A DNA stretch of 32,000 nucleotides, taken from the NCBI RefSeq assembly GCF_000148385.1, contig NC_014537.1, forward strand, positions 1,290,001 to 1,322,000. Direction: 5' to 3'. The stretch is from Vulcanisaeta distributa DSM 14429. GTDB taxonomy: Archaea > Thermoproteota > Thermoprotei > Thermoproteales > Thermocladiaceae. Positions 1 to 32,000 of the stretch are shown here, piece by piece. Each line of letters begins with the position of its first letter. Position 1 is the first letter of the stretch. The position numbers were made by a program, and so were the translations under genes. Below the pieces are notes generated by a model that worked only from the letters and a program-made list of their open reading frames with translations, made no database searches and was not told where the DNA came from.

Positions 1-1712
1 CCGTTATTAACCTCCTTGCTGAACTTGTCAATGCCAGTCACCCTATATAGGTTCATTAAAGCAATCAACGCCAGGGAGTTTGGGCTCCAATTCGGCGTGT
101 CTGCAATGGGCTTTATCCTTAGCGTCATTGGCTCATCGGGCATGTCCGTATCGTAGAAACCACCATCTGGCGCCCTAAACTTATCAACTATGTCATTACC
201 GAGCTTAATCGCGAACTCCAGGTACTTCCTATCACCCGTATGACTATACGCCATCAACGCAGCTAGAAGAGTATAGGAATAATCCTCTAGCAAACCTGGT
301 AGCGAAAGAGTGTTGCATCTGAATGCCCTACGTAATCCGTCACTTCTATACATATTATTCATAATGAAGTCGATGATCTTTAATGAATGTTCAATTACGC
401 CGTTAATGCTCATGTAGTCACTAGCCATTGTATACGCAATAGCCATGGCTGAGGACCAGCCTGCGTATATCGTGGTATCTATTCGAGGGCTCTTTCTCTG
501 TCTTCTTGCATTAATCATCTTACTTATTGCGGAGTTAAGCAATGACCTAGCCATATTAATGCTGATGCCCAACTTATTAGCGACCTCCTCAATACTTAAC
601 GCTCTATGCAGGACAGCCTTCTCATTACCCCGAAACTTAAATATGCCGAAGTACCAATAAATAATGTTAAACTCATCATTCGATAGTAACCCCCTCAACT
701 CATCAACACTCCACTTATAGTAGCCACCCTCATCCTTAAAATCAACATCGGCATCCTGACTGGCGTAGTAACCGCCGTCTGGGTTTGCCAACGTATCATT
801 AACGTAATTAATAATGCCCACCCCAATTTCTCGTAACTCATCATCCATGGTAATGGCGTATGCCTCGGAATAATTCATTAGAAGCTCGGCATTATCAATG
901 AGTAACTTCTCAAAGTGTGGTATCAACCAACCACTATCCACGGAATACCTATGGAAACCACCACCCAACTGATCATAAATACCGCCCCTCCCCATCCTTA
1001 TTAATGTTTCACGTACAATATTGATTAAGGCGCTACCCGTGTAGAAGCCCCTATAAAGTAATAGTGCGTGGTACGTGACCTGGGGAAACTTAGGCGCCAT
1101 TCCGAAACCGCCATGCTCATTGTCGTACATATCCACGATCTTAACCACCACATCATCCACAACACCAATGTCCAAATTATCAGTGACGGTGGAGACGTAG
1201 GAGCTTGTTATTGCATTGCTAATCTCCCTAATTAGTTCACCTATCTGATCCCTCCTACTTCTATAGGCGTCTAGTACGGCCCTTAATACCCTAACCATAC
1301 CAGGTAAGCCCATGCCATCCCTAGGCGGGAAGTAGGTACCGGCGTAGATAACCTCACCCTTAGGCGTTGCGAAGACTGTCAACGGCCATCCACCCTGCCC
1401 AGCAATTAATAATGCAGCCTCCTGATACCTCCTATCAATATCGGGTCTCTCATCCCTATCCACCTTAATTGGTATGAAGTAATCATTTATTAATTGGACA
1501 ACCTCCGGATCCTTATACGTGGTCTCATCCATAACATGGCACCAGTGGCACCACCCAGCACCAATGTCAATTAGTAATGGCTTATCCTCATTTATGGCCT
1601 TCTCAAAGGCCTTAGCACACCAACCCCACCACTTTACCGGGCTGTTCAGAGCCTCAAGTACGTAGGGTGACCGTGATTGTGAAAGACATTGAATCCTCTC
1701 ATCAATATCCAT
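1..1712 (-). CDS. Thioredoxin-domain protein of the DUF255/YyaL family, C-terminus cut by the window edge
   Basis: Absent from the supplied ORF track because it runs off the left edge. Manual minus-strand translation from ATG (1712-1710) stays open to position 1: MDIDERIQCLSQSRSPYVLEALNSPVKWWGWCAKAFEKAINEDKPLLIDIGAGWCHWCHVMDETTYKDPEVVQLINDYFIPIKVDRDERPDIDRRY... It has a WCHWCH thioredoxin-like CxxC, followed by GGFHRYSVD..W.IPHFEKLLIDNAELL and LEDYSYTLLA segments typical of this family's alpha/alpha-toroid domain. Confidence 0.8.
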   Translation of the reverse strand, partial: MDIDERIQCLSQSRSPYVLEALNSPVKWWGWCAKAFEKAINEDKPLLIDIGAGWCHWCHVMDETTYKDPEVVQLINDYFIPIKVDRDERPDIDRRYQEAALLIAGQGGWPLTVFATPKGEVIYAGTYFPPRDGMGLPGMVRVLRAVLDAYRSRRDQIGELIREISNAITSSYVSTVTDNLDIGVVDDVVVKIVDMYDNEHGGFGMAPKFPQVTYHALLLYRGFYTGSALINIVRETLIRMGRGGIYDQLGGGFHRYSVDSGWLIPHFEKLLIDNAELLMNYSEAYAITMDDELREIGVGIINYVNDTLANPDGGYYASQDADVDFKDEGGYYKWSVDELRGLLSNDEFNIIYWYFGIFKFRGNEKAVLHRALSIEEVANKLGISINMARSLLNSAISKMINARRQRKSPRIDTTIYAGWSSAMAIAYTMASDYMSINGVIEHSLKIIDFIMNNMYRSDGLRRAFRCNTLSLPGLLEDYSYTLLAALMAYSHTGDRKYLEFAIKLGNDIVDKFRAPDGGFYDTDMPDEPMTLRIKPIADTPNWSPNSLALIALMNLYRVTGIDKFSKEVNN

Positions 1713-1784
1713 TAATTCAATGTATATATACGTGTTAAAAAGGGTGCCTACTAAGTTTAGTAAATACTAACACGGCATTGGTAG

Positions 1785-2702
1785 TCAAGGTTCCTCGCCA
1801 CGTTTAATTGGGGCACCACGACTTATCCAATCAAGCCAGGAACCAAGGTAAACCCTAACCTTACTAAAGCCAAGTAACTCTGTTAAGGCAAACCACACAA
1901 GGGCCGACCTACCGCCAGTCCTACAATAAAGTATTATGTTGTCATTTTGTGAAAGTCCGTACCTATCAACCACCTTCACAATCTCATCACGATCCCTAAA
2001 CCTATTGGTTCTGGGTTCGAGAAATAGATTCCAGGGCATGTTAATGGCGCCTGGTATATGGCCCCAAATATCCACGTCACTACCCATGTACTCACAGGGA
2101 GACCTAACATCAATAAGTAGCGTATCACCGCCAATATTTCCATTGGTAACCAGCTCGTATACTTGATCGAAATTGACGAAATAATCCTTAAGATTAACAA
2201 CTACATTCAACCAATCCCTTTGATTGAAATTACTGCTATACACGTGTCCATTACATGTGCATAGAGGGCCCTTATGTATTAGCCAATTTACCTTACCACC
2301 GTTAAGCAATGATATGTGTTTAAAACCAAGAGCCTTTAATACCATGTAGGCTAATGCCGCGTGCCTATTATCAATCTCATCAAGAAGCACGATATGCCTA
2401 TCCCGGGTTATGCCCTTAACGGCTAAATCCATGATTAATGCTTCATAATCCCTTATAATGCCCACATCACGTAATAAATCACCATAAAGTCTTAACAATG
2501 TTGAACCAGGTATATGCCAACTGAGGTATCCAGCCCCTGGATTCTCGTCTATCTCAACTACGATATAGGGACTAGAAATAAATGAGGCGAAGCCACGATT
2601 AAGATAGCTCAGTATATCCTCCACCTCGGTTAATGACTCCACAAATATGCGATGGTAATACGATTTATAAGTATGGATTATTAGTGCATTTTTTACATAC
2701 AT
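1785..2702 (-). CDS. Tandem-domain rhodanese (thiosulfate/3-mercaptopyruvate sulfurtransferase family)
   Basis: 305-aa ORF. The C-terminal domain carries the catalytic loop YCRTGGRS followed by GSWLDW, and HIPG motifs occur in both domains. It is a paralogue of the 10275..11186 ORF, with the same C-terminal ...IK(R/K)G(E/Q)EP. Confidence 0.8.
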   Translation of the reverse strand: MYVKNALIIHTYKSYYHRIFVESLTEVEDILSYLNRGFASFISSPYIVVEIDENPGAGYLSWHIPGSTLLRLYGDLLRDVGIIRDYEALIMDLAVKGITRDRHIVLLDEIDNRHAALAYMVLKALGFKHISLLNGGKVNWLIHKGPLCTCNGHVYSSNFNQRDWLNVVVNLKDYFVNFDQVYELVTNGNIGGDTLLIDVRSPCEYMGSDVDIWGHIPGAINMPWNLFLEPRTNRFRDRDEIVKVVDRYGLSQNDNIILYCRTGGRSALVWFALTELLGFSKVRVYLGSWLDWISRGAPIKRGEEP

Positions 2703-2800
2703 TTGTATATATCTCTATAAATATGGATATAGATAAGCTAACTGCGCAAAAACTGCATAGTTATCAATAACATATTAAGTTCCGCATTGGTTGTAAATCG

Positions 2801-3259
2801 ATGGCTGAGGAAAGAAAATTGGGCATTGTATTCGCATCGGGTGCCGCAAATAGGATTTGCTGCCTAGTGGTTTATGGCGCAGCTGCACTGGCGGCTGGTT
2901 ATAAGGTAGTCGTTCACCTGGTTAATGAGGGATTGGTCGCCTTTAGGAAGGATGTATTACCAAGACTAAACACCCAGGACCTGGGCGTGACGATAGGACC
3001 GGCTATGTATGTCCCCTACATAGAGACGTACTTAAGGAATTTAAAGAATGCCGTGGAGAAGGGCGAGTTTAAGGACTGGTACTCATACCTGAAGGAGCTT
3101 AAGTCGGTCTATGGCGATAAATTCAAAATATACGCATGCCCACTTGCCGCACAACTCTATAACATAAAGAAGGAGGACTTAGTGGACATAGTGGACGAGA
3201 TTAAGGGTGCGGAGTCATTCCTTGAGGAGGTCTATGGAGGACCGATACTGTATTTATGA
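2801..3259 (+). CDS. DsrE/DsrF-like sulfur-relay family protein (DsrE2/DsrE3-type, 'predicted peroxiredoxin' group)
   Basis: 152-aa ORF. N-terminus KLGIVFASGAANRICCLVVYGAAALAAGYKVVVHL is a Rossmann-like DsrE fold signature. There is a conserved Cys in IYACPLAAQLY. The gene is divergent from a rhodanese. Confidence 0.6.
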   Translation: MAEERKLGIVFASGAANRICCLVVYGAAALAAGYKVVVHLVNEGLVAFRKDVLPRLNTQDLGVTIGPAMYVPYIETYLRNLKNAVEKGEFKDWYSYLKELKSVYGDKFKIYACPLAAQLYNIKKEDLVDIVDEIKGAESFLEEVYGGPILYL

Positions 3260-3308
3260 TGTGAAGTAAATAAAGCCGAATAACATATCTTTAAAAATGA
3301 TCATTATA

Positions 3309-4649
3309 TCACTTGCGTTGTACCTTGAACCCAGGCTTAGTTAATTCCTTAAGGTTAAGGATGTTATCAATCTCATCATCACTAAACCCCAACTCCTTAA
3401 GTACGTCCCTAATGCTGCGGCCCATCATTAATTCCCTGCTCAATTCAGCAGCCTTCTCATAACCTATCATGGGCGTGAGCATGGTTATCAAGGCCAGTGA
3501 TTTCTCAGCATATCTACGCATGACATCCACGTTGGGGGTTAACCCATCAATCACGAGTTTCGTGAACTTCCTAATTCCCTCACTCAATATACTCATCTCC
3601 ATGATTATGTCATAACCAATGACTGGTATACCCATGCTTAACTCAAACTCCCCAAGCATTGAGGCATGCTCAATCGACTTATCGAGGCCCAATACCTGCG
3701 CTATAGCCTGTAAAAGGGACTCCACGGTAACTGGGTTAGTCTTACCAGGCATTATGCTAGACCCAGCAACCTCGCCTTGTGTAGGTATGTCTATCTCATT
3801 AAGCCCTGTGAACGGCCCTGAAAACATTAGCCTAATATCCTGGCCAAGCCTATGAAGGTCCAGTGATAGTGCCTTAATTGCACTTGATAACATTACTAAA
3901 TCGGTGAGTAATTTCATAGACATGAACGGGTTAACCCTTACGAAATCCAGCCCAGTTACCTCATTAATTACCTTAACAACCTCATCACCAAATCTTGGAT
4001 GCGTATTAAAGCCAGTACCGACCGCGGTACCACCAATTGGTAATCCCTTAACGAAGTTGATGGTATAATCGAGTAATTGAACGTCACGCAAAAACGCATC
4101 TAGGTAACCGGATAATTCCTGACCAAGGGTTACCGGCAACGCATCCCTTAAGTGTGTTCTACCGGGCTTAACAATATCACTAAACTCATTGACCTTCCTA
4201 CGTAGTGAGACTATTAAATCATTAATTGCAGGCCTTAATGACTCCACGTACTCCATAACTGCGGCAACCCTAATGGCCGTGGGCACAACATCATTTGATG
4301 ATTGGCCAAGGTTCACGTGATCGTTGGGATGCACCTTAACACCGAGATCCAAATATGCGTGCTTAGCGATGACCTCATTAATATTCATGTTTAAGCCGGT
4401 GCCAGAACCGGTTTGATACACGTCAAGTATTACCTCATCATCATACTTACCACTCATTAATTCTTGGGAGACCCTCATTATTGCACTACCAACATCACTA
4501 CTTAATAGCCCAAGCTCCACATTAACCTTGGCTGCGGCATACTTAATGAGCCCCATCGCCCATATTATCCTACGCGGAAACCTAGTACCCGTGTCCAGGT
4601 AGAGATCCCTCGCCTTCTCTACAAACTCCACAATAATAAATTCAGGCAT
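3309..4649 (-). CDS. fumC: Class II fumarate hydratase (fumarase/aspartase superfamily)
   Basis: 446-aa ORF. It has the superfamily signature GSSIMPGKTNPV, and YQTGSGTGLNMNINEVIA (QTGSGT favours fumarase over aspartase). Confidence 0.75.
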   Translation of the reverse strand: MPEFIIVEFVEKARDLYLDTGTRFPRRIIWAMGLIKYAAAKVNVELGLLSSDVGSAIMRVSQELMSGKYDDEVILDVYQTGSGTGLNMNINEVIAKHAYLDLGVKVHPNDHVNLGQSSNDVVPTAIRVAAVMEYVESLRPAINDLIVSLRRKVNEFSDIVKPGRTHLRDALPVTLGQELSGYLDAFLRDVQLLDYTINFVKGLPIGGTAVGTGFNTHPRFGDEVVKVINEVTGLDFVRVNPFMSMKLLTDLVMLSSAIKALSLDLHRLGQDIRLMFSGPFTGLNEIDIPTQGEVAGSSIMPGKTNPVTVESLLQAIAQVLGLDKSIEHASMLGEFELSMGIPVIGYDIIMEMSILSEGIRKFTKLVIDGLTPNVDVMRRYAEKSLALITMLTPMIGYEKAAELSRELMMGRSIRDVLKELGFSDDEIDNILNLKELTKPGFKVQRK

Positions 4650-4872
4650 ATATTTAATAATGCGATTGCTGAGTTCGCGAATCTAAACTGTAAAGGTACG
4701 TCTTAAGAATGCATGAACTATGACAAAAATCTTCGAAGTATACCTATTAAGACACATCATATGTTTAACGGTATTATAAAATACTATAAATATGTATAGA
4801 AGCTAATATTTTTGTTCATAATTTAAGATAAATAAATACAGTTTTATTAATATCAGGAACGCATGCATTAAC

Positions 4873-5787
4873 GTGAGGAAGACAGCCATTCACATAATTA
4901 GGGGTAACTGGACAAGGGATGGAGCAGGCGTTAAGCTATATAGGGTATTTGGCGATCCACGTATTGCCGAGATAACAGACCCATTTCTACTCCTTGATCA
5001 TTTCGGCTCAAGAGATCCTAATGACTATATGATGGGGTTTCCATGGCATCCGCACAGGGGTATTGAAACAGTGACCTATTTATTGAATGGGGAGGTTCAC
5101 CATAGGGATAGTACAGGGAATGAGGGGATTATTGGTCCTGGGGATGCCCAGTGGATGACCGCCGGCAGTGGTATCTTCCATGAAGAGATGCCAAAGCCCA
5201 TTAGAAAAGTTACATTGGATGGCAATGAGATTTACGACACGGAGGTTAACGGCTTTCAACTTTGGGTAAACCTACCCAGCAAGTATAAGATGAGGGTTCC
5301 TAAGTACAGGAACGTCCTCAGGAAGCACATACCAGTGGTTGAGTTGGAGAGTGGTGGTAGGGCCGTGATTATTGCGGGAAGAATTAGGGTGAGTGGTTAT
5401 GGGATTGTTGAGGGACCAGTTAATGACTTAACAACACCAATACATTACCTAGATGTTCAATTGCCCGAGGAGTCAACCTTCAATTACGAAGTTAATGATG
5501 GATATACCGCATTGATTTATATGGTTGATGGTGAAGCATCCCTTGATCAGTGGCACGTTGCTAAACGCGGGGAGCTCGTTGTCCTAACAAGAGATGGGGA
5601 TGAGGTTATAGTGAAAACAGGCGAGAAGCCCGCCAGATTCTTATTAATGGCTGGTAGGCCTATCGGTGAGCCAATTGCGTGGTATGGACCCATAGTAATG
5701 AATACCTGGGATGAAATAAGAAGGGCCTTTGATGAGCTGCGAAGGGGTACGTTCATTAAGGCAAGGCCTGAAGTCCAGGATTATTAA
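4873..5787 (+). CDS. Pirin-family bicupin protein
   Basis: 304-aa ORF with a GTG start. The metal-binding region FPWHPHRGIETVTYLLNGEVHHRDSTGN is characteristic of pirins. Confidence 0.85.
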   Translation: MRKTAIHIIRGNWTRDGAGVKLYRVFGDPRIAEITDPFLLLDHFGSRDPNDYMMGFPWHPHRGIETVTYLLNGEVHHRDSTGNEGIIGPGDAQWMTAGSGIFHEEMPKPIRKVTLDGNEIYDTEVNGFQLWVNLPSKYKMRVPKYRNVLRKHIPVVELESGGRAVIIAGRIRVSGYGIVEGPVNDLTTPIHYLDVQLPEESTFNYEVNDGYTALIYMVDGEASLDQWHVAKRGELVVLTRDGDEVIVKTGEKPARFLLMAGRPIGEPIAWYGPIVMNTWDEIRRAFDELRRGTFIKARPEVQDY

Positions 5788-5842
5788 TGGGGTTAAGGTA
5801 ATGAAAATGAAAAAGAATAAATTCAATACTTAAGCGATATAT

Positions 5843-6226
5843 ATGATGAGTACTAATAATTTAAATGATGCCATGCTTACGACGTTAGAATCCCTATTTA
5901 GTGCATTAGCTGATAGGACTAGGCTTGAGATTGTGCTATTTATAATGAGAAACGGAAAGGCATCAGTACAGGAAATAGCCCGTGGCATTAATAAGTCACA
6001 ATCATTAGTGTCTCATCACTTAGCCTGCCTTAGGAACTGCGGTATAGTTAAGACAGAGAGGAAGGGTAAGTACGTTTACTACTCATTACTAGATAATGAG
6101 GTTGTAAGTATAATTAAGTTGGCCGTGGAACACGCAATGAAGTTTAGCCAATCAATATTAGCGTGTGAAATAATTAATGAGGAGAAAAATAGAAATGAGA
6201 TAGAAACTCGGGTAAACCTTACTTAG
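5843..6226 (+). CDS. ArsR/SmtB-family metalloregulator (candidate archaeal-type MerR)
   Basis: 127-aa ORF. LADRTRLEIVLFIMRNGKASVQEIARGINKSQSLVSHHLACLRNCGIVKTERKGKYVYYSL is the canonical ArsR wHTH. The gene lies 1.2 kb upstream of merH-merA. Confidence 0.8.
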   Translation: MMSTNNLNDAMLTTLESLFSALADRTRLEIVLFIMRNGKASVQEIARGINKSQSLVSHHLACLRNCGIVKTERKGKYVYYSLLDNEVVSIIKLAVEHAMKFSQSILACEIINEEKNRNEIETRVNLT

Positions 6227-6229
6227 TAA

Positions 6230-6790
6230 TTAACCAACTCCCACTACATCTAATAGACCATTTATGGTGTTTGATAAGTCAACATTACTATAAATTATCC
6301 TTCCATTGGGAGATATTAAATAGTAGATGTCTGGATAACCATGCGGATCATATGCTTCAGTCATTTCAAGGCTTGCATAACCTATTATGAACAGCCTTGA
6401 ATTATTACCCGCAAAGTAGTTAACGAATATACCTACTGGCGTTCCTGAGTAGCCTAAATCATTGTATGGTTCGAGTATTATGACCGTGACATTCCTCGCG
6501 GCTAATAACTGCGCATAATGACTTAGCGTGAGAACACCGTATGCGCAACTACTACACCAAGTGGCTGCGAAGTAGAGTAATACGTAGTGTCCGTGGTGAA
6601 GGAAATCCGATAGATTCACCGTGGTTCCATTATCCAGCGTAAACTGCGCATTTGGTGCGTAATCACCTACTTTTATTCCTACCTTGACCACTGATGAATT
6701 ATATAGTACAATTATAAGACTTAATGTAACCACGGTAAGTATTACCATGATTATTACGTATAAGAGAATGCGGGTATTCACGGTCATCAC
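6230..6790 (-). CDS. Signal-anchored thioredoxin-fold thiol:disulfide oxidoreductase (TlpA/ResA-like)
   Basis: 186-aa ORF. It has an N-terminal hydrophobic anchor, then GDYAPNAQFTL..G..V.LSDF..GHYVLLYFAATWCSSC (redoxin pattern with WCxxC). Its start (GTG 6790 or ATG 6787) overlaps the stop of the upstream membrane-protein gene. Confidence 0.7.
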   Translation of the reverse strand: MMTVNTRILLYVIIMVILTVVTLSLIIVLYNSSVVKVGIKVGDYAPNAQFTLDNGTTVNLSDFLHHGHYVLLYFAATWCSSCAYGVLTLSHYAQLLAARNVTVIILEPYNDLGYSGTPVGIFVNYFAGNNSRLFIIGYASLEMTEAYDPHGYPDIYYLISPNGRIIYSNVDLSNTINGLLDVVGVG

Positions 6791-7296
6791 CTAATGATTG
6801 AACAAAAACATAGTCTCTTAGATGATAGATACAGGGAATAATATGCAAGTATCAGCGCCAAAAACATTATAATAGGATCCCACTCGGCTATGAAACCCAT
6901 TATCTTACCATTAATGGTTATGGCTATTAATGAACCGCCTAACGTGGAAATCAACATGGGTATGACTGTACTACAACATAGGCTTGGCATAATACCTATT
7001 ATTGAAGCGGCTGCACTAAGTCTAATGCCCACCGGGCGCATTCTATGACTATAACTATATATGCTGATTGCAATTGATATACTTAGGGCCCAGGATAGAG
7101 CTAGGGAATAAACTATGGAATAAATGACATAGTAATTACCAAAAAATAAGAAGCCAGTATCTGATTGAATGAGAATAAATGAGTATGTTAATGATAATAC
7201 TATGAAAAATACCGTGGTTAATAAAGCATACTTAACGTCATGAAAGATCATAGCCCAAACCTTGAATATATAATTTGAGCCTAAGCGTTTGGCCAT
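6787..7296 (-). CDS. Polytopic membrane protein with an intramembrane vicinal Cys pair (LCCSTVIP) and a C-terminal CFC; function unknown
   Basis: 169-aa ORF with roughly 5 hydrophobic segments. The motif MPSLCCSTVIPMLISTLGG lies inside a hydrophobic helix. The gene is translationally coupled to the thioredoxin-like gene and divergent from merH-merA. Confidence 0.6.
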   Translation of the reverse strand: MAKRLGSNYIFKVWAMIFHDVKYALLTTVFFIVLSLTYSFILIQSDTGFLFFGNYYVIYSIVYSLALSWALSISIAISIYSYSHRMRPVGIRLSAAASIIGIMPSLCCSTVIPMLISTLGGSLIAITINGKIMGFIAEWDPIIMFLALILAYYSLYLSSKRLCFCSIIR

Positions 7297-7336
7297 CGTG
7301 CTTTCCTATATTTCGGTGTTTTTAAATTATTCTCAC

Positions 7337-7356
7337 ATATGAATATTTGTTCATAT
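7337..7356. promoter_or_regulatory. Inverted repeat ATATGAA-N6-TTCATAT (TGAA-N6-TTCA core), candidate ArsR-family operator in a bidirectional promoter
   Basis: The 7-bp arms are perfect (7337-7343 and 7350-7356). The repeat sits about 10 bp from an A/T box on each side: TTTTTAAATT at 7317-7326 for the minus-strand gene and TTTATAAATA at 7366-7375 for merH. Confidence 0.5.
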
Positions 7357-7401
7357 TTAGAAAGATTTATAAATATTCGTTCTTAGCGTTGTGGGAGGAA
7401 T

Positions 7402-7575
7402 ATGGGTAAGCTTAGATCAAGTATAAGTGGTGGGGATAAATTGGTCTGTGAGAATTGTGGTGTTGAATTAACACCTGAGAGGATATATGTGCATGAAATT
7501 AACGGAATTAAGCATTACTTTTGCTGTGAGCATTGTGCCCATGAGTTTGAACGTAAATTGAGGACTGTCCATTAA
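7402..7575 (+). CDS. merH: TRASH-domain metallochaperone-like small protein (MerH-like)
   Basis: 57-aa ORF, below the ORF-track cut-off: MGKLRSSISGGDKLVCENCGVELTPERIYVHEINGIKHYFCCEHCAHEFERKLRTVH. It matches the TRASH pattern C-x2-C-x19-22-C-x3-C (C16, C19, C41, C45). GGAGG lies 4 nt upstream of the ATG, and the ORF ends 33 nt before merA. Confidence 0.7.
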   Translation: MGKLRSSISGGDKLVCENCGVELTPERIYVHEINGIKHYFCCEHCAHEFERKLRTVH

Positions 7576-7608
7576 TGGTGCTACTTAATAAGTAATAATG
7601 GTGGATAG

Positions 7609-8970
7609 ATGATGAAGGAACTCGTCATAATAGGTTATGGCGCCGCCGGGTTTGCAGCATTAATTAGGGCAAATGAACTTGGAATAAAACCGGTATTGAT
7701 AGGTTATGGACCATTGGGAGGTACCTGCGTTAACGTTGGCTGTGTACCCTCTAAGACCGTTTTACGCATTGGGGAGTTGTATAATTATGTAAGTAAGGTG
7801 CTTGGTCATGAACATTACCCTGAGTTTACGGAGGTATTCGCCAGGGAAAGGGAAGTGGTTAACGAGCTTAGGCGGTTGAAGTATGAGGATGTACTGGCCA
7901 AGTACGACGTTGAGCTCATTGAGGGTAAAGCGTACTTCACATCATCAAGTACCGTTAAGGTTAATGGTAAAGTCATAGAGGCAAGAAGGTTCATAATAGC
8001 CACGGGTGCATCACCAAAGATACCGGAAATACCAGGACTTAAGGAGGTTGGGTATTGGACCAACGTTGAGGCGCTTAATCCTGATAGGAAGGTGGACTCG
8101 CTAGTCATTATTGGAGGCAGGGCCCAGGCCCTTGAATTCGCCCAGATGTATAGGAGGCTGGGGGTTGACGTCGCCATAGTACAGAGGAGCCCGACATTAA
8201 TACCTGACTGGGAACCTGAACTTGCCCTAGAGGCTCAGAGGATGCTTGAGGATGAGGGAGTATTGGTTATTACTAACGCCAAGGTGCTTAGGGTTAGTAG
8301 AGGTTTGGGTAAAGTCGTAATTACGGATAAGGGTGAGATTGAGGCTGACGAAATACTATTGGCCACCGGTAGGAGACCAAATATTGACCTAAATCTTGAA
8401 GCTGCAGGGGTTAAATTAAATGATAAAGGTGGCATACTCGTGGATGACGAGTTAAGGACAACAAACCCTCGCATTTACGCGGCGGGTGACGTAATTGGTG
8501 GTCCAATGCTTGAGGCATTGGCTGGTAAGCAGGGTGTTGTGGCTGTTGATAATGCCGTACTTAATGCGCACAGGAGGATTGATATGATGAGCGTACCTCA
8601 AGCAATATTTACGCAACCCAACCTGGCCAGGGTTGGATTAACGTTTATGGAGGCGAGTAAGGCTAGGATTAATGCTGATTATAGGGTTGTTTGGATGAGG
8701 GATGTGGCCAAGGCACATATATTGGGTGATACCAGGGGCTTAATTAAGATAATTATTGATAAAAATAATATGAGGATAATCGGCGTGCATGTGATGGCGG
8801 AGAACGCGGCTGAATTCATAGGTGAGGCTGCCCTTGCAATTAGGTTGAGGGCTACGGTTGATGATATTATTGATACAGTACACGTATTCCCAACCATGGC
8901 TGAGTCCCTTAAGCTGGCGGCTCAGGCCTTTCGTAGAGATATTAGTAAGTTAAGCTGTTGTGTGGATTAA
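7609..8970 (+). CDS. merA: Mercuric reductase, core form without an N-terminal HMA (NmerA) domain
   Basis: 453-aa ORF. It has an FAD GxGxxG motif (IIGYGAAG), the redox-active GGTCVNVGCVPSK, and a C-terminal vicinal Cys pair (SKLSCCVD), which is the MerA hallmark among pyridine-nucleotide disulfide oxidoreductases. Confidence 0.8.
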   Translation: MMKELVIIGYGAAGFAALIRANELGIKPVLIGYGPLGGTCVNVGCVPSKTVLRIGELYNYVSKVLGHEHYPEFTEVFAREREVVNELRRLKYEDVLAKYDVELIEGKAYFTSSSTVKVNGKVIEARRFIIATGASPKIPEIPGLKEVGYWTNVEALNPDRKVDSLVIIGGRAQALEFAQMYRRLGVDVAIVQRSPTLIPDWEPELALEAQRMLEDEGVLVITNAKVLRVSRGLGKVVITDKGEIEADEILLATGRRPNIDLNLEAAGVKLNDKGGILVDDELRTTNPRIYAAGDVIGGPMLEALAGKQGVVAVDNAVLNAHRRIDMMSVPQAIFTQPNLARVGLTFMEASKARINADYRVVWMRDVAKAHILGDTRGLIKIIIDKNNMRIIGVHVMAENAAEFIGEAALAIRLRATVDDIIDTVHVFPTMAESLKLAAQAFRRDISKLSCCVD

Positions 8971-9403
8971 TCCTGCTTTTAACGGCTTTATATATTGGGA
9001 TAATGAGATCACGATTTTAAGAATTAAGTCGTCTAGGTAGATTACCGCAATAGAGATTCTGAGTACACCCATGCTCAACCATTTACACCATATAGCCCAT
9101 GTAACATCTCTTAATGATATCATTAATTAATGCATCATCGAATAATCGATACTGCGCTATCTTCATTCAATTCTCCGGAGTAATAATCTCAGCATTCATC
9201 TACGTTATAATGAACCCAGGCATCACCAGCATATTAAATAGTACCCTCATTACGGACTTAACCCACTTTCCTTCCTTATTAGGATATGAAGCGCATGAAC
9301 AGGATGGGTCATGCGTGTTAATGTAATAATAATAGAGGTAATACTGTCTATCTATTAAGCAATTGGGGATATTTTATTTATAATAGTTGTAGATCATTGT
9401 GGT

Positions 9404-9775
9404 ATGGGGAAGTACGCATTTGTAATACTTTGTAACCCGGATGACTTATCAGAGTCCATAAAGGCTGCCCATGCCCTTCATTACGCGGTACAGCTTAAGC
9501 GCAAGGGACATGACGTTTTAGTATACTTTGATGGGCTTGGTTCAAGAATACCGATAGCGAGCGCCAATAGCCCATATAAGGGCTTAAAACCTGCCTATGA
9601 CGAGGCATATAGAGAAGGCTTAATCTATGGCGTTTGCGGCTACTGCGCATCACCACCGCATCTAAACATAAGGGATTCACTACTCAAATTAAACATTAAG
9701 CTGATTGGTGATGAGGAGCATCATGAGGATATATCAATGTTTATTGATAAGGACTACACCGTACTCATAGTCTAG
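9404..9775 (+). CDS. DsrE-like (DsrE/DsrF/YchN fold) small protein
   Basis: 123-aa ORF. KYAFVILCNPDD....AHALHYAVQLKRKGHDVLVYFDGLG is a DsrE-type N-terminal beta-alpha-beta. There is a Cys pair in GVCGYCA. An A/T box lies about 25 nt upstream. Confidence 0.45.
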   Translation: MGKYAFVILCNPDDLSESIKAAHALHYAVQLKRKGHDVLVYFDGLGSRIPIASANSPYKGLKPAYDEAYREGLIYGVCGYCASPPHLNIRDSLLKLNIKLIGDEEHHEDISMFIDKDYTVLIV

Positions 9776-9921
9776 GTTATAATACTATATTTTGTTTCCA
9801 TTAAAACTAAAAATACGTGTGATGACCGACTGACTGGGTATAGATCACATCATATTGTTAAGATATTATTGAGAAACTTGAAAACTTCACTTTTAGATTT
9901 ATTTAAAAGTAAAGCGCTTGA

Positions 9922-10254
9922 TTAACTTACCTGATTCTCGTATTCCTTTTTGAAAATTATTAATTCATGGAAATAACCGTTAACTATACCCTTATACTCA
10001 TAGTCTAATTTCTTCATCGTCCTTATTATGCTCTCTATTGCCTTGAGCCAGTCATCATCATTAACCAGCACCCTCAGTCCATAACCTGGCCTTAGCTTCT
10101 TCGCTTCATTCAATATTGAGTAAATTGGATGCCTAAGCCCTGCCTCGCATGACTCATGACTGTCAAATACCAATGTCTCAATTATCTCCATAGATCTCAC
10201 TATATCTTCATTTTCACGATTTAAATTACTTAATAATTTATGCAAAATATGCAC
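9922..10254 (-). CDS. Small DUF2249-like / TusA-fold-like protein
   Basis: 110-aa ORF. GLRHPIYSILNEAKKLRPGYGLRVLVNDDDWLKAI resembles the DUF2249 pattern (..RHP.I......L.PGE...LVNDHDP.PL). The true start may be the internal MEIIETL (ATG at 10191), because the annotated start leaves only about 20-44 bp to the divergent rhodanese gene. Confidence 0.35.
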   Translation of the reverse strand: MHILHKLLSNLNRENEDIVRSMEIIETLVFDSHESCEAGLRHPIYSILNEAKKLRPGYGLRVLVNDDDWLKAIESIIRTMKKLDYEYKGIVNGYFHELIIFKKEYENQVS

Positions 10255-10274
10255 TTCTAAACTAATTTATTAAT

Positions 10275-11186
10275 TTGACTATATTTGAATGCATTTGTAT
10301 GGGTTACGCACATCCAGAGGTCCTTGTGGATACGGAGTGGGTGGTTAATCATCTAAAGGATCCTAAGGTCAAAATAGTGGAGGTGGATTATGACCCAAGC
10401 ACCGCATACTTTGTATGGCATATACCAGGGGCATCACTACTTACATGGAAAGATCACATTAGGCATCCCGTACGTAGGGACTTCGTGGAGCCCGACCAAT
10501 TTGCCAGGTTCATGGAGGAACGAGGAATATCAAATGATACGACCGTCGTGCTTTACGGAGACTACAACAATTGGTTTGCGGCTTACGCCTTTTGGGTCTT
10601 TAAGGTTTATGGACATGAGGATGTGAGACTACTCAATGGCGGCAGGACCAAGTGGGCTAAGGAGAATAGGCCAACGTGCAGTGGGCACCAAGAGCCGCAT
10701 TATTATAGGGAGGCTGGCGCCAAGTATGTGGTTAAGAGGGTTGATTGGGGTAGCCATAGGGTATACGCATGGGAAATACTCAATAGGTTAAACAAGGGTG
10801 AGGTCGGTAAAAGCCTAATGCTAGTTGATGTTAGATCCCCCAAGGAATACACTGGCGAGATAACAGCACCGCCTGAGTACCCCAATGAACATGCGCAAGT
10901 TGGTGGCCATATACCTGGCGCGATCAATATCCCCTGGAGCCTAGCCGTTAATCCGGAGACAGGTGAGTTTAAATCGCCAGATGAGTTAAGGAGACTTTAT
11001 GAGCAGTACGGGATTACGTCAGACAAGGAAATCGTTACATACTGCAGAATTGCCGAAAGGGCATCCCACACCTGGTTTGTGCTAAAATACCTATTGGGCT
11101 ATCCCTCAGTTAGGGTGTATGATGGTTCATGGGCAGAATGGGGTAACATGGTCGGTGTTCCAATAAAGAAGGGACAAGAGCCCTAA
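10275..11186 (+). CDS. Tandem-domain thiosulfate sulfurtransferase (rhodanese, CysA/SseC-like)
   Basis: 303-aa ORF. The catalytic loop is YCRIAERASHTWFVLKYLLGY, with DGSWAEWG and HIPGA in both domains. The track start is TTG 10275; ATG 10299 (MGYAHPEVLV) is the more likely start. Confidence 0.85.
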   Translation: MTIFECICMGYAHPEVLVDTEWVVNHLKDPKVKIVEVDYDPSTAYFVWHIPGASLLTWKDHIRHPVRRDFVEPDQFARFMEERGISNDTTVVLYGDYNNWFAAYAFWVFKVYGHEDVRLLNGGRTKWAKENRPTCSGHQEPHYYREAGAKYVVKRVDWGSHRVYAWEILNRLNKGEVGKSLMLVDVRSPKEYTGEITAPPEYPNEHAQVGGHIPGAINIPWSLAVNPETGEFKSPDELRRLYEQYGITSDKEIVTYCRIAERASHTWFVLKYLLGYPSVRVYDGSWAEWGNMVGVPIKKGQEP

Positions 11187-11238
11187 ACCTTAAAATAACG
11201 TTGAATTACCCACTCGTTCTTAAATCATTTAATATTCA

Positions 11239-11616
11239 TTACTCATTCTTGTTGAGGTTAACCATATTAAAGGCCAGGTAATGACATGGTACGCTCAATG
11301 AACAATCCCCACTACCATTACTAAGCGACCTAATCATCTCGGCGGCCCTCAAGCATTTACCCATACTCCTCAATAGCTCAATCAGTAACCCAAGGCCTAA
11401 CCTCACGTCAGGGTCATTTAAAGCCCTTATTAAACCAAGGACACCATCCACGGGCTTTACCTCATGATTAACATTGGTAGAAACACCATATAATGAACAT
11501 AGTATACATCGCGCTGCCTCCTGTATTGTAACCCTAAGCTCATCCTTATTATAACTACTCATAACATTAAGCACGTAATTTATTAGATCGTTGACCGTTA
11601 GACTTAATTCAACCAT
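11239..11616 (-). CDS. DUF1641-like small protein
   Basis: 125-aa ORF. VDGVLGLIRALNDPDVRLGLGLLIELLRSMGKCL resembles the conserved C-terminal DUF1641 block (..l.gllkal.dpev.rglg.l...lk.lg). Confidence 0.4.
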   Translation of the reverse strand: MVELSLTVNDLINYVLNVMSSYNKDELRVTIQEAARCILCSLYGVSTNVNHEVKPVDGVLGLIRALNDPDVRLGLGLLIELLRSMGKCLRAAEMIRSLSNGSGDCSLSVPCHYLAFNMVNLNKNE

Positions 11617-11794
11617 CCAATGAATCTTTTACGCAATATATTATTCCTTTTCACTAAGTGTATTATGCATGAATTTCAGAGTTAAAAATCATAAATTAAT
11701 AACATGTATGTACGATTCCTAATTATTAATTATTCATCAGAATAAAATCGGCATAGGCTTAAAGGTTAAAAATCAATACTGCATCGCAAATTTA

Positions 11795-13132
11795 ATGTTA
11801 AGTGAGTTGGGTAGCATTGTTCAAAACATTAGGGGCTCTGTGGATGAGGGGGTAATAGTCTCCAGGAGGGTTAGGTGGTCAATGATTAGGTTCGCCAATA
11901 ATGAACCCACAATAGCCAATAACTGGGTCACCCACGAAACAACAATATACATTGCTAAGTCAAGGAGGTATTTAACCACTTCACTTTCAACAGCCAACAT
12001 AAACATTATTAGGAACAGGGTCCAGGAATTAATCAAGGAATTAAGTAACATACCTGAGGATGAATTCTACGTACCATTAACCCATGGCGAGAAACCAAGA
12101 CAATTAATTGGTAAGTATGATGGCAGAGTGGAGGGTGAGATTGATAGGCTAATTGATGGATTGAATGAGGCAATCCAGGCGTCACTTAACGAGGGTTCGC
12201 AGAGGAATGCCGGTGTAATGACCTTTGGCGTTGAGGAGCGTTACTACATTGATAGTACTGGGCTTGAGCTTGAGGATAAGGCTTCCTTCGTGACACTTAC
12301 GATTAGGGCATTTATCGATGACTTAACAGCCACGTCGGTGTCTATATCAAATACCCTCGATGGATTTAGACCAAGGGATGCGGGTGCTGAGGCAGGGCGC
12401 TTGGTGAGGTTGTCTAAGGATTTACCAGAGGAGAGTGTGGGTAGTGGCAGGTATAATGTGGTTCTTGGTCCGTTGGTGTCGGCCCATTTATACGGCGTGA
12501 TGACCGCCATGTGGTTTAATGCCTATTCAGTAATAACGGAGATGTCTGGCATCTCTAAGAACGATATTGGTAATTTAATAGCCAGCGAAGGACTATCGAT
12601 AATGGATTTATCAGGCGATCCCAGCGCCTTTGGTTCGGAATCCTTTGATTATGAGGGTAATAAAACGATGAGCGTGGAGGTAATAAGGAAGGGGACACTC
12701 ACTGGGTTATTACATAATAATAGGACAGCCACTAAGTTCAATACAATCAGTACAGGTCATGCCGTTGGTAATTGGTTACGACCGAGGCCAAGGCACGTGG
12801 CGATAGGCACAGGGCGATTACCCAATGATATTGAGGCAATAGCGGCTGAGCTTGGGAATGGAATTATCATAACCAATAATTGGTACACGAGGTTTCAGAA
12901 TGTTAAGGAGGGCGTGTTCTCAACCGTTGTTAGGGATGTGGCATTTCTAGTGAGGAATGGTAAGTTGAGTGCCAGGGTGCGCGGGTTAAGGATTGCGGAT
13001 TCCTTCAGGACGTTACTTAGGAATTTCGTCGACTCAAGTGGGGAGGCTAGGCAGGTTTATTGGTGGGACTCGCCACTACCTGGCACGGCACCATACGTGT
13101 TAATTAAGGATTTAAACATATCAAAGGGTTAG
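11795..13132 (+). CDS. pmbA: PmbA/TldE-family protein (non-catalytic partner of TldD; no HExxxH)
   Basis: 445-aa ORF with the length and C-terminal pattern typical of the PmbA_TldD family (GNGIIITNNWYTRFQN...G.FS...RD.AFLV.NGK). It is convergent with, and overlaps, tldD. Confidence 0.75.
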   Translation: MLSELGSIVQNIRGSVDEGVIVSRRVRWSMIRFANNEPTIANNWVTHETTIYIAKSRRYLTTSLSTANINIIRNRVQELIKELSNIPEDEFYVPLTHGEKPRQLIGKYDGRVEGEIDRLIDGLNEAIQASLNEGSQRNAGVMTFGVEERYYIDSTGLELEDKASFVTLTIRAFIDDLTATSVSISNTLDGFRPRDAGAEAGRLVRLSKDLPEESVGSGRYNVVLGPLVSAHLYGVMTAMWFNAYSVITEMSGISKNDIGNLIASEGLSIMDLSGDPSAFGSESFDYEGNKTMSVEVIRKGTLTGLLHNNRTATKFNTISTGHAVGNWLRPRPRHVAIGTGRLPNDIEAIAAELGNGIIITNNWYTRFQNVKEGVFSTVVRDVAFLVRNGKLSARVRGLRIADSFRTLLRNFVDSSGEARQVYWWDSPLPGTAPYVLIKDLNISKG

Positions 13133-14562
13133 CGCGGTGCCTTCAAAACCCTGACACCAACCACCCTAAAGGTGGGTCCACCTAAGTAAACAGGGACTCC
13201 CTGCTCAGGATTACCCTTACCGCAGGTTCCTGGGTAGAACCTAAGGTCATTAGCCACTGCGTCCACGTTACTCCACAAGGTCTTCGTGTCAACCTCAATA
13301 AATGGTTCCCTAACCATGTACTTCAGGTCTCCATTTTCTATGTAGTAGGCCTCGAAACCGCCATAACGCCCAAACCAGCGCTTATCATCAATATTCCACT
13401 CAGTGTATGAGACTATGTACAACCCCCTCCTAGTCTCCCTAATTATTTCCTCAGGCTTCCAATTACCCGGTGCTAAGTACGTATTGGCCATCCTTGGTAT
13501 TGGCTCCTTATCAAATTCACTAGCCCTGGCTGCAGCATTACTTGTTAACCCGATGTATGATGCGTACTCCCTATTCATTAAGAACTCATTAATCACACCA
13601 TTCCTAACTAGGAACCTCGGCCTAGCGGTGACCCCCTCCTCATCGACTAGGTAGAAGCCGTAGCTATTGGGTATTGTTGGGTCGTCTATTATCGTGACCA
13701 ACTCACTACCAATCCTATAGCTACCCAGGTAATCCGGCTTAGCATACGATTCTCCTGCCTCAGCACCCTCCCTACCCATGATCCTATCCAACTCCAGCGG
13801 GTGGCCTATGCTCTCATGAACCATTATACCCGCCAACTCAGGGCTTAGCACCACATCCATTACCTCATCATGAGGAAGCGGCCTAGCCTTATCAAGCACA
13901 TCCCTAATGACACTAACCTCCCTATCAACCTCATCCTCAACGCCACTTAGTACCTCGAAACCACCTGAACCACCAAACTCGATATTTCTCTGGGCACTGC
14001 CGCTCTGTGGGTCATATGCTATTAACGAACCGAAGAGGTAGACTCTGGGTACCCTACTCCTAACGTAGGCCCCGTCACTGGTTATAATTAACTTCTCAGT
14101 AATTGTGGTGCTCAGGAATAGGTTCCTAACCCTAATCCTGGGCTCAACCCTGGCATGGGCATCGAGCTCGCTTAAGTACTTAATTAAGTACTCATTTGGT
14201 AAGTCCTCAACTTTAACTCTCTGGCTAACGTCATACGTGATCCTAGCCAGCCTATCCCTACTGATGGTCACCTTCCTCCTCCTAAGCCTAGCCACAGACC
14301 TAGCCAACGAGACAGCCCTACCCACGGTATCTTTAATTGACTCCCAATCAGTACTGCTCGTTGCAGCGAAACCCCACATGCCATCTACCAAGACCCTAAC
14401 CGAAACACCACCATAGGAGTAACTACTTAATGACTGAAGTGCACCATTCCTAACACCGACAAACCTAACAGTGTCATCCTGATACCTAACCTCAGCATAC
14501 GTAGAGCCATTACTCAGGGCAAGGTCAACAGCCTTAACCATGGAATCCTCAGGCCAACTCAT
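13129..14562 (-). CDS. tldD: TldD-family zinc metalloprotease
   Basis: 477-aa ORF. It has the catalytic HExxxH in GIMVHESIGHPLELDR and a family-typical C-terminus (GTCGKGNPEQGVPVYLGGPTFRV). Confidence 0.85.
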   Translation of the reverse strand: MSWPEDSMVKAVDLALSNGSTYAEVRYQDDTVRFVGVRNGALQSLSSYSYGGVSVRVLVDGMWGFAATSSTDWESIKDTVGRAVSLARSVARLRRRKVTISRDRLARITYDVSQRVKVEDLPNEYLIKYLSELDAHARVEPRIRVRNLFLSTTITEKLIITSDGAYVRSRVPRVYLFGSLIAYDPQSGSAQRNIEFGGSGGFEVLSGVEDEVDREVSVIRDVLDKARPLPHDEVMDVVLSPELAGIMVHESIGHPLELDRIMGREGAEAGESYAKPDYLGSYRIGSELVTIIDDPTIPNSYGFYLVDEEGVTARPRFLVRNGVINEFLMNREYASYIGLTSNAAARASEFDKEPIPRMANTYLAPGNWKPEEIIRETRRGLYIVSYTEWNIDDKRWFGRYGGFEAYYIENGDLKYMVREPFIEVDTKTLWSNVDAVANDLRFYPGTCGKGNPEQGVPVYLGGPTFRVVGVRVLKAPR

Positions 14563-14615
14563 TAATTAAGCATCAGTTAGTGGCTTTAAAGATATTATGT
14601 GTTTAATGCATTAAT

Positions 14616-15023
14616 TTACATGCCCCTACATAACAACTCATAGTAAGTATTTGGTTGCGGTATATCTCTAATGATAATCACCTTTCCATTCTGTAGCACT
14701 AGGTATATTGAACCACAATTAAAATGCTTAGCCAATATCCCCTGCGATATAAAACAATCAACTACTTGTCTCAGGTCCACGGTTCTAACCCCAGTGAGTC
14801 CTCTTATGGTTATTAATTTATCTTCTATGCAGTATTCATGCCTTTGCTTCCAAAGTATGTATATGCTTAATAATACGTACCATAATATTACGAAGATTAT
14901 ATAGTTTATTATCCTCGATGGTGTAATTTCAAGAAATAATGAGAATATTGCTAGTACTATTGTACCTTTAATAACGGTTTTTCTGACTATGGGCCTAATG
15001 CATTTATTATGAGTATTGATCAT
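14616..15023 (-). CDS. Membrane protein with a bacterial-type PH (bPH_2/YdbS-like) domain
   Basis: 135-aa ORF with two N-terminal TM segments, then YCIEDKLITIRGLTGVRTVDLRQVVDCFISQGILAKHFNCGSIYLV, which matches the YdbS/YdbT PH pattern. Confidence 0.5.
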   Translation of the reverse strand: MINTHNKCIRPIVRKTVIKGTIVLAIFSLFLEITPSRIINYIIFVILWYVLLSIYILWKQRHEYCIEDKLITIRGLTGVRTVDLRQVVDCFISQGILAKHFNCGSIYLVLQNGKVIIIRDIPQPNTYYELLCRGM

Positions 15024-15083
15024 TTAATGAGGTAATTAAGTTAAGGCTTTAAAATAATTAAAATTAATCTTAGTTAAATAGGT

Positions 15084-16058
15084 ATGGTGCTTCTTGAAGT
15101 TAAGGATTTAAGCGTAGTTTACAGAACCCCCTTTGGTATTGTTAATGCCCTTAATGACGTAACCTTCAGCATAGATAAAGGCGAGTCGCTTGCCGTTGTT
15201 GGTGAGTCAGGTAGTGGTAAGTCAACATTGGCTTTGGCCGTTGCAAGATTATTACCACCCAATGCCAGGTATGTTAGTGGATCTATAGTGTTTGATGGTA
15301 TTGACATACTGAGGTTAAGTAGTGATGAGATGAGGAAGATAAGGGGTACGGGGATCTTCATGGTGTTTCAGGAACCAGCAACAAGCTTGAACCCTGTGTT
15401 TAAGGTTAAGGATCAGTTAATGGAAGCCGTGAGGATTAGATATGAGAGGGAGGGCAATACTTTCGATGAGAGCAAGGCTATTAATGAAATAATGAGCGTC
15501 CTTAAGGACGTTAGGATACCCGATCCTGAATTAATAATTGAAAGATACCCACACCAATTATCTGGAGGTCAGATACAGAGGGTTATGATAGCCATGGGGC
15601 TGCTCATGAGACCTAAACTATATATTGCCGATGAGCCGACATCCGCATTAGACGTGACCGTTCAAGCACAGATCCTCAAACTACTCAAGGATTTAAAGAA
15701 CGAGTATGGTATATCAATACTATTCATAACTCATGATATAGCCGTTGCATCGATAATAGGCGATTCAATAATGGTATTATATGCAGGTCAATTAATGGAG
15801 CTAGGTCCGGCAAAGAACGTGATTTATGAGCCGAGGCATCCATATACGCAGGCGCTACTGAGTAGTATACCAAAAATTAGTAAGTTTGAGGGAAGATTAC
15901 CAATAATAGGTGGTTCTGTACCTAACTTATTGAACCCACCACCCGGCTGTAGATTTCACCCAAGGTGTCCCCATAGAATGGATGTATGTGATAAGGTTGT
16001 TCCAAATCTCGTTAAGGTTAATAATGTGCATGTGAGGTGCCACTTATATGGGCAGTGA
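15084..16058 (+). CDS. Opp/Dpp-type ABC transporter ATP-binding protein (D subunit)
   Basis: 324-aa ORF. It has Walker A GESGSGKST, the signature LSGGQIQR, Walker B LYIADEPTSALD, and a C-terminal Opp-type extension with four Cys. Confidence 0.9.
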   Translation: MVLLEVKDLSVVYRTPFGIVNALNDVTFSIDKGESLAVVGESGSGKSTLALAVARLLPPNARYVSGSIVFDGIDILRLSSDEMRKIRGTGIFMVFQEPATSLNPVFKVKDQLMEAVRIRYEREGNTFDESKAINEIMSVLKDVRIPDPELIIERYPHQLSGGQIQRVMIAMGLLMRPKLYIADEPTSALDVTVQAQILKLLKDLKNEYGISILFITHDIAVASIIGDSIMVLYAGQLMELGPAKNVIYEPRHPYTQALLSSIPKISKFEGRLPIIGGSVPNLLNPPPGCRFHPRCPHRMDVCDKVVPNLVKVNNVHVRCHLYGQ

Positions 16059-17031
16059 TGTGATAATTAGGACTGAGCATTTAGTTAAAGTATTTCTTGC
16101 GAAGAATTACGGCATAATAAATAGAATCTTAAGGGAGAAACCACTCTTTGTTAGGGCTGTTGATGATATTAGTATAGAAATACCGAGTGGAAAAACAACG
16201 GCACTTGTTGGTGAGTCAGGTAGTGGTAAAACCACATTGGGCAGGTTACTAGTCACACTTGAACAACCAACCTCAGGTAAAATTTATTTCCGCAATATTG
16301 ACATAACTATGACAAGAGGGAGGGAATTACGAGACATTAGGGCTAAGTTACAGATGGTTTTTCAGGATCCATACTCAAGCCTTAACCCAATGATGAGGGT
16401 CAGGGACATTATAGGAGAGCCACTGAGAAATAGAGGTGTCAAGGGTAAGGAATTAGATGATGCCGTGGCTAAAATAATGAATGAGGTTGGGCTGGATTAT
16501 TCATCATTAGCCACAAGAAGACCGAGCGAATTATCCGGTGGTCAAAGACAGAGAGTGGCAATTGCAAGGGCATTAATTACAAACCCCGATTTTGTGGTTC
16601 TTGATGAGCCAACATCTGCTTTAGACGCATCGACGCAAGCTCAGGTGCTTAATCTATTAATTGATTTACAAGCCAGGCATAACTTAACTTACCTCCTCAT
16701 TACACACAATATTGCGGTTGCCAAATACATGAGTGATTTGATGATGATTATGTATATGGGTAAGATAATGGAGATTGGAGATACTGGGGTAATTCTTAAG
16801 GAACCACTACATCCATATACACAGGCGCTTATTGAGTCAGTGCCAGATATTAGTAAGCCTGAGTTAAAGCCACCAACGGGTGAGGTTGGTAGCCTTGTTA
16901 ATCCGCCAAGGGGCTGTAGGTTTTATCCTAGATGTCCATTTAGGATGGAGGTATGTCGTGAAAAGGAACCACCCCTTATTGAGGTGAAGAATGGAATTAA
17001 AGTTGCATGTTGGTTATATGTAAAGAAATAA
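16048..17031 (+). CDS. Opp/Dpp-type ABC transporter ATP-binding protein (F subunit)
   Basis: 327-aa ORF. It has Walker A GESGSGKTT, LSGGQRQR, FVVLDEPTSALD and a C-terminal four-Cys extension. It overlaps the upstream ATPase gene by 11 nt. Confidence 0.9.
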   Translation: MGSDVIIRTEHLVKVFLAKNYGIINRILREKPLFVRAVDDISIEIPSGKTTALVGESGSGKTTLGRLLVTLEQPTSGKIYFRNIDITMTRGRELRDIRAKLQMVFQDPYSSLNPMMRVRDIIGEPLRNRGVKGKELDDAVAKIMNEVGLDYSSLATRRPSELSGGQRQRVAIARALITNPDFVVLDEPTSALDASTQAQVLNLLIDLQARHNLTYLLITHNIAVAKYMSDLMMIMYMGKIMEIGDTGVILKEPLHPYTQALIESVPDISKPELKPPTGEVGSLVNPPRGCRFYPRCPFRMEVCREKEPPLIEVKNGIKVACWLYVKK

Positions 17032-17118
17032 TTCCTGTAAAGGTATTTGTCATTTTAAATATTTATAAATGGGTATTTTATGAAAAATTGAAAAATAATA
17101 ATACTTAAAAACTAAATT

Positions 17119-19173
17119 ATGTTAATTATACCTATGCCGGGAAAAGGAGTATCAAAGAGTGCTGTAATAGCAATAGTAGTTGTGGTAATAGTGATAATAG
17201 TTGGTGTTGCGGCCTATATGCTATATAAGCCACCTGCTAAGGTATCAAAACCAGTTACTCCTACACCTCCTCCATCTAATGTCACCACTGTTACTACTAA
17301 AACAACTACGGTGACCCCTCCATCAAATAACACATTAGTTGTTGCAGAGACAACCCCACCTGATAGCCTTGATCCAGCAATAGCCGCATACACGCAGGAC
17401 ATGGAGATACTATATTCATGCTACCAGACCCTGGTGATATTCAATGGTACTGATCCATCATCCTTCCTACCAGCCCTAGCGTACAACTGGACAGTTTCAA
17501 ACAACTACCTTAACTGGACCTTCTATATTAGGCAGGGTGCGTATTTCCAGAATGGAGACCAAATAAATGCAACGACGGTCTGGTTCAGTATTTATAGGTC
17601 AATAGTCATGAATCAATTTGGCGCATTCAACTTCCTCGACTTACTATACAACGGTACAATAGCCAGCATGACTGGTTATGCGACTCCTTGGGGTGTTTGT
17701 CGTGCTATGGAGAAGATCTTTGGTCTTCAGTTCCCGAATCCTCAGACCAACCTAACTGGTTATGAGGAGGAGTGTGCCTATGCACTGGCTAATGTACTAA
17801 GTAACTTCAACGTACACAATCAATCAATAGTCGAACTAATGGAATACCCAGACCAAGCGGTAGTAGTTAAAGGACCATATGAGATTCAGTTTAACCTATT
17901 GGCACCTTATTACGATTACCTCGGTGTAATGGCTGGTTCATGGGCTATGATTGTCGATCCCACATTTGTTGATCAAAATGGCGGTGTACAGCCTGATCAA
18001 ACCACATCCTACTTAAGTACTCACATGCTATGCAGTGGACCGTACACACTGGCTCAATACATACCCGGTGAAGAGATAGTATTAACGGCCAATCCAAACT
18101 ATTGGGCAGCCAAGAACCCGCCAAACTTCATGCTCACGCCAGCCCACATACAGAACATAGTCATTAAGTACTATACAAGCTTTGATGAGGAAATACTCGC
18201 ATTTAAGACAGGCGCGGCACAGGCAATAGATTCAAGCCCGCACGAATCACCACCACCAATATACTTCTCAGCCATATTATCAATACCCAACATAGTCATG
18301 TACGGGCCAGTATGGTCAGGTGGTGATGTATTCCTCGTATTCGATACCCAGAGATACCCATATAACTTAACCGTGGTGAGGGAGGCCTTTGCATATGCAA
18401 TAAATACCACGGAAATAATAGACACCGTACTAAAGGGATTTGGTGCGCCATATTTAGGTCCGATACCGCCATATCCGCCTAACCCATATTATAATCCGGG
18501 TAATTTACCGCTATATCCATATGATCCAAATAAAGCAATTGAATTATTAGCAAGTGCTGGTTTCCAGTTAACATTACCTAATGGTACGGTGATTAATCCA
18601 AACGGTAAGCCGTTAACTGTGCATCTGTGGTATATAAGCACTGACTTAACATTTACACAAGAGGCGCAGATGATACAGCAGATGCTCAGTAATATTGGTG
18701 TTAACGTAATACTTGAGGGCGTTCCCGTAAGTTACCTTGTCTCTGCCATGGAGAATCCACCAACATCACCACAGTACCCTGGATTCTTCTTACTTGACTG
18801 GTACCCAGACTGGTGGGACCCAGTGGCTCAGGAGGCTTGGTTCATACTTAATGTCGACTTTGGAGGTATTGCCGGTAATGAGGCTTGGTACAATAATTCA
18901 CTGGTTAATACATTGACCACAGAGGCTGTATTCACTACGAACATAACCCAGAGAGTTGAGTTGATGAAGCAGGTATATGCCCAGGTATATAAGGATGTAC
19001 CATACATATGGCTATACGAACCTGCATTCTACGGATTCACCTATAAGTACGTATGTGGTGTCTTAATTAATCCACTGATAACTGGTTTCTACTACCCAAC
19101 AATGTACTTCTATAACGGTACAGGTACATGCATAAACTACTCGCCAATATATACAACAACGGGTAGTTCATAG
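17119..19173 (+). CDS. ABC transporter substrate-binding protein, family 5 (Opp/Dpp type), membrane-anchored
   Basis: 684-aa ORF. It has an N-terminal TM anchor (AVIAIVVVVIVIIVGVAAYML), then a Thr/Pro-rich linker (PVTPTPPPSNVTTVTTKTTTVTPPS), then the SBP_5-like start LVVAETTPPDSLDPA. It carries many N-x-S/T sequons. Confidence 0.85.
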   Translation: MLIIPMPGKGVSKSAVIAIVVVVIVIIVGVAAYMLYKPPAKVSKPVTPTPPPSNVTTVTTKTTTVTPPSNNTLVVAETTPPDSLDPAIAAYTQDMEILYSCYQTLVIFNGTDPSSFLPALAYNWTVSNNYLNWTFYIRQGAYFQNGDQINATTVWFSIYRSIVMNQFGAFNFLDLLYNGTIASMTGYATPWGVCRAMEKIFGLQFPNPQTNLTGYEEECAYALANVLSNFNVHNQSIVELMEYPDQAVVVKGPYEIQFNLLAPYYDYLGVMAGSWAMIVDPTFVDQNGGVQPDQTTSYLSTHMLCSGPYTLAQYIPGEEIVLTANPNYWAAKNPPNFMLTPAHIQNIVIKYYTSFDEEILAFKTGAAQAIDSSPHESPPPIYFSAILSIPNIVMYGPVWSGGDVFLVFDTQRYPYNLTVVREAFAYAINTTEIIDTVLKGFGAPYLGPIPPYPPNPYYNPGNLPLYPYDPNKAIELLASAGFQLTLPNGTVINPNGKPLTVHLWYISTDLTFTQEAQMIQQMLSNIGVNVILEGVPVSYLVSAMENPPTSPQYPGFFLLDWYPDWWDPVAQEAWFILNVDFGGIAGNEAWYNNSLVNTLTTEAVFTTNITQRVELMKQVYAQVYKDVPYIWLYEPAFYGFTYKYVCGVLINPLITGFYYPTMYFYNGTGTCINYSPIYTTTGSS

Positions 19174-19231
19174 TTAATATTACTTATTTAAGTGAGTTAA
19201 ACTTAAAAATCATTAACATTTTTTTGTAATA

Positions 19232-20245
19232 ATGAGACTTGCATCATTTCTAATTAGAAGAAGTATAAATATGGTAATAACTGTACTTGGAGTGATTTTT
19301 ATAATGTTCGTAATAACGCACGTGATAACGCCAAACCCAGCAGTTGCATGGGCAGGTCCACACCCTGTACCATCAATTGTTGAGGCAATAACTAAGGAAT
19401 ACCACCTAAATGACCCCGTGTATGTTCAATTCTATTACTTCCTAATAGCCGTATTTCAAGGCAATTGGGGTGAGGATCCGATGTATCATCAACCAATAAT
19501 ACAATTGATTGATGTTTATTTCCCAAGGACACTTGAATTAACAATCGCGGCTATGATAGTAATAATAATTTTAGGAATCTTAACGGGAGCCATTGCAGCA
19601 GTGCATAAGAATACCCCAACCGACTACACAATTAGAGCATTCTACCTAGTGACTTGGTCAATGCCGCCATTCCTAGTCGCCATGCTCCTCCAATTAGCCA
19701 TAGCCTATGGATTGAGGTTATTACCAGCCACTGGTCTTGCCAATCCGTTATTACCTCCACCAAAACCAATAACTGGCATGCCAACGATTGACGCCTTAAT
19801 TGAGGGTGACTGGCCATACTTCTGGTCAAGCCTTAGGCACTTAATACTTCCTGCAACTGCATTGGCACTTGTGGCTTTTGGCATAATTTCAAGGTTAATT
19901 AGGAATAGCATGATAGATATAGCCTCAAAGCCATTCATAAGAACCGCAATAATGAAGGGGCTTAAGGATAGGGATGTGGTATTTAGGCACATGCTTAGGA
20001 ACGCACTAATACCTGCGATAACGGTATTAGCATTAACCTTTGCTTCGTTACTCGCCGGTGCGGTGGTCATCGAGGATGTGTTCTCATGGACGGGAATGGG
20101 ATGGTTATTGACACAGGCACTATATCAGCAGGATTACCCATTAGTAATGGCTGGTACCTTCATTGTCGCGATTGGTGTTGTAATAGCGAATTTAGTAGCC
20201 GATATACTGTATGCGGTTGTTGATCCAAGGATTAAGCTTGAGTAG
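19232..20245 (+). CDS. Opp/Dpp-type ABC transporter permease (B subunit)
   Basis: 337-aa polytopic ORF. It has the BPD_transp_1 EAA-like region (IASKPFIRTAIMKGLKDRDVVFRHMLRNALIP) and the family-typical C-terminal ADILYAVVDPRI. Confidence 0.9.
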   Translation: MRLASFLIRRSINMVITVLGVIFIMFVITHVITPNPAVAWAGPHPVPSIVEAITKEYHLNDPVYVQFYYFLIAVFQGNWGEDPMYHQPIIQLIDVYFPRTLELTIAAMIVIIILGILTGAIAAVHKNTPTDYTIRAFYLVTWSMPPFLVAMLLQLAIAYGLRLLPATGLANPLLPPPKPITGMPTIDALIEGDWPYFWSSLRHLILPATALALVAFGIISRLIRNSMIDIASKPFIRTAIMKGLKDRDVVFRHMLRNALIPAITVLALTFASLLAGAVVIEDVFSWTGMGWLLTQALYQQDYPLVMAGTFIVAIGVVIANLVADILYAVVDPRIKLE

Positions 20246-21184
20246 GTGAGTGGCATGGCCACTCAGATAACCGTAACAACTGAACGCAGGGTTTCATCAT
20301 TAAGGCTCTTCATGACCTACATGATTCATAACCCACCAACACTCGTTGGATTCATAATAACGGTGGCATTCTACGGTTGGGCTATAATCGAGGGCGTACT
20401 ACAGCTACTGGGTACGCTACTTCATAACCCAGCAATTGGATGGGCATTACTACCATACAATCCATTTGCGGTAAACTATGCCGCCGCATTCCAACCTCCA
20501 TCATTAAAGCATATTTTTGGAACGGACAACTTAGGCAGAGATCTATTCAGTGAAATACTGTATGGAACACCGACCGAGGCCCTAATCTCAATACTTGTCG
20601 TAGGTTCGGCAATAATTATTGGAGGTCTTATAGGAATGGTATCAGGTTACTTCGGCAAGTACGTTGATGAGGCGGGCATGAGGGTCACCGACATGTTTCT
20701 GGCATTCCCAGCAATAATACTGGCATTGGCAGTGGAAGCTGCAATAGGTAGGGGCGCGGTCAATGCAGCAATAGCCTTAGTGGTTGTTTGGTGGCCAACA
20801 TATGCAAGGCTCTTTAGGGCTGAAACACTTAGGGTAAAGACGCAGTACTTCATTGATGCCGCAAAACTCTCTGGGACGAGCACGATAGGTATAATATTTA
20901 GGCACATATTCCCGAACGTGTTAACACCAGTAATTTCCTACGCAACCATTGACTTAGGTAATGTCGTGCTGGCCTATTCAATAATAAGTTTCCTGGGTTT
21001 TGGAGTACCACCACCATATCCAGAGTGGGGTAGGCTCGTGTCCGAGGGCTTTCAGTACTTCCCAGCACCCGCCTGGTGGTACGCAATAATACCTGGCGTA
21101 GTAATAACAATAGTGGTAATTGGACTTGCACTTCTTGGTGACGGAATATCGGAATATATAACGAGTGGAGGTGCAACAGTATGA
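20246..21184 (+). CDS. Opp/Dpp-type ABC transporter permease (C subunit)
   Basis: 312-aa polytopic ORF. It has HIFGTDNLGRDLFS (OppC N-terminal motif) and the EAA region YFIDAAKLSGTSTIGIIFRHIFPNVL. The track start is GTG 20246; ATG 20255 is an alternative. Confidence 0.9.
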   Translation: MSGMATQITVTTERRVSSLRLFMTYMIHNPPTLVGFIITVAFYGWAIIEGVLQLLGTLLHNPAIGWALLPYNPFAVNYAAAFQPPSLKHIFGTDNLGRDLFSEILYGTPTEALISILVVGSAIIIGGLIGMVSGYFGKYVDEAGMRVTDMFLAFPAIILALAVEAAIGRGAVNAAIALVVVWWPTYARLFRAETLRVKTQYFIDAAKLSGTSTIGIIFRHIFPNVLTPVISYATIDLGNVVLAYSIISFLGFGVPPPYPEWGRLVSEGFQYFPAPAWWYAIIPGVVITIVVIGLALLGDGISEYITSGGATV

Positions 21185-21198
21185 CCTTGTTATCTGTT

Positions 21199-21245
21199 TC
21201 AGTAAGGATGTCCCTCATCAACCTCAGGGTCTAGGGACTCATCAC
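21199..21245 (-). ncRNA. Box C/D sRNA candidate (unit C)
   Basis: Minus strand 5'->3': C GTGATGA (21245-21239), 11-nt guide GTCCCTAGACC, D' CTGA (21227-21224), GG, C' TTGATGA (21221-21215), 12-nt guide GGGACATCCTTA, D CTGA (21202-21199). All four boxes match the consensus with canonical spacing. Confidence 0.65.
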
Positions 21246-21313
21246 AGGCCCAATTAGTAGTAAATGAATGCGATGAATATATTGATTTCCTCCCAGCCAA
21301 TAAACCATGATTC

Positions 21314-21363
21314 TCAGACTTGCCAGGTGATCAGCACCTGGTCAGCCAACCCTCTTTCGTCAC
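21314..21363 (-). ncRNA. Box C/D sRNA candidate (unit B)
   Basis: Minus strand: C GTGACGA (21363-21357, 1 mismatch), 11-nt guide AAGAGGGTTGG, D' CTGA (21345-21342), CCAG, C' GTGCTGA (21337-21331, 1 mismatch), 13-nt guide TCACCTGGCAAGT, D CTGA (21317-21314). Confidence 0.5.
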
Positions 21364-21411
21364 CATAAACACTCCTTGTCCACTCACTTAAAGCCTTTAC
21401 CCCAGGACTAA

Positions 21412-21459
21412 TCAGCAGTGGTCTTTCACTTCACCAATCCGATACTGGGCCCTCATCAC
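21412..21459 (-). ncRNA. Box C/D sRNA candidate (unit A)
   Basis: Minus strand: C GTGATGA (21459-21453, perfect), 11-nt guide GGGCCCAGTAT, degenerate D' CGGA (21441-21438), TTG, degenerate C' GTGAAGT (21434-21428), 12-nt guide GAAAGACCACTG, D CTGA (21415-21412, perfect). Confidence 0.5.
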
Positions 21460-21502
21460 GAAACAATAGTAAAACCAGCCCTAATAAGTCACTCCTCATA
21501 AT

Positions 21503-21997
21503 TCACGTAACGCCCAGTGACTTCTTAACCTCATTAATCAGTTCCTGAATAATTGGTATCCTAGCCCTAACGTCATCAACGTCGATCCTAACCTCGTGAA
21601 ATCCATTTACATGGAGGAAATAGGCCTCGGTCCAGGCCCTCCATACCTTATCGCCTAGTCTACGTGCAGCCTTATCCAGTAGGCTCACGGTCCACCTACC
21701 CTTGCTTAAGGCCTCCCTGGCCTCATCAAGGCCCCTGGCAATCGCCAAAGCCTTTACGGACCCCTCCACAGCCTTGTAAAGCCTCTCACTGGCCTGAACC
21801 ACATCACCCTTATCAACGAAACTCAAGCCCTCATTAAACATGGCCAAAGCCAACTTAGCATGAGCCTTAGCAGCGCTTGGTGGATCAATGTTTAGGTTTA
21901 CCGTTAGTACATCAATGATGTAATCAATATCTAATCCATTCCTTCTAAGGATGTTAATTATGGTCTTGGGTAATTCCATGCTAATTAAATTGCCCAA
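21503..21997 (-). CDS. PaREP1-family protein (HEPN-related, Thermoproteales-enriched family)
   Basis: 164-aa ORF. GDVVQASERLYKAVEGSVKALAIARGL...SKGRWTVSLLDKAARRLG..VWRAWTEAYFLHVNGFHEVRIDVDDVRARIP matches the PaREP1 core pattern (QASEK.Y.A.E..VKALA ... GRWT...L ... LHV.GFHE). Confidence 0.8.
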   Translation of the reverse strand: MGNLISMELPKTIINILRRNGLDIDYIIDVLTVNLNIDPPSAAKAHAKLALAMFNEGLSFVDKGDVVQASERLYKAVEGSVKALAIARGLDEAREALSKGRWTVSLLDKAARRLGDKVWRAWTEAYFLHVNGFHEVRIDVDDVRARIPIIQELINEVKKSLGVT

Positions 21998-22212
21998 GAT
22001 ACTATAAAAGCCTTCTTTATTATGTGATGGTATAAATTGAAAATTAAAATATAAACGTAACTAAGATAATAATAACCTACAAGAGTGCTTTTGTAAAATA
22101 TGACCCATTGCCATGGACTACCTATATGATAATAACCATGATTATTTATTTCGATGACTATAACATGGATTACGTTAAATCATAACAGTTATTAAGTGAT
22201 TGAATGTAAAAC

Positions 22213-22290
22213 TGGTGGGCCCGGTGGGATTTGAACCCACGTCCTACGGGTCTGGAGCCCGCCGCTCTGGCCTTGCTGAGCTACGGGCCC
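22213..22290 (-). tRNA. tRNA-Trp (anticodon CCA), intronless, with genomically encoded 3' CCA
   Basis: Minus strand: GGGCCCGTAGCTCAGCAAGGCCAGAGCGGCGGGCTCCAGACCCGTAGGACGTGGGTTCAAATCCCACCGGGCCCACCA. I folded it by hand into a full cloverleaf. The acceptor stem has 7 bp, all GC. The D stem is GCTC/GAGC. The anticodon stem is GCGGG/CCCGT and the anticodon loop is CTCCAGA. The T arm is GTGGG-TTCAAAT-CCCAC, the discriminator is A, and CCA follows. Confidence 0.95.
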
Positions 22291-22383
22291 AATTGGGTAT
22301 ATCCATTATTTTGTTTTTAAGCTTTTTGCGTTGTCTGTGGATATTGATGTGTTTTTAATGGTTAATTACTTAGTTCTTATGTG

Positions 22384-24243
22384 TTACGATGAATGTGCTA
22401 GTCTCTCTAATGCGTATTTTAGGTCCGGTGTCATAAATGCGCTTCTTGCTCCGTATATATGTATGATTATGCCTATTATTATGGCGGTTATCGTGTCGTA
22501 TGGCCATGGTATTGGTGGGTTTGCGAATACTCCAAATTGACCGAAGAATGACAGTGGAAATACTGTGAATAATGTGGCTACGATCCACCAACCAGCCTTA
22601 ATGTGAATCTTTAAGTCGCTCGGAACATCCCTGGAAAGCCATAATGTTAAGCCGATGGTCATTGTAAGGATTATCACGTAATAGGCCAGGAACAAACCAG
22701 CGTAGTAACTTGTCAACGGTAGCTTACCAGCGTTCTCGTACGGAACGATAATCGGTTCGTAGAGCATGAAGTAAGTCGCTAATGCTAAGACGATCCAATA
22801 AATAATACCGGCAACAATACCCCTAAATCTATTCACACCGAGCTTTGTGGGCATCACATACATAAAGAATATTGGGAGACCCGCGAGTATGAAGACTATG
22901 ACACCCCATAGTATGTCGAATGTAGACCAGTAAACAATTAGGTAGACGGAGATCGTGGCTAACGCCGAGAAGATCGTTATTGCTGGTATCCTATAATATC
23001 TAGGCGCATTTGGTGCTAGCCTCCTGAGGGCTAATGATAATGGTCCTGACACTATAAACGTTAAGTAACCGGCGCTTGTTATAAACGTGACTATTAAGCC
23101 CCAGGCCGGGAATTTATAGAGGAAGAGGAAACCGACTATCAATGCGGCGATTGTGCCCCACCTAGGCACTTTATGCCTATTGAGGTATAGGAACCACTCA
23201 GGTAATTGTCCATTAGCGGCCATGCCGTATAGCGATCTGGCGGTACCACCCACATAAATCCAACCTGTACCGGATGGTGAAAGTACAGCATCTACTATGA
23301 ATAATATGGCAAATGCCGTAAGTACTGCGATACCGGACAAAGTGAGTAATTGATACAATGGGCCCCTTGACAATATAGACCTTGTAAGACTGCTCCAATC
23401 GCCAGGTTGTACCGAGATTTTACTCCAGTCTATGGCTCCCACAAATGCCGTTTCTAGTAATACGTATATGATCACGACCAATGTGAAACCCAAAACAGCG
23501 CCCTTGGCTATTTCCCTAGGCCTTATGACTTCGCCTGAGAATTCAACGCTTTGTCTAAAGCCTAGGTATGCGAAGGCTATACCAGTCGTTGGTATTGCCA
23601 GGAAGATAGCCGATAAGCCATAAGGCATGAAGCCGCCTGGTAACCCGCTGTAATTAACTGGGTGAAGCAGGAAGACGAGTAATAGGATTATCGTGAAGGT
23701 TGGTATTAATAGTTTGTACCAACCAACGGCTGTATTCGTCTTACCCATAACATGAACACCGAACCAATTAAGTAAGAAGTAGAAAATGAGCAAGATAGCC
23801 GCCATTAAATAGCCAAGTGCGCTTAATTCCATCGTACCTGGTATTAACAAGCCAGGCACAAGCGCTGATAAGTATGTAGTTGTTGCCAGCGCCTCGGCGG
23901 GTGCAACCGCGATTACATACAATAACGTTGTCCATGCTATCCAATAGGAGGCAAAGAGTCCGTGGGTGTATTGCGGAAATCTAACGAGACCTCCTGACCT
24001 TGGGAACATGCTGGCAACCTCGGTATATGCCTCAGCAATGAAGTAGACAAGTATTCCTGCGATTAACCACGATATTATTGATGCTGGACCTACAACTGAG
24101 GCCGCAAGTAGAGGTGCGAACATCCAACCGCTACCAATCATTGAGCCAATTTCCAGATATGCAATGTCCCAGAAATTCAACGCTCTCCTTAACTGAGCAT
24201 CATATTTTGAAGCCCTTTCTTCGCCGAAATTTGAAGTAGACAT
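22384..24243 (-). CDS. APC-superfamily amino acid/polyamine permease
   Basis: 619-aa ORF with at least 12 hydrophobic segments. The N-terminal signature is LRRALNFWDIAYLEIGSMIGSGWMF...ISWLIAGILVYFIAEAYTEVASMFPRSGG. Confidence 0.8.
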   Translation of the reverse strand: MSTSNFGEERASKYDAQLRRALNFWDIAYLEIGSMIGSGWMFAPLLAASVVGPASIISWLIAGILVYFIAEAYTEVASMFPRSGGLVRFPQYTHGLFASYWIAWTTLLYVIAVAPAEALATTTYLSALVPGLLIPGTMELSALGYLMAAILLIFYFLLNWFGVHVMGKTNTAVGWYKLLIPTFTIILLLVFLLHPVNYSGLPGGFMPYGLSAIFLAIPTTGIAFAYLGFRQSVEFSGEVIRPREIAKGAVLGFTLVVIIYVLLETAFVGAIDWSKISVQPGDWSSLTRSILSRGPLYQLLTLSGIAVLTAFAILFIVDAVLSPSGTGWIYVGGTARSLYGMAANGQLPEWFLYLNRHKVPRWGTIAALIVGFLFLYKFPAWGLIVTFITSAGYLTFIVSGPLSLALRRLAPNAPRYYRIPAITIFSALATISVYLIVYWSTFDILWGVIVFILAGLPIFFMYVMPTKLGVNRFRGIVAGIIYWIVLALATYFMLYEPIIVPYENAGKLPLTSYYAGLFLAYYVIILTMTIGLTLWLSRDVPSDLKIHIKAGWWIVATLFTVFPLSFFGQFGVFANPPIPWPYDTITAIIIGIIIHIYGARSAFMTPDLKYALERLAHSS

Positions 24244-24351
24244 TAAATATGGAAATTAGATATATTTTAATAAAAATTATTGCTATATGATTATGCAAAT
24301 AAAAGGTTTTATAAAATAATATTCCATTAACTTTTTCTCTTAAATATGTGA

Positions 24352-24375
24352 AAGTAATATTGTAAGTAATATTGT
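24352..24375. repeat. Perfect tandem duplication of the 12-mer AAGTAATATTGT
   Basis: AAGTAATATTGT occurs at 24352-24363 and again at 24364-24375, immediately 3' of the stop (24379-24381) of the wHTH gene. Confidence 0.7.
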
Positions 24376-24378
24376 TTA

Positions 24379-25086
24379 TTAACCATTAATTTTCACGAGA
24401 AAGGGACACCTCGAGTCAAGCGTATATCCCCTTACTTTGCATTTTAAGGCAATCACCCTGTTACTTACTGTAACGGCCTTGCACCCATCATTTAATGTCG
24501 TTGTTGGTAGCAACATCATCAATGCCTTGGCAATTATGCCCTGCGCCTTCATGACTAATTCTTCATTACCCAATTCCTCAATCAGCAGATCTAGTATTGA
24601 CTTTCTATTTACATTATGAAAATCATTTGGGATTAGTAATAATACGGATTTAGGAAAGCCAAGCGATGGTAGCACATGCAATGGATCCAGCCCGTCCTTA
24701 GATGCCTTAATCATGAGCAACTTAAAGTAAGCGTTAATGCATTCATTACCAAATTCATCTAAATCCCATTCATGCCCTACCATGAATGTTACATCTTGAC
24801 AAAGATCATGGTCGTTAATGAAACCGCCCACACACAAAAGCTCTAATGCGATTAATCCCTTAGTTGTCACTATGTAATGGTTCTTATCAGCCCTTATGAT
24901 ATAGCCCCAACTCATTAGGTCTGCTATTTTTCTATATACTGTCGCCACGCTCATGCCTGTGTAGTCCACAATTAGTTTGTATAGTGATGATCCATTTACG
25001 GCGCCTTGATCTCTTATTGCACGCATGATTACCTTCAATATCATCTTCAGTATTAGTAAATGAACAATATCTATGCCCGTAATCAT
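24379..25086 (-). CDS. Hypothetical protein with a probable N-terminal winged-helix DNA-binding domain
   Basis: 235-aa ORF. AIRDQGAVNGSSLYKLIVDYTGMSVATVYRKIADLMSWGYIIRADKNHYIVTTKGL looks like an archaeal wHTH. I do not recognise the C-terminal ~150 aa. Confidence 0.4.
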   Translation of the reverse strand: MITGIDIVHLLILKMILKVIMRAIRDQGAVNGSSLYKLIVDYTGMSVATVYRKIADLMSWGYIIRADKNHYIVTTKGLIALELLCVGGFINDHDLCQDVTFMVGHEWDLDEFGNECINAYFKLLMIKASKDGLDPLHVLPSLGFPKSVLLLIPNDFHNVNRKSILDLLIEELGNEELVMKAQGIIAKALMMLLPTTTLNDGCKAVTVSNRVIALKCKVRGYTLDSRCPFLVKING

Positions 25087-25168
25087 TATTAATTATTTTT
25101 AACTAAAATTATTTTTATTTTTATCCATTAATTCAAACTCATGGCACATTCAATCGCTCTAATCCTCA

Positions 25169-26098
25169 CTAATACTTGTTATAAAAGACCTGCTTTAATG
25201 TTGATCCAATAAGTCCAATTACTGCCCTCGCGTGTGGTACTGGGAATCCGTAGAATCCGTGGGTTACTCCATTGAATCTTACGGTTACCGTGGGTACCCC
25301 TGCCTCGGCAAGCTTTGCGGCATAAGTCTCTGCTGAGTCCCTTAGTGGGTCGTACTCTGAGGTTATTACTAGGGCTGGTGGTAGGTTGCTTAGGTTGTCT
25401 ACTAGTATTGGTGAGAACCTTGGATCGAAGGCGTCAGCAGGGCTCCTGAGGTATGCCCTATTGAAGAATGCCATTGCTTCGCGCTCGAGGAATAAACCAG
25501 TGGAGTATTCCCTAATAGTGTATGATGCCAGGTCAACGCCAACGAATGGGTTTATCAGGACTTGGTACTTTAGAGTTGGTTTTAGTCCCTGGTCTCTAGC
25601 CATTATTGCAACTACGGCGGCTAAATTACCACCGGCGCTATCACCACCAATGGCCACCTTCTCTGGGTCACCATTGATTTCCCTGGCATGTTCGAGAACC
25701 CACTTGGTTGAGTCTAAGGCGTCAATTACGGCTGCTGGGAATTTATGTTCAGGGGCTAGCCTATAGTCCACGGAAACCACCACGCAATCGCAGGCGGCGG
25801 CTAACTCACGGCATAGTGGGTCGTAGGTTTCCACGTCGCCAAGTACGAAACCACCACCGTGAAGGTAAACGAGAACTCCGAAATTGTTGCCTTCTCTGGG
25901 TATGTAGACTCTGGCGGGTATTTTTGCCTCGGTGCCTGGTATGGTTATGTCGTAGACCTTATAAATGGGTCTCCTTGGCTGTGACGTGAAGAATGCCCTA
26001 AACATCTTCCTGAACTCATCAAGTGATACCTTGATCATTTGAGGCATTACCTTATTCAGCTCCTCAAGGATTTTCCTAACCGCCGGATCCAGGGGCAT
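25169..26098 (-). CDS. Alpha/beta-hydrolase carboxylesterase, hormone-sensitive-lipase (HSL/family IV) type
   Basis: 309-aa ORF. It has the oxyanion motif HGGGF, the nucleophile elbow GDSAGGN, and acid and His in DPLRD ... HGF. Confidence 0.9.
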   Translation of the reverse strand: MPLDPAVRKILEELNKVMPQMIKVSLDEFRKMFRAFFTSQPRRPIYKVYDITIPGTEAKIPARVYIPREGNNFGVLVYLHGGGFVLGDVETYDPLCRELAAACDCVVVSVDYRLAPEHKFPAAVIDALDSTKWVLEHAREINGDPEKVAIGGDSAGGNLAAVVAIMARDQGLKPTLKYQVLINPFVGVDLASYTIREYSTGLFLEREAMAFFNRAYLRSPADAFDPRFSPILVDNLSNLPPALVITSEYDPLRDSAETYAAKLAEAGVPTVTVRFNGVTHGFYGFPVPHARAVIGLIGSTLKQVFYNKY

Positions 26099-26171
26099 AT
26101 TTGCTAGCCCAGGTTAATGCCCTAAAAGTGTTTGCTCTATATAGGCATTAAACTAATACAAAAACACACCA

Positions 26172-26456
26172 TTAATGGCTCCAACCCCACCTCCTCCTAT
26201 GTCTATGCCTGGCTGGTTCTGGCCTTGATATAATGGATACGAGGGTGCTAGATGCGATATCGGCATCAAGCACAATTACCGACCCATCCTCCCTCTGAAC
26301 GAGGACCGGTCCACAGGGCGTACTTATTAGTACCCTAATAACTGAACCAGTCATTAAACCGAGGTCGATTAACCTATCACTACCAAGTTTGACTATCTTT
26401 ACCAGTGAGTTATTTGGTACCCTATTTATTGATATATACTCGTTATTTACACTCAT
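26172..26456 (-). CDS. feoA: FeoA-domain protein (start trimmed relative to the ORF track)
   Basis: The ATG at 26456-26454 overlaps the feoB stop (ATGA). The 94-aa product MSVNNEYISINRVPNNSLVKIVKLGSDRLIDLGLMTGSVIRVLISTPCGPVLVQREDGSVIVLDADIASSTLV matches the FeoA SH3-like pattern. The tail is basic and His-rich (ARHRHRRRWGWSH). Confidence 0.7.
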   Translation of the reverse strand: MSVNNEYISINRVPNNSLVKIVKLGSDRLIDLGLMTGSVIRVLISTPCGPVLVQREDGSVIVLDADIASSTLVSIISRPEPARHRHRRRWGWSH

Positions 26457-28453
26457 ACGAACAACCTCGATGCAATTAATGCCATGTGATAAGCCATGTA
26501 TGCTAATCCTAACGCTACTAGGAACTGTAAAATCGTGTTGATCACCGTAAGCCTTAAGCCCACAACCTGTTTCTCGGTAATAAGCGTTGCAATACATGGT
26601 GAGTAGAAGGTTGTAAAAACTATCAGTGCTATGGCGGATGGCAGCGAAATAAATGATTTAACCGCATGAATAAGCCCACCCTCCTCAACACCATACATTA
26701 AAGCCAGAGTGCTTAATACAACCTCCTTAAATATATACCCATAAACCAACGCCGCAGAGAACTGCCAGGGTATGCCTATTTGGCTTAACAATGGCGACAA
26801 TGCATTACCTATTATGCTAAGCCACGTTTGCCTCAGGAGCACGGGATTATCAAGAGCCTTTGGGCCTATTACACCACTTGGTCCACTTATTGAAAGGAAC
26901 CACATTACTATTATAAAAATCACTATTAACGCCCCAGCCCTGGAAATGAATTCATAAGTATAATGCCAAACCTTCTTAATGAATGCCTTATGTAAGGGTA
27001 ATACTAATGGAGGTAATGTGTAGGAATACGGCGCTTTTCCACCTATGAACTTTAAATGTACCTTTGAGAAACTCGATATAATAATCACGCCGATTAACGC
27101 CACTGCATATGGTAGTACAACAACGAGGCCCATTAAATGCGGTAATACTGCGGCGGCTATTAATGATATTATCACGAACCTGGCGGTGCATGGTATATAG
27201 GGGATCATTAATGCAGTGAGTACCCTATCCCTAATGTTTGGCATAGCTTTAGTGGCGGTTATTGCAGGTACGTTACACCCAGAGCCGGCGATTAAGTATA
27301 TTAAACCCCTTGAAGGGATACCAACACGCCTTAACCACCTCTCTATTGGGAATGATATTCTCACGATCAATCCTGAATCCTCTATAAACGCTATTAAGAG
27401 GGCAACCCCAAAGACGTAGGGTATAAAGTCTATTAATGTTGATATCCCATTCCACACCCCATCAATAATTAATGACCTAATTAATTCATTGGTTACGTAA
27501 TACCCAACAACATCATTTATTGGCAATGAATTAAGGGCAGTTGATAATAGGTCCACCAGTGGTTCTAGAGCGAGGAATATGGTCTCAGCTACTACAAATA
27601 ATAATAATAAAATGGAGATGATTGGTCCGTATTTAGGATTCATGAATAATTCGTCATATTTACTGAACGAGGGCTTTCCACTCTTTATAACAAACCTATT
27701 AATAAGTGATCTTACAACATTCCAGCGCATAGCCGCGACATAACTACTTACATCTTCAATCTCTCTACGGGCGCTCTCAATCAACTGCCTAACATAATCA
27801 TTATTCAATAGGCTACCTATTATTTCCTTCGCAACTGGGTTATCACTGATCACCTCTATTGCAAGCCCCCGTGATATTCCGAGGGTATTAGACAAAGTCT
27901 CTATGTATTTCTCAAGTTTTCCGTAATTAATAATATGCGTATTACCCTGCCCTAATTCATATATCTTAATTATCATATTCTTCAATTTACTCAACCCGGC
28001 GCCCTTAGCAGCTACTGTAGGTAATACAGGTATTCCTAAGGCTTTACTTAATCCTTCAATGTCGTATTGAAAGCCCCTCCTAGATGCTAAATCCATCATA
28101 TTAAGAACTAGAATTACAGGTTTACCTAGTTCAAGGACTTGAATAAGTAAGTAGAGAGTCTGTTCAGGGTCAAGTGCGGATCCAACCACTATTATGCCGT
28201 CATAGTCACCCCGTAATATCTCCCTGGCAGCCACAGACTCATCAACCATATTGGCTCTAAGGCTGTAGGTTCCTGGTAAGTCTATGATTGATACTTTAAT
28301 TCCGTTAATGTTGTATTCAACTCTATTTATTGAAACCGTGGTACCTGGGTAATTGGCAATCCTTATAGTAACGCCACTGAGTTCACTGACTATGGTGGAT
28401 TTACCACAATTTGGTATACCAGCAATAAGAACCTTGATATTATTATCACGCAT
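26453..28453 (-). CDS. feoB: Ferrous iron transporter FeoB
   Basis: 666-aa ORF. The N-terminal G domain has GIPNCGKST (G1), DLPGTYS (G3) and NMMD (G4). A polytopic membrane domain with gate-like repeats follows. Confidence 0.9.
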   Translation of the reverse strand: MRDNNIKVLIAGIPNCGKSTIVSELSGVTIRIANYPGTTVSINRVEYNINGIKVSIIDLPGTYSLRANMVDESVAAREILRGDYDGIIVVGSALDPEQTLYLLIQVLELGKPVILVLNMMDLASRRGFQYDIEGLSKALGIPVLPTVAAKGAGLSKLKNMIIKIYELGQGNTHIINYGKLEKYIETLSNTLGISRGLAIEVISDNPVAKEIIGSLLNNDYVRQLIESARREIEDVSSYVAAMRWNVVRSLINRFVIKSGKPSFSKYDELFMNPKYGPIISILLLLFVVAETIFLALEPLVDLLSTALNSLPINDVVGYYVTNELIRSLIIDGVWNGISTLIDFIPYVFGVALLIAFIEDSGLIVRISFPIERWLRRVGIPSRGLIYLIAGSGCNVPAITATKAMPNIRDRVLTALMIPYIPCTARFVIISLIAAAVLPHLMGLVVVLPYAVALIGVIIISSFSKVHLKFIGGKAPYSYTLPPLVLPLHKAFIKKVWHYTYEFISRAGALIVIFIIVMWFLSISGPSGVIGPKALDNPVLLRQTWLSIIGNALSPLLSQIGIPWQFSAALVYGYIFKEVVLSTLALMYGVEEGGLIHAVKSFISLPSAIALIVFTTFYSPCIATLITEKQVVGLRLTVINTILQFLVALGLAYMAYHMALIASRLFV

Positions 28454-28509
28454 TTAGTAATCAACTCTCTGTTATATAAGCTACTTAAAAAGCTATTCTT
28501 TGGGCTGAA

Positions 28510-28524
28510 TTAGGGTAGCCCTAA
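28510..28524. promoter_or_regulatory. Palindrome TTAGGG-TAG-CCCTAA (site 1), candidate metalloregulator operator
   Basis: 6-bp perfect arms. It lies just upstream of the TATA-like TTTATAAATA (28533-42) and is a near-identical copy of site 2. Confidence 0.45.
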
Positions 28525-28544
28525 CAGAAAGGTTTATAAATATC

Positions 28545-28561
28545 ATTAGGGTAACCCTAAT
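28545..28561. promoter_or_regulatory. Perfect 17-bp palindrome ATTAGGGT-A-ACCCTAAT (site 2), candidate metalloregulator operator
   Basis: 8-bp perfect arms around a central A. It lies immediately downstream of the TATA-like box at 28533-42, centre-to-centre 36 bp from site 1. Confidence 0.5.
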
Positions 28562-28609
28562 AATATACAGAAAACCACATTCTCAAGAAGGTCACCCAAG
28601 ATATGGCTA

Positions 28610-29329
28610 TTGGCGGTCATTATATCAGTGGCCATAATTATTGCCATAATGTCAATGCCTGAAGTACTCGAGCCCCTTGCCAAGTACATAGTTAAGTCTA
28701 TGGGACCCTACTGGTTAATTGCTGTACTCATTGTTGGTGTAATACATGGTTTGAAGCCTGATGAGCATACTTGGCCAATAACGGTGACTTATGGCTTGAT
28801 GCAGAGAAACGTGGGAGGTGTTATAGCCGCAGTTTCCGTATTTGCCGGTGCCTTGACCCTAGTGTGGACTTTGATGAGCGCCTTAATTGGTGAGTTGATG
28901 GGATTACTTAATACTTCGATTCTTGATCCATACGTTGATATAATTGTTGGGTTAACAATGATAGGGGTTGCCGCATACCTAGTATTTGGAAGGCATGGGG
29001 ATTACCATGACGTTAAGACCGCGGATTATAAGTTAATATGGATTCACGGCTTAGCCGCAGCATTTGGTGGTGATTTCTTCATAGTATTAATTCTGACCAT
29101 CGCCATTGTTCCCATGATCACGACTGACTTATCATTCCTGGTTGGTTTCATGTTTGGTTTTGGTTCTTGGCTAGCCCAGACCGTCATAGTGCTGGCCATC
29201 TATAAAGGTGTGATTAAGAGCGTTGGTGATTGGAGCGTTGTGGCTGAGGCCGGTAGGATTGCCCTTGGTATATTGGGCCTGTTCATGATTGGCCTTGGTA
29301 TCTACTCATTCTTTACCCCCAGTGATTAG
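28610..29329 (+). CDS. Polytopic membrane protein, putative metal-cation transporter (H-x4-D-x-H motif, NicO/HupE-UreJ-like)
   Basis: 239-aa ORF with about 6 hydrophobic segments. The motif VGVIHGLKPDEHTWPI at the end of TM2 is reminiscent of the RHxxDxDH signature of Ni/Co transporter families. The gene is divergent from feoBA with shared palindromes. The start is uncertain (TTG 28610, ATG 28649 or ATG 28655). Confidence 0.4.
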   Translation: MAVIISVAIIIAIMSMPEVLEPLAKYIVKSMGPYWLIAVLIVGVIHGLKPDEHTWPITVTYGLMQRNVGGVIAAVSVFAGALTLVWTLMSALIGELMGLLNTSILDPYVDIIVGLTMIGVAAYLVFGRHGDYHDVKTADYKLIWIHGLAAAFGGDFFIVLILTIAIVPMITTDLSFLVGFMFGFGSWLAQTVIVLAIYKGVIKSVGDWSVVAEAGRIALGILGLFMIGLGIYSFFTPSD

Positions 29330-29350
29330 GGAAGCATTATTTTTAAACAG

Positions 29351-30424
29351 GTGTTTTGGCGTTTCAGTATTGTGGTTGTTACTGAAAGTATTAGGTTGAG
29401 GAATTACCTGTTTAATTATCCCGTTAATAGGCCCAGGAGGCTTAGGTCGAATGTGCTCATTAGGAATATGGTTGCTGAGACTATGCTCAGGCCTGATGAC
29501 TTCGTAATGCCCATATTCGTCAGGGAGGATATTAATGAACCTGAACCCATTAAGTCATTGCCTGGACAGTACAGGTGGCCCCTTAATGATAAGTTGATCA
29601 ACTTCGTTGATCAGTTGGTTAGTTCTGGCATTAGGTCGGTTATTTTATTTGGCATACCTGAGCATAAGGATGAGTGGGGTAGTTCGGCGTACGATGAGCA
29701 TGGCATAATACAGAGGACGATTAAGTTCCTTAAGGACTCCTTTGAGGATAAACTCATTGTAATGGCTGACGTATGCCTATGCGAGTACACGGATCATGGC
29801 CACTGCGGTGTTGTTAAGAAATTGCCTGATGGCAGGTATATAGTTGATAATGACTCAACAATAGAGCTCTACGCCAAGACCGCAGTGACATACGCGGAGT
29901 CTGGTGTTGATGTTGTTGCGCCGTCCGGCATGATGGATGGGCAGGTTAAGGCAATTAGGGAAGCCCTTGACAGGGCCGGCTTTAATGACGTTGTCATAAT
30001 GGCTTACAGCGCTAAGTACGCGAGTTCGTTCTACGGTCCGTTCAGGGAGGCCGCAGCCAGTGCGCCTAAGTTTGGTGATAGGCGTAGTTATCAGATGGAC
30101 CCGAGGAATGCGCACGAGGCCCTTAAGGAGGTTGCCATGGACATTAATGAGGGTGCTGACATAGTCATGGTTAAACCAGCAATGCTTTATCTTGATGTTA
30201 TTAGGCTTGTGAAGCAGAACTTTCCTGAGGTTCCGTTGGCCGCCTACCAGGTCAGTGGTGAGTATGCAATGCTTAAGGCTGCTATAATGAATGGTTGGCT
30301 TGATGAGAAGAGGGCAATTCTTGAGTCTTTAATTGCCATTAGGAGGGCTGGAGCAGATTTAATAATCACGTACTTCGCAAAGGATGTTGTTAATTATCTC
30401 GATGAAATTGAGAGACTCTTCTGA
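29351..30424 (+). CDS. hemB: Porphobilinogen synthase (delta-aminolevulinate dehydratase), Zn-type
   Basis: 357-aa ORF. It has RPRRLR near the N-terminus, the Cys-rich Zn site DVCLCEYTDHGHCG, and the catalytic Lys motifs SAKYASSFYGPFR and IVMVKPAMLYLD. The start is uncertain (GTG 29351 or TTG 29396). Confidence 0.9.
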   Translation: MFWRFSIVVVTESIRLRNYLFNYPVNRPRRLRSNVLIRNMVAETMLRPDDFVMPIFVREDINEPEPIKSLPGQYRWPLNDKLINFVDQLVSSGIRSVILFGIPEHKDEWGSSAYDEHGIIQRTIKFLKDSFEDKLIVMADVCLCEYTDHGHCGVVKKLPDGRYIVDNDSTIELYAKTAVTYAESGVDVVAPSGMMDGQVKAIREALDRAGFNDVVIMAYSAKYASSFYGPFREAAASAPKFGDRRSYQMDPRNAHEALKEVAMDINEGADIVMVKPAMLYLDVIRLVKQNFPEVPLAAYQVSGEYAMLKAAIMNGWLDEKRAILESLIAIRRAGADLIITYFAKDVVNYLDEIERLF

Positions 30425-30439
30425 TTAATGACTTAGTCT

Positions 30440-30472
30440 AAAAATAAGTATTTATTCAATATACTTATTTTT
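30440..30472. terminator. 12-bp perfect inverted repeat ending in a T-run after hemB (terminator-like hairpin or protein-binding palindrome)
   Basis: AAAAATAAGTAT (30440-51), loop TTATTCAAT, ATACTTATTTTT (30461-72). It starts 15 nt after the hemB stop. The right arm ends in T5, consistent with archaeal oligo-T termination. A TATA-like ATATAAAT for the next gene follows at about 30488-95. Confidence 0.4.
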
Positions 30473-30510
30473 ATTCTAGAGAAAACAATATAAATCCCTC
30501 TAACCACATC

Positions 30511-31734
30511 ATGTCGACCAATATGAATATTACTCAATTCCTGGCTGATAGATCAAAGTTAATGAGAGCTTCTGAAATCAGGGAGTTACTGAAGTGGGTT
30601 ACTGAGAATGTGATTTCCTTTGGCGGTGGAATGCCCGACCCATCGTCATTCCCCGTTAAGGAAATAATTGAGGTAACGAGGGACGTATTATCAATAAAGG
30701 CCGATAAGGCACTTCAGTATGGAACCACTGGCGGTGTAACGGAGCTAAGGGAGGAAATAGTTAGGTTTATGGGTAAGGAGGGTATTAGGGTTGATGGTCC
30801 TGAGAACGTAATAATTACGGTTGGTAGTCAGGAGGCCCTTGATATAATTGGTAGGTTATTCATAAACCCTGGAGATTACGTAATTACTGAAAGTCCAACG
30901 TACTTAGCAGCATTGCAAGCCTTTAGGATTTATGGACCTAGGATAATTGGTATACCCATGGATAATTATGGAATTAGGGTTGATATTCTTGAGGACACGA
31001 TTAAGAAAGTAATTGATGATGGCGGTAAACCCAAGTTCATATACGTAATACCCACCGGTCAAAATCCAACGGGCATTACAATGAGTATGGAAAGAAGAAA
31101 GTCGCTACTTGACATCGCCAGTAGGTATGACTTATTAGTAATTGAGGATGACCCATACGGCTACATATACTTCGGCGATGAAGAGCCGCCTGCAAGACTT
31201 AAGGCAATGGATAGTGAGGGTAGGGTTATTTACCTATCCACATTCAGTAAGATAGCTGCGCCCGGGCTTAGGCTTGGTTGGGTTGCGGCGAGTAGTGAGG
31301 TGATTAGGTGGTTTGAGCTTGCTAAGCAATCAATTGACCTGCACACATCGACACTTAATCAGTACATAGCCGCTGAATTATTGAGGAGGGGTGTTATTGA
31401 GAGGAATATACCGAGGATTAAGGAGATTTATAGGAGTAAGAGGGACCTAATGCTTCAAGCGTTAAGTGAGCACATGCCTGAGGGTGTTACCTGGACTAGG
31501 CCCTCAGCTGGCATGTTCATTTGGTTAACAACGCCTGAGAAGATTGATACTGGTGAAATGCTTAATGTTGCCATTAAGAAGTATGGGGTTGCTTACGTAC
31601 CAGGTAAGTCCTTTTACCCAAATGAGGATAGGCATAATGACATGAGACTTAACTTCACATACCCAACACCGCAGCAGATCTTCGAGGGCATTAAGAGACT
31701 CGCACTGGCCATTAAGGAATATCTATCACAGTAG
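30511..31734 (+). CDS. PLP-dependent aminotransferase, class I/II fold (aromatic / 2-aminoadipate aminotransferase-like)
   Basis: 407-aa ORF. It has a SEIRELLK N-terminal motif, IPTGQNPTG, LLVIEDDPYG and the PLP-Lys motif STFSKIAAPGLRLGW. Confidence 0.85.
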   Translation: MSTNMNITQFLADRSKLMRASEIRELLKWVTENVISFGGGMPDPSSFPVKEIIEVTRDVLSIKADKALQYGTTGGVTELREEIVRFMGKEGIRVDGPENVIITVGSQEALDIIGRLFINPGDYVITESPTYLAALQAFRIYGPRIIGIPMDNYGIRVDILEDTIKKVIDDGGKPKFIYVIPTGQNPTGITMSMERRKSLLDIASRYDLLVIEDDPYGYIYFGDEEPPARLKAMDSEGRVIYLSTFSKIAAPGLRLGWVAASSEVIRWFELAKQSIDLHTSTLNQYIAAELLRRGVIERNIPRIKEIYRSKRDLMLQALSEHMPEGVTWTRPSAGMFIWLTTPEKIDTGEMLNVAIKKYGVAYVPGKSFYPNEDRHNDMRLNFTYPTPQQIFEGIKRLALAIKEYLSQ

Positions 31735-31839
31735 TTTCAGTTCTCAGAAATTTAATGAAGTTTCACGTGGGGTTTATCATAAGTATCATAGTTTAATACT
31801 CTACGAATCCTTATAAGCTACTAAGTAGATCCTAACTCA

Positions 31840-32000
31840 ATGCAGAGAGGTAATACTAGTGATAGTTCCATTAATGAACTTAGCATTAATAAATTAGGTG
31901 ATGTGCTAGGGATTGTCGAAAAGAGTATTAATGAAAACAGTAGATTAATATTAACCGTAAGCTCGAAACTTAGCTATAATGACTTAATCAGTAAGTTATT
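31840..32000 (+). CDS. Hypothetical ORF, 5' part only (runs off the right edge)
   Basis: From ATG 31840 the frame is open to the window end: MQRGNTSDSSINELSINKLGDVLGIVEKSINENSRLILTVSSKLSYNDLISKL... I recognise no motif, and the opposite strand is full of stops. Confidence 0.25.
   Translation, partial: MQRGNTSDSSINELSINKLGDVLGIVEKSINENSRLILTVSSKLSYNDLISKL

Follow-up and report, generated by a model that had tools for sequence, protein, structure and literature searches.

A conserved membrane protein and thioredoxin-fold pair as the probable missing link in mercury hand-off at archaeal mer loci

In bacteria, the role of an extracytoplasmic Hg(II)-binding protein is filled by MerP. The transporters of mer systems were reported to be absent from Archaea with the exception of one merP (Boyd and Barkay 2012, PMC3466566), and MerH of S. 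solfataricus was reported to be a metal chaperone with a TRASH domain (PMC4187130). Published surveys treat the early-branching mer loci as minimal, consisting of a regulator, a chaperone and a reductase, a view which a conserved additional gene pair would alter. In the literature we found no description of mer operons with a thioredoxin or redoxin among their components, of a link between DUF3105 and mercury, or of the pair presented here in Acidiphilium mer operons. We consider it the probable hand-off system for mercury that archaeal mer loci have seemed to lack.

The window, a stretch of 32,000 nucleotides from Vulcanisaeta distributa DSM 14429 (contig NC_014537.1, positions 1,290,001 to 1,322,000), contains two coupled open reading frames on the minus strand beside merH and merA. 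Both exist as given in a preliminary description of this DNA, and their translations were checked. The first (6787..7296, minus strand) encodes a membrane protein of 169 aa with four predicted helices, and the second (6230..6790, minus strand) encodes a thioredoxin-fold partner of 186 aa with a predicted signal anchor and a match to Pfam Redoxin. The overlap of stop and start within GTGATGA was read directly from the sequence and lies at 6784..6790 on the minus strand, one base away from 6785-6791 where it had been placed. The TGA stop of the membrane-protein gene occupies 6789-6787 and the GTG start of the partner gene 6790-6788, with an alternative ATG start for the partner at 6787-6785. In all related loci the two genes are separated by gaps or overlaps of at most 17 nt, and their order varies. 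Because bacterial and archaeal homologues, down to 22-35% identity, retain both the motifs and this tight coupling, we regard the pair as real genes and not as chance open reading frames.

With respect to the neighboring genes, merH (7402..7575, plus strand) encodes a 57-aa TRASH/zf-FCS protein with matches to Pfam zf-FCS, YHS and TRASH, which is likely to act as a cytoplasmic Hg(II) acceptor. The product of merA (7609..8970, plus strand) is a core-type mercuric reductase which scored 605.8 bits against the NCBIfam MerA equivalog TIGR02053 (cutoff 454.45); it is without an N-terminal HMA domain and its C-terminus ends in LSCCVD. Convergent with the pair is a gene for an ArsR/SmtB-family metalloregulator of the archaeal MerR type (5843..6226, plus strand; NCBIfam HTH_metalloreg, 87.4 bits with a cutoff of 55), an orthologue of which was found at the equivalent position in loci L001, L003, L005 and L057-L062. 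Rhodanese and DsrE-like sulfur-transfer genes flank the window locus.

The membrane-protein gene and merH diverge from a control region (7297..7401, unstranded) which by coordinates has the 105 bp originally reported for it. A TATA-like TTTTTAAATT is present on the pair side at 7319-7328 and TTTATAAA on the merH-merA side at 7366-7373, both of them putative promoter elements, and the palindrome ATATGAA-n6-TTCATAT at 7337-7356 is a candidate operator. The central block, within which both A/T boxes and the palindrome lie, is kept in four Vulcanisaeta-lineage loci, in which the flanks diverge. The ArsR-type MerR probably co-regulates the pair and merH-merA through this region.

Hydropathy, charge distribution and an AlphaFold model assigned four membrane helices to the membrane protein (roughly residues 21-48, 54-84, 93-126 and 141-159), rather than the approximately five segments claimed for it earlier, and by the positive-inside rule both termini are predicted to be cytoplasmic. 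The vicinal cysteine pair, the proline behind it and the C-terminal CFC described from the first reading were all located. C107-C108 lies within MPSLCCSTVIPML (residues 103-115) and is followed by S/T and then by P113 in a hydrophobic helix, as judged by hydropathy and the AlphaFold model; this third helix is predicted to be broken at the CC. C163-F-C165 at the C-terminus comes after K160-R161, a charge bias that would place it on the cytoplasmic side. The AlphaFold model built on 48 sequences was of moderate confidence (pLDDT 69, pTM 0.60) and weakest near the CC (pLDDT 43-56), and a model from just five close sequences (pLDDT 47) could not be used.

The family to which this protein belongs has no name and comprises at least 163 distinct sequences. 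Most members found come from acidophilic Proteobacteria, some of them on plasmids. The intramembrane CC is present in 163 of 163 members and P113 in 162 of 163, while a C-terminal tail cysteine was found in 157 of 160 and a close pair of tail cysteines in 127 of 160. As read from the alignment, these invariants (intramembrane CC, proline and predicted cytoplasmic tail cysteine pair) match the pattern of Hg(II) transporters. The protein gave no Pfam or NCBIfam match at E <= 1, the curated MerT, MerF, MerC and MerE models included. The same libraries recognized reference MerT, MerF, MerC, MerE and MerP sequences when these were used as controls. A PDB sequence-profile search with the family alignment returned nothing at E <= 10, and Foldseek of the AlphaFold model against the PDB gave no fold match, MerF included.

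Comparison of the family with a MerT alignment by hhalign gave a probability of 90.2% (E 1.5e-6, score 42.5, 79 columns), with a MerT alignment that was of low diversity (Neff ~2) and that still scored 29.8 when reversed. Column shuffles scored 11.1 +/- 2.0 and block shuffles at most 17.7, and the known MerT-MerF pair, used as a reference, scored 47.2. From the score of the reversed alignment it follows that part of the signal reflects the CC together with hydrophobic composition. The aligned portion was the C-terminal half of the membrane protein, in a register which placed the CC on MerT C24C25, the YxP loop on the corresponding loop, and the tail cysteines on C76/C82. Against the MerF alignment the family gave 40.8%. 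A small haloarchaeal CC membrane protein (L054, 4035-4268) gave 2-4% against MerF and MerT and was rejected as a MerF/MerT-like protein; a CC within a helix therefore does not by itself produce a high hhalign score. MerC (2.6%) and E. coli DsbD (0.1%) were likewise rejected as relatives. In one family member, P0028, the N-terminus is occupied by a MerF-like domain (93.7% against the MerF alignment), and in locus L068 the family gene shares 4 nt with an overlapping MerF-like ORF. A tblastn search of plasmids with the MerF-like protein of L013 gave no match.

The view in the preliminary description of the pair as a possible non-homologous analogue of the bacterial importers is probably wrong, given the alignment of the C-terminal half with MerT at 90%, and the kinship of the membrane protein with DsbD/CcdA that it had also considered was not borne out by Pfam, hhalign or Foldseek. 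Most likely, the membrane protein, with its four helices, is very distantly related to the MerT/MerF transporters.

The partner has one N-terminal hydrophobic anchor (residues ~8-30) and a T77-W78-C-S-S-C82 motif, and matched PF08534 Redoxin with 42.3 bits (cutoff 26.6) and PF00578 AhpC-TSA with 35 bits (cutoff 26), in agreement with its first description as a signal-anchored thioredoxin-fold protein with WCSSC. Its predicted location is extracytoplasmic. The closest solved relative was B. subtilis ResA (3c71, E 3.5e-11); TlpA and tryparedoxins ranked next. Scores against the NCBIfam equivalogs were below the cutoffs for ResA (36 bits, cutoff 170), TlpA (17.8, cutoff 230) and DsbE (17.2, cutoff 123), and no HMA match was obtained in Pfam or NCBIfam. 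An orthologue of the partner adjoins the membrane-protein gene in nearly every locus and is everywhere predicted to be exported or anchored, the N-terminal signal being of the anchor, signal-peptide or Tat type. The TWCxxC motif was retained in 51 of 52 orthologues. At the cis-Pro column facing the CxxC, a hallmark of thiol-disulfide oxidoreductases, proline is found in 19 of the 52, valine in 22, and isoleucine, leucine or alanine in 9; the window protein has proline (YPDIYY).

Linkage of the pair to mercury resistance genes was assessed across genomes, with a true merA defined by a C-terminal CC and at least 480 bits. Among 37 bacterial species-representative loci, 28 had merA within 6 kb of the pair, five were on truncated contigs and four were full-length and without merA; the pair is accordingly beside merA in 28 of the 32 judgeable bacterial species genomes. 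The pair lies beside merA in three archaeal lineages. The same architecture was seen in Vulcanisaeta and in a second Thermoproteales-like clade (L057-L062), and the chromosomal Thermoproteales loci retain the divergent merH-merA layout across ~36% protein identity. Linkage to merA was also found in L006, on a Halobacterium plasmid (L054, the plasmid examined; two Halorussus plasmids give an equal match), on pACMV1 of Acidiphilium multivorum AIU301, where the two genes are ACMV_RS17225 and ACMV_RS17220, and on an Acidithiobacillus ferrooxidans plasmid. The merA neighbors in L006, L007, L011 and L013 exceed the NCBIfam MerA cutoffs.

Approximately seven gene orders were observed among the mer loci with the pair, with regulators of either the MerR or the ArsR type. 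The pair sits among merR, merA, merF and merE within the mer transcription unit, often overlapping its neighbors, and L049 has merR and the pair without merA. About two thirds of the loci are without any merT, merP, merC, merF or merE, and merP was present in only one. The remaining third, approximately, also carry MerF, MerC, MerE or MerT, from which it follows that the pair is not simply their replacement; it could do something that they do not. Downstream of the bacterial loci a flavoprotein gene of the glutathione-reductase-like kind is found repeatedly, and several bacterial loci are on plasmids or near transposases and other metal genes.

The pair is a conserved two-gene module inside the mer loci of many unrelated lineages, and its recurrence in shuffled order and with two regulator types is at odds with the suggestion that it merely neighbors the mer genes. 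The module had also been called archaeal; an archaea-specific distribution was rejected, as the members found are mostly from acidophilic Proteobacteria. Wide occurrence without merA, which the preliminary description had named as evidence against a mercury role, was seen in part. Paralogous pairs without merA within 6 kb form the P0005 clade (L055, L063-L067), found by ribosomal genes, and further merA-free pairs are L056, with an ArsR gene only, L043, beside a DsbA-cupredoxin fusion, and L034.

We favor, with slightly better than even confidence, the interpretation that the pair forms a MerT-like, thioredoxin-assisted Hg(II) relay, in which thiol-based capture and import feed the cytoplasmic mer proteins. 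This reading rests on the linkage to merA, the motifs and their conservation in the coupled genes, the similarity to MerT, the fusion with or adjacency to MerF, the many loci without merT, merP, merC, merF and merE, and the exported partner. Evidence on the other side comes from the failure of the curated MerT, MerF, MerC and MerE models to recognize the membrane protein, the compositional share of the MerT signal, the low AlphaFold confidence near the CC and the lack of a PDB fold match, the merA-free pairs, the loci shared with MerF, MerC, MerE or MerT, and the reductase ResA as nearest solved relative of the partner. In such a relay the outward-facing anchored thioredoxin-fold protein would use both thiols of TWCSSC to bind Hg(II). 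The metal would then pass by ligand exchange to C107-C108 in the broken third helix and shift from there to the presumed cytoplasmic C163/C165 pair, inward transfer being the expected direction. Finally, either MerH or the CC at the C-terminus of MerA would take over Hg(II) from the tail, and MerA would reduce it to Hg(0). More tentatively, and with somewhat less than even confidence, we propose that the pair is a two-component Hg(II) import system, consisting of a thioredoxin-fold chaperone and a diverged four-helix MerT relative, and that it supplies the missing transport arm of archaeal and of many acidophile and plasmid mer operons. Its membrane protein could be near the ancestral form that gave rise to the shorter MerT and MerF.

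The pair might instead be a reductant conduit recruited to mer operons, which would pass cytoplasmic reducing equivalents to an exported ResA/TlpA-like protein as CcdA does for ResA, by means of a different fold. The exported protein would keep extracytoplasmic thiols reduced or, under mercury stress, strip Hg(II) from damaged surface proteins, and Hg(II) itself would enter by diffusion or via MerF, MerC, MerE or MerT where these are present. Such a function would suit a partner whose best solved match, ResA, works with a membrane electron carrier, with TlpA and tryparedoxins next and weak NCBIfam matches to ResA, TlpA and DsbE, and which in the window retains the cis-Pro. It would also suit the presence of classical importers in about one third of loci, the merA-free pairs of some archaea, the DsbA-cupredoxin fusion adjoining L043 and the recurrent downstream flavoprotein. 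We nevertheless consider it rather unlikely: the membrane protein has no similarity to DsbD or CcdA by Pfam, hhalign or Foldseek, its vicinal CC and tail cysteine pair follow the MerT/MerF pattern and not that of one cysteine per helix, its profile similarity points to MerT, most partners are without the cis-Pro, and the MerF-like fusion ties the family to transport. An oxidative pair which forms disulfides in exported proteins is very improbable. The combination of a cysteine-pair membrane protein with an exported CxxC thioredoxin fold does resemble DsbB-DsbA or VKOR-Trx, and L043 has a DsbA-like neighbor. No Pfam DsbB or VKOR match and no fold match was obtained, however, quinone-binding features are not evident, the partner is ResA/TlpA-like and not DsbA-like, and the linkage to mer operons would be left without a reason.

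A general role in soft-metal or thiol homeostasis (Cu(I), Ag, Cd or reactive sulfur), with no dedicated function in mercury resistance, would attribute the proximity of merA to the clustering of resistance genes on mobile elements or islands. The merA-free copies among housekeeping genes or in other settings (L055, L063-L067, L034, L043), the L056 copy paired with an ArsR regulator only, the bacterial loci on plasmids or near transposases and other metal genes, and the sulfur-transfer genes around the window locus are all compatible with this. The pair is found within the mer transcription unit in many independent arrangements, however, which goes beyond mere proximity. The 28 of 32 judgeable bacterial loci with merA and the divergent merH-merA layout held by chromosomal Thermoproteales loci across ~36% identity also argue against such clustering, and we regard a general role as improbable.

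If the Hg(II) relay is correct, mer annotation would gain a new gene family, represented at present by genes labelled 'hypothetical protein' and 'redoxin', and the partner would be the first thioredoxin fold known to serve mercury capture. The pair would also be a source of components for Hg biosensors and for bioremediation under acidic or hot conditions. The delivery of Hg(II) to archaeal MerA becomes directly testable by means of the plasmid genes of the cultivable Acidiphilium multivorum.

CcdA and DsbD have one essential cysteine in each of two pseudo-symmetric helices. Their six-helix core (PF02683 DsbD_TM, DsbD_2) differs from the four helices of the membrane protein, which has its vicinal CC in a single helix and no Pfam match. 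The partner resembles ResA, TlpA and CcmG as a WCxxC member of the Redoxin family whose gene is coupled to that of a cysteine-containing membrane protein; in contrast to those systems with CcdA/DsbD, the membrane component is of unrelated type, only a minority of the partner family has proline at the cis-Pro column, and the genomic context is mer and not cytochrome c maturation. With MerP (TIGR02052) the partner shares predicted export, a CxxC dithiol and a gene beside that of the membrane component, whereas its thioredoxin/Redoxin fold, approximately twice the size and here membrane-anchored, is distinct from the ferredoxin-like HMA fold and GMTCxxC of MerP.

The membrane protein is like MerT (PF02411, NF010314) and MerF (NF033565) in its vicinal CC followed by proline in a membrane helix, a short, predicted outer Y-x-P loop leading to a second helix, a putative cytoplasmic cysteine pair behind a cluster of basic residues, and its place in mer operons by merA, to which merA-free exceptions exist. 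It differs from them in having four helices, two of them extra and N-terminal, where MerT has three and MerF two, in a CC-x4-P spacing (consensus CC[ST]PxxP) compared with CC-x2-P, in being missed by the curated MerT and MerF models, and in a partner of thioredoxin fold in the place of MerP. The locus as a whole resembles the merR-merH-merA(-merI) locus of S. solfataricus, in which MerR is likewise of the ArsR type, MerH has a TRASH domain and MerA consists of the core with no NmerA (PMC4187130). No membrane or exported component is listed for the S. solfataricus locus (PMC4187130, PMC3466566), whereas in Vulcanisaeta the divergent pair is added.

The membrane-protein gene (6787-7296, minus strand, 169 aa) and the gene of its thioredoxin-fold partner (6230-6790, minus strand, 186 aa), labelled "hypothetical protein" and "redoxin" in RefSeq, were confirmed as two coupled open reading frames separated by 105 bp (7297-7401) from merH (7402-7575; TRASH/zf-FCS matches) and the merA that follows it (7609-8970; 606 bits against an NCBIfam MerA cutoff of 454). 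The former ends in a TGA (6789-6787) that overlaps the start codon of the latter (GTG, 6790-6788), with an ATG next at 6787-6785; the GTGATGA overlap reported in the preliminary description is present, one base from where it had been placed, at 6784-6790 rather than 6785-6791. An ArsR/SmtB regulator gene (5843-6226) is convergent with the pair. Between the divergent genes, a block is kept in four Vulcanisaeta-lineage loci while its flanks diverge, and inside it lies the palindrome ATATGAA-n6-TTCATAT (7337-7356), flanked on one side by TTTTTAAATT (7319-7328), approximately 27 nt from the ATG of the pair, and on the other by TTTATAAA (7366-7373), upstream of merH. From this sequence arrangement we reasonably infer that one candidate operator may govern both promoters via an ArsR-type MerR.

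Sulfur-transfer genes lie on either side of the mer locus of the window: two rhodaneses, a DsrE-like protein and DUF1641. Together with an unannotated 123-aa ORF bearing a GVCGYC motif downstream of merA, they occupy 1785-2702 (-), 2801-3259 (+), 9404-9775 (+), 10275-11186 (+) and 11239-11616 (-). At the matching place downstream of merA, the Vulcanisaeta souniana assembly L001 has a predicted gene for 123 aa (5520-5891), a match by position and length. The nearest relative of the membrane protein (91% identity) is also from V. souniana. In a second assembly of this species (L002, GCA_001316025.1; 6319-7687, 8504-8905) fragmentation affects merA, the thioredoxin-like gene and a number of nearby genes; the same genes are intact in L001, and the splits are likely assembly frameshifts rather than pseudogenes. 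Elsewhere in the window, a PaREP1-family gene adjoins a tRNA-Trp gene (21503-21997 and 22213-22290, both minus strand), as is ordinary in Thermoproteales genomes.

Hydropathy and charge distribution, together with an AlphaFold model (48 sequences; pLDDT 69, pTM 0.60), gave the membrane protein four predicted helices (approximately residues 21-48, 54-84, 93-126 and 141-159) instead of the roughly five transmembrane segments first proposed, with helix 3 broken around the vicinal Cys pair, where the model is poorest (pLDDT 43-56). Basic residues are concentrated at the two ends of the protein and in the 84-92 loop; on this basis both termini, together with C163/C165, are predicted to lie in the cytoplasm, with the CC at mid-membrane. 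Residues 103-115 read MPSLCCSTVIPML and the protein ends in ...KRLCFCSIIR, as expected from the CC-Pro and C-terminal CFC motifs originally noted. Neither Pfam (2025) nor NCBIfam (June 2026) holds a model of the family, and none of their models matched the protein. An exhaustive profile search returned 41 representatives at E < 1e-3, and a second profile search 82; members are about 170-200 aa long, most lack a source name, and those named are all "hypothetical". Among distinct members the CC is present in 163 of 163, P113 in 162 of 163 and Ser or Thr directly after the CC in 159 of 163, while the tail past the last helix holds a Cys in 157 of 160 and a close Cys pair in 127 of 160.

The principal evidence comes from genomic context. 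A one-genome-per-species scan yielded 37 bacterial and archaeal loci, and their six-frame ORFs were screened with HMMs built for the membrane protein, its partner and MerA. In 28 of the 37 a complete MerA with the C-terminus ...SCC lies within 6 kb, and those merA neighbours that were tested exceed NCBIfam cutoffs; five loci lie on incomplete contigs and could not be judged, and four with full flanks have no merA. In L049 (a Rhodanobacter MAG, 4737-6525; no merA within 6 kb) a merR-like regulator lies immediately upstream of the thioredoxin and membrane genes, and Hg(II) may control this pair independently. Also without merA are L050, a remnant adjoining a transposase-like ORF, L034, whose pair has kup on one side and ATP synthase genes on the other, and L043 (halophilic archaeon MAG), where the pair adjoins a DsbA-cupredoxin fusion. 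The thioredoxin-like genes are orthologues from locus to locus; they overlap or nearly abut the membrane gene in every locus, following it in archaea and preceding it in bacteria.

Mer loci with the pair were found on three kinds of plasmid. Acidiphilium multivorum pACMV1 and an Acidithiobacillus ferrooxidans plasmid share the order merR, divergent merA, redoxin, hypothetical; on haloarchaeal plasmids, in a merB-merA/arsR locus, the thioredoxin domain is part of a fusion with zinc fingers, a Tat signal and DUF3105. On Halobacterium zhouii plasmid NZ_CP089595 (L054) the gene immediately upstream of a family member (5947-6483) encodes a 442-aa fusion (4620-5945) of C2H2-like zinc fingers, a Tat signal (SRRKLL), a TWCPSC thioredoxin domain and DUF3105, an arrangement that ties DUF3105 to the handling of mercury or other metals. 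In archaea, merA and the pair are neighbours in three lineages: the Vulcanisaeta lineage, a clade of about 36% identity (L057-L062) which has merA-merH, divergent membrane and thioredoxin genes and convergent arsR as in Vulcanisaeta, and L006, ordered membrane gene, thioredoxin gene, arsR, merA. Overall there are about seven distinct gene orders. That the linkage survives such reshuffling, and does so under two unrelated types of regulator, points to a function shared with merA and not to chance proximity.

Just downstream of bacterial pair-carrying mer loci a 451-aa glutathione-reductase-like flavoprotein recurs (L011 7314-8669; L013 8528-9883; also L020, L024, L025, L028, L032 and L035), with the C-terminus YPSFASDIGSMV and GSH reductase as best NCBIfam match (313-317 bits, under the cutoff of 480). 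In L011 its gene is preceded by a rubredoxin gene (6955-7125). The flavoprotein may supply reductant to the system.

The partner has the single N-terminal hydrophobic anchor and WCSSC originally described (T-W-C-S-S-C at 77-82), and an outward orientation is predicted for its thioredoxin domain; of 52 distinct partners, 51 carry T-W-C-x-x-C. It belongs to the Redoxin family (Pfam, over threshold) but falls far under the NCBIfam equivalog cutoffs for ResA, TlpA and DsbE. Among solved structures Bacillus subtilis ResA is nearest to it (E 3.5e-11), a likeness which keeps alive the alternative of a DsbD/CcdA-TlpA-like reductant conduit. We consider such a conduit unlikely though credible: the membrane protein aligned with E. 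coli DsbD at 0.1% (hhalign) and returned neither a sequence-profile nor a fold match in the PDB. At the ResA cis-Pro column the window partner has Pro (YPDIYY), with Pro in 19 and V in 22 of 52 orthologues; a non-Pro residue there is unusual among thiol-disulfide oxidoreductases. An oxidative, Dsb-like role for the pair is highly improbable.

Wide occurrence without merA had been named as evidence against a mercury role. Copies without merA do exist, which bears that objection out in part. The P0005 clade of paralogous pairs (L055 3891-4945; L063-L067), about 34% identical to the window membrane protein, adjoins ribosomal protein genes, and merA, merH and arsR are all missing from the surrounding 6 kb. 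One of its loci, L063, was recovered from metagenome Ga0080003, which also yielded the mer-linked L060. L056 has the membrane gene, thioredoxin gene and arsR but no merA. These copies keep the CC and tail Cys pair, so the family is not exclusively tied to merA, and they could conceivably have a broader thiol or soft-metal role; a general role outside mercury for the pair itself seems improbable. We favour, at somewhat better than an even chance, a Hg(II) capture-and-relay feeding MerH/MerA. The outward TWCSSC dithiol of the partner would capture Hg(II), ligand exchange would carry it to intramembrane C107-C108, and it would move onward to cytoplasmic C163/C165 and then to MerH or the C-terminal CC of MerA, which would reduce it. 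The motifs, their conservation, the linkage to merA and the likeness to MerT were observed directly; we infer binding, direction of transfer and regulation.

Full-text literature searches found no such mer component described, and Boyd and Barkay reported Archaea to be without mer transporters, one merP excepted (PMC3466566). The reference MerT, MerP, MerC, MerF and MerE sequences used for comparison all score over the NCBIfam cutoff. Occurrences in pair-carrying loci number one for merT plus merP, three for merC, five for merF and two for merE, and about two thirds of these loci have none of them. When aligned with MerT (hhalign), the family gave 90.2% probability, E 1.5e-6 and a score of 42.5 over 79 columns (window protein residues 89-169, MerT residues 6-84), part of which signal is compositional, as a reversed MerT alignment scored 29.8. 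Shuffling MerT by column brought the score to 11.1 +/- 2.0 (maximum 15.5) and shuffling it by block to no more than 17.7; the accepted MerT-MerF relationship scored 47.2. The family CC falls on C24C25 and the tail Cys on C76/C82, with outer-loop Y-x-P motifs in register. Probabilities were 40.8% for MerF and 2.6% for MerC; a two-helix N-terminal domain (residues 13-71) of the family member P0028 aligns with MerF at 93.7%, both CC pairs included, and in L068 a MerF-like ORF (2-352) overlaps a family gene by 4 nt. We read the likeness to MerT-type importers anticipated in the preliminary description as probable distant homology to the MerT/MerF core instead of non-homologous analogy, with two extra N-terminal helices in the membrane protein. 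Since part of the signal is compositional, its formal placing among the MerT/MerF-type transporters is tentative. The thiol-relay principle is already known; the membrane-protein family, its architecture and the thioredoxin-fold partner are the new elements.

Follow-up and report, generated by a model that had tools for sequence, protein, structure and literature searches.

Positions 21185-21502 of the window (the whole 32-kb stretch of DNA analysed here) form a gap between two protein-coding genes of V. distributa. The gap is bounded by the stop of a dppC-like ABC transporter permease gene on the plus strand (21184) and by that of a PaREP1-family gene on the minus strand (21503). The ORFs inside it reach 30-34 aa only, in agreement with the initial annotation, which had recognized no credible ORF there. 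The same annotation had described three consecutive units with the box C/D layout on the minus strand, co-oriented with PaREP1, the first starting 43 nt after the stop of that gene and the last ending 14 nt from the dppC stop. All three are present at those coordinates, their letters match the earlier transcription exactly, and the orientation and both distances hold (table 1). The PaREP1 gene is the upstream neighbor of the units, and the dppC-like gene their convergent downstream neighbor. Past the end of the PaREP1 gene itself, nothing in the gap resembles PaREP1 coding sequence.

Table 1. Genes, box C/D units with their parts, and putative promoter elements in and around the gap (positions in the window; unit sequences as DNA letters, parts as RNA)
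Feature	Position	Strand	Sequence or size	Basis or remark
ABC transporter permease, dppC-like	20255..21184	+	309 aa	100% match to V. distributa protein; PF00528
Unit C, predicted box C/D sRNA gene (well supported)	21199..21245	-	GTGATGA / GTCCCTAGACC / CTGA / GG / TTGATGA / GGGACATCCTTA / CTGA	Best architecture match in window
Unit C, box C	21245-21239	-	GUGAUGA	
Unit C, D' guide	21238-21228	-	GUCCCUAGACC	
Unit C, box D'	21227-21224	-	CUGA	
Unit C, spacer	21223-21222	-		
Unit C, box C'	21221-21215	-	UUGAUGA	
Unit C, D guide	21214-21203	-	GGGACAUCCUUA	
Unit C, box D	21202-21199	-	CUGA	
TATA-like A/T block, putative promoter	21276..21283	-	AATATATT	31-38 nt upstream of unit C box C
Unit B, predicted box C/D sRNA gene with variant boxes (supported)	21314..21363	-	GTGACGA / AAGAGGGTTGG / CTGA / CCAG / GTGCTGA / TCACCTGGCAAGT / CTGA	Architecture, targets, conservation
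Unit B, box C	21363-21357	-	GUGACGA	
Unit B, D' guide	21356-21346	-	AAGAGGGUUGG	
Unit B, box D'	21345-21342	-	CUGA	
Unit B, spacer	21341-21338	-		
Unit B, box C'	21337-21331	-	GUGCUGA	
Unit B, D guide	21330-21318	-	UCACCUGGCAAGU	
Unit B, box D	21317-21314	-	CUGA	
TATA-like element, putative promoter	21387..21393	-	CTTTAAG	24-30 nt upstream of unit B box C
Unit A, probable box C/D sRNA gene	21412..21459	-	GTGATGA / GGGCCCAGTAT / CGGA / TTG / GTGAAGT / GAAAGACCACTG / CTGA	Architecture, perfect C and D boxes
Unit A, box C	21459-21453	-	GUGAUGA	
Unit A, D' guide	21452-21442	-	GGGCCCAGUAU	
Unit A, box D'	21441-21438	-	CGGA	
Unit A, spacer	21437-21435	-		
Unit A, box C'	21434-21428	-	GUGAAGU	
Unit A, D guide	21427-21416	-	GAAAGACCACUG	
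Unit A, box D	21415-21412	-	CUGA	
TATA-like element, putative promoter	21481..21488	-	CTTATTAG	22-29 nt upstream of unit A box C
PaREP1-family gene	21503..21979	-	158 aa	100% match to V. distributa PaREP1 family protein; PF05942
tRNA-Trp	22213-22290	-		

Architecture of the three units

The dimensions of the units are those of the class. They are 48 (A), 50 (B), and 47 nt (C) long, where about 50 nt is typical, and their D' and D guides measure 11/12, 11/13, and 11/12 nt, respectively, within the usual 10-13 nt (about 12 nt). Terminal C and D boxes (RUGAUGA and CUGA in the class) with intact GA dinucleotides, and thus k-turn-capable, are found in all three. Unit C alone is fully canonical, combining four canonical boxes with 11- and 12-nt guides, as first described. 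Its internal boxes (CUGA/UUGAUGA) are canonical, whereas those of units A and B are not; internal boxes of known sRNAs are often degenerate. In unit A, the D' box CGGA and the C' box GUGAAGU deviate but keep their GA dinucleotides. Unit B has a box C (GUGACGA) with GA intact and U5 replaced by C, a variant kept in the related loci L177, L178, and L015 (see below), and a C' box without the A of the GA dinucleotide, where an overlapping CUGAUCA register is present. Conserved internal structure was not found in the three RNAs: that of unit A is unstructured, and relatives do not preserve the pairings of the modest hairpins in units B and C (z = -1.5 and -2.0). The V. distributa unit B additionally contains a 7-bp hairpin able to sequester part of its D guide.

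The architecture was used to scan both strands of the 32-kb window, allowing at most one mismatch in box C, one in D', and two in C', with an exact box D and guides of 9-14 nt. Units A, B, and C are the sole candidates in the entire window on either strand, and they lie on one strand within 261 nt. In contrast, 100 dinucleotide-preserving shuffles of the window yielded on average 0.00, 0.01, and 0.02 candidates at up to one, two, and three box mismatches, respectively. Three co-oriented candidates in 261 nt are therefore far outside chance expectation, unit A included.

The comparison with Rfam box C/D models that the initial annotation had proposed did not produce a match at gathering level: none of the curated families passes its threshold in the gap. 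In E-value mode, every match covering the units is a box C/D family on the minus strand, all of them sub-threshold (11-20 bits against thresholds of 35-82), with sR5 on unit C scoring highest (20.4 bits against 40). The best of these are the Pyrococcus families sR5 (RF01304), sR2 (RF01139), sR11 (RF01150), sR47 (RF01131), and sR40 (RF01297). The units align with them box for box, over the full model length and on the minus strand, but score 16-20 bits where gathering requires 39-50. The similarity resides in the boxes and their spacing, not in the guides, and thus the units are not members of those families.

Predicted targets in ribosomal RNA

The guides, named here by unit and by the box that follows them, were scored against the 16S and 23S rRNAs of a congener, Vulcanisaeta sp. 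JCM 14467, standing in for those of V. distributa. The operon of this congener (locus L129; 16S at 670-2177, 23S at 2229-5294) is among the matches listed for the crenarchaeal 16S pattern Cren499+515. A scored pairing had to cover the fifth guide position from box D or D' (the N+5 rule), and predicted sites were placed on E. coli numbering by rRNA alignment. The proxy is safe for the targets of units B and A, since these are invariant across the rRNA panel, and less certain for those of unit C. With E. coli rRNA as proxy, mere hints were obtained, for A-D' and B-D only. The tRNA target test covered tRNA-Trp only, and a 16S pattern scan of the viral collection gave 0 matches.

Under the N+5 rule, five of the six guides show a run of at least 10 pairs with rRNA, at most two of them G-U; the accepted threshold for guide-target pairing is at least 8 bp (PMC6009581; PMC4644070). 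The initial annotation had expected up to six targets from the six guides, and had named as a possible outcome that no guide would find a complementary target of at least 9-10 bp. Five guides do pair, and the expectation falls short at A-D, which has no rRNA target in the 16S and 23S of JCM 14467 (266/500 shuffles score as well).

The two guides of unit C point to 23S domain II. C-D' forms 10 contiguous Watson-Crick pairs with 23S 1278-1287, and C-D an 11-pair run, with one G-U at guide position 6, at 23S 1175-1185, the target sites being 103 nt apart. The predicted methylation sites are U1281 (about E. coli 1134) and G1178 (about E. coli 1037), the latter in a variable stretch in which the E. 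coli alignment is loose. Both targets are specific to the lineage. They read UGUCUAGGGAC and GAAGGGUGUCCC in Vulcanisaeta against UGUACAGGGAC and AAAGGGCGUCCC in Pyrobaculum, and the divergence is greater in other groups. Given that the guides match bases specific to Vulcanisaeta, the pairing is not explicable as a fortuitous match to conserved rRNA. Since its targets differ in Pyrobaculum, unit C cannot be orthologous to a family of that genus sharing its guide. The idea that the unit C guides act on the two strands of 16S helix 44, which came from their complementary starts (GUCCC/GGGAC) and from crenarchaeal 16S sequence, was rejected after 0 matches in a scan of the genome collection; the real targets are those in 23S domain II.

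Unit B is predicted to act in the helix 69-71 hotspot. B-D' makes 11 pairs, two of them G-U, with 23S 2059-2069, and B-D makes 10 pairs, one of them G-U, with 23S 2085-2094, at sites 25 nt apart. The predicted methylated nucleotides are C2063 (E. coli C1920, in helix 69) and G2088 (E. coli G1945). A 38-nt stretch containing both targets is nearly invariant across the retrieved crenarchaeal rRNAs, so that V. distributa can be assumed to share them. Of the two guides, the one before box D (G1945 equivalent) shows the better conservation and pairing. In the D' guide (C1920 equivalent), the two G-U pairs adjoin the target nucleotide and two mismatches occur in L177. A search of the JGI metagenomes for the B-type dual guide returned 0 matches.

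For unit A, the D' guide forms nine Watson-Crick pairs and one G-U pair with 16S 520-529 of JCM 14467, which predicts U523 (the equivalent of E. coli U565) as the modified site. The match is weak, being equalled by 36/500 shuffles, and single-guide matches of this quality are common, with a background of 9.8%. The target does not vary among the Vulcanisaeta, Caldivirga, and Thermocladium loci, and V. distributa can thus be assumed to share it.

Taken singly, guide matches are not rare: the observed scores were reached in 4-61 of 500 shuffled-guide trials, and a score of at least 9.5 against rRNA is reached by 9.8% of the window's 12-mers that precede a CTGA. Several of these high-scoring 12-mers sit inside genes. 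No box C lies near those at +23535, -26059, +19, -10077, +14261, and elsewhere, which were set aside as chance matches. A joint test used 20,000 shuffled guide pairs, both guides having to score at least 9 within 150 nt on the same rRNA. Shuffles equalled unit C in 2/20000 cases and unit B in 5/20000. Joint targeting of neighboring sites, rather than single matches, is the deciding property. About 45% of Thermoproteales sRNAs use both guides on nearby rRNA sites, within 100 nt (PMC6009581; PMC4644070), and the neighboring dual targets of units B and C thus represent typical behavior for sRNAs of this order.

Conservation and turnover among relatives

Orthologous loci were gathered through the flanking proteins, together with one metagenome match. 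The initial annotation had suggested that such regions be compared for conserved boxes. Boxes and guides are in fact conserved, with varying spacers and flanks, for unit C in five relatives and for unit B in L177 and L178. Unit A is identical in the very close L178, broken in L015, and elsewhere deleted or outside the sequence covered.

A very close relative, L178 (isolate assembly GCA_001316145.1), has a PaREP1 93% identical to that of V. distributa. Units A and C are identical there, with 7-8 changes in the spacers, and the similarity stops exactly after box D of unit C, where a different neighbor begins. Unit B shows two changes in L178, both at tolerated positions: one is R1 of box C', the other guide position 1, which is unpaired. 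L177 (dppC 90% identical) covers units B and C, separated by a spacer of 27 nt, but its contig does not reach unit A; identity is just 67% over the final 45 nt of dppC. Against this background, unit B retains 86% identity to L177 versus 13-42% for the intergenic flanks, with the D guide identical at 13/13 positions and the variant C and C' boxes kept.

Unit C is the best preserved of the three. It is 94% identical in L015 and L177, where the flanks show 13-70%, and intact in L176. Across six copies, guide changes are confined to the distal positions 11-12 and the D'-C' spacer varies (GG, GCC, GAC). Fixed boxes and guide cores combined with freedom elsewhere are the expected signature of a working guide RNA. 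In L016, a change in each of the four boxes has probably inactivated unit C, judging from its sequence, and unit C would thus be dispensable in some lineages. A 14-mer of unit C gave 38 matches, none of them accompanied by the remainder of the unit, and these were set aside as chance.

The sister clade has fared differently with respect to units A and B. L015 (dppC 89% identical) covers all three units, and the boxes of unit C are intact. The identity of its units A and B (69% and 64%) is no higher than that of the spacers (52-70%). Both units have damaged boxes, box C of unit A reading GUCAUGG, and their guides have no rRNA match (743-851/1000 shuffles score as well). The deletions in L176 and L016 start within PaREP1 (codons ~27 and ~70) and extend into unit B or beyond it, removing unit A and all or part of unit B, while unit C and about 60 nt upstream survive. 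What looks like a match of L016 to units A and B is an artefact, the aligned sequence being PaREP1 coding sequence. In the 87% group (L005-L014), an unrelated gap occupies the locus. Two further PaREP1 matches, P0125 and P0128, are paralogues in other contexts and not orthologous loci against which unit A could be tested.

As judged from these alignments, selection preserves units C and B in the V. distributa lineage, and the decay or deletion of A and B in the sister clade is normal sRNA gene turnover. For unit A, the absence of changes in 48 nt in L178 is little informative, as L178 is a very close relative. Thus, the box C/D sRNA gene predicted in unit C is well supported, that in unit B, with its variant boxes, is supported, and unit A is probably a gene of the same kind, given its architecture, its perfect terminal boxes, one plausible 16S target, and its identity in L178.

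Interpretation, biogenesis, and relation to known guide RNAs

The overall evidence suggests that the gap is a cluster of three box C/D sRNA genes of V. distributa, a reading to which we assign a probability of about 85%. As in other members of the class, each RNA of about 50 nt would fold its C/D boxes into a k-turn and its C'/D' boxes into a k-loop, to which L7Ae, Nop5, and fibrillarin would bind. The pairings computed here predict that the guides of 11-13 nt preceding D' and D anneal with rRNA, and fibrillarin would place a 2'-O-methyl group on the nucleotide opposite guide position 5. Additionally, units B and C each have two neighboring targets and so may also aid local 23S folding, as has been proposed for dual-guide sRNAs.

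In an alternative scenario, only unit C, or units C and B, would work, while A and possibly B would be relics no longer guiding methylation. The non-canonical internal boxes of A and B are in line with this, as are the orphan A-D guide and the A-D' match, non-significant alone. Furthermore, mutation without targets or outright deletion in the sister clade marks both units as dispensable, and unit B has an imperfect D' pairing around the target nucleotide and an internal hairpin. Against decay of unit B stand the fit of its two guides to adjacent sites of an invariant 23S region, rarely equalled by shuffles, and its conservation as an island relative to L177, including the complete D guide. Unit A, for its part, has perfect terminal boxes, keeps the GA dinucleotides in both internal ones, and has remained unchanged in L178 next to spacers that have not; single-guide sRNAs with an orphan second guide are, moreover, common in Pyrobaculum (PMC6009581). 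We therefore consider the loss of function of A, with or without B, possible though doubtful. That the box-like motifs arose by chance in a noncoding remnant devoid of RNA function, such as decayed sequence beside the repetitive PaREP1, is in turn highly improbable. Such an origin would agree with the lack of matches at Rfam gathering thresholds and with the rearrangement-prone region (the deletions in L016 and L176, the other neighbors in L178, and the unrelated gap in L005-L014). Nevertheless, it does not account for three candidates where shuffled windows give next to none, for dual neighboring targets at frequencies of a few in 20,000, for the sharp conservation islands at units C and B, or for the dissimilarity of the gap to PaREP1 coding sequence. 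For units C and B, chance is effectively refuted.

Returning to the cluster of three genes, the arrangement of putative promoters provides clues on its transcription. In each V. distributa unit, a TATA-like block precedes box C by 22-38 nt, that of unit A lying just past the PaREP1 stop. The block of unit C has a counterpart, AAAATAAATAT, kept in L015 and L176; the CTTTAAG of unit B is present in L178, and the unit A block in L178 and L015. The position of these blocks favours independent transcription of each unit, which is the usual case for Thermoproteales C/D sRNAs (PMC6009581). Alternatively, as the initial annotation had suggested, the same RNAs could be processed from the 3' region of the PaREP1 mRNA or from one polycistronic precursor. 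All units are co-oriented with PaREP1, unit A follows its stop closely, a truncated PaREP1 frame reads into box C of unit C in L016 and L176, and co-transcription of sRNAs with other genes is documented (PMC6009581). The 27-nt B-C spacing of L177, which leaves no room for a TATA element at the usual distance, would also allow co-transcription. With a TATA-like block before every V. distributa unit, that of unit C conserved in two relatives, and most archaeal C/D sRNAs transcribed independently (PMC6009581), we regard a shared precursor as unlikely.

The literature search retrieved no described Vulcanisaeta sRNAs and no sRNA catalogue for the genus. The units are unannotated genes of a known RNA class, which adds two well-supported guide RNAs and a probable one to Vulcanisaeta, with five predicted rRNA methylation sites, two of them in the helix 69-71 hotspot at the subunit interface. 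It also documents differential retention and decay of neighboring sRNA genes among close relatives. The view of how box C/D sRNAs work is left unchanged; the result, which we take to be correct and useful for annotation, is unsurprising. The 110 Pyrobaculum families described from the Thermoproteales (Lui et al. 2018, PMC6009581) have the same ~50-nt C-guide-D'-spacer-C'-guide-D layout with 11-13-nt guides. They also share with our units the dual guides on rRNA sites within 100 nt, the clustering of targets in helix 69, and the occurrence of orphan guides, gene decay, and a fluid context near gene 3' ends. Unlike those families, the units belong to another genus, and the comparison is one of layout, not of guide homology.

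Helices 68, 69, and 71 of 23S rRNA are a hotspot of 2'-O-methylation in hyperthermophilic archaea (PMC4644070; also PMC6009581), and the predicted sites of unit B fall within this pan-archaeal hotspot of domain IV (Dennis et al. 2015, PMC4644070). The exact modified positions are generally not conserved between species (PMC4644070). The closely linked targets of B and of C fit the proposed role of such sRNAs as rRNA-folding chaperones (PMC4644070), and if B and C do mainly clamp nearby 23S segments, the cluster would be a tractable test of that idea. In this context, we tentatively put forward that the locus might represent a snapshot of guide-RNA birth and death in one genus, with unit C tracking its 23S, unit B providing a TlyA-like modification, and A and B being lost. 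The loss in the sister clade may have combined point decay with microhomology deletions that fused a PaREP1 fragment onto unit C. TlyA is a protein-only 2'-O-methyltransferase that acts on 23S C1920 and 16S C1409 in mycobacteria. B-D' likewise predicts 2'-O-methylation at the nucleotide aligning with E. coli C1920, and unit B may thus install by RNA guidance the helix 69 ribose methylation that bacteria make with TlyA. In contrast to the stand-alone enzyme, unit B would rely on an RNA guide to choose the site and on fibrillarin to methylate it, through a D' pairing that is imperfect next to the target.

Variable presence of the PaREP1 and sRNA segment

In two loci of the group with 87% identity (L006 and L008), a near-identical tRNA-Trp is located directly in the gap following the ABC permease gene dppC, so the intervening PaREP1 gene and box C/D sRNA cluster are variably present across Vulcanisaeta lineages. 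Between dppC and tRNA-Trp, some lineages carry this segment and others lack it. In the V. distributa window, the A/T-rich stretch separating PaREP1 from the tRNA contains no ORF, Rfam match or C/D architecture, and presumably houses one or more promoter regions.

Coordinates of the features in the window and in related loci
Feature	Position	Location or remark
tRNA-Trp(CCA)	window 22213-22290 (-)	~215 nt past PaREP1 start
A/T-rich stretch, ~215 bp	window 21998-22212	PaREP1 start to tRNA-Trp
Extra canonical box C/D sRNA	L015 5846-5895 (+); L176 about 4150-4200 (-)	PaREP1-to-next-gene interval
Distinct C/D-like element	L005 5017-5071 (+), same in L006; L011 variant at 5019	gap after dppC
PaREP1 deletion fusions	L176 4315-4500; L016 5006-5227	orthologues of window 21246-21979
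Rearranged segment	L178 3791-4100	assembly GCA_001316145.1

Additional C/D and C/D-like elements in related loci

An extra sRNA lies beside PaREP1 in two sister-clade loci, L015 and L176, and has no counterpart in the V. distributa window. In L015 its layout is GTGATGA / CTTCAGCCTTGC / CTGA / GCAC / CTGATGA / GCCCAGGCGTCA / CTGA, with a TATA box (ACTTTAAATAGG) ~30 nt 5' of it, and its D' guide pairs with positions 860-870 of the 16S rRNA of the congener JCM 14467 (GCAAGGCUGAA) through 11 Watson-Crick pairs. The C/D-like element of the 87%-identity Vulcanisaeta group has the orientation of dppC and, in L005, reads GTGATGA GTAGGTCGGTAA AGAA CGATGA TCGTAAAATCTTGCCCCCCA CTGA, with an unusually long C'-D spacing. 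The bases adjoining its box D form 10 Watson-Crick pairs with 16S GGGGGGCAAG, a match that is not significant (100/500 shuffles) because the element is of low complexity.

Rearrangement, deletion and probable decay around the cluster

In L178, the sequence switch after unit C, the dppC-proximal sRNA gene, is a rearrangement: the dpp operon is absent downstream, and a T-run (CTGAtttttaataag) immediately past box D is followed by TldD/PmbA-like ORFs, whose fragmentation may reflect a frameshift-prone assembly.

The PaREP1 deletions of L176 and L016 are independent events. Both join the 5' part of the gene (codons ~27 and ~70) to sequence within or directly after the sRNA gene unit B, with a shared GGTGA microhomology at the L176 junction, and the fused frames (~73 aa) encounter stop codons within or right before box C of unit C. 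In L016, the orthologue of unit C (window 21199-21245) retains both guides, and all its boxes are altered (ATGAATGA, TTGA, TCGATGA and CTAA); judged by these boxes, it looks like an inactivated copy. The sequence flanking it is mutated as well, which fits neutral decay.
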